From assembly GCA_040954595.2 (NCBI GenBank), contig JBECUI020000025.1:62001-126000 (forward strand): a DNA stretch of 64,000 nt, given 5' to 3'. A model generated the notes under the pieces. The model did no database searches and was not told where the DNA came from. It saw only the letters and a list, made by a program, of their open reading frames with translations. The DNA comes from Balanoglossus misakiensis (lineage: Eukaryota; Animalia; Hemichordata). The position numbers and the translations under genes were made by a program. Below, one piece after another: positions 1-64,000 of the stretch; the stretch's first letter is position 1; each line of letters begins with the position of its first letter.

Positions 1-1
1 G

Positions 2-925
2 CGTATATCATTCTTTGACTATATTCTGCCTATTATTCCGCTTGCAGTCCTTCTCCCCCTCTACTGGCTAGGGGGACTTCTGGTCTTCTCAAAACTAAAG
101 AAACGGCTGGGAGGAAATTTTCGAGCTGGGATATCCGGGGGTGCTTCTCTTCCCAAACACGTATCCGAATTTTTTCAGGCAGTAGGGATAAAGCTCTTCG
201 AAGGATACGGCATGACCGAAACAGCACCTGTTATTGCCCTATCATCGCCCAGTTCAGGGCATATATACGATACGGTTGGAAATTTTTTGCCGGATATAGA
301 GTACAAAATTCTTGACGCCAATAATAAAGAGGTTGCTCTAACAGAAGCGGGAGTACTACATATTAAGAGTGATCAAGTTATGCAGGGATACTACAACAAC
401 CCCGAATTAACCAATAAGATAATAGACAGTGATGGATTTCTAAACACAGGCGATCTCGTCAGACAATGCTATCAGGGTGCCATACAGATTATTGGAAGAA
501 GTAAAGATACTATTGTATTACTTAGTGGTGAAAACGTTGAACCGGAACCAATAGAAGAAAAAATATGTACCTCATGGTACATTGATAATGCCATCATACT
601 TGGTAATGAAAGAAAATATCTTGCTGCCTTAATTGTACCCAACGAAGATAAATTGCAAGAATGGGCACAGAAAAAAAATATACCCTATACCGATTACAAA
701 ACAATGTCTCAGAATCCGGATTTCAAGAATGTACTTATGAAGGAAATCCAGAATCGGATAAATGTACATACCGGATACCAAGAATCCCAAAAGATATTTC
801 GTATTGCTGTGTTATCCGCTCCATTCGAGGTAGACAAAGAAATATCAAAAACTATGAAATTAAAACGGTTTGAAATTAATAAAATATACAAGAAAGAGAT
901 TGAATCTCTGTTTACTATTGGGTAA
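2..925 (+). CDS. fadD: Long-chain acyl-CoA synthetase (AMP-binding family), 5'-truncated by the window edge
   Basis: Frame is open from base 2 through the 212 ORF. Motifs: ISGGASLP, EGYGMTE, GFLNTGDL, IIGRSKD, SGENVEP. Confidence 0.85.
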   Translation, partial: RISFFDYILPIIPLAVLLPLYWLGGLLVFSKLKKRLGGNFRAGISGGASLPKHVSEFFQAVGIKLFEGYGMTETAPVIALSSPSSGHIYDTVGNFLPDIEYKILDANNKEVALTEAGVLHIKSDQVMQGYYNNPELTNKIIDSDGFLNTGDLVRQCYQGAIQIIGRSKDTIVLLSGENVEPEPIEEKICTSWYIDNAIILGNERKYLAALIVPNEDKLQEWAQKKNIPYTDYKTMSQNPDFKNVLMKEIQNRINVHTGYQESQKIFRIAVLSAPFEVDKEISKTMKLKRFEINKIYKKEIESLFTIG

Positions 926-3758
926 ACTCAGCACGAATCATAGTGCCCGTCTTAAAAAAAGCATCCGTAAATCCCTCTGACCATATCTTATATAGGGCAA
1001 GACCTATTTCGTCATTGCTTAGAGGTCCGACATACACCCGGTAGAGTTTTTTATCGGGTGTTGGAATAATAAAAGCATTGTAATTGCCAAGATTGCTCAG
1101 TATGTTCCTTGCAAATAATTCCTGACTCACAGCCGCTACCTGTACGTAATAGTAGTTATTCTGTATATCCGGAAGAACAGGAGACGGTTCTTTTTCTGCC
1201 AACTCAATGGGGGCAACTTCTGCTTCTTCCTCAACGAGTTCTGCCTCTTCCACTGGTGGTACTAGCGGTGCTGCTTCTTCCTCAACGAGTTCTGCCTCTT
1301 CCACTGGTGGTACTAGCGGTGCGGCTTCTTCCTCAACGAGTTCTATATCTTCCACTGGTACTAGCGGTGCGGCTTCTTCCTCAACGAGTTCTATATCTTC
1401 CACTGGTACTAGCGGTGCGGCTTCTTCCTCAACGAGTTCTATATCTTCCACTGGTACTAGCGGTGTTGCTTCTTCCTCAACGAGTGCCGGCTTTTCTACG
1501 AGTTCAGCAGGTACTACTGATTCCTCAACGAGTTCTACCGGAATTTCTACTCCCTTCTCTATTAATTCCGTCGATGCAACAGGAAGAATCGGCAGGAGCA
1601 AATCAATGCTTGGATCCAAGGGGAGATCCACCACAAAAGGATCTATTTCAACGGATTCTTCTTCTGTCAAAGCCAGCAGTGGTTCAATCAATTGCATATC
1701 AAAGAGATCATCACCCTCGCTCGTATCTGCAATATCATATTCATTGAATATCCCCGTATTCATGCTTTCTTCCAGTGTTTTCGGCAATTCAGCAAGCATA
1801 AACTCATCAATTTTTTCTTCCTGAGGTATCGTTTCCAGAGATTTCTCGTCAAACACTAATGCTTCTGCACTTTCAGCTATGACCGGGGATTCGATGGGAG
1901 GCTCTGGTTCTGCTACAATTTCCTGTGCATGCAATACTTCCGGCTCACTGAGTGAAAACTCAGAATCAATCAGAGGTGTGGGAGCATCTGCAAAAGAGTC
2001 CTTGTCGAGGCGTCCCCCCAATGTTTCAAATTCTGCAATGCTTTCCGGCGATAATAACTGAATATTATCCAATGAATCAATCTCCGGGGTTTCTATTCCT
2101 TCTTTTGTTAATGCAATCAAGGGTATAAGCGGTTCAGGGAGGTTCGGAGACTCTAATACAAAGGGCAGATTCTCTACAATAAGCCCACTAAAATCTTCAA
2201 CAAGAACATCTGTTTTCACATATGGGTCAGCAACAATAATCGGATCGTTTAGTCCTCCCGCCACTAAAACAGGTTCGCGGTCTTCTACCAAATCAAGTGC
2301 AGGTTCAGACATTATATCCGGGGCTTGAGCTATTTCTGCTTGTTTCGTTATTTCCGGAAGCGGTGCCGCTTCTGCTATGATCTCAGCTTGCTCCGGAACA
2401 TCCGGTCCCGGCGTTATGTCCGCTTCTTCGCCCAATTCGGGCACTAATTCTGTTTCAGCTATTGCCTCAGTTTCAGTATCAGGCATTAATACTACTTCTG
2501 GTGGACCTTCTACAGGAGTCGCTTCTCGAGTTTGCTTATCGGCGGGGACTTCCGGGTCACTTTCTTTTGGATCAACAACTTCTCCGGTTACATCCTCTTC
2601 CACAAAATCATTTTCTTTAGGTGGCAATACATCCACAATGGGAGGGAGTGTCTTTTCCGTTTCGTCAGGCAAGGGTTGTTCGGGGAAACGTGTTTTGCTT
2701 AACCGACGATCACTTGGTTGAACACTTTGCTCTTCTTCAGACGGTATGAGTTGAACATCCGCAGGAAGAGCTTCTTGTACACCTGCTTCCGCGGGGAAAC
2801 GTTCCTTTATCACCTTCCTGCCCGGCACAATGCCTTCTTGTTGCAGCCCTTCATTATCCAGAGGGGTAATATCTACTGCAGGAGGAAGTGTTCCTTGTAA
2901 TGGGACAGATTGTTCCTGTACTTCTTGAAAACGTTGCTTATTTAACAGTCTGCCGGAGTCACTGACACTGCTCGGCTGCTTGGCAGGGAGTTCTGCCGCT
3001 ACTTCCGGCAATGGTCGCGAAGGAGTTTCGACTGCTCTTTGCGAAGGAAGTGGTAATGTTTCAACAATAGGAGGCTGTTCACTACGGGGAAAATCTTCCT
3101 GAATCTCGGGCTCCGGTATAACTGCCGGAGTATCAGGTATCGGCTCTAGGCTCTCGGCTACAGGACTGGGAGCAGGAGTAGGTGTGGGTGCAGGAGTAGG
3201 CGTGGGTGCAGGAGTAGGTGTGGGTGCAGGAGTAGGTGTGGGTGCAGGAGTAGGTTCAACAGGCTGGGGGGCAGCATTTGTTTCAGGTGCTGTTATGCCG
3301 GAGACTTCAGGAACCTCCGTAGGCAAATCGCTATCTCGTCTTCTTCCAAGGTTTGCCAGTGGATTAATATCCGGATCCTGATGCATTGCCTCTTCACTCA
3401 TATCCGATTGAGCCTGTCTTATGGGAGTACTGCTCGGAGCTACCCGTACAACACCGACATATCCGATGCCGATTCTGTTGGCAACTTCCGGTGTAAGAAC
3501 AATAAACTCGGAAGAATCTCTCAGTTTTTCAATAACTCGTACATTAACTTCTCGATTTGTCTGTGGATTGTGAACTGTAATAAGAGACCCAACAGGATAG
3601 ATGCCTGATTTGGCAAACAGACCACCCCTGGCAAACTCTTCGGAACGAACAGTAGCAATGCCCTCAAGGACATCATTTTGCTGTGCAAGAACCCCAAAAA
3701 TAGTTAATAGAAATAGTGAAAATACATAGATTCGTATTGCTAATCGTTTATATACCAT
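915..3758 (-). CDS. Exported protein: signal peptide, degenerate RlpA-like (DPBB) domain, long acidic Pro/Glu-rich linker, C-terminal SPOR domain
   Basis: 947-aa ORF. N-terminal hydrophobic signal; GSLITVHNPQTNREVNVRV...LTPEVANRIG resembles RlpA DPBB; C-terminal YYVQVAA...LYRVYVGP is a SPOR motif. Confidence 0.75.
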   Translation of the reverse strand: MVYKRLAIRIYVFSLFLLTIFGVLAQQNDVLEGIATVRSEEFARGGLFAKSGIYPVGSLITVHNPQTNREVNVRVIEKLRDSSEFIVLTPEVANRIGIGYVGVVRVAPSSTPIRQAQSDMSEEAMHQDPDINPLANLGRRRDSDLPTEVPEVSGITAPETNAAPQPVEPTPAPTPTPAPTPTPAPTPTPAPTPTPAPSPVAESLEPIPDTPAVIPEPEIQEDFPRSEQPPIVETLPLPSQRAVETPSRPLPEVAAELPAKQPSSVSDSGRLLNKQRFQEVQEQSVPLQGTLPPAVDITPLDNEGLQQEGIVPGRKVIKERFPAEAGVQEALPADVQLIPSEEEQSVQPSDRRLSKTRFPEQPLPDETEKTLPPIVDVLPPKENDFVEEDVTGEVVDPKESDPEVPADKQTREATPVEGPPEVVLMPDTETEAIAETELVPELGEEADITPGPDVPEQAEIIAEAAPLPEITKQAEIAQAPDIMSEPALDLVEDREPVLVAGGLNDPIIVADPYVKTDVLVEDFSGLIVENLPFVLESPNLPEPLIPLIALTKEGIETPEIDSLDNIQLLSPESIAEFETLGGRLDKDSFADAPTPLIDSEFSLSEPEVLHAQEIVAEPEPPIESPVIAESAEALVFDEKSLETIPQEEKIDEFMLAELPKTLEESMNTGIFNEYDIADTSEGDDLFDMQLIEPLLALTEEESVEIDPFVVDLPLDPSIDLLLPILPVASTELIEKGVEIPVELVEESVVPAELVEKPALVEEEATPLVPVEDIELVEEEAAPLVPVEDIELVEEEAAPLVPVEDIELVEEEAAPLVPPVEEAELVEEEAAPLVPPVEEAELVEEEAEVAPIELAEKEPSPVLPDIQNNYYYVQVAAVSQELFARNILSNLGNYNAFIIPTPDKKLYRVYVGPLSNDEIGLALYKIWSEGFTDAFFKTGTMIRAEFTQ
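1222..1485. repeat. Coding tandem repeat: 2 x 51 bp + 3 x 48 bp + partial unit (EEEAAPLVP(P)VE[DE][IA]ELV)
   Basis: Units starting gcttcttcctcaacgagt at 1222, 1273, 1324, 1372, 1420 and 1468. Confidence 0.95.
3172..3255. repeat. Coding 18-bp tandem repeat, about 4.6 copies (PTPAPT linker)
   Basis: gcaggagtagg(t/c)gtgggt at 3172, 3190, 3208, 3226, plus a partial copy at 3244. Confidence 0.95.
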
Positions 3759-3896
3759 TTCCTATTGCTCTCTTTTATGATTCATCGGTATTCTAGTAGA
3801 AGACTAAACATTTTTTTTCTGCAAATTTCTTCTGCAAAGTCATGAAGATAAATAATATCTGTATCAGTTATTTGATAGAGATGATACTATCAATGT

Positions 3897-5354
3897 ATGG
3901 ACCAAAAAACAGAACCCAATGTATATATTATCGGTGCAGGAGGTGCCGGCAATAGGATATGTGAACTACTACAAAGTACATCTATAAGACGACAGATTGT
4001 TGCGTTTTTGGATGATGATCCGAACAAGAGTGGAAATACCATCAGGGGCATACCCGTTCAGGGTCCAGTGGAGAAAAGCTTACGAACGATTCAGGCGGCA
4101 TACCGTGATGAAATAATAATAGCCTTGCCGGGGATCTCGAGTATGAGGCTTCGCGATATATACTTTGCAGCTCGTACTGCATCGTTTCGCCGCATCCGGA
4201 TACTACCTCGGGCAGCTTATATCTTTGAACATGAAGCAATCGCATTATCTCAACTCAGAGAGATTGAACCTGAGGATATCATCACCCTAAAATCCGCCTC
4301 TATTGAGATAGCATCAAAACTACGTTACTTCCGCAATAAACGAATACTCATTACTGGTGCAGGGGGGACGGTCGGTACTGAAAGTGCAAAACAACTTCTC
4401 TACAGTCAGGCAGATACCCTCTTTCTCCTTGGGCATGGAGAACATAGTCTCTACAAGGTCGGGAACGAATTGGATACATTGAAAGAAGAGAATATCGGGC
4501 GGAATACGAAGATAGATCTGATACTGGGCGACTTGAAAGATGCCCAGTACGTACAGTATCTGTTGAAGAAAATACAGCCTGATATTGTCCTCCATACTGC
4601 TGCATATAAACATGCACCATTGCTTGAAAATAACGCAGTTGCCGCTATTGATAATAATGTCTTTGGCACCCGAAACCTTATACTTGCAGCAGAGGAAGCC
4701 GGATGTGAACGTTTCGTGTTTATGTCTACGGATAAGGCAGTCTACCCCAAGAATGTCTACGGCGCTTCAAAATTACTGGCAGAACGAATTGTCTTGAATC
4801 TAAAACTAAAAAATTCCACTCGACTGGCTATCCGTTGCGGAAATATCCTTGCCTCTCGAGGAAGTGTTACCGAAACCTTCAAAAAAAGGATAGCAGGTGA
4901 ATCCGCCCTTCTTGTTACTAGTCCGACTGTGCGACGTTTTTTCATGTCCATATCCGAGGCAATTTCCCTGCTGTTAAATATTGCCGCAATAGGAGAAGAT
5001 AGAGGATTGTACATTATGAACATGAAGAATGAACTCAAAATAAACACTATTGCAGAAGATATGATCCGCTTCTACGGATACGAACCTAACCGCGATATTC
5101 CAATCCGCTACACTGAGCTCAAGCCGGGTGAAAAGGAAGCGGAGGTCATTATGTATGAAAACGAAACGAAACATGCAAGCGGTATTACCGATGTAGAGAT
5201 GCTTGCAGGAATAGGACATACCGAAGAAGAACTTATACAACAACTAGGGAAACTGGAAGCATACTGCAAAAAAGATCCGGCACAGGCTGAATTGTATAGA
5301 AATGCCGAAAAACTGAAAGAATTTTTGACCCATATGAAAATATTGAATACATGA
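3897..5354 (+). CDS. CapD/PglF-family nucleotide-sugar 4,6-dehydratase, soluble form without N-terminal TM helices
   Basis: IIGAGGAG CoA-binding-like domain, ITGAGGTVG Rossmann motif, HTAAYKH, STDKAV, YGASK, GNILASRGSV, KPGEK. Confidence 0.85.
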   Translation: MDQKTEPNVYIIGAGGAGNRICELLQSTSIRRQIVAFLDDDPNKSGNTIRGIPVQGPVEKSLRTIQAAYRDEIIIALPGISSMRLRDIYFAARTASFRRIRILPRAAYIFEHEAIALSQLREIEPEDIITLKSASIEIASKLRYFRNKRILITGAGGTVGTESAKQLLYSQADTLFLLGHGEHSLYKVGNELDTLKEENIGRNTKIDLILGDLKDAQYVQYLLKKIQPDIVLHTAAYKHAPLLENNAVAAIDNNVFGTRNLILAAEEAGCERFVFMSTDKAVYPKNVYGASKLLAERIVLNLKLKNSTRLAIRCGNILASRGSVTETFKKRIAGESALLVTSPTVRRFFMSISEAISLLLNIAAIGEDRGLYIMNMKNELKINTIAEDMIRFYGYEPNRDIPIRYTELKPGEKEAEVIMYENETKHASGITDVEMLAGIGHTEEELIQQLGKLEAYCKKDPAQAELYRNAEKLKEFLTHMKILNT

Positions 5355-6508
5355 AAAAAAATACGGTCGTACCATTCTTTAAACCATCGTTGGGAATCGC
5401 AGAAGAGCGGGCTGTGCGGGCAGTATTACGCAGCGGTTGGCTCAGTACTGCACAAGAAAGCAAAACCTTTGAACAGGAATTTGCTGCATACCTCCATATT
5501 CCGTACTGCCGTGCCGTAAATAGTGCAACTGCAGGGTTACATCTAGCCTTGAAGTCTTTTGAACTTCCTGTCGGGTCAAAAGTTCTGCTTAGCCCGTATA
5601 CATTTGCCTCTAGTGCTACATCTATTATTCATGCAAACCTTGTACCCTCATTTGTTGATATAGAAGAAGATGGCTTTCTTATCGATACCAATAAGCTGGA
5701 TATTACAGAGAATGTTCGAGCAATCATGCCTGTGCATATTGCCGGTAGATCCTGTAATATGGAAAAAATTCTGGAATTGGCGGAAAAGCATAAACTACGC
5801 GTAGTCGAAGATGCAGCCCATGCATTCCCCGCTCAGGATGAAGAAGGCTTTATCGGCACACGTGGGGATGTCGGTGTCTACTCCTTCTACGCAAATAAAA
5901 CCATTACCTGCGGCGAGGGGGGCATGCTGGTAACAAAGCAGAAAGACATTGCAGACTATGTTGCCCGTATGAGCATGCACGGAATGACAAAAAATGCCTG
6001 GGGACGCTATATAAAGGCAACAAGCAGTGAATACGACATTATCGACTGCGGATATAAGTACAACCTTCCGGATATCCTTGCAACAATTGGGCGAGTGCAG
6101 TTACAAAAAGCAGAGACGATGTTGCGCCGACGCCGTGAAATAGCGCAGCTATACATTAATGCCTTCTCGCAACGCGACTATCTTACCGTGCCAGAGTATA
6201 GTACTCACCATTCATGGCATTTATTCATTCTACGATTAAACCTGAAACAACTGACCATTGACCGCGATACATTTGTCGAAGAACTCCGGAAAAAAGGAAT
6301 CTGTACCTCGTTACACTATAAACCACTTCACCTCATGCCCTACTTTGCTGAAAAATACAATCTAAGCCCCGAGCAGTTTCCCATTGCAACCGACCGATAC
6401 CGTCAGGTCATCAGTCTTCCCATGTACCCCGACATGAATAAGCAAGTTCTCTCCAGAGTTTGTAGTGCAGTAAGCGATATCGGGGATGCAAACCGTATGC
6501 GCGGTTGA
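5351..6508 (+). CDS. DegT/DnrJ/EryC1/StrS-family PLP-dependent sugar aminotransferase
   Basis: VNSATAGLHLAL, VEDAAHA, SFYANKTITCGEGG (PLP Lys), GYKYN, SLPMYP. Confidence 0.9.
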   Translation: MKKNTVVPFFKPSLGIAEERAVRAVLRSGWLSTAQESKTFEQEFAAYLHIPYCRAVNSATAGLHLALKSFELPVGSKVLLSPYTFASSATSIIHANLVPSFVDIEEDGFLIDTNKLDITENVRAIMPVHIAGRSCNMEKILELAEKHKLRVVEDAAHAFPAQDEEGFIGTRGDVGVYSFYANKTITCGEGGMLVTKQKDIADYVARMSMHGMTKNAWGRYIKATSSEYDIIDCGYKYNLPDILATIGRVQLQKAETMLRRRREIAQLYINAFSQRDYLTVPEYSTHHSWHLFILRLNLKQLTIDRDTFVEELRKKGICTSLHYKPLHLMPYFAEKYNLSPEQFPIATDRYRQVISLPMYPDMNKQVLSRVCSAVSDIGDANRMRG

Positions 6509-6539
6509 TTCACCGACACATAGCATAATAAAATATACT

Positions 6540-9500
6540 ATGTCGTCTTTTACTCATTTGCATACGCATTCCGATTATAGCTTATTAAAGTCTACTATTT
6601 CAGTTGATGCATTGGTAAAGAATACAAAAGAACGAAATATGTCTGCAGTTGCATTGACTGATATATCAAACCTCTTTGCCGCAGCATACTTCTTTGCTGC
6701 CTGTAAAAAGTATGAGGTAAAACCGATAATCGGATGTGACTTCTTTGTAAGTGCCGCAGGAATTCAAGAACGGGAGAATGTACAACGCAAATCCGGTATT
6801 ACCGGATCTGTTGTTATGTTAGCAGAAAATGCTACCGGCTACCGTAACCTCTGTGCATTGAGCTCTGCCGCCTTTCTTGAAGGATTTTATTACTTTCCGC
6901 GTATTGACTATACCTATATGGAACAGTACCACAAAGGTCTTATCTGTCTTACAGGAGGGAGCCGGGGAGAAATAGCGCGGCAACTATCTGAAAATAAATG
7001 GGAAGATGCTCAGCAAACATTACAACGCTATATTTCCATATTTGGACGTGATAATACCTATGTTGAACTGACCGACCACGGGAATACGACAGACCGGCTT
7101 ATGGTACAACAACTGATAAAACTTGCAGACTTGGAAAAGGTGCAGACAGTAGCAACAAATAATTGTTCGTACCTGAATAAAGATGATGCAGATGCACATA
7201 ATGCACTGCTCTGCATCGGGATGAATAAAACAAACGAGCAACGTATCATCCCAAGCAATGAATTGTACCTCAAAACACCGGAGGAAATGGCAGATGTATT
7301 TAGAGATATTCCTGATGCCCTACACAATAGCAAAATAATTGAAGATAGATGTAACGTTGACTTCCCCTACCGTAAACCGGAATTGCCAAGCTATGAAATA
7401 CCCGATGGCTTTTCCGACCCCGGTGAATACCTGCGTTATATCTGTAATAAAGGACTAAAAAAACGTTATCCCAACCCAGCAGATCCCGAGATATTGCAGA
7501 AACGGATGAACTACGAACTTGATATTATTATCAGTATGGGATACACCGGATATTTTCTTGTTGTCTGGGATGTTGTACACTATGCACGCAAGAATAGTAT
7601 ACCAGTTGGTCCCGGAAGAGGGTCAGGCGCCGGTTCGATTGTCGCCTACGTTCTCTCAATTACAAATATTGACCCAATTCGTTATAACCTGCTCTTTGAA
7701 CGCTTTCTAAACCCCTCCCGGGTATCAATGCCCGACTTTGACATTGATTTCTGTATGGAAGAGCGCGAAAAAATAATGGAATATGTTACCGAAAAATATG
7801 GAAATGACCGGGTCGGACAAATTATTGCCTTTGGAAAACTGAAGCCCAAGGCAGTTCTTCGTGATGTAGCACGTGTGCTGAATATCCCCTTCAATGATGC
7901 AAACGATATGTCATCTCTGATATCTACCGAACAAGCCAGTTCGCTTCAGCAAATTCTAACTGAAAATAAAAAAATACAGGAACTGGTAAATAGCAACCCT
8001 ACGTATCAAGAACTGTTTGATATTGCAACGAAACTTGAAGGGCTCTGTCGTCACGCATCAACCCACCCGGCAGGTGTTGTCATAGGTCAAAAACCAATTA
8101 ATGAATATGTTCCTCTGTACAAGGATCCTAAGAGCGGCGCAATAACAACCCAGTTTCCAATGGATGTGCTTGAAACATGCGGGCTTATTAAAATGGATTT
8201 TCTCGGATTAAAGACCCTGACTATTATTAGACGGGGAGAAGAAATTATCCGCCATAGCAACCCTGATTTCTCTATTGAGGACATTCCCACTGCAGATAAA
8301 AAAACATTTTCACTTCTTTCTTCCGGAAACAGTTATGCTGTATTCCAATTAGAAAGTGACGGCATGCAGAATATCTTGCAACAGGCAAAACCTGATCGGA
8401 TTGAAGATATTATCGCTATTATCTCTCTCTTCCGTCCCGGCCCACTCCAGTTTACAAATAAGTATATTGAATCAAAGTCGGATAGCAGAAAAGTGAGTTA
8501 TCCTCTCCCCGTGCTGAAATCGATATTGGACGAAACCTACGGCGTTATTATTTATCAAGAGCAGGTTATGCAAATTGTTCAGAAGGTCGCTGGATTTACT
8601 CTTGCTGAAGCCGACATACTCCGGAGAGTGATGGGCAAGAAATTGGTAGAGCAAATGAAAACAATGAAGGTGAAGTTCGTTACCGGAGCAAAGAAAAACG
8701 GATACACAGAAGCCCAGGCCAACGATCTCTTTGAAGTCCTCCTGCCCTTTGCCGATTACGCATTTAATAAATCTCACGCCGCTGCCTACGCCCTGCTTGC
8801 ATATCAAACGGCCTACCTCAAAGCCAACTATACAACAGAGTTCTTTGCAGCAAACCTGGCATGTGAAGTATTTGTGCCCGTACGCTTCTCTGCATTGATG
8901 AATCAGGCACGTAAGAGCGATATCATTATTCGTGCCCCTGATATACAAACAAGCATGGTGAGTTTTACTACCGAAAAGAATCAGATTATATTCGGGTTGT
9001 CGGGAATAAAGCATGTCAATAAGACCGCGGCTATACATATTGTTCAGGTCCGAGATAGCGGGGGACCATTCAAAAACTACTACGACTTCTTAAGCCGGGT
9101 CGATTTGCACATTATTAACAAGCGTTCCGTTCATGCTCTTATTGTAACAGGATGCTTCGATGGTCTTCATAAACGTTTACCCCTCCACAAAGCGGCAGAG
9201 AGAATCTGGTCTACTGCCTACGAAAAAGCTGAGAACAAGGGAAACGGACAGTCCTATCTCTTTGGGGAAAATGATGAAGAGAAAATTGTGCAGGATTTAC
9301 TTGAAAGGGATGTTGGTCCCTTTACCCTTGAACAAAAACTGGCATGGGAAAACGATTTTTTGGGGGAATGGTTTTCCGGGCATCCCATTGACCCTTACCG
9401 GAAAATTTGGGCATTGTATGCAAAGGAAGGGAACCTGGGAAATATAAAAAACATGGCACCCGGTCAGTACACCCTTGTTGGAACTGCCAGAAATGTCCGC

Positions 9501-9962
9501 CATATAACAACACGAAAGAACGAAAAAATGATAACCGCTATTTTAGAGGATTACCATGGTAGTATAGAAATGGTACTGTACACGGAAGCAGAACGGCTCT
9601 ATAGAGACATTCTTCAGGATAAAAAGACGTATATCATCAAAGGGAAACTGGATAAAGTTCGCAGTGTACGGTTCGTAGTATCAAAGGTAATACTCGCTGA
9701 CCACAGCTTCCCTATTCATATTAACCTGAAAAAAGAATTGACCGAAGAGGACTTACACGATTTACGTGAATATCTTGAAAAAAACAAGGGTTATGCCCCC
9801 GTTATTCTCCATACGTCCGAAATATCGGAAGAACAGATCCCTAGCCAGACAATACGTTTACGAACTCAAAGCATAGCACAAAATGATCTATTGGATTCCT
9901 TGAATACCTTGCCCTGCGTACAAAGCTACTGGATAGAGCAAAATGTATCTCAACAAGCTTAA
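6540..9962 (+). CDS. dnaE: DNA polymerase III alpha subunit
   Basis: FTHLHTHSDYS, GPGRGSGAGS, MPDFDIDF, KMDFLGL, YAFNKSHA. Start placed at ATG 6540. Confidence 0.97.
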   Translation: MSSFTHLHTHSDYSLLKSTISVDALVKNTKERNMSAVALTDISNLFAAAYFFAACKKYEVKPIIGCDFFVSAAGIQERENVQRKSGITGSVVMLAENATGYRNLCALSSAAFLEGFYYFPRIDYTYMEQYHKGLICLTGGSRGEIARQLSENKWEDAQQTLQRYISIFGRDNTYVELTDHGNTTDRLMVQQLIKLADLEKVQTVATNNCSYLNKDDADAHNALLCIGMNKTNEQRIIPSNELYLKTPEEMADVFRDIPDALHNSKIIEDRCNVDFPYRKPELPSYEIPDGFSDPGEYLRYICNKGLKKRYPNPADPEILQKRMNYELDIIISMGYTGYFLVVWDVVHYARKNSIPVGPGRGSGAGSIVAYVLSITNIDPIRYNLLFERFLNPSRVSMPDFDIDFCMEEREKIMEYVTEKYGNDRVGQIIAFGKLKPKAVLRDVARVLNIPFNDANDMSSLISTEQASSLQQILTENKKIQELVNSNPTYQELFDIATKLEGLCRHASTHPAGVVIGQKPINEYVPLYKDPKSGAITTQFPMDVLETCGLIKMDFLGLKTLTIIRRGEEIIRHSNPDFSIEDIPTADKKTFSLLSSGNSYAVFQLESDGMQNILQQAKPDRIEDIIAIISLFRPGPLQFTNKYIESKSDSRKVSYPLPVLKSILDETYGVIIYQEQVMQIVQKVAGFTLAEADILRRVMGKKLVEQMKTMKVKFVTGAKKNGYTEAQANDLFEVLLPFADYAFNKSHAAAYALLAYQTAYLKANYTTEFFAANLACEVFVPVRFSALMNQARKSDIIIRAPDIQTSMVSFTTEKNQIIFGLSGIKHVNKTAAIHIVQVRDSGGPFKNYYDFLSRVDLHIINKRSVHALIVTGCFDGLHKRLPLHKAAERIWSTAYEKAENKGNGQSYLFGENDEEKIVQDLLERDVGPFTLEQKLAWENDFLGEWFSGHPIDPYRKIWALYAKEGNLGNIKNMAPGQYTLVGTARNVRHITTRKNEKMITAILEDYHGSIEMVLYTEAERLYRDILQDKKTYIIKGKLDKVRSVRFVVSKVILADHSFPIHINLKKELTEEDLHDLREYLEKNKGYAPVILHTSEISEEQIPSQTIRLRTQSIAQNDLLDSLNTLPCVQSYWIEQNVSQQA

Positions 9963-11997
9963 AGACCACCCGATACAAGAAATGCCCTCTATTCGGCAGC
10001 TAAGCAGCCTGCGATTATCCTCGTTAAAAAAACAAAAAATAGAAACTGTCTACGATCTCATACTAACATTACCCCGGGCATACGAAGATAGAAGGACAAG
10101 CACAACACTTGCCGCTGCGTTTGGGAATGAACCTACTGTAAGCATTGTTCGCGTACAGTCTCACTTCTATATGGGATGGGGAAAGAAACGGGTGCTCAAG
10201 GTCTACGTCAGTGATAATACACATGTCGCTGCCCTCCTTTGCTTTGGAAGAAGGGGGCTTGCCTCTATCTTGCGCGAAGGACTGCACATATATTTATGGG
10301 CATCGTTTAATCAGTATCGAGGAGAATGGCAAACATCCAAGTTTGAGTTTGAAAAGATAACAGAAAAACCAAAAAACTTTTTGAAAATCATTTCAATTTA
10401 TCGATCCCTTGAACGATTTCCAACTGCAATATTTCGCACCATACTCCTTGATGCCCTCAAGCAATACCTGCCGAAACTGGAATACGAGTTGCCGGAATAT
10501 CTTGTACAACAAAACGACCTTATGCCACTGAACAAGGCACTCTGGAGTATTCACTCGCCAAGTAGTCTTGCTGAAGCAGAACATGCACGAAAAAGTCTTG
10601 CATACCACGAGCTATTCCTCCTGCAGACAAAAATTTGGGCAAAAAAACGGGCTCTGGCTACAAGAAAGAAACGGAGCCTTGACCTTAGTTTACAAAAACA
10701 GGTTATCGATTCCCTTGAATTTCAGCTGACCGATGATCAAAAAAAATCGCTTGACGAGATTAACAAGGACTTGGAATCCGAATATCCGATGCAACGCTTA
10801 TTACAAGGTGATGTCGGTTGTGGTAAGACATTAGTTGCGCTTCTTGCCGCATTAGCACTTTGTGCCAATCGGGAACAAGTCATTCTCCTGGTGCCTACAA
10901 CACTTCTTGCACGGCAACATACTCAAACTATAAGCCGAATCCTGCAGGGCTTTGATGTCAGAGTCAGTCTTCTTATTGGAACAATGCGTACAAAGGAACG
11001 ATCCGCCGTTATTGCCGATATAGCAAACGGAGAAAGCGATATTGTTATCGGTACCCATGCACTGCTATCGGACAGTGTTGATTTTCATAAGCTGGGCATG
11101 CTCATTGTTGATGAACAACAACGATTCGGTGTTACCCAACGGGGGAAACTGCTCCAACGCACACGGACCCCGGACACCCTGGTAATGACAGCAACCCCGA
11201 TCCCCCGTACTCTTGGCATGTCAATCTTCGGACACATGACCGTCAGCACTATAAAAAGCATGCCACCGGGCAGACAGACTATTACGAGTCATCTTGCCTG
11301 CATGGGCAAGGAAGAAAAGGTTTATGCTTTTATTGAACAAGAACTAAAAAACGGCAGGCAGGCATACTTTGTGTATCCATGGATAGAAGGCAATCCGGAA
11401 GAAAACCGCAAAGGTACAGAAGAAATGCTGGGACGGTTACAAAAACGTTTCCCTCAGTATCAGGTGGCAATGCTTCATTCCCGGGTTGCCGAAGATGAAC
11501 AGTACCGAATTATGCGTGAGTTCTATACTGGTGATATAGACATTCTGGTTGCTACCAGTGTCGTGGAAGTTGGGGTGGATGTTGCCAATGCCAGCTGTGT
11601 AGTCGTAGAACATAGCGAACGGTTTGGCTTGGCCACCTTGCACCAACTGCGTGGCAGAGTGGGTCGAGGACGGTATCAATCCTACGCATTCTTTGTATAC
11701 ACCGAAGCACTCACCGACGATGCCCGTGAACGTCTCCGGGCACTATACGAACACAGCAGTGGCTTTGTTTTAGCTGAAAAAGATCTTCTTATACGCGGAC
11801 CGGGTAATTTTGACGGATTGCGGCAAGCGGGATATATACATCTTGATGTCGCCAATCTTCGCACTGACATGAAGATCCTTATGCAGACACATCAGGACTG
11901 CTTAGAGCTATTCAAAAAAGATCCGAACCTGCAACAAGAGGAACATGCACGCCTGCTTCCCTACTTGAAAGAAGATGAAGTTGGCTTATTGACATGA
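9943..11997 (+). CDS. recG: ATP-dependent DNA helicase RecG
   Basis: LQGDVGCGKT, VDEQQRFG, MTATPIPRT, LHQLRGRVGRG, DLLIRGPG. Confidence 0.96.
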   Translation: MYLNKLKDHPIQEMPSIRQLSSLRLSSLKKQKIETVYDLILTLPRAYEDRRTSTTLAAAFGNEPTVSIVRVQSHFYMGWGKKRVLKVYVSDNTHVAALLCFGRRGLASILREGLHIYLWASFNQYRGEWQTSKFEFEKITEKPKNFLKIISIYRSLERFPTAIFRTILLDALKQYLPKLEYELPEYLVQQNDLMPLNKALWSIHSPSSLAEAEHARKSLAYHELFLLQTKIWAKKRALATRKKRSLDLSLQKQVIDSLEFQLTDDQKKSLDEINKDLESEYPMQRLLQGDVGCGKTLVALLAALALCANREQVILLVPTTLLARQHTQTISRILQGFDVRVSLLIGTMRTKERSAVIADIANGESDIVIGTHALLSDSVDFHKLGMLIVDEQQRFGVTQRGKLLQRTRTPDTLVMTATPIPRTLGMSIFGHMTVSTIKSMPPGRQTITSHLACMGKEEKVYAFIEQELKNGRQAYFVYPWIEGNPEENRKGTEEMLGRLQKRFPQYQVAMLHSRVAEDEQYRIMREFYTGDIDILVATSVVEVGVDVANASCVVVEHSERFGLATLHQLRGRVGRGRYQSYAFFVYTEALTDDARERLRALYEHSSGFVLAEKDLLIRGPGNFDGLRQAGYIHLDVANLRTDMKILMQTHQDCLELFKKDPNLQQEEHARLLPYLKEDEVGLLT

Positions 11998-12521
11998 GGA
12001 TAACACGCGGATTATACAAAGGACGAGCAATAAAATGTCCCCCAGGACGCATACGCCCGATAACAAGTCGTATGCGTACATCTCTCTTTGACAGTCTCGG
12101 TCCTTTACAGGGCAAGAGTTTTCTGGATCTGTTTAGCGGATCCGGTATTGTTGCTGTAGAGGCGCTCTCTCTGCAGGCGAAACGGGTTGTATTGGTCGAA
12201 AGCGACCGCAAAAAATATGCAGTTCTGGCAGAGAACTGCGGCAGGAACAAAGCCCTTACCATATACCGTGGCAGTGTCGAACGTTTTGTGCAGCAATGGA
12301 AAGAAGGATTTGACATTATCTTCGCCGACCCGCCCTTTGTATATCGAGACAAGGGCGGGCTTATTGATCTCATTGCCAATTCCTCTTTGATAACAAGCAG
12401 CACCTATCTCATCATTCATCATCCGAGCAATGAAACCCTGCAAAGCAATACCGTAACTTGCAATAAGAAAAATCGTTTTGGGGGTTCAATTTTATCTTTC
12501 TATATGCTATCCTGCAATTGA
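11994..12521 (+). CDS. rsmD: 16S rRNA m2G966 methyltransferase
   Basis: MRITRGLYKGR, IRP, LDLFSGSG, FADPPF. Confidence 0.88.
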   Translation: MRITRGLYKGRAIKCPPGRIRPITSRMRTSLFDSLGPLQGKSFLDLFSGSGIVAVEALSLQAKRVVLVESDRKKYAVLAENCGRNKALTIYRGSVERFVQQWKEGFDIIFADPPFVYRDKGGLIDLIANSSLITSSTYLIIHHPSNETLQSNTVTCNKKNRFGGSILSFYMLSCN

Positions 12522-12522
12522 C

Positions 12523-14028
12523 ATGAGCGCGAAGAAACCATATATTATGATTCTTGATGCAGGCACATCAATTAACAGAATCGCCATATTCGATATTGAA
12601 AAGGGCATTATTGCCCGAGAACAGCAAATTCTTAACCCCCGGATTTCTCAAAACATGTTTGTAGAACAAGAAGCAATGAGCATCTGGGCAAGTCTTTCGG
12701 GATTAATGCAAAGTATTATCACCCGGAATACTATCAAGGCTGAGGAAATTGCTGCTATAGCAGTAACAACCCAACGGGAATCGGTTGTTGTTTGGGATAA
12801 AGAAACAGGGGCTCCCTTGTACAATGCAATCCTATGGTTGGACAGACGAAACACCGATCTGTGCAATGAGTTGTCGAAGAACGAAGAAACCGTTCGGTAC
12901 GTTCGTGATACAACTGGGTTAATTATCAACACGTTCTTCTCTGCACCAAAATTACGCTGGATCCTTGATAATGTTGATGGGGTACGAAGACAATGCGAAA
13001 CGGGAAAGGCTATCTGCGGAACACTGGATAGTTGGATTGTATGGCAGTTGACAAACAAAGAAGTACATGTAACCGACTATTCAAACGCATCCCGCACCTT
13101 GCTTTTTGATATTAAAAAATTAGATTGGGATCCCAAACTGTTGGGCATATTCGGCATACCCAGTGGAATGTTGCCAGAAGCACGCCCATCGAGCGAGGTA
13201 TACGGGTACACCAATCCATCCCTCTTTTTCGGTCAACGCACCCCTATTGCAGCTATTATTGCCGACCAGCAAGCCTCCTTATTTGGGCAACGTTGTTTTG
13301 AATTCGGTTCAGCAAAAAACACCTACGGAACCGGGAGTTTTGTCATGATGAACACCGGCAAGAATCCCATTATTTCCAACAGCGGACTGCTTGCTACCAT
13401 AGCATGGTCATTAAAACAAGAGGTAACCTATGCCCTGGAAGGGTCAATCTTTGTAACCGGATCAGCAATACAATGGTTACGCGATGAATTAGGGCTTATT
13501 CGCCATTCCCGTGATACCGAGTATTTTGCAGAAAGTGTGCCCGATAGCGGCGGGGTATTCATGATTCCCAGTTTCACCGGATTGGGAGCACCCTACTGGA
13601 ATCCTCATGCACGTGGCGCAATACTGGGTCTAACAAGAAATACAACTATCAATCATATTATTCGTTCAACACTCGAATCAACCGGATATCGTACCCGTGA
13701 CATTATTGAGGTTATGGAACAAGAAATGAATCAGAAGATCTCGTCCTTAAAAGTTGACGGCGGTGCGGCAGCAAATAAGTTTCTTCTGCAGTTTCAATCG
13801 GATATTCTTGGTGTGCCGGTTATTCGTCCCAAAGAAATAGAAACAACTATTATTGGAGCAGCACTGATTGCAGCAATTGGCATTGGTCTGATCTCAGACA
13901 TATCAAAAATACCAACATCCTATGAAATAGAGCGAACATTTCAACCTACTATGAATACAGAAAAAAGAGACAGTCTCTATGCAAACTGGCAAAAAGCTTT
14001 GAAAAGCACCTTGCTCGCCATTCAATAA
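12523..14028 (+). CDS. glpK: Glycerol kinase (FGGY family)
   Basis: QRES, NAILW, FSAPKLRWIL, TDYSNASRT, DQQASLFG, KNTYGTG, GLGAPYW, LKVDGG. ATG at 12523. Confidence 0.9.
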   Translation: MSAKKPYIMILDAGTSINRIAIFDIEKGIIAREQQILNPRISQNMFVEQEAMSIWASLSGLMQSIITRNTIKAEEIAAIAVTTQRESVVVWDKETGAPLYNAILWLDRRNTDLCNELSKNEETVRYVRDTTGLIINTFFSAPKLRWILDNVDGVRRQCETGKAICGTLDSWIVWQLTNKEVHVTDYSNASRTLLFDIKKLDWDPKLLGIFGIPSGMLPEARPSSEVYGYTNPSLFFGQRTPIAAIIADQQASLFGQRCFEFGSAKNTYGTGSFVMMNTGKNPIISNSGLLATIAWSLKQEVTYALEGSIFVTGSAIQWLRDELGLIRHSRDTEYFAESVPDSGGVFMIPSFTGLGAPYWNPHARGAILGLTRNTTINHIIRSTLESTGYRTRDIIEVMEQEMNQKISSLKVDGGAAANKFLLQFQSDILGVPVIRPKEIETTIIGAALIAAIGIGLISDISKIPTSYEIERTFQPTMNTEKRDSLYANWQKALKSTLLAIQ

Positions 14029-14073
14029 AGATACTGTACTCGATTTTATACAAATAATATGCTATTCTAAGGT

Positions 14074-15618
14074 ATGAAGAAACCTTTGCACAAACCACGT
14101 GGTATCCAAAATAGCCTTATGGACGAACATCGACTACAGTATCAGCGCAATCAGCAGCTCATGCAACTGTTTATGGCAGAGAACTATGCCCCAGTTAGTG
14201 TAGCAATGATTGATTTCTTTGATCCCTATCGCCCCTGGTTAACTGCAGAAGATGAACGACTTGTCTATCGTCTCGTAGATCACGAGGGAGAATCACTCAT
14301 GCTTCGCTCGGACATAACCCTGTTTCTAGCAAAGAAAATCAGCACTGAACTGGCAAACTATACCCTGCCTATGCGCCTCTGTTATGCTGATAGCATCCTC
14401 CAGGACATAGCAGAATATGATGCCGGCAAGAATATAACCCAACAGGCGGGGGTTGAGATTATTGGCATTGAAGGAAGTGACGGGGAACAAGAGTGCATTC
14501 TTCTACTACAGAAGGCATTACAAGCGCTAGACGACAAGAACACCGTTATCCACATCGGTTCACGGCAATTAGCAGATATAATAGCAGACGGCGAATCGGA
14601 GCTCTATACTGCCATAAGAAACAGACTTCCCCTTGCACAAAAGGAATTGACTCGCCTTTGTCGCTTTATTGGAACGGTTTCCGAGTTTAACAACCTATTA
14701 ACAGACCTTCAGGGAAAAGTCTCGGATAGAGTTATGAAGGCAGCTACCGGATTAGCTCGGCTTGCGAAAAACATTAGCGATAAGGCGGACCGCATTCGCA
14801 TCGATACCTCCGAAATCGGCAAACGTTCTTATTACACGGGTTTTGTATTTTCAGCTTACAATGAGAAATCGGAGCAAGCCGTCGCCCAGGGAGGACGCTA
14901 CGACAAACTGGTGGCATCATTTGGCAATCAGAATGCACCCGCTGTCGGCTTCTCCATGTATCCACAAAAGATCCCTGTTGGAAGAGAGAAGAGTGATACT
15001 CTTACTATCGCCATACCGAAGGGGCGTATATACGACTACTGCCAACAGTATTTTTCTAAACGTGATATTGACATTAGCATGAACGATAGGGAATTAGTTC
15101 TGCATAACAAGGAGCAGAATGTGCGCATTATACAGGTAAAGAATGCCGACCTCCCCATCTATATACGTAGCGGGGTTGCACATCTTGGCATTGTTGGAAA
15201 CGACATCCTGCATGAAACAACCTGTAACTACTTCAAACTCGGCGAATTCCCCTTTGGTGCGGCTCGCCTCTGTCTTGCAGCAAAGGAAGGAACACCCCCC
15301 CTGCCGAACCAAACTACCTTACATAGAATAGCAACAAAGTATCCACATTTTACGCGTCAATATTTTCACGATTGCGGAATTCCGGTAGACATCATAACAC
15401 TGCATGGCGCCATTGAACTGGCACCCATACTGGACCTTGCACCTTATATCGTAGATCTTGTAGACAGCGGAAAAACTCTTGCCGCACATAATTTGACTGT
15501 GCTGGAAACCCTCCGACCAACGATGGTAGAACTTATTGTCAATCAGGCAATGTATAAGGTTTATTATAAACAAGTCGATAATTTGGTAAAGCTCTTATGC
15601 GGAACAAACAATGAATAA
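14074..15618 (+). CDS. hisZ-hisG: Fused ATP phosphoribosyltransferase: HisZ regulatory domain (about aa 1-305) plus short-form HisG
   Basis: KPRG, LRSDIT, QAGVEIIG, YYTGFVF, GGRYD, AVGFS (HisZ) run in frame into LTIAIPKGR, LGIVGND, IATKYP, GAIELAP, DLVDSGKTL (HisG). Confidence 0.85.
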   Translation: MKKPLHKPRGIQNSLMDEHRLQYQRNQQLMQLFMAENYAPVSVAMIDFFDPYRPWLTAEDERLVYRLVDHEGESLMLRSDITLFLAKKISTELANYTLPMRLCYADSILQDIAEYDAGKNITQQAGVEIIGIEGSDGEQECILLLQKALQALDDKNTVIHIGSRQLADIIADGESELYTAIRNRLPLAQKELTRLCRFIGTVSEFNNLLTDLQGKVSDRVMKAATGLARLAKNISDKADRIRIDTSEIGKRSYYTGFVFSAYNEKSEQAVAQGGRYDKLVASFGNQNAPAVGFSMYPQKIPVGREKSDTLTIAIPKGRIYDYCQQYFSKRDIDISMNDRELVLHNKEQNVRIIQVKNADLPIYIRSGVAHLGIVGNDILHETTCNYFKLGEFPFGAARLCLAAKEGTPPLPNQTTLHRIATKYPHFTRQYFHDCGIPVDIITLHGAIELAPILDLAPYIVDLVDSGKTLAAHNLTVLETLRPTMVELIVNQAMYKVYYKQVDNLVKLLCGTNNE

Positions 15619-16201
15619 AAAACGAATAAGTATACATCGACAGAGTCTGGAAACAGACATAGCTGTAGAATTTGCACGAGAACCGGACGAAACAACCGGA
15701 AAAATAGATACTCCTCTGCCTTTTTTCTCTCATATGTTGCAGTCCTTTGCCTTTCACGGAAACTTTTATCTCAATATACGGGCACAAGGTGATGTCAAGG
15801 TCGACCCTCACCACCTGGTAGAAGATACGGGCCTTGCATTAGGCACAGCTATCCGGCAAACGGTAGCGCAGAATACCAAGATCAGGCGTTTTTCCTGGGC
15901 ACGTGTCCCTATGGACGATGCACTATGCGAAACGATTATCGACGTATCAAACCGCCCCTACCTTGTCTACCACGTGGACTTCGGCAAAGATGCCTATGCC
16001 GGAACGTTCTCTTTATACCTGTTACGTGAATTTTTTACAGCAATCAGTACCAACGCTGGCATCAATTTGCATCTACGTTCACTGGATGGTCATAATGGGC
16101 ATCACATAGCAGAGGCATTAGTAAAGTCATTTGCATTAGCACTCAGTGACGCACTGCAACCGGGCAATAAAGCTATCCCATCCACCAAGGGGTTGATATG
16201 A
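15611..16201 (+). CDS. hisB: Imidazoleglycerol-phosphate dehydratase
   Basis: FFSHML, DPHHLVEDTG, PMDDAL, NGHHIAEA, PSTKG. Confidence 0.95.
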   Translation: MNKKRISIHRQSLETDIAVEFAREPDETTGKIDTPLPFFSHMLQSFAFHGNFYLNIRAQGDVKVDPHHLVEDTGLALGTAIRQTVAQNTKIRRFSWARVPMDDALCETIIDVSNRPYLVYHVDFGKDAYAGTFSLYLLREFFTAISTNAGINLHLRSLDGHNGHHIAEALVKSFALALSDALQPGNKAIPSTKGLI

Positions 16202-16548
16202 AACAGCAGTCCTCTCGCGGGTTTTTAAGGATTGGGAACAAGCCCCCCGACATCACTCTACAAAGCAAAGCTGCCCTTATTCGAAAAGGCAACGAGTACT
16301 TTAACGAAGGGAACTATGAACAGGCAAAACGGATATATATAACCGTTCAGTATAACGACGGATTAACTCGGATCGGACAATTTTACGAAAAGAACAAAGA
16401 ACATATTGAAGCATTACGCATGTACTGGATTGCTGGAAACGAATACCACAAAGAGCGCTTAACACGAAGCATTGCCTCATGTATACAACATATTCTCAAA
16501 GAAGAAGAGCCCCGCAGAACTATTTCTGATTCTCAAGACTCGCCTTAA
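16198..16548 (+). CDS. Small hypothetical protein, TPR-like helices
   Basis: Coupled to hisB (ATGA overlap); LIRKGNEYFNEGNYEQAKRIY resembles a TPR helix pair. Confidence 0.6.
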   Translation: MKQQSSRGFLRIGNKPPDITLQSKAALIRKGNEYFNEGNYEQAKRIYITVQYNDGLTRIGQFYEKNKEHIEALRMYWIAGNEYHKERLTRSIASCIQHILKEEEPRRTISDSQDSP

Positions 16549-18283
16549 TTCGTCTGACTCCCCGCGAGGAGGATTGTTCCTTATCAATACGAAAATGTCC
16601 CAGCTCTCCTGTATGGGAAACATGCGGACCCCCACAGACTTCCTTGGAATAATTGCCGATGAAATAAACTGTAACATTTTCCGCATACTTATCTGCAAAG
16701 AAAGCCTTTGCACCCAGTCTCTTTGCTTCTGCAAGCGTCATACGCTGGGAAGATACCGGAAGATCCTTTTTAATTTGCTGATTAACAATGTCTTCTACAT
16801 CTTTCAACTCTTCTGGGCTCATTTTTTCAAGATGAGAAAAATCAAAGCGAAGCCGCTCGTGCGTAATATTACTTCCCTTCTGCTGTACATGCGAACCAAG
16901 AACATCAATGAGTGCCTGCTGTAACAGATGCGTAGCAGTATGGAGTTTTGTGGTCTGTTGCGAATGATCAATCAATCCCCCCTTAAACCCCGTAGCACTG
17001 CGAGACCGTTCTTGATGCTGCAAAAACGCTTCTTCAAAGGATGCAGTATCAACACCTAACCCATATTCACTTGCAAGCTCTTTGGTCAGCTCAATTGGAA
17101 AGCCAAATGTATCATAGAGTCGAAACGCACTAGGTCCTGATATTTTGCCCTCCTGCTGAAAGGTGGGAAGGGACTTCATAAATTCTCGCTCTCCCTTATC
17201 AAGGGTGAGCATAAACTGACCTTCCTCTCGTTCAAGCTCTTGTTCTATATGTTCTCTCTTTTCTACCAGTTGTGCATACTGCGAGCCATAAATTGGAATT
17301 ATTGAATGCACCAAGCTATGTAAACCGGGACGTTCTAAGCCGAGTTTACGCAAATGTCGTGTAGCACGACGGATAAGGCGCCGAAGAACATAACCCTGAC
17401 CAATGTTTGACGGAAGCACCGCATTCTCATCTCCGAGAATAAAGCATGCCGTACGCAGATGATCTGCAATAATTCTAATATTCTGTTGATGTTGATGATA
17501 ATCAACCCCGGATAGATCCAGTATTGCCTGTATGAGGGGAACAAATAATTCCGTATCAAACACTGATTCTTTGCCCTGCAAGATTGCACATGTCCGTTCC
17601 AGTCCCATGCCGGTATCAACACAGGGACGGGCAAGATCTTCATATTTGCCGTCATCATTCTTGCGGTACTGCATAAAGACATCATTCCATATCTCACAGT
17701 AGCGCGAGGAATTTCCCGGATCTCCCTTAGGGCCATTTCCCATATCAATAAACATCTCGGTATCAGGACCACAGGGACCGGTTTTACCGGGGGGGCCCCA
17801 CCAGTTATGTTCACGAGAAAGGTAAAATAGCCGTGAATCGGGTATGCCCTGCTTTTTCCATATTCTTGCCGATTGCTCATCTGGTTCAATTTCATTATCC
17901 CCCGCAAACACCGATACTACAATTTTTTCATCTGGAATGTTCAGCCATCTATCGGAACAGAGGAACTCATAACTCATAGCAATCGCCTCTTCCTTAAAAT
18001 AATCACCCAAGGACCAGTTACCAAGCATTTCAAAAAATGTAAGATGGTGCTCATCCCCTACTTCATTAATATCACCTGTACGAATACATCGCTGGCAATT
18101 AACAAGTCTTTGCCCGGCAGGATGCTGCTGTCCTAATATATAGGGAACCAAGGGATGCATGCCCGCAGTCGTAAAGAGAACTGTGGGGTCATTTTCAGGC
18201 ATGAGAGATTTGCCCGAAATAACTGCATGCCCGTGAAGGGTAAAGAAATTGATGTATTTTTCGCGTAGTTCATTAGCTGTCAC
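16520..18283 (-). CDS. alaS: Alanine--tRNA ligase, short form without C-Ala domain
   Basis: LFTTAGM, TFFEMLGN, EIWNDVFMQ, DTGMGLER, HTATH, EVCGGPH. Confidence 0.96.
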   Translation of the reverse strand: MTANELREKYINFFTLHGHAVISGKSLMPENDPTVLFTTAGMHPLVPYILGQQHPAGQRLVNCQRCIRTGDINEVGDEHHLTFFEMLGNWSLGDYFKEEAIAMSYEFLCSDRWLNIPDEKIVVSVFAGDNEIEPDEQSARIWKKQGIPDSRLFYLSREHNWWGPPGKTGPCGPDTEMFIDMGNGPKGDPGNSSRYCEIWNDVFMQYRKNDDGKYEDLARPCVDTGMGLERTCAILQGKESVFDTELFVPLIQAILDLSGVDYHQHQQNIRIIADHLRTACFILGDENAVLPSNIGQGYVLRRLIRRATRHLRKLGLERPGLHSLVHSIIPIYGSQYAQLVEKREHIEQELEREEGQFMLTLDKGEREFMKSLPTFQQEGKISGPSAFRLYDTFGFPIELTKELASEYGLGVDTASFEEAFLQHQERSRSATGFKGGLIDHSQQTTKLHTATHLLQQALIDVLGSHVQQKGSNITHERLRFDFSHLEKMSPEELKDVEDIVNQQIKKDLPVSSQRMTLAEAKRLGAKAFFADKYAENVTVYFIGNYSKEVCGGPHVSHTGELGHFRIDKEQSSSRGVRRIKASLENQK

Positions 18284-18316
18284 AAATGTATCCTCGTTGG
18301 GAAGATTATAACAATC

Positions 18317-19360
18317 TCAGATAAGATTATCAATATTTTGCAAAAGAATCTTGCCCTCTTGATGCAAAGCCCGTATATGCGTAACAAAATCATGAATACT
18401 TTGCTGGCGTTCTTTCTTCGAAAGAACACCGATTATACTTATCTCGTCTTTTAATCGGTTCTTTCTTCCCTCGGAAACATTGTTAAATATAACTTCAACC
18501 AGCTCATCTTCAATACCGGAAATAATACGTGCAAGTATCTGGTCATCGATATCCTGTAATAGCTCTTGCAACTGTCGCTGCGGGATCTCCTGGATAACAT
18601 CAATAGTATACATTCGTTCACGCAGGTTGCGCTCGAGAAGTGGGGCTTCGCTGCCAAGTGTAGCAAGAATTGCTGAACTCTTATCGCTGTATTTCAGTAT
18701 GTCTGCCAACCGCCCAAGTCCATCGACCTCTATTGAGGTCGGTGCAGTGTTGCGGTTTACAGTCTGCTTTAATTTTGCCGCTACTCTCTTTATTACCTCC
18801 TGACTGATATTATTCATCTGTGCAAATCGATGAACAATAGCAACCTGTTTGGATTTCTCAAAGAAACGAATTATTTCTGCTGAACGAGGAGAAGGAAGAC
18901 AAGATAGAACAAGGCAGACAACCGGTAAGGATTCTTCCTTGAGGTGGTAGTAAATCTGCTCTGCGGTAAAGGAATCAAGAAATGAAAATGCCTCTTTGAC
19001 CTGCTCGGGAAAGAGTTTATGCAATATTCTTTCAGTTTCTTCCGACCCAAAAGAATGCTCCAAATAGCGTCTTGCTGTATCAATTCCACCACGGACTGGT
19101 GTGGCACCTGCCAGATCGAATTCACTATAGAGACGCTGTGCCTCTTCGCTGGAAATATGCGTTGTTGTTGCCATTTCCGCAACGATCTTCTCTATCTCCT
19201 CAGACCTAAAATGCTTAAGCACATCTGCCGCCCTATCTTTGCCGAGAAGAAGAAGAAAATGCGCAACCTGCCTGTATGACTTTCCTTTCTGCGAAGTCTT
19301 GACTAATTTTTGCACAGGCGTTTCTTTCGTGTTTGCCTGAGCATCTTTCTTCTTTGTCAC
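18317..19360 (-). CDS. fliG: Flagellar motor switch protein FliG, probably the FliG1-type paralogue
   Basis: LLLLGKDRAADVLK, GGIDTARRYL, FSFL, VDG, NVSEG FliG motifs; adjacent to alaS as in Borrelia. Confidence 0.88.
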   Translation of the reverse strand: MTKKKDAQANTKETPVQKLVKTSQKGKSYRQVAHFLLLLGKDRAADVLKHFRSEEIEKIVAEMATTTHISSEEAQRLYSEFDLAGATPVRGGIDTARRYLEHSFGSEETERILHKLFPEQVKEAFSFLDSFTAEQIYYHLKEESLPVVCLVLSCLPSPRSAEIIRFFEKSKQVAIVHRFAQMNNISQEVIKRVAAKLKQTVNRNTAPTSIEVDGLGRLADILKYSDKSSAILATLGSEAPLLERNLRERMYTIDVIQEIPQRQLQELLQDIDDQILARIISGIEDELVEVIFNNVSEGRKNRLKDEISIIGVLSKKERQQSIHDFVTHIRALHQEGKILLQNIDNLI

Positions 19361-19366
19361 AGTTAC

Positions 19367-19395
19367 AGTATAGAAGAAAGAAAAAAGAATAACAA
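19367..19395 (-). promoter_or_regulatory. sigma70 promoter of fliG, probably leaderless
   Basis: TTGTTA-17 bp-TATACT, then 6 nt, then the GTG start; no SD. Confidence 0.6.
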
Positions 19396-19441
19396 GAAGA
19401 AAAAATTATTACATTAGCATGCCAAATTAGAATAAGAATGC

Positions 19442-19471
19442 TTGACAAAGGCCCGGAAAACATCCTATAAT
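19442..19471 (+). promoter_or_regulatory. sigma70 promoter of tRNA-Phe
   Basis: Perfect TTGACA (19442)-18 bp-TATAAT (19466). Confidence 0.8.
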
Positions 19472-19487
19472 TTTCAAATATATGGTA

Positions 19488-19492
19488 GCCGC

Positions 19493-19535
<43 letters not shown>

Positions 19536-19560
19536 ATCAGTTCAATTCTGATCGGCGGCA
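19488..19560 (+). tRNA. tRNA-Phe(GAA), CCA not encoded
   Basis: Acceptor GCCGCTG/CGGCGGC, D arm GCTC/GAGC, anticodon arm GAGGA-CTGAAAA-TCCTT, T arm ATCAG-TTCAATT-CTGAT. Confidence 0.97.
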
Positions 19561-19600
19561 TCTATTCACCCCTAATCTCACCCTCCTAATTCCCCTCTAT

Positions 19601-19634
19601 CCACCCACACTGTAGCTTTCTGCAGTTTGGGTGG
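19601..19634. terminator. Imperfect hairpin between convergent tRNA-Phe and ppdK, possible terminator
   Basis: CCACCCA-CACTGTAG ... CTGCAGTT-TGGGTGG inverted repeat; U-tail is weak. Confidence 0.45.
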
Positions 19635-19720
19635 GTTTCTGCAGTCTGGGTGCTTCTGCTGTTCTTTTCGGAACTTACAAAGAGAAGGTCAGGAGAATGC
19701 TAGTAATTTTGCATCAACTG

Positions 19721-22348
19721 CTATTCTTCAAGCATAGCCTGTGCTACCGCCAAGCGAGCTATAGGTACTCGCAAGGGAGAACAGGATACGTAATCTAGCC
19801 CAACATCATAACAAAAGGATACCGAACGAGGATCTCCTCCATGTTCACCACAGAGACCGATCTTTAAGTTTTTCTTTTTTGTCCTTCCTCGTTCAACCCC
19901 TATTTTAACCAGAGCCCCAACCCCTGATACATCAATCGTAACAAAGGGATCATCGGGCAAGACCTCAAGCTCCATGTAATGCGGGAGAAAAGTATTAATA
20001 TCATCTCGCGAATATCCGAAACAAAGCTGTGTTAGATCATTTGTCCCAAAAGAGAAGAAATCGGCGTACTCGGCAATTTCTTCTGCTGTTAATGCTGCAC
20101 GCGGAATCTCTATCATAGTTCCCAGCTTGTAGTTAAGGGTGGTGCCGCTTTTTTTCATAATCTTTTCAATAATATCTATTGATCGTTCACGAATAATTTG
20201 CAGTTCCTGAAATGTTCCGACAAGTGGGATCATAATTTCGGGCATGACTGTAACCCCTCGCTTACTCAATTCACAAGCGGCCTGTGTTATTGCCTCGACC
20301 TGCATATCGTATACCTCGGGATAGGTCAACGCGAGTCGACATCCTCGATGTCCGAGCATTGGGTTTGCCTCTTCCAAAGATACGATCTTCTGTTCCAGTT
20401 TGTTCACTGGTATGTTGATAATCTGTGATAACTCGGCAATTTGTTCTTTCGTCTGCGGAACAAACTCATGCAGAGGGGGATCAAAGAGCCGAATAGTAAC
20501 CGGAAAGCCTTCCATTGCCTCAAAGACACCGATGAAATCTTTCTTCTGTATCGGAAGAATGCTTCGAAGTGCTTCTCGTCGTTCCTCTTCGGAATCTGCT
20601 ACAATCATTTGGCGGAATGGAAGAATTCTATCTTCTTCAAAAAACATATGCTCTGTACGACAGAGTCCGATTCCTTCTGCACCTAACTCACGTGCCTGCT
20701 TTGCCTGGGCAGGCGTATCTGCATTGGCGCGAACCTTCATTTCTCGTCCGGAGGGCACCTCGCGAAGATAATTAAGAAATGTTTCCAATTCAGCACCGAT
20801 GTTCGGGAGAATAACAGGCACTTTTCCTGCATAGACATTGCCTGTTGTCCCATCAATGGTAATGATATCACCCTCGTTATACTGCTCTCCCTGAACCTGC
20901 ATTGACTGACCGGTTATATGAATATCTCTACAACCCACAACACAAGGTCGTCCCATTCCCCGAGCCACGACAGCAGCATGACTCGTCATGCCCCCAGTTG
21001 CAGTCAGAATTCCTTCTGCAACATTCATGCCGCCAATATCTTCGGGGGATGTTTCCTGTCGAATCAAAAGAACCTGTTTCCCAGCAGCAACCATTTTTTC
21101 GGCATCGGATGCTGAAAATACAGCATGTCCCGAAGCAGCCCCAGGAGAAGCACTCAGACCCTTGGCAACCGGTTTCTTGTCAGTCGAAGGATCAAGCATG
21201 GGATAGAAGAGTTGTGAAAGCTGTTCCGGCTGTATGCGAGTAATTGCCTCCATTTTAGTTATGAGACCCTCGTTAACCATATCAACAGCTATCTTTACAG
21301 CCGCCGGACCAGTACGTTTGCCGTTCCTTGTTTGCAAGATATACAGTTCCCCTTCTTCAATGGTGAACTCCATATCCTGCATATCACGATAATGTGTTTC
21401 AAGTTTATTCTTGATATCAACAAGCTCTTGATAGATTTCTGGCATACGCTTCTGGAGAAGCGCCAGCTTTTGTGGGGTCCGGATGCCTGCAACAACGTCT
21501 TCTCCCTGTGCATTTAATAGGTATTCCCCATAAAATACATTCTCACCCGTCGATGCATCACGTGAAAAGCAAACGCCGGTGCCGGAATCTTCGCCGAAGT
21601 TTCCGAACACCATTGCTTGCACATTCACGGCTGTCCCCGATAAGCCAAAAATATTATTTATCTTTCTATACTTTATTGCCCGATCATTATTCCATGACTG
21701 AAATACTGCATGAATGGCAGACCAAAGTTGTTCACGCGGATCTTGCGGAAATTCCTTGCCGCTATGCTCTCGAACAATCTTCTTATACTTATTGACCAGT
21801 TCTTGTAACGCAGCAACACCCAGATCCATATCCTCTTGAACACCCTCCCGCTTCTTGATATCTTGCAGGGCATGTTCAAAATTATGATGGTCGACGCCAA
21901 GTACAACGTTGCCGAACATGTTAATAAGTCGGCGATATGCATCCCATGCAAAGCGCTCATTGTTTGACTTTTGCACCAAAGCAATAATGCTCTCGTCGTT
22001 CAAGCCAAGATTTAATATGGTATCCATCATACCAGGCATTGACACTACAGCCCCCGAACGAACGGAAACCAAGAGTGGATTGTTTGTTCCACCAAACTCC
22101 TTGCCTTGTATGCTCTCAAGCTTCTGAAGATGCTGAAGCACCTCCTGCTTAAAATCATCGGGAAACTGCTGTCCCATCTCGTTGTATTCAGCACAAAATT
22201 CAGTACTGATTGTAAACCCCGACGGAACAGGTATGCCAATATTTGTCATTTCTGCAAGATTAGCACCCTTCCCGCCGAGCAACTCCTTGTCCTTGGACCC
22301 ACCTTCTGCGGTTCCTCCACCGAAGAAATAGACTCGTTTTTTCTGCAT
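19721..22348 (-). CDS. ppdK: Pyruvate, phosphate dikinase
   Basis: LLGGKGANLAEM, SVRSGA, GGMTSHAAVVARG (phospho-His), GLCRTEHMF, SFGTNDLTQ, CGEHGGDP. Confidence 0.98.
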   Translation of the reverse strand: MQKKRVYFFGGGTAEGGSKDKELLGGKGANLAEMTNIGIPVPSGFTISTEFCAEYNEMGQQFPDDFKQEVLQHLQKLESIQGKEFGGTNNPLLVSVRSGAVVSMPGMMDTILNLGLNDESIIALVQKSNNERFAWDAYRRLINMFGNVVLGVDHHNFEHALQDIKKREGVQEDMDLGVAALQELVNKYKKIVREHSGKEFPQDPREQLWSAIHAVFQSWNNDRAIKYRKINNIFGLSGTAVNVQAMVFGNFGEDSGTGVCFSRDASTGENVFYGEYLLNAQGEDVVAGIRTPQKLALLQKRMPEIYQELVDIKNKLETHYRDMQDMEFTIEEGELYILQTRNGKRTGPAAVKIAVDMVNEGLITKMEAITRIQPEQLSQLFYPMLDPSTDKKPVAKGLSASPGAASGHAVFSASDAEKMVAAGKQVLLIRQETSPEDIGGMNVAEGILTATGGMTSHAAVVARGMGRPCVVGCRDIHITGQSMQVQGEQYNEGDIITIDGTTGNVYAGKVPVILPNIGAELETFLNYLREVPSGREMKVRANADTPAQAKQARELGAEGIGLCRTEHMFFEEDRILPFRQMIVADSEEERREALRSILPIQKKDFIGVFEAMEGFPVTIRLFDPPLHEFVPQTKEQIAELSQIINIPVNKLEQKIVSLEEANPMLGHRGCRLALTYPEVYDMQVEAITQAACELSKRGVTVMPEIMIPLVGTFQELQIIRERSIDIIEKIMKKSGTTLNYKLGTMIEIPRAALTAEEIAEYADFFSFGTNDLTQLCFGYSRDDINTFLPHYMELEVLPDDPFVTIDVSGVGALVKIGVERGRTKKKNLKIGLCGEHGGDPRSVSFCYDVGLDYVSCSPLRVPIARLAVAQAMLEE

Positions 22349-22379
22349 AGTAACACCTTTAGTTTGTTAGATTTTTTTT

Positions 22380-22408
22380 AGTGTACCACATAAAAAAGAA
22401 CAAGTCAA
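22380..22408 (-). promoter_or_regulatory. sigma70 promoter of ppdK
   Basis: TTGACT-17 bp-TACACT with extended -10 TG; AAGGTG SD downstream. Confidence 0.7.
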
Positions 22409-22418
22409 CGCCAATAGC

Positions 22419-23270
22419 TTAGTTGTATATATATTCCTCTAACTGTTCTTTTTTACTCAGTATGCAAAGTTTTCTAATTGCTTTTTTTTCAATCTGTCGT
22501 ACACGTTCCTTGCTCAGAAGAAACATTTGCCCCAATTCCTGCAATGAGTACCTGCGGTTATTCATAAGTCCATACCGATAACATAAGATGTTATATTCGC
22601 GCCGGGGCAGACGATCAAGAAGACTGGTCAGATCCTGCTTCATAGACTTGTTAAATAATGGTTTGTCGGGGTGATAGGCATAGTGGGCACCGTCCGAAAG
22701 ATCCAGCATATTGTCATACTCTTCGTGCATTGATACTGAATGGGTAAAACAGTTAAATAGCTGGTTAACGTATTCTTTGCTCATTCCTAACTCATCAGCA
22801 AGAATGTAGAACTGTCCCCGACTGTCACTACATTGCTGCACCTTCTCTAGTAAGAACTTGACCTTATAGAGATCGCGTATGTACCGCAAGGGGATACGCA
22901 TTGAAGTACCGCTGTTAATAACCGCCTGAACAATACGATGGCGTATCCACCAAAACGCATACGTAACGAAACGTACATTGTGTTGGGGGACATAACGCTG
23001 TATTGCTTCGAGCAAGCCAATATTGCCCTCGCCAATGAGATCGGATAGGGCAACACCCTTGTTGCGGTACTGCTTTGCAATAAAAATAACAAAACGTAAA
23101 TTCGCCTTCACTAAGATATCGCGCGATTTCTCATCGTTATATTTCTGTGTGCGTTCCGCATGATAGTTTTCTGCATGACGAGTTAAGAGGGGAACCCCCT
23201 CAATATCTTTAATATACCAGCTAACCAGTTCTTCATCACTACATGATTTTACTCTTTCATTCATATTCAC
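22419..23270 (-). CDS. rpoS: Alternative sigma70-family factor (regions 1.2-4, no region 1.1), spirochaetal RpoS-like
   Basis: YIKDIEGVPLLT, NLRFVIFIAKQY, DLIGEGNIGL, RFVTYAFWWIR, SKERVRQIE; 283 aa; preceded by a sigma54 promoter. Confidence 0.75.
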   Translation of the reverse strand: MNMNERVKSCSDEELVSWYIKDIEGVPLLTRHAENYHAERTQKYNDEKSRDILVKANLRFVIFIAKQYRNKGVALSDLIGEGNIGLLEAIQRYVPQHNVRFVTYAFWWIRHRIVQAVINSGTSMRIPLRYIRDLYKVKFLLEKVQQCSDSRGQFYILADELGMSKEYVNQLFNCFTHSVSMHEEYDNMLDLSDGAHYAYHPDKPLFNKSMKQDLTSLLDRLPRREYNILCYRYGLMNNRRYSLQELGQMFLLSKERVRQIEKKAIRKLCILSKKEQLEEYIYN

Positions 23271-23289
23271 CTAGCCCTGAAACATAAAA

Positions 23290-23306
23290 TGCAAGAATCA
23301 TGCCAA
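23290..23306 (-). promoter_or_regulatory. sigma54 (-24/-12) promoter of the rpoS-like gene
   Basis: Minus strand TTGGCATGATTCTTGCA fits TGGCA(C/T)G-N4-TTGCA with exact GG-N10-GC spacing. Confidence 0.85.
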
Positions 23307-23388
23307 GATGCTTCAAATGTTGATATATCAATACTTAATAAAAATGAGGCACAAAGAAAGATGAGAAAAAACACAAATCCTGCAAAAA

Positions 23389-23451
23389 GTGTATCAAAAT
23401 GACCCAATAATGCAATTTCAGGGCAAAATAGTGTTTCGTTTCGATACACTA
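23389..23451. promoter_or_regulatory. Two putative enhancer (UAS) dyads for a sigma54 activator
   Basis: GTGTATCA-AAA-TGACCCAA (centre 23398) and TAGTGTTTCG-TTT-CGATACACTA (centre 23440), 42 bp apart. Confidence 0.5.
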
Positions 23452-23514
23452 ATCAGCAGATGGCAGTTTCAGCGGTATACATGATCTGTTTATTACGGAA
23501 ATTTCTGCTAAATA

Positions 23515-23544
23515 TTGACACAATAAAGACTGGTAATATATGAT
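23515..23544 (+). promoter_or_regulatory. sigma70 promoter of groES
   Basis: TTGACA-18 bp-TATGAT; GGAGG SD at 23568. Confidence 0.6.
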
Positions 23545-23577
23545 AGCAAAAAAGAAACTATTTATTTGGAGGTTTAT

Positions 23578-23844
23578 ATGAAGGTACAACCACTTGGCGA
23601 TCGAGTTCTTATTCTAGTGGAAAAGGAAGAAGCAAAAACCAAGAGCGGTATTATTATTCCTGAAACAGCACAAGAAAAGACTCAAACAGGTCGAGTAATT
23701 GCTGTTGGGGATGATAAAGAGGCAATAAAAGTGTCAAAAGGCGATAGAGTTATGTATGATAAGTACGCCGGCACTCAAATTAAAGTCAATAATGAAGAAC
23801 ACCTCGTTATCGCTATGAATGACATTCTTGCAAAAATAGAATAA
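23578..23844 (+). CDS. groES: Co-chaperonin GroES (monocistronic)
   Basis: MKVQPLGDRVLI, KTKSGIIIP, KYAGT, DILAK; SD GGAGG. Confidence 0.97.
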   Translation: MKVQPLGDRVLILVEKEEAKTKSGIIIPETAQEKTQTGRVIAVGDDKEAIKVSKGDRVMYDKYAGTQIKVNNEEHLVIAMNDILAKIE

Positions 23845-23860
23845 TTTCTAACGTCCATAC

Positions 23861-23894
23861 AAATAAAAAGGCAGCAATAGCTGCCTTTTTATTT
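23861..23894. terminator. Bidirectional intrinsic terminator
   Basis: Perfect AAATAAAAAGGCAGC-AATA-GCTGCCTTTTTATTT between convergent groES and dinG. Confidence 0.92.
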
Positions 23895-26226
23895 ATACAT
23901 TAAAAAATCGGGTCATTTGCTCCTTGACCTCTGCACCTGTCCCGTAAAAATGCTTCGTCTCCGGCAAGGCAGCACTGAACATGCGACCGTAGCTCTTGCG
24001 ATGTATGCGAGCATCGGTAATAAGAACCGCACCCCTGTCCTGTTCGGAACGGATGAGTCGACCAAAGCCTTGTTTGAAACGTAATACGGCAGTTGGCAGG
24101 ATATAGGTCATAAAGGCGTTTTTTCCCGCAGCATTTATGGCAGCAGTACGAGCCTGCATTATCGGATCTGATGGAGTGCGAAAGGGTAATCGACAAATAC
24201 AGAGCAGACGAAGGGTGTTGCCGGGTGCATCAACCCCCTCCCAAAAGCTATCAGTAGCAAACAAGACGCTGTCTTCGTCCTTTTTGAAGCGATCCAGCAA
24301 GCGACTCTTGTCGTCCAAGCCTTGCATCATGCTCGTAATGCCCATTGCCTGCAGTTCTCTTCCAGTTTCTGATAGACATACTGCATGCTCCGTTTAGACG
24401 TAAATAAGACCAAGGCACCGCCATGAGAAATGCGAATACTGTCTAAAAGCAGGGTACAGAGATAATCATCATAGTCTTCATGTGTCGGATCTGGGGCATC
24501 GGTTGGTGATAATAATAAGGCACGGGATGCAAAGGGTGCGGGGTAATGCGAGATACTTTCCATCCTCGCGCTTGTTCATTCCTAATGTATTGCTCCAGAA
24601 GTCAAAACTATCACCAACACGAATGCTAGCACTGCAAAATATCAAGTCTTATAAACATCAAGAACTAGGTTTTGCATAAGCGGTGCAACATTCAACGGAG
24701 TAATGGTAAATCGGACAGTATTTTGCACCCGTGCATCCCCTTTCATGAACCAGTACACTAATTTCTCTTCCCGTTCGGGTGCGATAAAGGCAGAGCATAC
24801 GTCATAGTTTTCATTAACCCGTTGGATAAGATGATATAACATAGCTTTTCGCACACTATCATCTTTTTCATCCTCAGCATACATATCGTAAAAAGCTTTG
24901 AGCACCGTGCAAAGATTTTCTAAAATATCACTGACCTCCCGGATTACTGCTTCAATTCTCCGTCTGCCGCCCACGACCATTCTTGTGGTACCACTTAGTG
25001 CTTGCATTAGCAAGAAATTGCAGAGCACGGATGTTCAGAATGTCCAGAACCCCCTTCAACTTCTCTATTAAAGGATCCACCTTTTTTACGTATCCCCGTT
25101 CTTTGAACCAAGTCTGCAAACCCTGCAGTTTCCCCGATAAACTCAGCACAATACGATGAATTTGCCTGGAGCTACTGGTACGAGAAAAAATTGATGTCAT
25201 TCGCTCTTCCAATGTATGGGCTTCATCAAAAATAATATGTTGAACTGGCGGCAGCACGAGACCTGAATCCTTTGATACATCGTGTTGCCGGCGAAGATTG
25301 AGGTCAGTAAAGAGCAGATGATGATTGGTTACCAATATTTTTGCTTGGTATGCACGAGTACGGGCCCGCCCAATGAAACATTGCTTACTATGGGGGCAGG
25401 TATTCAAAAAACAACTCTCGTTGTCGGCAGAAACACCTTGCCAGAAAGAATCATCGACAAATTCCGGCATCTCACTGCGGTCGCCGGTTTTTGTGTTCTC
25501 TGCCCATTTTATAAACGAGGCATGATTATGAAGGGCAGTGACAGAGAAAGCTCTTTTACTTTACGCTGACAAAGGTAGTTTCCCTTGCCCTTTACCAGTA
25601 CAACGGGAAGGTTGGATGCGAGGATTTTCTGCACAAGGGGAATATCCTTTTCCAGTAACTGTTGTTGCAAATTAATTGTTGCAGTAGAAATGAGAATGCG
25701 ATCCTCATTGGAACCTGCATAGGTACATGCTGCAAGAAGATAGGCGAGGGATTTTCCCGTACCGGTTCCCGCTTCAACAACGCTAAGACCTGACCGGTTA
25801 TATGCTTCTGCAAGGTGTTCGAGCATCTGTAGCTGTTCATCGGCGGGAGTAAAGTCATTCATTTACCCGCTCAATAAGTCCACCCTTGCTGATCATTTTC
25901 AACAGAGAGAAAACATCAATTTTCTGTTCTTCATCTGCTTGTTCTGCATCGTCTTCTGCCGGATGGAGCACGTAGAGTTCCTTGTCAAAAAAATGAACTG
26001 TATCCGAATCCGATATTGAATCGGTTATTTTTGCACTTGCCGGATCTGCAACATAGTATAGGCATACATCGTAGTCGTCGTTTGTATTACTGCTTATTTG
26101 ATAACATTCCCCTTCTTCGTCTATCCTTGCAAACATACATTGATCATCTTTCGATTGAACTAGTTCTTGCAGCTGTTTATAGACTTGAGAACTCACCTTT
26201 AGGAGATCTTGTTTGCGATGAAACAC
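23893..26226 (-). pseudogene. dinG: DinG/YoaA-family helicase broken by about 6 single-base frameshifts (true pseudogene or assembly errors)
   Basis: Consecutive fragments carry EAGTGTGKS, KGKGNYLC, VTNHHLL, FDEAH, CSAS, LVLFTS, SFWEGVD, RLPF, FKQGFGRLIR. Likely start is GTG 26226. Confidence 0.8.
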
Positions 26227-26323
26227 AGGGCTAGTATAATTCAAATTGTGCAATAGTAACAAGCAAAGGAATGTTGACCAGCTCCCACTGGTATTATATT
26301 ATTGTACGAAAGGAAAACATAGT

Positions 26324-27363
26324 ATGGAACTAATACCGGTAGGAATTCTTGGGGCAACCGGCACTGTCGGGCAGAAACTTGTCTCCCTCCTTGACGGTCA
26401 TCCTCAATTCCGTATAAGCGAACTTATTGCATCTCCTGCTTCTGCAAAACGGGCCTATGGCGATTGCTGCAAATGGCGACAACATAAAGCTATGCCGGAG
26501 ATTGTGCGTATATCATTGTGAAAACAGCTGATGAGCCGATCCGTTCGCCACTGTTGTTCTCGGGATTGGATAGTGCCGTTGCCGGGAAGATTGAACAGAG
26601 CCTGGCAGAAGAGGGACATCTACTCGTTAGTAATTCACGGAACCATCGCATGGAAAAATCAGTGCCACTGATAATTCCCGAAGTAAACTGGGACCATTTT
26701 GCTCTGGTAGAACAGCAAAAATATCGGGGTAAAATAATTACCAACTCCAACTGTTCTACTATGTTTCTTGCCAGCGTACTTGCCCCTATCCACCGGGCTT
26801 TTACAGTGAAAGAAGTGCATGTAACAACAATGCAGGCGGTCAGCGGTGCTGGATACCCCGGTGAGGCATCTATTGATATTATTGGCAATATTTTGCCACT
26901 CATCGAAGGAGAAGAAGAGAAGATACCCCGGGAAACAAACAAAATACTGGGCAGACTCTGTGAAACATACATTGAGCCGGCATCAATCACCATTAGTCCA
27001 CAGTGTAACCGGGTACCGGTTACAGACGGGCATAGTGAAACTCTTTCAATTCGATGTGTTCATTCACCGAGCCCCGAAGAAGTGCGGGAGGTGCTTAGAA
27101 CCTTTTCAGGGAAACCGCAAGAACTGCAATTATACTCTGCTCCAAAGAACCCCATTCTTGTTTTTGATCAGAAGGATAGACCACAGCCTCTTGTCGACTT
27201 ATATAGTGAACGCGGAATGGCGACCCTCGTTGGAAGAATCCGTTCATGCCCGATTGGTGATATAAAAATGTTTATCGTTGGTCATAATACAATACGCGGT
27301 GCCGCTGGGGCAGCTGTATTAAATGCTGAAAGCTACTTAGCTGCCGGATATTCCCTCCCATGA
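26324..27363 (+). CDS. asd: Aspartate-semialdehyde dehydrogenase (archaeal/eukaryote-like type), one frameshift near 26510
   Basis: GILGATGTVGQ in one frame; NSNCST, QAVSGAG, CNRVPVTDGH, HNTIRGAAG in the next. Promoter TTGACC-17-TATTAT at 26274. Confidence 0.9.
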
Positions 27364-28688
27364 CTGTACTAAAATTTGGCGGAAGTTCTCTCAAAAATGC
27401 GCAGATGATTCGTCGGGTCTTGGATATTCTTGAACCTAGCCTCGAACAGGGTTCTATCGTTGTCCTCTCCGCTATGGGGGATAGTACCGATATACTGCAT
27501 ACAATCGCCGAACGGGCCGATACGGAGCGCGAACTCTGCTTGAACCTATTGGAAGAACTACGGATACTCCATCTGAAAGAAGCAGAAAAACTGAAGATAA
27601 CGAACCTTGCCCCCATCATCACCCTGCTTGACGAACTCAGCTCTCTCGTAACAGGCATAACAATTGTGAAAGATATAAGTGATGGCATGCGTGATGTTCT
27701 CTACTCCTTTGGTGAATTGCTCTCAAGTAGAATCGTATACGAGGCCGCCCTTGTACGCGGTTGGGATGTATGCCTCTACGACAGCAGAGAGATTATTATT
27801 ACTGATAGTAGCTTTATGAAGGCAGAACCCAATCTGTTTCAATCGTACGAACGTATTCGCTCTACCCTCCAGGTACGGAAAAACACGCTTGCTGTCTTAC
27901 AAGGATTTATTGCTTCCGATGAAAATGGAAAGACAACAACCTTGGGACGGGGTGGGTCGGATTTCAGTGCGGCAATTATTGCTGCTGCATTACATGCCGA
28001 TGCTGTTGAAATATGGACGGATGCCACAGGCATTATGACTGCCGACCCTCGGGTTGTTTCGACTGCACGAACAATTCCCAATATGAACTATAGTGATGCC
28101 GCAGAATTGGCTACATTTGGGACTAAGGTAATTCATCCGTCTACTATCCTACCTGCCATTGAACATCTCTTGCCGGTGCGAATAAAAAATACCCTCTTCC
28201 CGGATGAATCGGGAACTGTCATTAATGTTAATCCTTCGGTAACCGGAGAAATTATTGCTATTGCAAGCAAAAGCAATATAACGCTGCTTCAATTAAGTAC
28301 ATCACGCATGTTAAACAGTTTTAACTTTCTCAGTTCTATGTTTGCAGTATTTACTAAGTGGAAATTGTCGGTTGATCTTGTTACCACCTCAGAGGTATCG
28401 GTTACCGTCAGCCTCGATGCTCCCCCCGAACAAGCATTGGTGCAAGAACTAAACACATTGGCAAGCGTTTCGATTAAACAAGAGGTGGCAATTATCAGTC
28501 TGATTGGGCATGAAATTTGGAAGGATATCCGATTTTGTCGCCGTGCTTTTAATGCAATGCCGCAGGATATCCCTATATCTCTTATCTCTCTTGGTGCCTC
28601 GCGAAATAACCTCTCCCTCGTTGTTCCGTCAAAAGATTCTCATAGAGCAGTACGATCTCTTCATCAAGAATTTTTCAATAGCAACTAG
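27360..28688 (+). CDS. lysC: Aspartate kinase
   Basis: LKFGGSS, VLSAMG, GELLSS, TTLGRGGSDFSA, IWTD, DPR, two ACT-like domains (TTSEVSV). Confidence 0.94.
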   Translation: MTVLKFGGSSLKNAQMIRRVLDILEPSLEQGSIVVLSAMGDSTDILHTIAERADTERELCLNLLEELRILHLKEAEKLKITNLAPIITLLDELSSLVTGITIVKDISDGMRDVLYSFGELLSSRIVYEAALVRGWDVCLYDSREIIITDSSFMKAEPNLFQSYERIRSTLQVRKNTLAVLQGFIASDENGKTTTLGRGGSDFSAAIIAAALHADAVEIWTDATGIMTADPRVVSTARTIPNMNYSDAAELATFGTKVIHPSTILPAIEHLLPVRIKNTLFPDESGTVINVNPSVTGEIIAIASKSNITLLQLSTSRMLNSFNFLSSMFAVFTKWKLSVDLVTTSEVSVTVSLDAPPEQALVQELNTLASVSIKQEVAIISLIGHEIWKDIRFCRRAFNAMPQDIPISLISLGASRNNLSLVVPSKDSHRAVRSLHQEFFNSN

Positions 28689-30040
28689 GATGTATCTACA
28701 TCTATGTTGTATTCGACAAGTTTTCTATGCAACGTTGCTCGACTGACCCCAAGAAGCTCGGCGGTCTTGCTCTTATTTCCCATGTTGGCATGCAGGGTGC
28801 CGCGAATAACCCGATGTATTGACTCTTCGAGAGTCGTGCCGATCGGTATTTTGATAGAATTATCTAAATTTGAACCCTGAAGCTGTGGGGGAAGATCGTG
28901 AAGATGGATAACAGGTTCTCTTGCCATAACAACAGCACTCTCAATGCAATTACGGAGTTCCCTGATATTGCCGGGCCATGAATAGGCATAGAGAGCTGCA
29001 GTTGCCTTTGTGTCAATTCCCTCGACTTGTTTATTATTTTCCTGTGCGGTGTCTTTGATAAAACTGGAAATTAGAAGGGGAAGGTCGTCCCTGCGCTCTC
29101 GTAATGGGGGGATGTGGATGCTCAGAACATTCAAACGATAGAAGAGATCCTCACGAAATGTTCCCTTCTCCATTTCCTTCGTTAAGTTCCGATTGGTGGC
29201 TGAAATAACACGAACATCGACCTCTATTTCAGCCTCGCCTCCTACCCGTTCAAAGACCTTTCCCTGTAACACCCGAAGAAGTTTTACCTGAACATTCTGA
29301 TCGATCTCCCCAATTTCATCAAGAAATATAGTTCCCTCGTCGGCAAGTTCAAAACGTCCTCGTTTGCGACTTACAGCACCTGTAAATGCCCCCCTTTCAT
29401 GTCCGAATAGTTCGCTCTCAAGCAAGTTTGATGAAAGAGCCGCACAATGGACTTTAATCATAGGTTTCTCCTTCCTGCCCGACATTGCATGCAGGGCATC
29501 GGCAACAACCTCTTTCCCAACCCCACTCTCTCCTGTTATCAGTACCGATAGCTTACTGGTTGCAACTTGCTTGATAAAGGCAAAGACTTTCTGCATTGCT
29601 TCGCTCTTGCCAATAATATTGGAATAATGCTGCCGAGCTAGCTCCTCTTGCAACATTCTGTTTTGTATAACTAACTCACGGGTTGATAAGGCACGCCGGA
29701 CAAGTAATGAGATGTGCTCCAGATCTATGGGTTTGGTAATGAAATCAAAAGCACCTTTGCGCATTGATTCCACCGCCACCTGGATGCTTCCATGTCCGGT
29801 CAGGATTATAACAGGAATAGTGGGATAGCGTGCATTGATCCGTGCCATGAGTTTATCGCCCGAAAGTCGAGGCATACGCAGATCGGTAATGACAAGATCC
29901 ACCAGTTCTACCTGCATGATATCCAATGCCTCTTGTCCGTCTCTCGCTTGTAGAACCCTGTAGTTTTCCAGTGCAAGTGCGGTGCTTAACCCTTCCCGAA
30001 TGTTCTTCTCATCATCAACCACAAGAATGTTTAATACCAT
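28685..30040 (-). CDS. NtrC-family sigma54-dependent response regulator (REC-AAA+-HTH), Rrp2-like
   Basis: VVDDE, TDLRMP, GESGVGKE, ESELFGHERGAFTGA, FLDEIGE, FREDLFYRL, WPGNIREL, Fis-type HTH. Confidence 0.95.
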   Translation of the reverse strand: MVLNILVVDDEKNIREGLSTALALENYRVLQARDGQEALDIMQVELVDLVITDLRMPRLSGDKLMARINARYPTIPVIILTGHGSIQVAVESMRKGAFDFITKPIDLEHISLLVRRALSTRELVIQNRMLQEELARQHYSNIIGKSEAMQKVFAFIKQVATSKLSVLITGESGVGKEVVADALHAMSGRKEKPMIKVHCAALSSNLLESELFGHERGAFTGAVSRKRGRFELADEGTIFLDEIGEIDQNVQVKLLRVLQGKVFERVGGEAEIEVDVRVISATNRNLTKEMEKGTFREDLFYRLNVLSIHIPPLRERRDDLPLLISSFIKDTAQENNKQVEGIDTKATAALYAYSWPGNIRELRNCIESAVVMAREPVIHLHDLPPQLQGSNLDNSIKIPIGTTLEESIHRVIRGTLHANMGNKSKTAELLGVSRATLHRKLVEYNIDVDTS

Positions 30041-31201
30041 TTAGTTGTTCCTTAATAAACGTTTCTCAGACTGTGGAATGGGAAACGAAAGAATAATACA
30101 TGTTCCCTTGCCAACTTCTGAATCAATAAAAATTTCCCCACCGTGCTCTTTCATGATTTTATACACAAAAGTCATACCAAGTCCACTTCCATCTTCGCTG
30201 GTACTGAAATAGGGCTCAAATACCTTATTTGCTATTTCCTTCGTCATTCCCCTTCCTGTATCCTGTATGGATAGTTGTACGGCTCCTTCCGAGACGGTCG
30301 TACTGATAGTAAGATCTCCTCCATCCGGCATAGCTGCCATAGAGTTCTTTACGAGATTCAAAACTACTTGCTTGATATACTGCGTATCCAGAAAGAGACT
30401 AGGAATTTCAGTAGAAAACTGCCGTTTTAAGGCTATTTTGTTTGTCTTCAACTCGTATTTTACAAAATCAAGTGTTTCGGTCATGAGTGCAACAATGTCT
30501 ACCATCTTCTGCGACATGTCCATGGGACGTACAGAGAACAAAAAATCCACTACAATTCTATTAAGCCTGTCCACTTCCTCGTTGACAATATCAATGTAGC
30601 GTTCAAGAAATTTTATATTGATATTCTCCTTGTTTCGAAGAGTTTTCTGCATTAGTTGTACGTGGATGCTAATGGATCCAAGTGGGTTCTTTATCTCATG
30701 GGCAACTCCTGCAGCAAGGGTTGTGAGTGATGCAAGTTTCTCAGCACGACGAAGCTGGATGTCTTGTTGCCGTTTTTGCGTTACATCTTTGATAAACAGC
30801 AAACTTCCTTGAATCGTCCCGGAATGCACTAGGGGGAAGATGCTGCAACTCAAGGTAATGATCCGCCTGCTGGAAGTTTCAAAATTGAAGTCTCTCTCCA
30901 AGACGCGACTATCGGAGAGTAGACTGTCCCGTACAAAGACTGATACTTCATTATCACTTATTGTTTCCCAGATCGTCTGTTTGCCCAAATTGCTTGTATT
31001 AATGCTAAGCATTCTCGTAGCGGGCTTATTGTACAATACGAGTCGATGAATATTATCCGATACTAATACCCCATCATTGAGCGAATCCAATGCCATGGTT
31101 AGTCGCTCATTTTGCATGGCAATATCATAAAACAAGTCATGCACGTGCTTCTCATCAAGTTTATGTAGTTTGCTTATAACACGCGTAATAAAATTATTCA
31201 C
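30041..31201 (-). CDS. Cytoplasmic PAS-domain histidine kinase, Hk2-like
   Basis: PAS (LDSLNDGVLV..YNKPA), AHEIKNPL H-box, N box, DTGRG, FEPYFST, GSGLG; no TM segments. Confidence 0.92.
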   Translation of the reverse strand: MNNFITRVISKLHKLDEKHVHDLFYDIAMQNERLTMALDSLNDGVLVSDNIHRLVLYNKPATRMLSINTSNLGKQTIWETISDNEVSVFVRDSLLSDSRVLERDFNFETSSRRIITLSCSIFPLVHSGTIQGSLLFIKDVTQKRQQDIQLRRAEKLASLTTLAAGVAHEIKNPLGSISIHVQLMQKTLRNKENINIKFLERYIDIVNEEVDRLNRIVVDFLFSVRPMDMSQKMVDIVALMTETLDFVKYELKTNKIALKRQFSTEIPSLFLDTQYIKQVVLNLVKNSMAAMPDGGDLTISTTVSEGAVQLSIQDTGRGMTKEIANKVFEPYFSTSEDGSGLGMTFVYKIMKEHGGEIFIDSEVGKGTCIILSFPIPQSEKRLLRNN

Positions 31202-32343
31202 CTAATTATCCTTTGACAACAGTAATATAATGTTTCAAGTGCCTGTTCAGGGCGTATATTCATGCTGCGTATCCGATGAATACAGATCCGAACCTGTTCC
31301 CAACAGAGGGTTATCCGATACAACTCGCTTTTTTCTGCCTTTCGAAGTACGCTACGGAAATACTCGGAGAGCTCATACATTCCTGTCAAAAAGAGTTCCT
31401 TACTGTTGTCTTCCTTTATGGCACTGACACAGGCAAAAAATTGTTCCCTAGTTCCGCTGCCGAGAAGAGTCTCTGCAAGTTCTTTGCCGAGTTGAACAGG
31501 GGATGTTTGAAACGTCTGACTATACATGAGGGAACGCAGATTGCTCTCATCGGACTTAAAAACCGATTTCAGAAGTTCCGCTTCTTCATGAGGTCTTCGC
31601 GGAAGGAGTCGAAACCGGCGCAAGCGCGAATACAGAGATTCAAGCAAGGTACTGCCCTGTCTCGTAGTAAAAATAAAATATACGGACTCTGGGGGTTCTT
31701 CAATTATTTTTAACAAGGCATTGGAACTTGATTGTTGTAGTTCATCAGCGTTTTCTATAATAAAAACACGAACCCCGAGAGATGCGGTGTAATGTGCTTG
31801 GGTAATGCTGTTGCGCACTGCCGCAATGGGTATGAGATCCTTGGGAAGCTCGGCAATAAGACGGTAGGAAGATGGCAGCATCCCCTTGCGGATCATTGTT
31901 CGATGGCTGAGATCCTGTATGACATCCTCCAACTCTTCAATGAGATCACTAACCTTTTTTTCGTTCGATCGTGTCTCCCATATTCGCGGATCAAAGCGAC
32001 AAATAAGGTTACGCAGTGCATGAATCAGCAGGGGAATGAGTGCCGGATCTTTCTGAGCAAGATTATGTGCAAGGGTAATGTCGGAATAGAATGAGCGTCT
32101 GCCGAGAATAACAAGGGAATAATTCTGACGATTTCGATTACTGGTACATGATGTACAGGTACAATCATACCTGCTCTCCGTCTCCTCTAAGCAGCATAGT
32201 TGTCGTGCTATCTCTAAAGCAATTGTAAGTTTACCGCTATATGGTAATCCTTCCAGTATTGTCGCATGGGGAAACTGCTTGTTGCGTACCATACGGGATA
32301 GATTTTCGACTAATTGCTGATGACCAATAATATGTTCAAACAT
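31198..32343 (-). CDS. DNA polymerase III delta'-like clamp-loader subunit
   Basis: FEHIIGH, GLPYSGKLT, Zn-like Cys cluster, NALLKIIEEPP, SR motif. Confidence 0.75.
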   Translation of the reverse strand: MFEHIIGHQQLVENLSRMVRNKQFPHATILEGLPYSGKLTIALEIARQLCCLEETESRYDCTCTSCTSNRNRQNYSLVILGRRSFYSDITLAHNLAQKDPALIPLLIHALRNLICRFDPRIWETRSNEKKVSDLIEELEDVIQDLSHRTMIRKGMLPSSYRLIAELPKDLIPIAAVRNSITQAHYTASLGVRVFIIENADELQQSSSNALLKIIEEPPESVYFIFTTRQGSTLLESLYSRLRRFRLLPRRPHEEAELLKSVFKSDESNLRSLMYSQTFQTSPVQLGKELAETLLGSGTREQFFACVSAIKEDNSKELFLTGMYELSEYFRSVLRKAEKSELYRITLCWEQVRICIHRIRSMNIRPEQALETLYYCCQRIIR

Positions 32344-32344
32344 A

Positions 32345-32821
32345 TCAAGTCCATCCCCATTCTTTTATCAGATCGGTAAATAGCGTAATGACAGGAAGCC
32401 CTAAGCGCATGGCTATACTGTCCTGTACGATCTCTCGTATGAATTCCCAAGACAGTAACTGAGCAAACACTAATAGAAAGAGTATCAACAGGCATCCCTT
32501 TACTATTCCTACAAAAAAACCGAGTGCATTATCCAGAGAAGTCAGATTCAGATGACTTACAAGTCCAAGCAGCATTCCTTGAATAAGTTTCATAAGAATG
32601 TATACCAGAAGGAATATGGCAAGAAAGGCAATAAGATGTGCAAAGATTCCGCTGTAAAAATCACTAATTACCGCCTTAAATCTACCTGCAAAAAGCGTTG
32701 CTATAATGAGACCGCCAAAGATTGCGGCAGTAGAGAATATTTCCCAGATAAAACCGCGCATAATACCACGAATTGCAGTAAAAATAAGAATTATTAGACA
32801 AACAATGTCAAACAGTTGCAC
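32345..32821 (-). CDS. cvpA: CvpA (colicin V production) family membrane protein
   Basis: RGIMRGFIWE, LDNALGFFVG; 4 TM helices. Confidence 0.85.
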   Translation of the reverse strand: MQLFDIVCLIILIFTAIRGIMRGFIWEIFSTAAIFGGLIIATLFAGRFKAVISDFYSGIFAHLIAFLAIFLLVYILMKLIQGMLLGLVSHLNLTSLDNALGFFVGIVKGCLLILFLLVFAQLLSWEFIREIVQDSIAMRLGLPVITLFTDLIKEWGWT

Positions 32822-33890
32822 CTGGCCTTCCTTGATTTACAATAAGATCAGATATGTAGCTTGCCGATTTGGGCAATGCCAATGAATGGGCTTGCTTGCT
32901 CATAGTTTGTAATGCATGCGAATTATCCAGCAATTCTCGAATAGCTGCCAATAATTCCTCTGCTTTAGGCTGTATCAAAATCGTAGCGGCACCACTCTGT
33001 GCATAACTCCGGGCATTACTTATTTGTTCCCCTCTACTTGCATGTGCCAAAGGAATGAGAATAGCAGGTTTGCCCAATAATGCCAGTTCACTGAGCATGC
33101 CGGCTCCTGCTCGGCATATAACAAGATCTGCGCTTGCCAGCATCTGTGCATAGTCTTCATAAAAGAATGGACGCGGAATATAATTGTAGTTTGTTTCGGT
33201 ACAGGGAACATTACTATTGCCGTACTGATGCAAGACCACTGCCATCTTTGTCAGTTCCGCATACAACTCGGCAACAAGCCCGTTGAGTTCTGCAGCACCG
33301 CTGCTCCCGCCAATAACCGCTAAACATGGTCGGTCTGCTACTTTCCACAGCCTCTCTCCGGTAAGCATGCTCGTGCGAACTGGATTTCCAGTCAGTACAG
33401 AACGGGCAATGTACCGCTTGGGGAGATAGGTCGTAGTATCCTGCCAAGAAATGCATATACTACGCGCAAGGGGGAGACAGAGTCCTGTTGCAAGTCCCGG
33501 TTGGTAATCCGATTCATGAATAATAACCGGAATACGTAAACAGGCAGCAGCAAAGACTACCGGTACACTGACATATCCGCCCTTTGAAAAAACAAGGGCC
33601 GGACGTCTCTTTAATAAATAAAACACCGAAAGCAAAAAACCGGCTACAACTAAAAACACATCACAGACATTTTTCCAAGAAAAATACCTACGTAGTTTTC
33701 CTGCCGGGATCGATATCTGTTGTATAGCATGTCTTCGTAAAATTTCCCGCTCCATTCCGCCTCTGGATGAAATCCAGCAGACTTGCACTTCTTTCGGCAA
33801 GGCATTAATAATAGCAAGGCCGGGAAAGACATGTCCCCCCGTACCGCCTCCTGTAAAAACAATATACATTTTTGCATCACTTACTTGCAT
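32808..33890 (-). CDS. murG: UDP-GlcNAc:lipid I GlcNAc transferase
   Basis: TGGGTGGHVFP, GKLRRY, KGGYVS, HESD, TGNPVR, GGSSGA, RAGAG, EQ..NA. Confidence 0.95.
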   Translation of the reverse strand: MQVSDAKMYIVFTGGGTGGHVFPGLAIINALPKEVQVCWISSRGGMEREILRRHAIQQISIPAGKLRRYFSWKNVCDVFLVVAGFLLSVFYLLKRRPALVFSKGGYVSVPVVFAAACLRIPVIIHESDYQPGLATGLCLPLARSICISWQDTTTYLPKRYIARSVLTGNPVRTSMLTGERLWKVADRPCLAVIGGSSGAAELNGLVAELYAELTKMAVVLHQYGNSNVPCTETNYNYIPRPFFYEDYAQMLASADLVICRAGAGMLSELALLGKPAILIPLAHASRGEQISNARSYAQSGAATILIQPKAEELLAAIRELLDNSHALQTMSKQAHSLALPKSASYISDLIVNQGRPGATV

Positions 33891-34090
33891 AAAGAACGTA
33901 CTCCCTACATATTATACTCTTTACACCATATAATTCAATACTGCACGTCTTTCGTTATTAGGTTGTTTACTCCTGTGCCTCATGCCGGCATGATATAAAA
34001 TAAGCCCCACCCGTAATTTCGAAGTAATTGTTGTCCTTTGTTCCCGCCGGCAGACTGAACTTCGGATTTCCCAGCTGTCCGGACAGGGTA

Positions 34091-34755
34091 CTATTCTGTG
34101 CGGAGTATGACAATTTCTTGATTCGCAGCATCCCTTCGCCAGGTCGTTATAAAAAATGAGGACCCGGGATTCTCTATTACTATGGCATCTGCCTGATCAA
34201 TGGTAGCAAGTTCATTCCCCAATCCATCTACAATATTCCCGTCTGCATCATTGGTATACCCCAACTGAATAACTTCATCAATAGCAAGCACTCGTGAAAG
34301 AATGAGAACAACAGTAGTAACCGGATTGGATGATAACTCTACCGTTGCTATACTAAGATCTGCGGTGGCACTCGTGCTGATACCAAAATTACTTCCCTCC
34401 GCACTCCCGCTCACATATTCGGATATCTGTAAGCTAATACGGTATTGATAATCTCGTACTGAATGGATACTTCCGCCTGTATATTATGACTGACATCAAA
34501 GACAGCATCCGCATGACCCACTTCAAGATTACTCAGAGTATAGCCGAGGGTATAGCTCTTCGTGGTGATTGTCTCAGACAATGCTATGGGAGTACTCAAC
34601 TGCTCTCCATCTAGCTGGGTAGTAATTGTTACCGTGTAACTTGTTGCTGCTTCCAAGTCCGGTACCGTATAGGTGATAATCCCCTCTGCATTCGGGGTGA
34701 GGTCGTTTGCAAGAAGCGGGTGTTCATGCTTTTGTTCCGCTTCCTGTTCGGGCAC
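34091..34755 (-). pseudogene. Fragments of a beta-rich surface protein (Fn3/Ig-like repeats)
   Basis: Two overlapping ORFs. YTVPDLEAATSYTVTI is Fn3-like; VVLILSR..IQLGYT..IVDGLGNELA resembles adhesin repeats; ends just after FITTW; no intact N-terminus. Confidence 0.5.
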
Positions 34756-34792
34756 AGCTATATCCGATACTACAGATAAGAAGTCTGTGGGA

Positions 34793-35392
34793 TTACAACG
34801 TTAGTAATTTCTTCGGAGCATGCAGTTCGGCATTCCCGTCCTTCCCTTGGGTAAGGACAAAGAGCCCCTTCTTGCGTGCATAATTCTCCAAGTCCGGTTT
34901 GACTACCAATGCTCCTATCCCGGCGTATATTGTATGATGCTTATATTCCGGAAAAGATGACTTAAATCTCGGCAGTTGCTCGTTACAGAACCCATCGATG
35001 TCATCCTTACAGAGCTTGTTCTTTATCTCAAAGACAACTACTTTCTGTCTATTGACGGCAACAAGGTCGAATTCCGATTTATTATCGCGTTTCATTCGTG
35101 TAATAATTTCCGTGTCATGAATGTGGGCACCTGCCAATAGACCGGATACGTTTCGCCGAAAAAGATCTTCGGCAACATCTCCTTGCACCGATCCTACTCC
35201 TGCGAGAATCTTATTTGTATTGTCAATACTTTCTCTGAGTGCTGCAATCCCTTTGTCGGTCTTTGCCATCTGCTCATCGGTCTTTGCCATCTGCTCATCG
35301 GTCTTTGCTTGCTTTTCACCAAGTGCTGTTATCTTTTCACCGACCGCTGCAAAGAGTTTCTTTAATTCATCAATAGTTGGGACCTGTTCCAT
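34793..35392 (-). CDS. Coiled-coil heptad-repeat protein with C-terminal PD-(D/E)XK nuclease-like domain (DUF3782-like)
   Basis: KTDEQMA repeats; G..AE, EFDLVAVN, VFEIK; SD AAGGAGG. Confidence 0.7.
   Translation of the reverse strand: MEQVPTIDELKKLFAAVGEKITALGEKQAKTDEQMAKTDEQMAKTDKGIAALRESIDNTNKILAGVGSVQGDVAEDLFRRNVSGLLAGAHIHDTEIITRMKRDNKSEFDLVAVNRQKVVVFEIKNKLCKDDIDGFCNEQLPRFKSSFPEYKHHTIYAGIGALVVKPDLENYARKKGLFVLTQGKDGNAELHAPKKLLTL
35256..35308. repeat. Coding 21-bp tandem repeat, 2.5 copies
   Basis: tcggtctttgccatctgctca at 35256 and 35277, partial copy at 35298. Confidence 0.95.
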
Positions 35393-35484
35393 AGTTCCTC
35401 CTTATGCTATCGTAAAACATTGGAATTGTCAATTTATTATATTTATGTATACATAGAAAATTGTTTGATTGATTCAAAATTTAA

Positions 35485-35793
35485 TTGCTTGTAATAAAAA
35501 ATTTTGTTGCTCTGCCTTTTTCATTTCTTAGAAAATACAGCAGACGCATGTCAGCCCTGCACTTGCATGACAACAGGGGGAGTACTGATGACCATCTTCT
35601 TCCAGGCGCTGGGAATATTAACTGGGACAGCGTAGCAGAGCTGATAGCGCTTTCTTCCTATCAACTCCCTTTGAATTTTGAGACCCCGCCTGAAAGGTAT
35701 TCTCTGAAACGAGCTGCTTTCTACGAGCAGGCATTTGAATCTATCAGAACTATTACAGAAAAAGTTTTGAAAGCCAGAAGGAAACTTACATGA
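35485..35793 (+). pseudogene. C-terminal fragment of a sugar-phosphate isomerase/epimerase (AP endonuclease 2 TIM barrel)
   Basis: LHLHDNRGSTDDHLLPGAGNINW...LNFET; N-terminal two thirds are missing. Confidence 0.7.
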
Positions 35794-36092
35794 ACATCGG
35801 TATCAGTCTCAGAACCTTCACCCTAAATCTGATCGATAGCTATATCGAAGAAATCAGGGGAAGCGAAAACGATTTTGCAATTACTCATTTTGAAGTTAAC
35901 TACGTCAGCGCTAACTTGGGATACGCTTGGCAGAAAGGATATTTAGATGGGCTGGCAGAGCGTATCGCTGATAATGATTTAGAAGCTACAATTCATTTTC
36001 CAAGCTTTAATTTGTCGGAGCCCAATGAAAAAATTCAGAAGGTAATAATCCAGGAATTTAAAGATATGCTGGAGTATGCCCAACGCATATGA
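35790..36092 (+). pseudogene. Probable N-terminal fragment of a second TIM-barrel isomerase/epimerase
   Basis: MNIGIS..HFEVN..TIHFPSFNLSEPNEKI; stops at 100 aa; ATGA overlap with the previous fragment. Confidence 0.5.
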
Positions 36093-36351
36093 AACTCCAA
36101 TCCGGAAGGATGAAAATTTTATAAATAAAATGAACAAAGATCTGGTGCAGACGTTTTATTATTGCAGCAAGTTGATTAAGGTCGCCGCAAAAACTCCAAT
36201 AGCTTACAAATGCTTTCCCTCCGTTGTTCAACTGTCAGTTTTCCATTCTCTGATAACTTATCCATAGATTTAACATAACATTTAAATTGTATTTTCCACA
36301 AGTTTCAAGGGGTTTAATAAGAACCCTTCCGAAGTCCTTTTCTGTTCTTCA

Positions 36352-36380
36352 TTGACTTTAGTAGCCTAGTGCTTTAGTCT
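36352..36380 (+). promoter_or_regulatory. sigma70 promoter of gdhA
   Basis: TTGACT-17 bp-TAGTCT; AAAGGAG SD at about 36404. Confidence 0.55.
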
Positions 36381-36418
36381 GACAAGACTGGAACCACCGG
36401 AATAAAGGAGATTTATAG

Positions 36419-37762
36419 ATGCTTGGTTACGTTAAGGACGTATATGACAAACTTGCGGGGAAGCACCCCTGGGAACGGGAGTTTCTGCAGGCCGTGCAGG
36501 AGGTTTTTGAATCGCTTGCCCTCCTGATGGAAGATAATCCACGCTATCGGAAGCACCGTATTCTCGAGCGGCTGATTGAGCCTGAACGGATTATTCTTTT
36601 CCGGATTCCCTGGACAGACGACCGGGGAGACGTGCAGGTCAACAGCGGGTATCGGGTGGAGTTCAACAGCGCGCTCGGCCCTTACAAGGGGGGGTTGCGC
36701 TTTCATCCTTCGGTGAATCTGGGGATCTTAAAATTTCTGGGCTTTGAGCAGATCTTCAAAAACAGCCTTACGGGCCTTCCTCTCGGCGGCGGAAAAGGCG
36801 GCAGCGATTTCGACCCCAAGGGCAAAAGCGACGGCGAGGTGATGCGGTTCTGCCAGGCATTAATGGACGAACTCTACCGGCATATCGGTCCTGATACCGA
36901 TGTGCCCGCCGGGGATATCGGCGTCGGGGGGCGGGAAATCGGATATATGTTCGGTCGTTATAAAAAGCTCAAGAACGCTTTTGAGGGAGTGCTGACCGGC
37001 AAGGGGCGCAATTGGGGAGGCAGCCTCATCCGGCCGGAGGCCACGGGTTACGGAACGGTGTACTTCGCTCAGGCCATGCTGGCTACCCGTTCCGAGTCAT
37101 TCGAGGGTCGGAAGGCGCTCATTTCCGGTTCGGGTAACGTCGCCCAGTTCGCCGCCGAAAAGATCCTGGAACTGGGTGGTATTCCGATCTCGCTTTCCGA
37201 TGCCGCCGGATCGATAATCGATGAGGAAGGCATCACCCGGGAGAAGCTGGAATGGGTTAAGGAACTCAAGAATCAGCGGCGCGGACGGATTAAGGAGTAC
37301 GCCGACGAGTTCGGTGCGAAATACTATGAAGGCAGACGCCCATGGGGACTTGCCGCGGCCGAAGTGGCGATGCCCTGTGCCACCCAGAACGAGATCAGCA
37401 AAGACGAGGCCTTGGACCTGGTGAAGCAGGGATGTCTATGCGTCTCCGAAGGGGCCAACATGCCAACCGAACCAGGGGCAGTGGAGGTCTTCCAGAACAA
37501 TAAGGTGCTCTTCGGGCCGGGAAAGGCGGCCAACGCTGGCGGTGTGGCGGTATCCGGACTGGAAATGACCCAGAACAGCATGAGGCTCTCCTGGAGCCGG
37601 GAGGAAGTAGACACCCACCTGCACCGCATTATGGACGAAATCCACGCGGACTGTGTCGCTGCATCTGCGAAGGTGGGCACCGAGGGGAATTATGTCATCG
37701 GGGCCAATGTCGCCGCTTTCCGCAAGGTGGCCGATGCAATGATAGATCAGGGGGTGGTATAG
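36419..37762 (+). CDS. gdhA: NADP-specific glutamate dehydrogenase
   Basis: [64 protein letters not shown]. Confidence 0.98.
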
Positions 37763-37956
37763 GCCTGGCCTATACTGGAACGAAGCCCAAGCTACCTGAT
37801 TCTGTCGGAAAGTACCGTATAAGTGTTCAAAGTGTAGGAAATATTCTTATTGAATATACTATGCCGACTGAATACGTTCTTTACACTTATACGATACGTT
37901 TATTTCTGAACAGATCACACTTGCTTCTTGATATAATTTACTATATAATATCAGGT

Positions 37957-38724
37957 ATGAGAATAAAAATAATACCAGTTTTAATGCTTTTTTCTGCTAT
38001 TATAATTCATGCTCAAGATCTATTAAATGAACAGATAAATTCATATCTGCACAGTGCTGAAGTAACTCTCATGCCTCAGGACAGCTATTATGCTGACGAA
38101 ATACGCAATTCTTTTCTGGAGGCTAATATCGGTGCTGAGTTGTACTTTACAATTCCTTTACCGGCTGGTCTCGGTAACAATGAACAATTCAGGCTTGCTG
38201 TATACAAGGCTCTGCGGGCAGTCCACAGTATGAAAGGCATAACATACTACTCGACTGCGTTAAAAAAAACAGATGTACTATTTACGAATATACAGGTTTA
38301 CCGGAGTGAAACAATTCACTTACCAGCAAATGTTCCTAAAATACAGATCCCACCCGCCCCTAAAGATTCCTTCATTACTTCCACGTGGGCTAATGACATT
38401 GGAGGTCAAGGTATCTACAAGATGACCTACCAGTACAACAACAATGAGTTCCTGGTAAGCATGACAAACGTGAATACTCTCATGATTTTTCTGTTTCCCC
38501 TCTCCTTACCCAATACCAACCATTTCCATATACTGTTTCGGGTTTATGATGATGAAATTGAAGTATACGTAAACAATGGGCTCGATAATCTGCTACTGAT
38601 AACAGCCGGAGTCATTGCCCCAACTGAGACGGTGCTTGCCGGTCTTGTACATAGAGAACGTGCAATAGCACGTTGGGCAGACTCGCAAGTTAAAAAAGAA
38701 ATAGAAAAGTTTTCGGGGGGATAG
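37957..38724 (+). CDS. Exported hypothetical protein, paralogue 1 (resembles a spirochaete DUF6675-type family)
   Basis: Signal peptide MRIKIIPVLMLFSAIIIHA; clearly similar to the next ORF (QDLLNEQ, MKGITYYS, NHFHIL, VHRERAI). Confidence 0.7.
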   Translation: MRIKIIPVLMLFSAIIIHAQDLLNEQINSYLHSAEVTLMPQDSYYADEIRNSFLEANIGAELYFTIPLPAGLGNNEQFRLAVYKALRAVHSMKGITYYSTALKKTDVLFTNIQVYRSETIHLPANVPKIQIPPAPKDSFITSTWANDIGGQGIYKMTYQYNNNEFLVSMTNVNTLMIFLFPLSLPNTNHFHILFRVYDDEIEVYVNNGLDNLLLITAGVIAPTETVLAGLVHRERAIARWADSQVKKEIEKFSGG

Positions 38725-38831
38725 TTTAAGCTATCTTGCAGCGTACATTGCCTGCAAGAAATCGCTAATATTAAAAAAAAAGCATAGTACATCTTGTTTT
38801 TTTTTTTTGCTTACTGTATATATACTCACAT

Positions 38832-39596
38832 ATGAATATTAAATTTTTTTGTCTAACAATGCTTTTGATTGCAAGTGTACATGGTTATAGCCAAGATTTA
38901 CTGAATGAACAGGTCAATACCTACCTTTATACTTCCGAATTTTCTTTAATGCCTCAAGAAACTTATTTTGCAGACGAAATACAGAATTCGCTCAGTAACA
39001 CAAATATTGGCGCAGAGTTTCGTTTCACACTTCCTTTGCCGGCAGAGCTTGGCAAAAATCCAAGATTTCGATTTGACGTGTACAATGCCCTGCGAAATAT
39101 GCGCAGCTTGAAAGGAATTCAATACTATTCAACCCTTACCCAGGAGATAGACGTGTTATTTACCACTGCGTACACTTTGAAGAGTTTTGAAGATCAAAAA
39201 GTAATAAAAGATCAGTTCGTAGCATTTCCGCCGCCCCCTGTAGATTCTATCCTTGCTGTTATACGGGCTAATGACCTCAGTGGTCGGGTTCTCTACAATT
39301 TAACCTACCGCTATAACAATGATGAACTACTATTAACCCTAACAAATGCAAACACCTTGTACTTTGTTATGTTCCCCCTATCCACACCTGATACCAACCA
39401 CTTCCATATACTGCTCCAGTTTCATGATGATGAAATTGAAGTGTATATAAATAACGGCTTGAATAATTTGATTCTAGCAACGACTGAGGTTCTCGCCCCA
39501 ACCGAGATGGTACTTGGTGGCTTTGTACATAGAGAACGTGCAATATCCCGTTGGATTAACTCACAGATCCAAAAGGAAATAAAAAAGCATTCGTAA
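38832..39596 (+). CDS. Exported hypothetical protein, paralogue 2
   Basis: Signal peptide; QDLLNEQ, LKGIQYYS, NHFHIL, VHRERAI shared with paralogue 1. Confidence 0.75.
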   Translation: MNIKFFCLTMLLIASVHGYSQDLLNEQVNTYLYTSEFSLMPQETYFADEIQNSLSNTNIGAEFRFTLPLPAELGKNPRFRFDVYNALRNMRSLKGIQYYSTLTQEIDVLFTTAYTLKSFEDQKVIKDQFVAFPPPPVDSILAVIRANDLSGRVLYNLTYRYNNDELLLTLTNANTLYFVMFPLSTPDTNHFHILLQFHDDEIEVYINNGLNNLILATTEVLAPTEMVLGGFVHRERAISRWINSQIQKEIKKHS

Positions 39597-39713
39597 GAAT
39601 TAATGACCTCAAAGGGTAACCATACTTAAAGAAGTTTGATATGATAAAGCCATCTACTTGGTACTGTTGCATATCAGATTGAACAACCAATAAAGTAATG
39701 AGGAGAGACTACT

Positions 39714-40742
39714 ATGAGCAACATGAATTATCTCATAATCATGATGGGTATCTTATTTGCTTTTGGATGTACACAAGCAGATAATACTGATTTTGAGAGT
39801 TCTGTAACAAGCGAATCGTCCAAGAGCAATTCCCTGGGAACTGCTTGGATGATTGAAAGTGAACCAGGAGAAATACTCCCTGGTGTTGCAGCAAGTGCAG
39901 TTCGCGGCAATATTACGGTTGCTGGTAGTTCAACAGCCTATCCGATCCTGGAACTCCTTGCCACCCGTTTCCGTCAAGAGGGATATGCAGGTAGCCTAAC
40001 CGTTGACAGCATTGGGAGTGGCGCAGGATTTGAACGTTTTTGTGTAGCAGCTGAAACCGATATATCTATGGCAAGCCGTCCGATAAAACCAGACGAGGTG
40101 GAAGCGGCGCAAGCGAACGGGCGAACTCCGGTCGCATTCCGAATAGGAACTGATGCCCTTATCGTTGTGGTCCATCCGGACAATAACTGGATTGATTCTT
40201 CTGATACACAGGAGTTACTGCAGTTGTTTACTGCAGAGAAATGGAGCGATGTCAATCCCTCTTGGCCTGAGATGCCGATATTGAAATTCATTCCTGGCAC
40301 TGACAGTGGTACCTTTGACTACTTTGTAGAAGAAATATTTGAAAAAGATCCGGCTCCATTACTGGAAGCACCCCATCTACAACTATCGGAAGACGATAAT
40401 ATTCTCGTGCGTGGCGTTGGGGGTAATGTTGGAGCTATCGGTTTTTTCGGATACGCCTACTATGATGCAAACAGGGATAGCGTTACTGCATTGCCAATAA
40501 ACGACATTATTCCCAATCGTGAAAGCGTAGATGCTGCAGTCTATCCGCTTGCTCGCCCGCTGTTTTTATACTCTGCTGCCTCAATTATGACAAAGAGTCC
40601 GGCGGTGGCAGCATTTTTGAACTTTATCCTAACCTATGTACAAGAAGAAATTACAGATGTCGGATATTTTCCGGTAAAAGAAGATGAGATTCTTATATCA
40701 AAGAAAAGATGGCTAGACATTATGGAAGGATTTACGAATTAA
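39714..40742 (+). CDS. pstS: Phosphate ABC transporter substrate-binding lipoprotein
   Basis: Lipobox FAFGC; AGSST, GSGAG, ASRPIK, SGTFDYF, YPLARPLF. Confidence 0.93.
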   Translation: MSNMNYLIIMMGILFAFGCTQADNTDFESSVTSESSKSNSLGTAWMIESEPGEILPGVAASAVRGNITVAGSSTAYPILELLATRFRQEGYAGSLTVDSIGSGAGFERFCVAAETDISMASRPIKPDEVEAAQANGRTPVAFRIGTDALIVVVHPDNNWIDSSDTQELLQLFTAEKWSDVNPSWPEMPILKFIPGTDSGTFDYFVEEIFEKDPAPLLEAPHLQLSEDDNILVRGVGGNVGAIGFFGYAYYDANRDSVTALPINDIIPNRESVDAAVYPLARPLFLYSAASIMTKSPAVAAFLNFILTYVQEEITDVGYFPVKEDEILISKKRWLDIMEGFTN

Positions 40743-40777
40743 AGATTGCTGATCAATATCTGGTCTTACTATAAAAC

Positions 40778-41695
40778 ATGCAGCCTGTACAGAACAATCA
40801 GTCCGATTTTGTTTTCATAAAACCCCGTAAGGAACGATACATCAAGATATTTTTGTATTGCTGTGCAATAATATCAACAGCAACTACACTTGGCATTGTC
40901 ATTATCTTGTCCCGCGAATCCTTCCTGTTCTTCAGGGATCCTGATGTATCACTGTTTGAATTCTTTACGCAAACAGTCTGGCAACCGCTCAATGGCAAGT
41001 TTGGTATTCTTCCACTCGTTACCGCAACCGTTATGACCAGTTTGATTGCCCTTCTCTTTGCAACCCCTCTTGCAATTATGGTGGGATTATACCTGAGTGA
41101 ATACGCTTCCCCACGTATACGGAATATCCTAAAACCGAGCATGGAGGTTCTTGCTGGTATTCCCACTGTTGTGTACGGTTATTTTGCCATTAACACCGTT
41201 ACTCCCTTCTTGCAAAATGCACTTGGACAAGTGGAATTGTACAATACCGCATCGGCAGGTATTACTATCGGCATTCTTATTTTCCCTATTATCACAACCA
41301 TGGTTGATGATGCCCTCCATGCTATTCCACCTATTCTGCGCGAGGCTGCCTATGGATTGGGAGCAACCCGATGGGAAACATCATTGCAGATTGTCTTACC
41401 AGCCGCTTTTTCAGGCATTGCAGCTGCATTTATTCTTGGGTTGTCGCGGGCTATTGGAGAAACGATGATTGTAGCATTAGCCGCCGGGGCAGGTTCAAAG
41501 TTTACATTTAATCCGCTTGTCGGTGCAGAAACAATGACCGGATATATAGTTCGAATAAGCGGGGGAGACATTGGGTATAACACCCTTGATTACAACAGTA
41601 TTTTCGCTATTGGGCTTCTGCTCTTCTTATTTACCCTGCTATTGAATATTATTAGTAGAAAGATCGTGAAAAAGTTTGGAGATAAATACCAATGA
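40778..41695 (+). CDS. pstC: Phosphate ABC transporter permease
   Basis: YLSEYA, LAGIPTVVYG, EAAYGLGAT, RAIGETM. Confidence 0.94.
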   Translation: MQPVQNNQSDFVFIKPRKERYIKIFLYCCAIISTATTLGIVIILSRESFLFFRDPDVSLFEFFTQTVWQPLNGKFGILPLVTATVMTSLIALLFATPLAIMVGLYLSEYASPRIRNILKPSMEVLAGIPTVVYGYFAINTVTPFLQNALGQVELYNTASAGITIGILIFPIITTMVDDALHAIPPILREAAYGLGATRWETSLQIVLPAAFSGIAAAFILGLSRAIGETMIVALAAGAGSKFTFNPLVGAETMTGYIVRISGGDIGYNTLDYNSIFAIGLLLFLFTLLLNIISRKIVKKFGDKYQ

Positions 41696-42888
41696 AACAA
41701 ACATTGATTGGAACCCAGCAACGCAGACATTTTATTGCAAAATATTGCCCATACTTTCTCTTTCTGGCAGTGATTTTAGTTGTCTTTATCCTTCTCTCCC
41801 TCCTATTCAGTATTATTAATAATGCCTTTGGCTATGTTGTACTGCGTGATCAGACACAACGCCAAGAATTAGGATTGCCGGATGCGGGATATTCCAAAAC
41901 GGAACTTATTGATGTACTAAAACACAATCTCTCACGCGGCATGCTTTATAATTTAGGCGAAAAGCTGGAGGTGTTTGACATGGAATTCCTTGAAAGCACC
42001 TTACAAGAGCACCTGCTCCGGACAAAACTTGTTAAGAGCTATTCACTCATAGAATCACTGCTCTCCGGCAATAGTATTAAAAATGAGCTCAGCAAACCGG
42101 ATTATCTGCAGTTTCGAGCATGGCTTTCTCCCACCTTCTTAACAAGGGAACTTAATGCCGATGCTTTACAAACCGGCATTCGTACTGCCATATTGGGAAC
42201 CCTGTGGATTATGCTTGTTACCACAATTATTACTATCCCCATTGGTATCGGCACTGCGATCTATCTGGAGGAGTTTTCAGGAAAGACCCGCTGGAATCGC
42301 TTAATACAGGTCAATATTTACAATCTTGCCGGGGTTCCTTCAATTATCTACGGCTTACTCGGACTGACAATATTTGTCCGAATTATGGAACCATTAACAT
42401 CGGGTGCTATCTTCGGTATGGAGTCGGGAAACGGACGAACCATTCTCTCTGCCGGGCTCACACTCTCAGTGCTTGTTATGCCAATTATTATTATTAATGC
42501 AAAAGAAGCCATAGCTGCTGTTCCCCAAACACTGAAAGATTCCAGTTATTCTCTGGGAGCAACAAAATGGCAGACAATATGGCACCATACTCTGCCCTAT
42601 TGTATGGAAAGAATTCTAACCGGTAGCATTCTTTCAATTTCTCGTGCCGTGGGCGAAACCGCTCCCCTTGTGCTTATTGGAGCGTCTACCTTTTTAACAA
42701 TAGATCCAAACGGACTCTTTTCAAAGTTTACGGCCCTCCCAATTCAGATATATCAATGGTCTGCGCGCCCACAAATGGAGTTCAAGCATGTTGCTGCTGC
42801 TGCCATTATTGTTTTGCTCCTATTAATGCTTGGTATGAATATGACTGCAATATTGGTACGAAACAGGATTCAGAAAAAGAAACAATGA
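41692..42888 (+). CDS. pstA: Phosphate ABC transporter permease
   Basis: [35 protein letters not shown]. Confidence 0.94.
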
Positions 42889-43634
42889 ACACAGTTATAT
42901 CAATAAAAAACTTGAATTTTTTCTACGATAAGTTCCAAGTCTTACATAATGTAACGTTGGATATTTCCGAACAATCCATTACTGCTTTCATAGGTCCCTC
43001 AGGTTGTGGAAAAACGACCCTTCTGCGATGTTTGAATCGCATGAACGAACTCATTGCCGATTCCCGAATGGAAGGAGATATACGTTTCCTTGGTCAGGAC
43101 ATCTATGCAAGCTCGGTGGATCCGGTAACAATACGAAGAAAAATCGGCATGGTTTTCCAAAAGCCGAATCCCTTTCCCAAAAGCATTTACGATAATATTG
43201 CATGGGGGGCAAAGATTAACGGATATCAGGGCAACATGGACGATTTAGTAGAACGCGCACTGCAACAAACAGGACTATGGGATGAGGTAAAAGACAAACT
43301 AAAAAACAATGCAATGAGCCTGTCGGGAGGGCAACAACAACGCCTCTGCATTGCCCGGACAATTGCAGTTGAACCTGATGTCATTTTGATGGATGAACCA
43401 ACATCAGCATTGGACCCCATATCCAGCAGCAGGATAGAAGCACTCTTACAGGAATTGAAAAAAAAGTTTGCCATCATTATTGTTACCCATAATTTACAGC
43501 AAGCTGGAAGGGTTGCCCAATATACCGCATTTTTATTTAACGGCGAAGTCATTGAGTATGACGATACCGAGGAAATGTTCATGAATCCAAAAGTTCCCAA
43601 GACGGAAGCTTATTTGTCAGGTAGATTTGGTTAA
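42885..43634 (+). CDS. pstB: Phosphate ABC transporter ATPase
   Basis: [36 protein letters not shown]; ATG at 42885. Confidence 0.96.
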
Positions 43635-43696
43635 TCTTGTGTAGATCAATATAATCTATTACATAAACAAAAAAAAATAGTTATACTACAGATATC

Positions 43697-44362
43697 ATGG
43701 ACGAAGAAATTAGCACAACATTAAGTAATGATATAGAAATCATTGTGCAAGACTTATATACAACAGGAATGTCGGTAATGAACTCATTACGTCGTGCCTT
43801 GAATGCCTTAAAAGAACATCTAAAAGATGAGGCAAAGGAAGTACTTGCATATGATGATGTTATCGACAAGCAATGCATTGCCATTGAGACCGGGTGTTTT
43901 CATCTTATTGCAACTCAGCAACCTGTTGCAGGAGATCTCCGTCGTATTCTTAGTTGTATCCAGATTGCTAGTGAATTAGAGCGGATTGGGGACCATATCA
44001 AAACGCTTGCAAATGCAGTCTCCACTTCCGAACAACCCCTGACTGACTACCTGCAATCTTCTTTGCAGAAGATGGGGAAAAAGAATGCCACTATGATTCA
44101 AGATGTTTTTGATGCCTTAATAGAAAAAGATGAGTTCAAGGCAATGCAAGTCGCACAGCAGGATCAGACCATTGATACAATGCACTGGGATATACATAAA
44201 AAAATTATCAGTAACATGAAACAAAATCCGGACAGCATAGAAGAATCAATTCGATTACTGTTCTTAATCCGCTACCTTGAACGTATTGGCGACCACGTAA
44301 CCAATGTCTGTGAATGGATTGTCTATGCCCAAAACGGTCAGCGTTTGGAATTAAATAACTAG
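43697..44362 (+). CDS. phoU: Phosphate signalling protein PhoU
   Basis: QQPVAGDLR, ELERIGDH, YLERIGDHVTN. Confidence 0.95.
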   Translation: MDEEISTTLSNDIEIIVQDLYTTGMSVMNSLRRALNALKEHLKDEAKEVLAYDDVIDKQCIAIETGCFHLIATQQPVAGDLRRILSCIQIASELERIGDHIKTLANAVSTSEQPLTDYLQSSLQKMGKKNATMIQDVFDALIEKDEFKAMQVAQQDQTIDTMHWDIHKKIISNMKQNPDSIEESIRLLFLIRYLERIGDHVTNVCEWIVYAQNGQRLELNN

Positions 44363-45741
44363 TACAGGACGAAATGAAACAATACTTGAAGGCTGCCAAT
44401 AACTGATCCCAGTAATGCTCCTAGTATATTTATCCAGCGTAAATGTTTTGCAATAATCTCCAGTAGTAAGGATTCAACTTCCTGCAACGAGAGAGCCATA
44501 ACCCAATTAAAGACCGTCTTCTCTACATCAAAGTATTGCCAGAAAACTGGAATAACCTTTTGTAGTATCTGTACACTGCCCTGAGTCAGTACGGTAATAA
44601 CTCTCTGTTTGTTTTCTGCAGAAATTGAGAGCCCCTGCTTTTGCAGGTCGGTGGCAAGCCGAGAAAAACTCTCCCAGAAAACATTAAATACATCCTCCCG
44701 CTTTTCATATATTTGTTCGGTATACTTCGTTAGGGAATCTGCATCTCTAATTGCGAAGAGAGAGGCAGCACTATGCTGATGCAAAGAATGGGCTCCTATA
44801 TCCGCAAGATAGCCAAACAATGGACGTAGCTCAGGAGAACGCAGCCATGTAGCAAGTCCCAGTTTCTTCTGATCTTCGGTTAAATACCGGTATACGGTTC
44901 TTCTAATTTTAGAACGATATTCGGGCACGTACAATGCCGCCTCACACTCAATAATAACTTGGTCAATAATGGTGGGGATTTGTCTAATTAATTCTTCCCG
45001 AAACCCCATAGTATCAACGAGAAGACGACGGAGCGCCGGGATGCCATCAATAATTCGATGCACCATCCGTTTGGCGACCGATATAAGAATTATGCGAGTT
45101 TCTTTATGCCTGAGAAAGAGCAATAATTGCTGCACAAGCACCTCGTAGAGCTTATCAAAGGTGCGAAAGAAGGAAAAAAATTGCCTCCGGTTGAATAGAT
45201 GCATGTCTGACAAACTGTCACTCACCTGTTCAAGCTGACGCAATAAGTGTTCGGATATCTCATGAACGCTCATGAAATCGGCAATACGGATCTGCCGGAG
45301 CATATCCACCATTACTTCCTTGTTTTTCTCTTTATTAAGATACTGCAGGATGTATTCAAAACAGATATAGATGCTTTTTCGTGCATCGGAAAGAATTGCT
45401 CCAATACGTTGGAACATATCCGTCGACTGCAATGAGTCAATCTGCCGTTCTAGTACCGCTGCGATCTCTTTGGAAAGGGCTGTTACTCGCTGTATGAGAA
45501 GGTCGGTGTTGAGTAACTTGCGGCTGACTAATACGGCAAGACTACGAGCAAATTCCTCCTTTTGTCGCGGTAATATCCCCGGGGTACCAGGGACCCGAAC
45601 ACCGAGAATGCGGTACTCCCGATAGGGGCGAAATATCATTCGGATTGCAAGTTTATTCGTTACATAACCAATGCCGGCGCCCAGTACGGGAGGGAGAATA
45701 TAAACCAATACTATAGATTCAAAAAAGGTCTCAATACTCAT
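44359..45741 (-). CDS. DUF445-family membrane protein
   Basis: GAGIGYVTNKLAIRMIFRP, TPGILP, LRWINILGALLG. Confidence 0.8.
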   Translation of the reverse strand: MSIETFFESIVLVYILPPVLGAGIGYVTNKLAIRMIFRPYREYRILGVRVPGTPGILPRQKEEFARSLAVLVSRKLLNTDLLIQRVTALSKEIAAVLERQIDSLQSTDMFQRIGAILSDARKSIYICFEYILQYLNKEKNKEVMVDMLRQIRIADFMSVHEISEHLLRQLEQVSDSLSDMHLFNRRQFFSFFRTFDKLYEVLVQQLLLFLRHKETRIILISVAKRMVHRIIDGIPALRRLLVDTMGFREELIRQIPTIIDQVIIECEAALYVPEYRSKIRRTVYRYLTEDQKKLGLATWLRSPELRPLFGYLADIGAHSLHQHSAASLFAIRDADSLTKYTEQIYEKREDVFNVFWESFSRLATDLQKQGLSISAENKQRVITVLTQGSVQILQKVIPVFWQYFDVEKTVFNWVMALSLQEVESLLLEIIAKHLRWINILGALLGSVIGSLQVLFHFVLY

Positions 45742-46085
45742 TGTACTACCATAGAAAGATTCTCCGCTTGTTCAAGTGTTTGCACAAAACGAATATCGTT
45801 CTCAATCAACCAGCCAATTCTATGTTCGTATTGAACCTTAAACCATTTATTCTGCGGTAAAATTATCCCCTCCAGTATAACAATAATATCTCCTCGCCGA
45901 AGAGGGAAGAGAATGACCGCATCATCAGCCGGATTTTGGTAGACCCGAGAATACAAAGACTGAACGACTGCAATACGTGGAGGCGGCAATATCGGATGTT
46001 CTGAAAACTCAACAATGCTTGGCGTACAAGCAGATAAGAGCACTGCGATAAGGACAATCAGGACTATACGGACTATTCTATTCAT
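45738..46085 (-). CDS. Lipoprotein with SH3-like domain
   Basis: Lipobox LLSAC; LRRGDII..WFKV..GWL SH3b pattern. Confidence 0.7.
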   Translation of the reverse strand: MNRIVRIVLIVLIAVLLSACTPSIVEFSEHPILPPPRIAVVQSLYSRVYQNPADDAVILFPLRRGDIIVILEGIILPQNKWFKVQYEHRIGWLIENDIRFVQTLEQAENLSMVVQ

Positions 46086-48064
46086 CCCTTTAATTCCAGT
46101 ATTTCATCTCGAATAACAATGGCCTTCTCAAAATTCAACGTTTCAACCTGTCTCTGCATTTCTTTTTCCAAGAATGTAAGAAGTTTCTTCCGGTCGGTAG
46201 GAATAAGAACATTATAACCTTTTTTTATAAGCTCTAGCTCGGTTTTTTCTGCATTTACCTTTTCCTCAGCTTGCCGCTGAATAATATCCTGAATGGATTT
46301 CTGTATGGATTTGGGCACAATGCCCTCTTTTTTATTATGCTCGCTCTGGATAGCACGCCGACGGTTTGTTTCCTGTATAGCTTCGCGCATTGCTGCCGAT
46401 TCATGGTCTGCATAGAGAATGACCTTCCCATTGACATTACGTGCAGCCCGACCAATTGTCTGAATAAGAGAGCGGGTTGACCGGAGAAAGCCGGCTTTGT
46501 CTGCATCAAGGATGGCAACCAGCGATACTTCCGGCATATCAATTCCCTCGCGAAGAAGGTTAATTCCTATCAGCACATCAAATACTCCCCGTCGCAAATC
46601 TCTGAGAATTTCTACGCGTTCTATTGTTTCTATCTCCGAGTGCAAGTAGCGAACTTTTAGTCCTACCGAAGAAAAATATTCGCTCAGACTCTCGGACATC
46701 TTCTTCGTCAAGGTCGTAATTAACACCCGCTCGCCAACCCGAACCCGTGCACGTATTTCTCCGTACAGGTGTTCAATTTGTCCAGCAGAGGGGCATATTT
46801 CTATTTCAGGATCTAATAGCCCCGTCGGACGTATGACCTGCTCAACAATCTGTGCAGAGTTCTTTTGCTCCAACGGGCCGGGGGTTGCAGTAACAAAAAT
46901 ACAGCGATGTAACATTGATTCAAATTCTTGAAAAACTAAGGGACGATTGTCCAAGGCAGACGGTAAACGAAATCCGTATTGAACCAGGGAAAGTTTTCTG
47001 GCTCGGTCGCCATTGTACATACCGTGCAGTTGTGGAACAGTGATATGTGACTCATCTATGAACGTAAGAAACTCACGAGGAAAGTAGTCTAATAATACGG
47101 ATGGGCGTTCTCCTTCTTCGCGTCCACTGAGATGCCGCGAATAGTTTTCTACGCCGGAACAATGACCGACCTCCCATAGCAATTCCATATCGTACTCGGT
47201 TCGGGTTTTGAGACGTTGGGCCTCAACAAGCATATTCTTTTTTAGTAGATTGTTCTGTTCCTCGTCCAGTTCTTGTTTAATACGCTTGATTCCTTGCTGC
47301 AATTTTTCCTTCGTCGTAATAAAATGCTTTGCAGGATAAATATTGACAGTTTCCATTTCTTCCAGCACAGCATAAGTGATCGGGTGTAGTCTTCGAATAT
47401 GTGCAACTGCCTCCCAATCCAAAGAAATGCGGTACATCTCTTCGCCGTAAGCCGGAAAGATGTCGATAATATCGCCACGGATGCGAAATTGTCCGCGTTG
47501 GAGAGTATCATTGCTGCGTTCATACTGTAAATCAATGAGCTGCCTCTTTAGCCGTTGCATATCAAGCTGTTCTTTGCATTTCAATTCAACATGCATATCC
47601 ATGTAGTCGACCGGATTCCCAAGACCGTAGATACATGAAACGGTGGCAATAACAATAATGTCCCGCCTCGTCAACAGGCTTGTTGTCGCGGAAAGACGTA
47701 ATCGGTCAATTTCGTCATTGATAGAGGAATCCTTTTCAATATAGAGGTCTCGTGATGCAACATAGGCCTCAGGTTGATAATAATCGTAGTAGGATACAAA
47801 GTACTCTACCGCATTTTCAGGGAAAAAGGTTCGGAATTCACTGTATAATTGGGCTGCGAGGGTCTTGTTTGGCGAAATGACGAGTGTCGGCATTTGCATC
47901 TTTGCAATAACATTCGCCATGGAAAAAGTCTTTCCGGAACCGGTAACCCCCTGGAGCGTTTGATAAGGCATACCGCCATGTAAGCCCCGGACAAGACTAT
48001 CTACAGTCTGTTTCTGTCCTTGAGAAATAGAAAAATCCGCATGAATTTTGAACTGATTCAACAT
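46082..48064 (-). CDS. uvrB: Excinuclease ABC subunit B
   Basis: GVTGSGKT, YYDYYQPEAY, DESH, GINLLREG, IGRAARN, UVR tail. ATG 48064 overlaps the htrA stop. Confidence 0.97.
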   Translation of the reverse strand: MLNQFKIHADFSISQGQKQTVDSLVRGLHGGMPYQTLQGVTGSGKTFSMANVIAKMQMPTLVISPNKTLAAQLYSEFRTFFPENAVEYFVSYYDYYQPEAYVASRDLYIEKDSSINDEIDRLRLSATTSLLTRRDIIVIATVSCIYGLGNPVDYMDMHVELKCKEQLDMQRLKRQLIDLQYERSNDTLQRGQFRIRGDIIDIFPAYGEEMYRISLDWEAVAHIRRLHPITYAVLEEMETVNIYPAKHFITTKEKLQQGIKRIKQELDEEQNNLLKKNMLVEAQRLKTRTEYDMELLWEVGHCSGVENYSRHLSGREEGERPSVLLDYFPREFLTFIDESHITVPQLHGMYNGDRARKLSLVQYGFRLPSALDNRPLVFQEFESMLHRCIFVTATPGPLEQKNSAQIVEQVIRPTGLLDPEIEICPSAGQIEHLYGEIRARVRVGERVLITTLTKKMSESLSEYFSSVGLKVRYLHSEIETIERVEILRDLRRGVFDVLIGINLLREGIDMPEVSLVAILDADKAGFLRSTRSLIQTIGRAARNVNGKVILYADHESAAMREAIQETNRRRAIQSEHNKKEGIVPKSIQKSIQDIIQRQAEEKVNAEKTELELIKKGYNVLIPTDRKKLLTFLEKEMQRQVETLNFEKAIVIRDEILELKG

Positions 48065-49275
48065 CAATCCCACTGAACATTATCCGGACGTTCGGAAAGG
48101 ACAAGCGTAATTTTCTCTCTCTTCCCACCTCGTACATACACGATTTCTATACGTTCTCCGGGCTTGTTATCTTCCAATGCTTCGTACAAGTTTGCAATGC
48201 TTCGAACAGGAGTGCCATCAATGCTTACAATAATATCTCCTCCAAGATAAATAACCGTATTCCCATACCGAACCCCCCGATCCGTGCTCCCACCACGTAA
48301 GCCAAGCGCCTCGGCATTACCGCCTTTTACCAGCTGCGAGATCATAATTCCTTCTTGAACCGGCAAGTTGGCATAGCGTACAAGCTCGGGGAAAAGCTGG
48401 CGGGGAATAATGTCTATCCAGCCCCTGCGAACGGTGCCGTATTTCAGAAGATCGGGAATAACACGGGTTGCAGTATCAATTGGAATGGCAAAGCCAATGC
48501 CAAGCGAACCACCGGTGAGCGAATAAATCATTGTATTGACACCGATAACCTCCCCCTTACTGTTGAGAAGGGGCCCCCCGCTATTGCCCATATTGATTGA
48601 AGCATCAGTTTGGATCATATTCCTGATAACCAGATCATTGCGTGCCTTAACGGGTCGTCCCAATCCGGAAATAATGCCCGTCGTCAATGTCCGTTCCAAT
48701 GCAAAGGGGTTACCGATTGCCAGTACTTTTTGTCCAACCTTGAGAGTAGTCGAATTTCCGATAGGAAGAACGGTGAGTGCTTTGCCCTCCGGGTCGAAAG
48801 AAAGAACTGCAAGATCATTTTCAGTATCTACTCCCAGCACCTCTCCTGCATACCGACCGCCGTCAGCAAGGGTAATAAAAATTTTGCTTGCGTTTTCAAT
48901 GACATGATGATTGGTGAGTACGTACCCACGTTTGTCGATAATAGAACCGGAACCACTTTCTCCCGATCTCGGCACCGGCTCGAAAACCCAATTATAGGCT
49001 ATTGTTTCTGTTGTAATGTTTACTACCCCTTCATTTCGAAGCTCATAGATTGAAATGTTTTCTTGCTCATCTAGACTAAATTGCGGGGACTCAACCGAAA
49101 TAACTTGTGGTTGCACAGGCTCGGGGAATGTCGGCAGGTCAGATTCTTCAGGTGTTGCAAATGTTTCCTGCTGTACATCTGAAGTGCTCGGTCGGATTAT
49201 AAATCCAAGCTGCAGACCAATAAGTAATAAAATTAATCCGAAAAAAATATGAAACAGACTTATCTTCATCTTCAT
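48064..49275 (-). CDS. htrA: Membrane-anchored HtrA/DegP-like serine protease with one PDZ domain
   Basis: TNHHV, DLAV, TDASINMGNSGGPL catalytic triad; C-terminal PDZ. Confidence 0.92.
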   Translation of the reverse strand: MKMKISLFHIFFGLILLLIGLQLGFIIRPSTSDVQQETFATPEESDLPTFPEPVQPQVISVESPQFSLDEQENISIYELRNEGVVNITTETIAYNWVFEPVPRSGESGSGSIIDKRGYVLTNHHVIENASKIFITLADGGRYAGEVLGVDTENDLAVLSFDPEGKALTVLPIGNSTTLKVGQKVLAIGNPFALERTLTTGIISGLGRPVKARNDLVIRNMIQTDASINMGNSGGPLLNSKGEVIGVNTMIYSLTGGSLGIGFAIPIDTATRVIPDLLKYGTVRRGWIDIIPRQLFPELVRYANLPVQEGIMISQLVKGGNAEALGLRGGSTDRGVRYGNTVIYLGGDIIVSIDGTPVRSIANLYEALEDNKPGERIEIVYVRGGKREKITLVLSERPDNVQWD

Positions 49276-49322
49276 GGTTTATTATATCAGATTTATGATA
49301 TAATGGGTATGTAATTACTATT

Positions 49323-51194
49323 ATGGTAGTACGCGGGGCTGCATATATCAAAAAACTATTGCAAACTCTCAAGGTCTATAACCAAGACGAAGTAGAAAAG
49401 ATCGTCGTTGCAGCAAACTATGCAAGCACGGCACATCATGGACAAACGCGTGAAAGCGGTGAACCCTATATTATTCATCCGATTTTTGTTGCAGAAGTCC
49501 TGATAAACATGCAGTTAGACTATGAAACAATTATCGCAGCCCTCCTGCACGATCTCGTTGAAGATACCAATACAAGCATGGAAGAAATAGAGACACGCTT
49601 TGGGCCCAGTGTCGCAAAACTTGTCGCAGGACTTACTAAGATTCCTTTGCCGAATCAGTACAGTAAGGATAAGCAGTCCATAGAAAATGTTCGCACCATG
49701 CTCCTTGCCGGCATCCATGACATTCGTATTATTTTTATTAAACTTGCCGATAAACTGCACAATATCCATACAATAGCTTCTAAACAAGCAAACCGGCAAA
49801 AAATGATTTCACAAGAGGTTATGGATATCTACGTGCCCCTTGCCGAACAACTCGGAATGAACTCTATCCGAACAAAGTTAGAGGATGGTGCATTCAAAGT
49901 TCTGAATCCGCAGTTGTACCGGAAGGTTGAACAACTCTTGCAGGTAACCGATACAGAAGCTACCGAACTTCTGACAAAGGTGGGGAAGAAAATAAAGGCA
50001 TTGGCACAGCGAAAACATATCAAACTGCGTTATGAAACCCGGCGAAAAAACATGTTCTCTATTGCAAAAAAAATTGAACATCAATCAAAAATTTATGATA
50101 TTCTCGGCATTCGCCTCATCTGCTCCAGCACTGGTGCCTGTTACCAGCTCTTAGGGTTGGTACATAACACTTGGCCGCCACTGGAAGGACGACTCAAAGA
50201 CTACATCGCTATGCCAAAGGCAAACCGCTACCAAAGCCTTCATACAATCGTTATGGGACCGGATGGAACGTGGATTGAGTTTCAGATTCGTAGTGAATAC
50301 ATGCATGAAATAGCAGAATACGGAGTAGCCGCCCACTGGAACTACAAACATCAGAAGGGCTCTATTTTAACTGAACCCAATGTTATGAAAAAGCTACACC
50401 AGTTGCACAATATACAGCACCATGAACTCCTTGATGAAGTAAAACGAGAAATACTGCAAGACACTATCTATGTTTTTACTCCCCAAGGTGATATTGTTTC
50501 CCTTCCCGGATGGAGCAACCGCCCGTGACTTCGCCTATTACATTCACACAGACATCGGACATCAAACAGGAGAAGCCTGGGCAGATGGCATTCCCATCCC
50601 GCTTAACAGTAAACTGCACAATACGCAGACAGTGCATATTATTACAGATCCTGCTATTCATCCGAAACTGGAATGGCTTCAACAATGCCAAACAACACGT
50701 GCCCGATCAAAAATTCGAGAATGGTTGAATGACCATGAGCATCATGTCTTTGTTGATAAGCAACTCATAGTAAAAAGCAACATACAGGATCATACTATCC
50801 GACTTGCAGGCTGCTGCATGCCCAGCATCGGGGAACCGATTATTGCATACAGGGCGCAGTCTCGTGGAATTACAGTACATCGAAGAACCTGCAAGAATTT
50901 GAAATATGTTCCCGCACTGTCTGAGAGACTTATTTCAGTTGAATGGGAACAAATTCCTATTACCTACCAAGTTACCGTACTCTTTTCCCCCCACAAGATG
51001 ACTTTCTCAAACAAATTGATATGGCAATGCATGCACAACAAGTAAGCCTTGAAGCCATGCAGATGGCACGACTCAATATGGATATAGAAATTCTTCTTAG
51101 CCTGTCAGCCGAGAAAAAAAAGAACATCTATAGTTTTATTGAGCAAATACGCAATATCGACGGCACAAAAGTAACTTCTGTATCAAGTATGTGA
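49323..51194 (+). CDS. rel: Bifunctional (p)ppGpp synthetase/hydrolase (HD-SYN-TGS-ZFD-ACT), two frameshifts near 50505 and 50985
   Basis: GEPYIIHP, LHDLVED, KLADKLHN, YQSLHT, EFQIR, GVAAHW; DFAYYIHT and CCMP in the next frame; ACT in the third. Confidence 0.88.
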
Positions 51195-51212
51195 TGCCTA
51201 GTATTACAACTA

Positions 51213-51241
51213 TTGACAAAAAATAAAAAATATCCTAGACT
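51213..51241 (+). promoter_or_regulatory. sigma70 promoter of tpx
   Basis: TTGACA-17 bp-TAGACT; TAAGGAGG SD at about 51264. Confidence 0.7.
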
Positions 51242-51277
51242 GTATTATACTAACGTGACTTATTAAGGAGGTTCACA

Positions 51278-51780
51278 TTGTCTTTTGTAACACTACATAA
51301 TAACCAGGTTTCCCTCTCAGGAACCCTTCCGAAGCAGGCAGTACCGCACCTGACTTCCATTTGCTATCGGGAGACTTATCAATGAAAGATCTTTCGTCTT
51401 TCGCTGGGAAAACTAAGATATTATCTGTTGTTCCGAGTGTTGATACATCAGTTTGTGCAGCATCGGCAATCCGTTTTAATAAGGAAGTAGCTAAACTGCC
51501 CAATGTTACAGTACTCAATATTAGCAGGGATCTTCCCTTTGCCTCAGGTCGTTTCTGTACTGCAGAAAAACTGGACAATGTTGTTTTCCTATCTGATATC
51601 AGACGTTCTGGTCCGAATTTCGGTAAAGACTACGGTATTGAAATGAAAGATGGTCCCTTGGCAGGATTACTTGCCCGTGCAGTTATTGTACTCGATGCAA
51701 ATAATACGGTTCTCTATACCCAATTAGTGCCTGAAATTACCACTGAACCTGATTATGATGCCATTCTCAAAGTGTTGTAA
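51278..51780 (+). CDS. tpx: Thiol peroxidase, one frameshift near 51331
   Basis: After the SD, TTG 51278 reads SFVTLHNNQVSLSGTLP; then (-1) AGSTAPDF, VPSVDTSVC, SRDLPFA..FC, LLARAV. Confidence 0.9.
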
Positions 51781-51797
51781 TTGCCGAGTCCAGTAGT

Positions 51798-52319
51798 ATG
51801 TACGGAGCAGTATTGCGGCAGGCATTATTTATATCTCTTTTTGTTGCGCTCATAATAATTGGTGCCTATATACATATCCCTTACCTTCTTGTGCCCTTCT
51901 CTTTGCAGACCTTTTTTCTATTCTTATCCGCACTCTTCTTGCCCACCCTTCATGCCCTATACAGTGTTCTTATCTATTTACTTATCGGAATAGTTGGACT
52001 ACCAGTATTTGCAGGCGGAGGAAGTGGTATTGCGTATCTTTTGGGACCAACAGGGGGCTATCTTATCGGCTTTCTTCCCGCAGTACTCTTTGTCGGATGG
52101 ATGTGTGGTTCTTCAAAAAAACTGCTTCGAAATATTATTGTCTGCTGTTTGGCATCAGTTATCCTATACATTGTCGGTGGGGTCTGGTTTCAGGTGGTTA
52201 CCCAGCAAGACTGGATAACTACCCTCTTGACTGCAATTCTGCCCTTTGTTGTCGGAGATATCATAAAAAATGTTGCCGCAAGTTTTCTCTACCAGTCCTT
52301 GCCCGTAACAATGCAATAA
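51798..52319 (+). CDS. bioY: Biotin ECF transporter S component
   Basis: VPFSLQ, GLPVFAGG, GPTGGYLIGF, PFVVGDIIK. Confidence 0.92.
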   Translation: MYGAVLRQALFISLFVALIIIGAYIHIPYLLVPFSLQTFFLFLSALFLPTLHALYSVLIYLLIGIVGLPVFAGGGSGIAYLLGPTGGYLIGFLPAVLFVGWMCGSSKKLLRNIIVCCLASVILYIVGGVWFQVVTQQDWITTLLTAILPFVVGDIIKNVAASFLYQSLPVTMQ

Positions 52320-53059
52320 TGAGTATACTGGAATTTCATAATGTATCTCATCAAATTACTGAGCAACTCACCATCTTATCAGAAATCAACCTTGCATTTC
52401 ATCAGCAGGAGTTTTGTCTTATACTGGGACCAAATGGATCGGGAAAAACCATTCTCGCACGCCATGCCCTTGCATTAACCGCACCCACAAGTGGATACAT
52501 CACTCTTGACTGCAAAAAACTAACAGGACAAAATATAAACAAGTTACGGACTCAAGTTGGTATGGTATTCCAGGAATCAGAGCGTCAATTTATCGGACAG
52601 ACTATTGAAGAAGAACTTCGCTTTGGATTGGAAGCAACGCTGAAGAGCCCTGAGGCAATCGAAGAACAAATTGCACCTATTTTAGAGCAATTCAATTTTC
52701 AAGGTCGGGAAAAAGATCATCCCCTGCGTCTCTCGGGTGGAGAAAAACGTCGACTGGCAATAGCTGCTATCTACGCTATGCAACCCAGTCTTATCTTCGT
52801 TGATGAGCCATTTTATGCACTGGACTATGCCGGTTCACGTATTGTCCTACACGCTCTCCTGACTCTTCGCCAATCGGGGAAAGGGGTGGTCGTTATTACC
52901 CATGAATACCAACGAATACTCGCACATGCTGAGCGGGTTATTCTTTTGTCTGAAGGACAGGTGTCTTATGATGGACCCCCGCGAGAATCGATTCCGCATA
53001 TTGAGAAACTTGGCTTGCAACCACCCGATATCCCACTGGAAGAGATGTCATGCTTATAA
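52319..53059 (+). CDS. bioM: ECF transporter ATPase (BioM-like)
   Basis: GPNGSGKT, VFQ, LSGGEKRR, DEP; ATG 52319. Confidence 0.85.
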   Translation: MSILEFHNVSHQITEQLTILSEINLAFHQQEFCLILGPNGSGKTILARHALALTAPTSGYITLDCKKLTGQNINKLRTQVGMVFQESERQFIGQTIEEELRFGLEATLKSPEAIEEQIAPILEQFNFQGREKDHPLRLSGGEKRRLAIAAIYAMQPSLIFVDEPFYALDYAGSRIVLHALLTLRQSGKGVVVITHEYQRILAHAERVILLSEGQVSYDGPPRESIPHIEKLGLQPPDIPLEEMSCL

Positions 53060-53769
53060 ATAATTTAGCACTTAGTTTTGACTATGCCGGAAAAGAAGCA
53101 TCACTATTACATGAAATGGATGCACGGAAACGATTTTTTCTGTATTTTCTTATCCAGTTCGTTACCTACCGCAGTAATGCACTTGGCGTGCATATCCTTT
53201 TGGGATCAGCCCTTCTCCTCCACCTCAATCTCCGTATACCCTTACGTAGTTTTTTTCGGAGTTTGGTTGCCTTTTCCTTTGTTATTGTAATTATTATGAT
53301 CAGTGCCCTTTTGCAATATCAAACAGATCTCCTGCATGGATTGCGTTATGGCGGACTTCGGGTTGAACGGATTATTATCTCTTTGCTCATGACTAATATA
53401 TTTCTCTCTTGTAATACTCAGCAGGAAATAGTTCGGACCATGACATGGCTAACAAGTTTTCTTCCGAACAGGCATGTTATTAGCATTGCATTGGCATTTC
53501 CATTTGTCTTTCTGCAGCTGATATTTCGAGAAGCCCATCAGATTAACGATGCATTAAAACTTCGCCGATATCGATTGGGCATCCGGTATATCGTTTTGTT
53601 TACATCAACACTCTTACGCAATCTCTATGAAGATGTTAATGCTATGCATGATAAACTAACTGCTCGCAGTTTTAGCCTCGAACGTACCCTCGTTTTTTCC
53701 CGCGCACGGGGCGAACTTCTGCTCTGCTGTTTCGTGGCACTCACTTGCCTTCTGGTATTTATGTTATGA
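53050..53769 (+). CDS. bioN: ECF transporter T component (BioN/CbiQ-like)
   Basis: LHEMDAR, multiple TM helices, LR and AR coupling motifs; operon context. Confidence 0.75.
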   Translation: MLINNLALSFDYAGKEASLLHEMDARKRFFLYFLIQFVTYRSNALGVHILLGSALLLHLNLRIPLRSFFRSLVAFSFVIVIIMISALLQYQTDLLHGLRYGGLRVERIIISLLMTNIFLSCNTQQEIVRTMTWLTSFLPNRHVISIALAFPFVFLQLIFREAHQINDALKLRRYRLGIRYIVLFTSTLLRNLYEDVNAMHDKLTARSFSLERTLVFSRARGELLLCCFVALTCLLVFML

Positions 53770-54227
53770 ACATTCGTGTAGTCCTGCTTGAACCAGAAAT
53801 ACCGCAGAACACTGGTAATATAGCAAGAACATGTGCTGCTGTCGGTGCCGAATTGATTCTGGTAGAACCACTTGGCTTTTCACTAGATGACCGCTATCTT
53901 AAACGGGCAGGACTTGATTACTGGTCTCTGGTACAACTCAGTACCCTTCCCTCCATTGCACAATTTACCCATGACTATGCCGCCGAACCCTGTTTTTTTA
54001 CGACGCCACAAGCTGCCACCCGGTACGACCGTGCAGAATATCCGGAAAATGCAGTCATCGTCTTTGGTCGAGAAAGCACTGGCATTTCCAAAGATATCCT
54101 TGCTACAAACGCCGACCGCTGCATTGCTATTCCCATGCGTTCAGGCATTCGTTCGCTCAATCTATCCAATAGCGTTGCACTTATTATCTATGAAATTATG
54201 AGAAAATATAATTTTCCCCTTGCATAA
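53766..54227 (+). CDS. trmL: tRNA (cytidine/uridine-34 2'-O)-methyltransferase
   Basis: EPEIPQNTGNIARTC, KRAGLDYW, FGRES, RSLNLSN. Confidence 0.93.
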   Translation: MNIRVVLLEPEIPQNTGNIARTCAAVGAELILVEPLGFSLDDRYLKRAGLDYWSLVQLSTLPSIAQFTHDYAAEPCFFTTPQAATRYDRAEYPENAVIVFGRESTGISKDILATNADRCIAIPMRSGIRSLNLSNSVALIIYEIMRKYNFPLA

Positions 54228-54275
54228 ATTCCCGTATTAAATATAGCATGTATTTATATAGCATAAGGAGAAACA

Positions 54276-55126
54276 ATGGCCCAACAATCATCCATTATCC
54301 AAATTGGCTTTGGAAACATGGGAAAGTCCTTTATTCAGGCACTGCTGTCTCAACGCCCCGCGGAAATTACACATCTCACCATTGTTGATAAACATGATGA
54401 GCGAATAACAGAAGCACGGGCATACGTAAAGAAAATAAAATCAATTTCCTGCACAGTCCAACAAGAGATAGACCCTACCCTTTTTACAACTACCAACCCG
54501 ACCTATCTTATTTTAGCAGTCAAACCCCAAGATTTTCAGACGACAGTAGCCACATTGCAGACGGGAACGAACCCAATCTGCATTATTTCTCTTATGGCAG
54601 GCATTTCTATAAGCCAACTGACAGCTGCATTTCCAAGTGCCTATATTACTCGGGTAATGCCCTCACTCTGTGTGAGCGTACGCCAAGCAGTAATAGGACT
54701 TGCATTTATGGAAAAAAGCACTCAGTACTCGCAAGAATACCAGGCATTTATTCGTAGATCACTGGACAAAATCGGACTCGTAATTGAATGTTCTGAAACA
54801 CAGATCCCTCTTATAGCGACCCTCTCCGGTTCTGCCATTGCCTTTGTCCTTGCCTTTATTGATGCTCTTGCAAATGCCGGGGTTCGGGAGGGCTTCCATC
54901 AGAACATGGCCATGGATATTGCAACAGTGGTAACAAGCGGGGCCGCAAACTTCTTGCGAAGGATAAAAGATCGCCAAAGGAGATAATAAGCAGTATTTCA
55001 TCGCCTGGCGGAACAACGGTTGAAGGAAACTATACCTTAGAAAAGGCATCTTTCTCTGCAATCATTATGGATGCGGTACGGGCGACCTACCGACGTGCAC
55101 AAGAACTTGAACAACAAGGGCATTAG
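54276..55126 (+). CDS. proC: Pyrroline-5-carboxylate reductase, one frameshift near 54958
   Basis: IGFGNMG, LAVKPQ, SLMAG, RVMP, SGSA; the -1 frame continues with SSPGGTT..AVRATYRRAQEL to TAG 55126. Confidence 0.88.
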
Positions 55127-55170
55127 ATAAACAGAATAACAATGCATAAAAAAGGAAAAGGAAGCGAACT

Positions 55171-56451
55171 ATGATAGATCTTCATTGGGTAGTAGAACAC
55201 CCTGAAGAAATGGAAGAGACCATCCGGCACCGCCATACCGCCGGGAATGCCCATCGTGTAGTTGATCTCGTTAAAACAAAGAAACAACTACTCCATGAAC
55301 TTCAGGAAAAACAGGAAAGGCGCAATAAAAACAGTAAAGAATTAAACGAGACATTGACGGAGCAGGAACATGAGGAGCGGATTGCCTTCGGGAAACAGCT
55401 AAAAAAAGAAATAGCAGCCCTTGAAATGGTGCTCAGCACCATTAATAAAGAGTTGCAAACAGAGGCAGTCCAACTACCGAACAGAATGCATCCTGATACT
55501 CCGAGAGGATTAGGTGATGCAAACAACGTTCTTATCTCACAATGGGGAGAACCTACTCACTTCGACTTTTCCCCAAGCGATCATGTAAAACTCGGAAGCA
55601 TGCATGATATTATAGATTTTGAAACCGCTACCCAAGTAAGCGGCACTAAGTTTTACTATTTAAAGAATGAAGGTGTATTGCTTGAACTTGGGCTTATTAG
55701 ATATGCCTGCGATATTCTACGCAAGCATGCATATACCCTTCTTGCTACCCCCGACCTGGTCAAAGAATCTATGGCAACGGCAACAGGATATGCACCACGG
55801 GGTTCCGAACGTGATGTTTATACGGTTAATAACGACGAACTCTGCTTGATAGGCACCTCTGAAATTCCTCTTGCAGCCTATCACAAAGAGAAAACATTTA
55901 CTCCAGAAGATCTGCCGATCCATCTTGGGGGAGTATCACATTGTTTTCGACGAGAGGCTGGTGCCGCCGGTAAGTTCTCCAAGGGACTGTACAGGGTTCA
56001 TCAGTTTACTAAGGTGGAAATGTTTACGTTTTCCTCGCCCGAATCTTCGGATACGGAGCTGGACCAGATTGTGGCTATAGAAGAAGAAATTATACGTGGG
56101 TTAGAGATTCCCTATCGGATTGTTGATGTCTGTTCGGGAGAACTCTCAGCCGCTGCCTATCGAAAATATGATATCGAAGCATGGATGCCCGGCAGGAGCA
56201 AGAATGGCGCCTGGGGTGAGATAACCAGTGCATCCAACTGCACCGAGTATCAATCGCGCAGGCTCAACATTCGCTACAGCGAAAATAAGAACGGTCCCAA
56301 GGCTTATGTTCATACACTGAATGGCACCGCCCTTGCCATTTCTCGTATTATGCTTGCAATACTAGAAAATTTTCAGCAATCTGATGGGTCAATCCTTCTT
56401 CCATCAGTACTACACTCCTACTGCGGTATACAACAAATCCCTAGCAAATGA
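55171..56451 (+). CDS. serS: Serine--tRNA ligase
   Basis: LIGTSE, CFRREAG, GLYRVHQF, EITSASNC, HTLNGT. Confidence 0.97.
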   Translation: MIDLHWVVEHPEEMEETIRHRHTAGNAHRVVDLVKTKKQLLHELQEKQERRNKNSKELNETLTEQEHEERIAFGKQLKKEIAALEMVLSTINKELQTEAVQLPNRMHPDTPRGLGDANNVLISQWGEPTHFDFSPSDHVKLGSMHDIIDFETATQVSGTKFYYLKNEGVLLELGLIRYACDILRKHAYTLLATPDLVKESMATATGYAPRGSERDVYTVNNDELCLIGTSEIPLAAYHKEKTFTPEDLPIHLGGVSHCFRREAGAAGKFSKGLYRVHQFTKVEMFTFSSPESSDTELDQIVAIEEEIIRGLEIPYRIVDVCSGELSAAAYRKYDIEAWMPGRSKNGAWGEITSASNCTEYQSRRLNIRYSENKNGPKAYVHTLNGTALAISRIMLAILENFQQSDGSILLPSVLHSYCGIQQIPSK

Positions 56452-57548
56452 GACCTCAAATAATTGCTGAAATCGGCAGCAGCCACGGTGGAGACCTGGT
56501 AAAAGCAAGAGAACTCATTATTTCAGCGAAAGAGGCCGGAGCAGACTGGGCAAAATTTCAGTGGATAACTGCAAATGAGATCTTACATCCCGAAAGCAAA
56601 TCAGTTTGCCTGTTTGGAAAGGATATAGCACTGTACGAGTGCTTTCGTAAACTGGAACGCCCAGAAGAATTTTACCGCAGTTTGCAAGAACAATGCAAAA
56701 ATATCGGTATTCGCTTTCTCTGTACTCCCTTCGGTATTGATAGTGCCCGGGCATTATATCGCCTTAATGTCGATATAATGAAGATTGCCTCCCCGGAATT
56801 GAATCATTTTCCCCTTCTTGATGAGGTGGCGAACTATAATATGCCGATCCTCCTTTCAACCGGCATGTCAAAACTAAATGACATTGAAGAAGCACTTGCC
56901 CATCTGGGTACAGTACCGGTTACCATTCTCCATTGCGTAACCAGCTATCCGGCAAAAGAAGAAGAATATAATATCTCACTTCTTCCCTTGCTGTCTGGAA
57001 TTTTTGGAACCGCAGTTGGACTTTCCGACCATACACAGGACCCTGAAATATTGCCGGCACTTGCAACCGCATTGAATGCCAGTTTTATAGAGAAACATAT
57101 TACACTGGATAACAAGGGCGGTGGATTAGATGATCCGATGGCATTAGAGGGCAGTGCCTTTAAGCAAATGGTTCGTATTATAGAGCATGTATCTCGCCTT
57201 GTTGAAAAACAGAATCCCAGAACAGCTTCTCCCCTCAAAGTTGAAATACCACAAGAGCTCATTGAAAACTATGGAAAAGACCGGGTCAATGCGGTTCTCG
57301 GGAACGGCATAAAAACGCTTGCCCCATCCGAACAGGCCTATTACTATACTACACGACGAAGTCTTATAGCCCGCTATAAGATAGAAAAAGGAAGCATTAT
57401 CAACAAGGATGCGATAGCAGTACTCCGTGCTGAACAACAGAGCCAGGCGGGGCTTCATCCGCGCTATCTACCTATTATTACCGGGAAAAAGACGAGCAGC
57501 GATATTGCTGCAGGTGATGGCATTCGGTGGCATAATGTCCTCGCCTAA
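56448..57548 (+). CDS. NeuB/SpsE-family nonulosonate synthase with C-terminal SAF domain
   Basis: IAEIG..HGGD, KFQ, KIASPE, STGMS, LHCVTSYP, GLSDHT, EKHITLD, RRSL. Confidence 0.88.
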   Translation: MRPQIIAEIGSSHGGDLVKARELIISAKEAGADWAKFQWITANEILHPESKSVCLFGKDIALYECFRKLERPEEFYRSLQEQCKNIGIRFLCTPFGIDSARALYRLNVDIMKIASPELNHFPLLDEVANYNMPILLSTGMSKLNDIEEALAHLGTVPVTILHCVTSYPAKEEEYNISLLPLLSGIFGTAVGLSDHTQDPEILPALATALNASFIEKHITLDNKGGGLDDPMALEGSAFKQMVRIIEHVSRLVEKQNPRTASPLKVEIPQELIENYGKDRVNAVLGNGIKTLAPSEQAYYYTTRRSLIARYKIEKGSIINKDAIAVLRAEQQSQAGLHPRYLPIITGKKTSSDIAAGDGIRWHNVLA

Positions 57549-60259
57549 CTATCCTTCCCCTTGGAGTCCTCTTGGAGGAATTGTCGCAGAACTGTCTGCA
57601 AAATTCCGCCGTTCCCATAGTACTCAAGCTCGACATCGGTATCAATGCGACAAATGAGTGATATGGTCTGCGTGCCGTTCTTGCCTCGCACATGGCAGGA
57701 TACTGAATCGCTTGCACGAAGGTTATCGTCTATGACAATTGTAAACTCTTCGGTGTAGTCTAAACCAAGGGTCTTGGCAGTCTCTCCCTCAACGAATTGC
57801 AGGGGAAGAACTCCCATGCCAATGAGATTGCTGCGATGGATCCTCTCGTAGGATTCTGCAATAACCGCTCGCACGCCAAGAAGTTGAACCCCCTTTGCTG
57901 CCCAGTCCCGACTGGACCCCATGCCGTAATCCTTGCCTGCAAAAATGATAACCGGAGTCTCTTCTTTCCGATACCGGATGGCCGCATCGAATATGCTCAT
58001 CTGCTCACCTGAAGGAATATGAATGGTAGAAGAACCATCACTTCCCGGCGTCAGGGCGTTCCGGAAACCGAATGTTCGCAAATGTCCCTCTTGTCATTAC
58101 TTGATCATGTCCGCGCCTGCTTCCGTAAGAGTTAAAATCTGTTTTATCGACATTAAGACTCAGAAGATATTTTCCAGCAGGAGAGGCCGGATCAATCGGT
58201 CCTGCAGGACTGATATGATCAGTAGTCGTGCTGTCGCCGGCAACAACAAGCACACGAGCTTTTTCAATGGATGAAATCGGTTCTGCTTCGGTGGGCATAT
58301 TATCAAAGAAGGGTGGCTGATGAATATAGCTGCTGTCGTCTTTCCAATTGTATATTTGTTCCCCGGATACCGGTATATTATTCCACTGTTCGTTGGATTG
58401 TTCCAAACCCCGATAGCTTGCAATAAAAGCGTCTCTATCAAGTGCACTCTTTACCATCTCTTGAAGTTCATCATGGTCGGGCCATATATCGGCCATGTAA
58501 ACCGCCTTGCCATCATCACCATAAGCAATAGGGTCTGTGTAAAAATTGATGTCTACCGTACCTGCAAGGGCATAAAGCACAACAAGGGGGGAGACATAAG
58601 GAAGTTTGCCTGTGTATAGGGATTGATTCGTCCCTCAAAATTGCGATTCCCCGACAAGACACCTGCTGCAACGAGGTTTGACTTATCAATTGCCTGCATA
58701 ATTTCTGTTGGTAATGGTCCGCTGTTTCCAATACATGTTGTACAGCCGTAACCAACTAGATAGAAACCGGTCTGCTCAAGGTACTGCATAAGACCGGCAC
58801 GGATGAGATACTCAGTTACTACCATTGAACCGGGAGCAAAACTTGTTTTGACCCAAGGTTTGCGTTTTAAGCCCTTGCGGATTGCATTTCGTGCTAACAG
58901 ACCGGCAGCCATAAGTACTGAGGGATTGCTGGTATTGGTACAACTTGTTATTGCAGCAAGCACAACATGTCCATGACGTATCTGATGACTCTCGCCATTC
59001 AGCGTCAGTGTTGCCACCTTGTTTTCATCTTCCAGACCAAAACCACCCTCGCTAACGGGAAGGGATTTAAGCCCTTTCCATGCTGTCTGAACTTCTTTCA
59101 ACTCAATTCGATCCTGCGGACGTTTCGGACCGGCAATTGATGGTTGTATCTCGGATAAATCAAGCTCCAGGAGGGTCTCAAAGGTAGGAATAAAATCCGT
59201 ACGGAACATGTTCTGCGCCCGTGCATACTGCTCAACAAGATGGATCATGCTCTCCTTGCGTCCAGTACTATACATGTACTCTATCGTACACTCATCAATG
59301 GGGAAGTATCCCACCGTTGCACCGTATTCCGGTGCCATGTTCGCAATAGTTGCCCGATCCGGAACTGAGAGAGTAGAAAGTCCGTCGCCACAAAACTCGA
59401 CAAACTTGCCCACTACCCCGTGTGTGCGTAAGAGCTGGGTTATTGCTAGTACCAAATCAGTTGCCGTAACCCCCTCTGTGAGTGCATTGTGGAGTCGAAC
59501 CCCAACAACAGCTGGTGCAAGGAGCGAGATTGATTGACCCAACATTGCTGCCTCCGCTTCAATGCCACCTACTCCCCAGCCGAGGATAGAGAGACCGTTA
59601 ATCATTGTGGTATGGGAATCGGTTCCGATAACAGAATCAAAATGAACCATCGGTAATTCCCCTGGACGCTCCTTGTAGTGCACAATGGTGCCCAAGTACT
59701 CAAGGTTTACCTGATGACAAATACCACTGGCGGGTGGCACGACCCGAAACTGTTTGAACGCGGTCTGCCCCCAGCGCAAAAACTCATACCGCTCGCGGTT
59801 ACGGGAAAACTCAAGATCGGCATTCTTTTTTAATGCGTCCGGACTGTTGAAGACATCAACCTGAACCGAATGGTCAATAATGAGATCAACCGGTAATCTT
59901 GGATTAATCCGCGACGGATCACCCCCCATGCCTTGCATAGTGCTGCGCATAGCTGCCAGATCGACAACACAGGGCACACCTGTAAAATCCTGCAATAACA
60001 CACGTGCAGGATTAAAGGGGATCTCCTTTTTCGGCGGCGACTTGGCATCGTACCCGATCAAGGTCTCAATATGTTTATGGGTAACCCTTTCTCCGTCCTC
60101 GTTTCGCAGAACAGACTCCAACAATATCCGAATAGAATACGGTAATGCGCGAATGCTAGGAAACTGATCTGCAAGTACTGCAAGATCATAATAATTGACT
60201 TCTCCAACGGCAGTGTGCAATGTCTTTTGTGTCTTAAATGAATCAACAGGTTTATGCAT
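57545..60259 (-). CDS. acnA: Aconitate hydratase A, two frameshifts near 58588 and 58065
   Basis: [70 protein letters not shown]. Confidence 0.95.
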
Positions 60260-60306
60260 TTTTTTACTCCAAAATAAATCCTACTAGTTAGAGTATAGAC
60301 TAATGC

Positions 60307-63300
60307 ATGAATAAATGCTATCATGCTTGTATTATGCTTGCGACAAATAATACACAAAAAAATGTTCAGGCGCCAAGTATTGACATGTACTTACAGACAT
60401 ATAACTATATGTTGCGTGCTCGAACAGTCGATATTATCGAACAAGAATTCATTGCCCGCGGTGAGGCTTCCTTTCACGTTTCGGGAGAGGGACATGAAGC
60501 ATTAGCGGTGCTGAATCATTATCTTACCCCCGCTGACTGGCTCCATTGCCATTATCGTGATAAGGCACTCATGATTGCACGCGGAATAGAAGAACGGATG
60601 TTTTTCTATGCACTTTTTTATAAGGAAGGCAGTCATTCAAAGGGTCGACAGATGAATGCACACATGTCGGCTCCCGAACTAAAAATTATGAGTATGCCCG
60701 GTCTTATCGGTAGCAGCGGGATCCATGCAACAGGGGTTGCATCGATTATTAAGGATCAACCTGAAAATCCAATTGTTCTTTGCTGTGTTGGGGACGGGAC
60801 CACACAGGAAGGTGAGTTTATCGAAGCCATCGGTCAGGCGGTACGTGATAAACTGCCTGTATTATTTCTTATACATGATAATTCCTTTGCCATATCAACC
60901 AAGACAAAGGGAAAAACTTTCTATTCCCTTCCCGATGGTGATGCAAATGAGTTCTATGGATTACCGATAGCTCGAATTGACGGACGATATCCTCAAGACT
61001 GCTACGATAGTCTTGGTTCTATCGTCAGCACTATGCGTGCAACCCGAGAGCCTGCTATTATCGTGCTCTCCACCGAACGGTTACATAGTCATACAAATGC
61101 TGACAATCAAACTGTGTATCGCGAACAGGAAGCCTTGGAAAAGATCCGTAAAACAGGCGACCCCCTGCTTAATTTCTACTCCTTTTTGACAGAAAACGGT
61201 GTTCCTGCCGAGCGGCTGGATAAGATGAAAGAAGAAATACAGTCGAATTTGCAACTTGTTGTGCACGAAACACAGCGATCGAAAGAACCCGAACCAGCTT
61301 TTGATGCTGCTAAGGCGCTAGACGAATACGTAACATCCCAGGAATCGGAATACCGGGGAACAGGTAAAAAAGAAGTAGCAATGCTGGAAGCCATGCGCCT
61401 GACATTGCAAGGTTGGCTGGAATCCGATAAGCGAGTAAGACTTTTTGGTGAAGATATTGAAGATCCAAAGGGTGATGTCTTCGGCTTAACAAGAGGACTG
61501 AGTACTGCTTACGGTCAGAGAGTTCAAAACAGCCCTCTGTCGGAATCACTTATTATCGGGCATTCAATCGGACAGGCACTTGCCGGTAGCCGCCCGGTTG
61601 CATTCCTGCAGTTTGCCGATTTCTTACCCCTTGCAATGAATCAGATATATTCCGAACTGGGCACCATGCACTGGCGGACCGACGGGGGCTGGCAAGCACC
61701 TGTAATTATTATGTCTCCCTGTGGAGGGTACGCACCTGGACTCGGGCCTTTCCATGCAGCGAGTATGGAAAGCCTAGTATCACATGTTCCGGGGCTAAAT
61801 GTTGTTATGCCAAGCACTGCGGCTGATGCTGCAGGTCTTATGAATGCATGCTATGAATCGGGCAGACCGACTGTCTTCTTTTATCCAAAGGTACAACTGA
61901 CAATCAGGAGGAAAAAACAAGCTCTGATGTCAGAAAACACTTTGTGCCCCTGGGGGTTGCGAGAATAGTCGAAGAAGGCTCGGATATTAGTTTTATTACC
62001 TACGGGAATGGGGTGAGTCTCTGCAAGAAAGCAATACATGAATTAAAGAAGCATGATATTCGTTGCGACCTGATTGATCTCAGAAGTCTTGTCCCTTGGG
62101 ATAAAGAGGCTGTTATTCAGTCGGCAGAGAAAACAGGACATGTTATTATCTGTAGTGAAGATAATAAGACTTCAAGTTTTGCAGGAGAGGTTGCCGCTAC
62201 CATTGCCGAATACGCCCGAACACCGGTACGGATACGCCGTATTATGCGGGAAGATACCTATGTACCGTGTAACTTCGCCAATCAACTGAAAGTTCTTCCA
62301 TCCTATCAAAAAATACTGGAAACGGCGGTCTCAATGCTCTCGGGTCTTATCCAGTGGAAGAAGGATGCCCAGGCAAGCTCCGCAGGGGGTTTAGTAATTG
62401 AAGCCCTTGGTTCCAGTCCCTCGGATGAATCGGTTACCGTTATAGAATGGAAGGTTGGACCTGGTAATACAATAAAGGAAGGGGATCTTCTTGCCGAACT
62501 GGAAGCAGATAAGGCAGCATTTGACCTTCGCAGTCCTGCTGATGGAACGATTGATGAAATACTTGTCAATTCGGGCGAAACAGTTCCCATTGGAACCCCT
62601 ATTCTTAATATTAGCACAGGAAATGAGGAATACGTTAAACCTATTACCAGAGAGGACCCGGGAACACCAATTATTACGGGAGTAATGAGATCAAGTGGAA
62701 AAAAGAAAAGCGAACGGTTGGCACAAGGAATCCGGGAATTATTGCAGTTGCTGGGGTTACCGGTAGCCGCGTTGTATCAAATGCGGATATTGCAGAATAT
62801 CTGCCTGAATGGGATGAGCAAGATATCGTAAAGCGAACGGGGATTGAAACACGCAGATGGGTTAACAACGAAGAAACCGCGTTAACAATGGCGGTTGCTG
62901 CCTGCAAGAAGTTGTTTCAAAAACAAGATATTACCCTATACGATATTGATGCTATTGTCTGTACCACTGGTACACCTATAGCATTTACCCCATCCATGGC
63001 AACAAGTATCCATTATGAGTTATCAAAAGATCTGCCAGAGCCTAAAGAGGTGGAAGCATTTGATGTCATTGCTGCCTGTTCGGGATACATATACGGCCTA
63101 AAACTTGTCTATGATGACTTAATGCTCCGCCCTAAAAAGAAGATACTTCTTGTTACGACTGAAGTCTTATCTAAAAAAATAGATGTGAACGATCCGGGAA
63201 CCGCTCCTATCTTTGCCGACGCAGCGACTGCGAGTCTGATCGGCGGGAACAAGTATAAAAAATGGTTCCGGGCTGAAATATATCAGCCTACTCTCTCCGC

Positions 63301-63817
63301 ACAAGGTGTGCCGCATGAGTACTTGCTTGTACCATCGCAAAATGATAAGTACATACAAATGAACGGACAGTACGTCTTCGTTGAAGCTATAAAGAATATG
63401 ATAAAGGTCCTTACGCAAGCATGTGAAAAGGCGAAAATTCGTACTGACCAACTTGATTTATTGGTGCCACATCAAGCAAATCAGAGAATACTTGATATGA
63501 TTGCCCAAAAACTCAGGGTAGCAAAAGAACGAGTATTTACCAATATTAAAAACCTCGGAAATACATCGTCTAGCACCATTCCTCTCTGTTTGGAAACATT
63601 GCTTGAACAACAACGCAATAATGAACTATTCGGTCTCGTTGCCTTTGGAGGCGGGTTTACATATGGTGGTGCCGTGCTCAAAATGACAAAACCACGAGCA
63701 ACTATAGCAGAGAAGATACGGGATGCGGCGAAACAAATACAAACCAAAAAATTTGTTCAAACTGCCTTGAAACGTACGAGAGATACCATAGAAAAAATTA
63801 AACACGATAAAAAATAA
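60307..63817 (+). CDS. Fused 2-oxoacid dehydrogenase E1alpha-E1beta / lipoyl domain / FabH (KAS III), reconstructed across -1 frameshifts near 61900 and 62700 (alternative start 60334)
   Basis: HYRD, GDGTTQEG..DN (ThDP), HSHTNAD; GEDI, PLSE, QFADF, GPFH; ELEADKA (lipoyl-Lys); RTGIETRR, AACSG, PHQAN, GNTSS, FGGG. Confidence 0.85.
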
Positions 63818-64000
63818 ATGCGCCCGGAAGGGAAGGGGTACCCATAGGCGCATAAGTAGGCTTACTGAATGACTAACCAGAAATACACTATGCACATTAA
63901 TTAGTCATGCATAATATATATACAATACTCAATGAAAAAGGTTACGAGAATTAGCTTCTTTTGGACTTAAATTGTAAATCAATTGAGTTCATGCAACAAC

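Follow-up and report, generated by a model that had tools for sequence, protein, structure and literature searches.

We found that three overlapping reading frames at positions 60307 to 63817, on the forward strand of the window (the whole 64,000-nucleotide stretch of DNA that was analyzed), are one gene and that its product is one bacterial protein, an E1α-E1β-lipoyl-KAS III fusion. Because its KAS III has lost the residues that usually grip CoA, the fusion likely starts branched fatty acids without CoA. We found no description of this architecture in the open-access literature, and a preprint on verrucomicrobial lipids (10.1101/2025.09.03.673897) contains neither "fused" nor "fusion." The gene, its parts, and its neighbor are as follows.

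57545 to 60259, reverse strand: divergent aconitase gene acnA, neighbor of the fusion, with two assembly indels
60307 to 63817, forward strand: fused gene E1α-E1β-lipoyl-KAS III (Pfam, homologue P0004, short-read contig), split by two assembly indels
60406 to 61296, forward strand: E1α domain (Pfam PF00676; best PDB sequence match, Thermus branched-chain E1α 1um9_A)
60652 (Met), forward strand, within E1α: GRQMxxH pocket motif
60790 (GDG) to 60880 (N), forward strand, within E1α: ThDP motif
61090, forward strand, within E1α: catalytic His equivalent
61372 to 62291, forward strand: E1β, pyrimidine-binding and C-terminal domains (Pfam PF02779 and PF02780), spanning the first indel
61753, forward strand, within E1β: catalytic His equivalent
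61899 to 61900, forward strand: first frameshift, one base absent from the window assembly and present in the contigs of runs X1 and X2
62394 to 62612, forward strand: lipoyl domain (Pfam PF00364), with the predicted lipoyl-lysine of EADKA at 62511
62613 to 62734, forward strand: variable linker with the second frameshift inside and no E3-binding domain
62726 to 62727, forward strand: second frameshift, one base absent from the window assembly and present in the X1 contig
62735 to 63685, forward strand: KAS III domain, with triad Cys 63077, His 63470, and Asn 63560 and with the Arg249 equivalent kept at 63485
62810, 62822, 63194, and 62987, within KAS III: replacements of Thr28 by Trp, Trp32 by Asp, Arg151 by Pro, and Phe87 by Thr, respectively

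Pfam placed E1_dh and Transket_pyr in frame 60307 to 61968, Transketolase_C and Biotin_lipoyl in frame 61857 to 62831, and ACP_syn_III and ACP_syn_III_C in frame 62639 to 63817. A short-read contig of 15,360 bases from run X1 has one extra base after 61899 and one after 62726; run X2, from the same sample, confirmed the base after 61899. The X1 contig also mends both breaks in acnA, which indicates that the window assembly is prone to indels. An earlier note on this DNA had called for correcting the two indels and had predicted a fusion of about 1,160 aa. With the two bases restored, we obtained a single ORF and no separate genes; it ends at 63817 and has two candidate starts, giving 1170 aa (ATG 60307) or 1161 aa (ATG 60334). 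The KAS III frame has no usable start of its own, as had been claimed, since the first in-frame start, ATG 62888, lies far inside the domain.

A search for intact fused homologues, also suggested by that note, found them to be common. Among the matches listed, 111 of 120 long homologues combined the E1α, lipoyl, and KAS III Pfam families, and the remaining 9 lacked only the N-terminal part. Three spirochaete orders carry the fusion as a near-core gene (3/3, 12/12, and 78/99). The closest intact homologue, P0004, has 1161 aa and 61 to 65% identity per piece, and its locus is syntenic with the window across nine upstream genes. The ESM Atlas held clusters of the same architecture only. A genome-contig scan with a single protein query returned only 4 loci, and none of 699 plasmid records covered 80% of the protein. 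A divergent acnA adjoins the fusion in 27 of 67 loci (with one place counted twice among the 27); we treat this as context, with no functional link to the fusion shown.

The ThDP motif, the E1β motifs, the EADKA lipoyl domain, and the KAS III triad all lie where the earlier note had placed them. Both E1 catalytic His equivalents were kept in 96/96 homologues, and the KAS III Cys/His/Asn triad was kept in 96/96 homologues and in 65/65 fused domains derived from genomes. The top PDB matches of the lipoyl domain were E2 lipoyl domains, with biotinyl domains scoring lower, and its Asp-Lys is invariant (96/96); together these rule out a biotinyl domain. The linker that follows is 34 to 88 aa long in homologues, and a homologue model has low pLDDT at 790 to 801, in the linker region. 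The note's claim that an E2 core and an E3-binding domain are absent held up: PF00198 (E2 core) and PF02817 (E3 binding) had no match in the three window pieces or in 10/10 intact homologues scanned to an E value of 0.05, and a motif search found E2-core or subunit-binding motifs in 0/96 homologues.

In a passage of PMC4606726, Thr28, Trp32, and Arg151 of FabH hold the CoA adenine and Arg36 contacts the pantetheine. We found that neither Trp32 nor Arg151 was kept in any of the 96 database homologues or the 65 genome-derived fused domains. In contrast, stand-alone KAS III proteins from carrier genomes had both residues in 35/37 and one in 37/37. Asp or Glu stood at the Trp32 position in 52/65 fused domains. 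Arg36 was kept in 61/65, and Arg249, which we take to be the ACP docking residue, was kept in 65/65. Phe87 was Thr or Ser in 65/65 fused domains versus 0/37 stand-alone ones, a change expected to widen the acyl pocket. On the KAS III tree, the clamp was lost on a single branch, and the loss is thus one evolutionary event rather than 65 independent ones. Judged from the residues, it shows that the donor site has changed, not that lipoamide is the donor. Published precedent for such loss as a mark of carrier-protein-primed KAS III was sought by term searches of PMC7645780, PMC5724707, and PMC5506619, which returned no mention of these residues.

The reading that we modestly favor is that the acyl group would pass directly from the lipoyl arm to the KAS III Cys and then be condensed with malonyl-ACP, priming iso and anteiso fatty acids. 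The ThDP-dependent E1 would decarboxylate a branched 2-oxoacid derived from Leu, Ile, or Val, with reductive acylation of the tethered lipoyl-lysine. The lipoyl arm would then swing to the KAS III, where the acyl group would move from dihydrolipoamide to the active-site Cys, and condensation with malonyl-ACP would give a branched 3-oxoacyl-ACP for FAS II. Reoxidation of the dihydrolipoamide would fall to an E3 that also serves the pyruvate dehydrogenase complex, and stand-alone FabH would continue to prime straight chains with acetyl-CoA.

The best PDB match of the E1 was Thermus branched-chain E1 (1um9_A by sequence; 1um9_B by Foldseek with a homologue model). We take the pocket residues of the Thermus enzyme to be Phe66, Tyr95, Met128, and His131. 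All four are kept in the window E1, and they are kept in 87, 94, 94, and 86 of 96 homologues, respectively; P0004 has Ile at the Met128 position. The pocket motif is GRQMNAH, not the GGSMH of the TIGR03182 type. The earlier note had left the substrate as branched-chain or pyruvate; by its residues, the pocket looks to be of the branched-chain type, which is favored over pyruvate. This call rests on those pocket residues, since, besides the Ile of P0004, the E1 falls outside canonical Bkd on a tree and below all NCBIfam E1 cutoffs (166 and 139 bits against TIGR03181 and TIGR03182, with cutoffs of 411 and 394). In an E1α-plus-E1β tree with four Bkd-type references and a midpoint root only, the KAS-type fusions shared a split (SH-aLRT, 100) with proteins that join E1, lipoyl, and E2 in a single chain, with the PKS loading E1s of two Streptomyces loci, and with one E1 whose E2 is separate; PDH and canonical Bkd E1s fell outside it. 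This tree supersedes an E1β-only tree in which group relations were undecided and one row was a long branch. From the grouping, the KAS III occupies the position of its relatives' acyltransferase core.

A portion of PMC11129491 reports that Oceanispirochaeta strains M1 and M2 produce iso-C13:0 and iso-C15:0 in addition to C14:0 and C16:0. One unclassified Oceanispirochaeta record carries the fusion and presumably represents these strains. The link to iso-fatty acids covers one genus and is without a negative control. Anaerobes can also obtain branched acyl-CoA by other routes.

The earlier note had E3 acting in trans and proposed searching the genome for partner genes. Among relatives, 78/79 and 17/17 carriers had an E3, in support of that role, and lipoate ligases, E2, and ordinary FabH were also present in the carrier genomes searched. 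Besides the fusion, 9/9 carriers had another KAS III match (the one in G004 is broken, and in G003 it is the fusion that is broken), and 46/46 had two or more KAS III matches, which rules out the fusion as the only FabH. The fusion is an addition to ordinary FabH, not a replacement for it. PDH E1α scored above the cutoff in 7/7 carriers, and none of 10 carriers searched had a second E1α with a GRQ(M/L) motif.

The fusion resembles a branched-chain 2-oxoacid dehydrogenase working with FabH in its ThDP E1 with a branched-type pocket, its lipoyl arm, a genomic E3 (in relatives), the Cys-His-Asn of its KAS III, and the predicted end product. Unlike that E1α2β2/E2/E3 system, it is one polypeptide without an E2 core or E3-binding domain, its KAS III lacks the CoA-adenine clamp, and its E1 is outside canonical Bkd. 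With FabH proteins (E. coli, Aquifex 2ebd, M. tuberculosis 1hzp) it shares the fold (TM of 0.93 to 2ebd for a homologue model by Foldseek), the triad, Arg249, and a score above the NF006829 cutoff (264.8; cutoff, 249). It differs in standing behind a lipoyl domain, in the replaced Thr28, Trp32, Arg151, and Phe87, in scoring under TIGR00747 (241; cutoff, 292.1), and in coexisting with ordinary FabH. Part of PMC6335953 describes QncN/QncL/QncM (quinocarcin) and SclQ1-4 (scleric acid) as ThDP-lipoyl-acyltransferase-ACP loading systems. These, too, rely on a ThDP enzyme and a lipoyl domain to supply a carrier-protein pathway with an acyl unit, but they have an E2-type acyltransferase, a dedicated ACP, a ketose donor, and no KAS III. 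By the original work, these systems reportedly bypass CoA. The fusion has no acyltransferase, and no ACP-sized ORF (at least 80 aa) adjoins it in the window, which ends 183 bases downstream.

Two Streptomyces loci (S. virginiae L205 and S. xanthii L169) have E1α and E1β genes that adjoin a lipoyl-E2-like-ACP-KS megasynthase. Their loading E1 is 38% identical to the window piece and of the same subfamily, and their lipoyl arm likewise leads into a chain-initiation module, but the acceptor is an E2-like domain plus ACP on a PKS, not a KAS III. A passage of PMC9636800 suggests isobutyryl as the starter of virginiamycin M, and these loci may be virginiamycin or streptogramin clusters. Single-chain E1α-E1β-lipoyl-E2 proteins, found in the phylum of G002, have their first three domains in common with the fusion, likewise in a single chain (33% identity over 816 columns), and also lack an E3-binding domain (6/6). 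They differ in their C-terminal E2 acyltransferase core (PF00198) and therefore should make acyl-CoA.

We consider it unlikely, though worth weighing, that transfer is direct and CoA-free with another substrate (pyruvate, 2-oxobutyrate, or an aromatic 2-oxoacid) or supplies a specialized lipid or metabolite instead of the bulk fatty acids of membranes. The shared subfamily with PKS loading E1s is consistent with this, as are a cluster of 17 of 67 loci in which an SDR gene follows the fusion and a homologue (L003) in a specialized-metabolite-like cluster, beside genes for ACP and for acyl-ACP desaturase-like, haem-oxygenase-like oxidase, and FeeM-like proteins; the Phe87-to-Thr change would also admit longer acyl groups. 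However, the fusion is near-core in three orders, its pocket residues match branched-chain E1, and carriers already own PDH and FabH for acetyl priming. We also found no ACP or PKS gene among the identified conserved neighbor clusters within about 1.5 kb.

It is distinctly unlikely that the fusion merely colocalizes its activities, with the E2 of another complex acylating CoA from the lipoyl arm and the KAS III then using the acyl-CoA as FabH does. E2 was found in 79/79 and 16/17 carriers (95/96), an E2-E3 pair lies about 7 to 10 kb from the fusion in L001, and the retention of Arg36 fits as well. The sole carrier without an E2 match, G378, speaks the other way, but its genome is possibly incomplete, and we rejected E2-less carriers as natural proof of E2 independence. 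Further against it, all three adenine-binding residues are replaced, with an acidic residue usual at Trp32; the fusion has no subunit-binding domain with which to dock on an E2 core; and relatives that use E2 have it fused or adjacent. Three elements of the earlier proposal that FabH replaces E2 without CoA are supported: the fused architecture, the lack of an E2 core, and E3 in trans. Because E2 is so widespread in carriers, genomics leaves CoA independence unproven. Direct lipoyl-to-KAS transfer appears favored by the clamp loss (0/65 versus 35/37) and by the E2 core that relatives have in the same position.

That the KAS III is only a transacylase, moving the acyl group from lipoamide to Cys to ACP (or CoA) and leaving the first condensation to FabF, seems quite improbable. 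The Streptomyces modules and the QncL/QncM-type systems, which in part of PMC6335953 pair a lipoyl-acyltransferase protein with an ACP, make handover to ACP an established role at the KAS III's position. Its His and Asn, needed for Claisen condensation according to a passage of PMC5724707, are nevertheless invariant (96/96 and 65/65). Finally, the three frames seen in the window might suggest separate genes or a pseudogene, with the fusion a reading artifact, but the X1 contig restores both frames and rules this out, and the syntenic relative P0004 is intact and intact homologues are common, which leaves it virtually no chance.

Returning to direct, CoA-free transfer, we regard as evenly poised a broader proposal: that this widespread E1 subfamily uses its lipoyl arm to shuttle acyl groups to any of several interchangeable acceptors (an E2 core, a PKS loading module, or KAS III) and that the KAS III version, primed directly by acyl-lipoamide, is a CoA-free main route to the iso and anteiso fatty acids of membranes, both in free-living spirochaetes and in the phylum of G002. 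If true, this would give branched fatty acids a second mode of initiation; because no branched acyl-CoA would be released, membrane primers would be kept apart from amino acid catabolism and the CoA pool. The ketosynthase would gain acyl-lipoamide as a donor class, of which we found no description in the open-access literature. It would bear on iso-C15 as a biomarker, offer one gene instead of four for branched-lipid engineering, and provide a source of iso-fatty acids for those spirochaetes in which no ordinary branched-chain dehydrogenase turned up.

Reading the ORFs of the window, we found three overlapping plus-strand frames within 60307-63817.

Pfam domains in the frames of 60307-63817
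First frame, plus strand: E1alpha and the first E1beta domain
Second frame, plus strand: E1beta C-terminal domain and lipoyl domain
Third frame, plus strand: both KAS III domains

As the earlier note held, the KAS III frame lacks its own start; the first in-frame start, 62888, lies inside the domain. In alignment with P0004, the closest intact homologue (1161 aa), the three frames showed 63, 61, and 65% identity. A short-read contig across the gene carried one extra base after 61899 and another after 62726, and it also mended both breaks in the neighboring acnA. The extra base after 61899 was also seen in another run of that sample. The runs may be from the window's own sample and therefore count as an independent assembly but not as a second organism. 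Restoring the two bases joined the frames into a single ORF that ends at 63817 and codes for 1170 aa, or 1161 if the second ATG is the start. Together with the intact P0004, this bears out the claim that the protein is translated as a fusion.

The window and the P0004 locus (L001, Spirochaetia bacterium) have the upstream order relA-bioY-ABC-ecfT-trmL-proC-serS-neuB-acnA in common. Relative to L001, relA/spoT (49323-51045) and proC (54276-55111) are also frameshift-split, probably by assembly errors. The NeuB-family (sialic-acid-synthase-like) gene between serS and acnA (56448-57548) has a SAF domain and no sugar-pathway neighbors, and its position is identical in L001. A basic C-terminal tail of ~40 aa follows KAS III (63686-63814); it is also present in P0004, is a gap in most aligned homologues, and is modeled as a low-confidence helix. 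A 291-base contig of short-read run X1 maps to several places in 63751-63990, which may reflect a short repeat or an ambiguous assembly where the window ends.

Querying for long proteins related to the KAS III part gave 599. All 120 listed had a lipoyl domain, 111 of these also had E1alpha, and none of the 120 had an E2 core or E3-binding family; intact homologues are common. Source names include Spirochaetales, Alkalispirochaeta, Oceanispirochaeta, KSB3, Accumulibacter, Marinobacter, and Planctomycetaceae. In the phylum of genome G001, the fusion was present in 6/201 whole genomes, counting the center genome. It was near-core in three spirochaete orders (3/3, 12/12, and 78/99 genomes; 62 of the 78 positives were at E = 0 and the remainder partial or split). 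The phylum of genome G002 (Lentisphaerales), which we take to be Verrucomicrobiota in GTDB, had it in 18/201 genomes. The AlphaFold model of P0004 was confident (pLDDT 90.6, pTM 0.71) and shows KAS III preceded by a disordered linker. Its parts matched separately in Foldseek, where Thermus branched-chain E1beta and Aquifex FabH were the best hits; among the matches listed, no chain covered >0.46 of the query.

Every part of the fusion looks active. Across an alignment of 96 homologues, little or no variation was seen in the Cys-His-Asn of KAS III, the lipoyl Asp-Lys, the two catalytic His equivalents of E1, or the ThDP motif (Asp in 85, Glu in 11). The top PDB matches of the lipoyl domain were E2 lipoyl domains. 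We propose that E1 would decarboxylate a 2-oxoacid and reductively acylate the tethered lipoyl-lysine, that the acyl group would move by direct thioester exchange from the lipoyl arm to the KAS III Cys, and that KAS III would condense it with malonyl-ACP while a shared E3 would re-oxidize the arm. This direct transfer, branched substrate and membrane-lipid product included, is the best-supported reading and, on balance, probably correct.

In FabH, the CoA adenine is stacked between Trp32 and Arg151 and bonded to Thr28 (PMC4606726). The window has Asp, Pro, and Trp at the Trp32, Arg151, and Thr28 positions, and none of the three residues was kept in any of the 96 homologues. Among genome-derived sequences, Trp32 or Arg151 was retained in 0/65 fused domains. 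In contrast, the stand-alone KAS III of carrier genomes had both in 35/37 and at least one in 37/37; L196, a partial control, and L003, whose KAS III is detached, were not counted in this comparison. The Phe87 position was Thr/Ser in 65/65 fused and 0/37 stand-alone domains. A FastTree tree (support 99) split 22 Trp-bearing FabH from the fused domains, which were joined by six short proteins that lack the Trp; clamp loss is therefore one event, maintained across phyla. On sequence grounds, we consider the case for a different acyl donor good.

A substrate or product other than a branched 2-oxoacid or membrane lipid is the foremost alternative, though an unlikely one. In favor of the branched substrate, E1alpha best matched Thermus branched-chain E1alpha in the PDB (E, 1.6e-29; Geobacillus PDH, 3.8e-20). 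The window E1 scored under every NCBIfam PDH cut-off. The pocket of the Thermus enzyme presumably comprises Phe66, Tyr95, Met128, and His131; the window has the equivalents of all four, which are kept in 87, 94, 94, and 86 of 96 homologues, respectively, P0004 having Ile at the Met128 position. The major fatty acids of Oceanispirochaeta strains M1 and M2 are iso-C13:0, C14:0, iso-C15:0, and C16:0 (PMC11129491). The fusion is present in a record named unclassified Oceanispirochaeta, which we infer to be M1/M2; this is one genus, with no negative control. A planctomycete copy (L003:1763-12719, Planctomycetaceae) has a broken lipoyl domain and adjoins an ACP, an acyl-ACP desaturase-like gene, a haem-oxygenase-like oxidase, a FeeM-like gene, and probable methyltransferases, a possible specialised-lipid cluster.

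An E2/CoA route in trans is somewhat less likely still, and stays in play mainly because carriers also keep E2 (79/79 and 16/17; the 79 are full-length carriers picked from 118 handles). E3, which the earlier note placed in trans, was found in 78/79 and 17/17. Lipoate ligase/transferase genes were in 5/5 carriers, and carriers keep a separate KAS III; these genome checks, which the note had asked for, cover relatives of the window. In an E1alpha search of 10 carriers, 7 had only PDH-type E1alpha besides the fusion and 1 had the fusion alone. The other 2 carried additional fused E1s with GGSMH, and a 998-aa frame was also present in 1 of these 2 carriers. The fused E1alpha/beta frames of L115, L116, and L117 (genomes G001 and G033; 820-880 aa, GGSMH) fell under all NCBIfam cut-offs. 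Within ~1.5 kb, the most frequent neighbors were divergent acnA (27/67 loci, including duplicates) and, downstream, an SDR gene (17/67). A KAS III confined to transacylation we regard as improbable. The pantetheine/ACP entry of the fused domain looks retained, because Arg249 was found in 65/65 and Arg36 in 61/65. At the Arg36 position, where the fused domain keeps Arg, 23/37 stand-alone FabH (L043-L051, L170-L199) had His.

Direct lipoyl-to-Cys transfer also has a setting among E1 relatives: KAS III occupies the place where these carry an ACYLTRANSFERASE. Of 44 genomes with a match in the phylum of G002, 26 aligned with nothing beyond the E1 or E1-lipoyl part. In G317, one of the 26, E1alpha/beta is followed by a canonical E2; 22 of the other 25 were examined, and 21 ended in an E2 active-site motif. 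Single-chain proteins of ~1010-1140 aa at L146-L165, L167, and L168 were E1alpha-E1beta-lipoyl-E2, with an E2 core and no E3-binding domain in 6/6 scanned and DHRW[IV]NG in 11 printed sequences, possibly a one-gene 2-oxoacid dehydrogenase. No genome had both the KAS III and E2 types at E 1e-100 (3 candidates scored per genome). Among plasmids, a search turned up Streptomyces genes for E1alpha/beta with megasynthases after them, whose opening domains are given below.

Streptomyces plasmid loci
L169:11971-17604, S. xanthii: fused E1alpha/beta, then lipoyl - E2-like - ACP - KS megasynthase
L205:2549-6956, S. virginiae: fused E1alpha/beta, then lipoyl - E2-like - ACP - KS megasynthase

This order suggests that ACP receives the starter with no free isobutyryl-CoA involved. 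A 49-row E1alpha+beta tree (quick search, midpoint root) separated the KAS III fusions, single-chain E2 type, Streptomyces E1s, and G317 as a group from PDH, other E1s, and the four canonical references of Bkd type, with an SH-aLRT of 100.

Searches of the open-access literature for this architecture or its analogues gave no title or abstract opening that describes it, and the enzyme is apparently unstudied. Its changed acyl donor is a well-founded prediction from sequence. We conclude that the fusion enzyme is real, conserved, and built from known parts.
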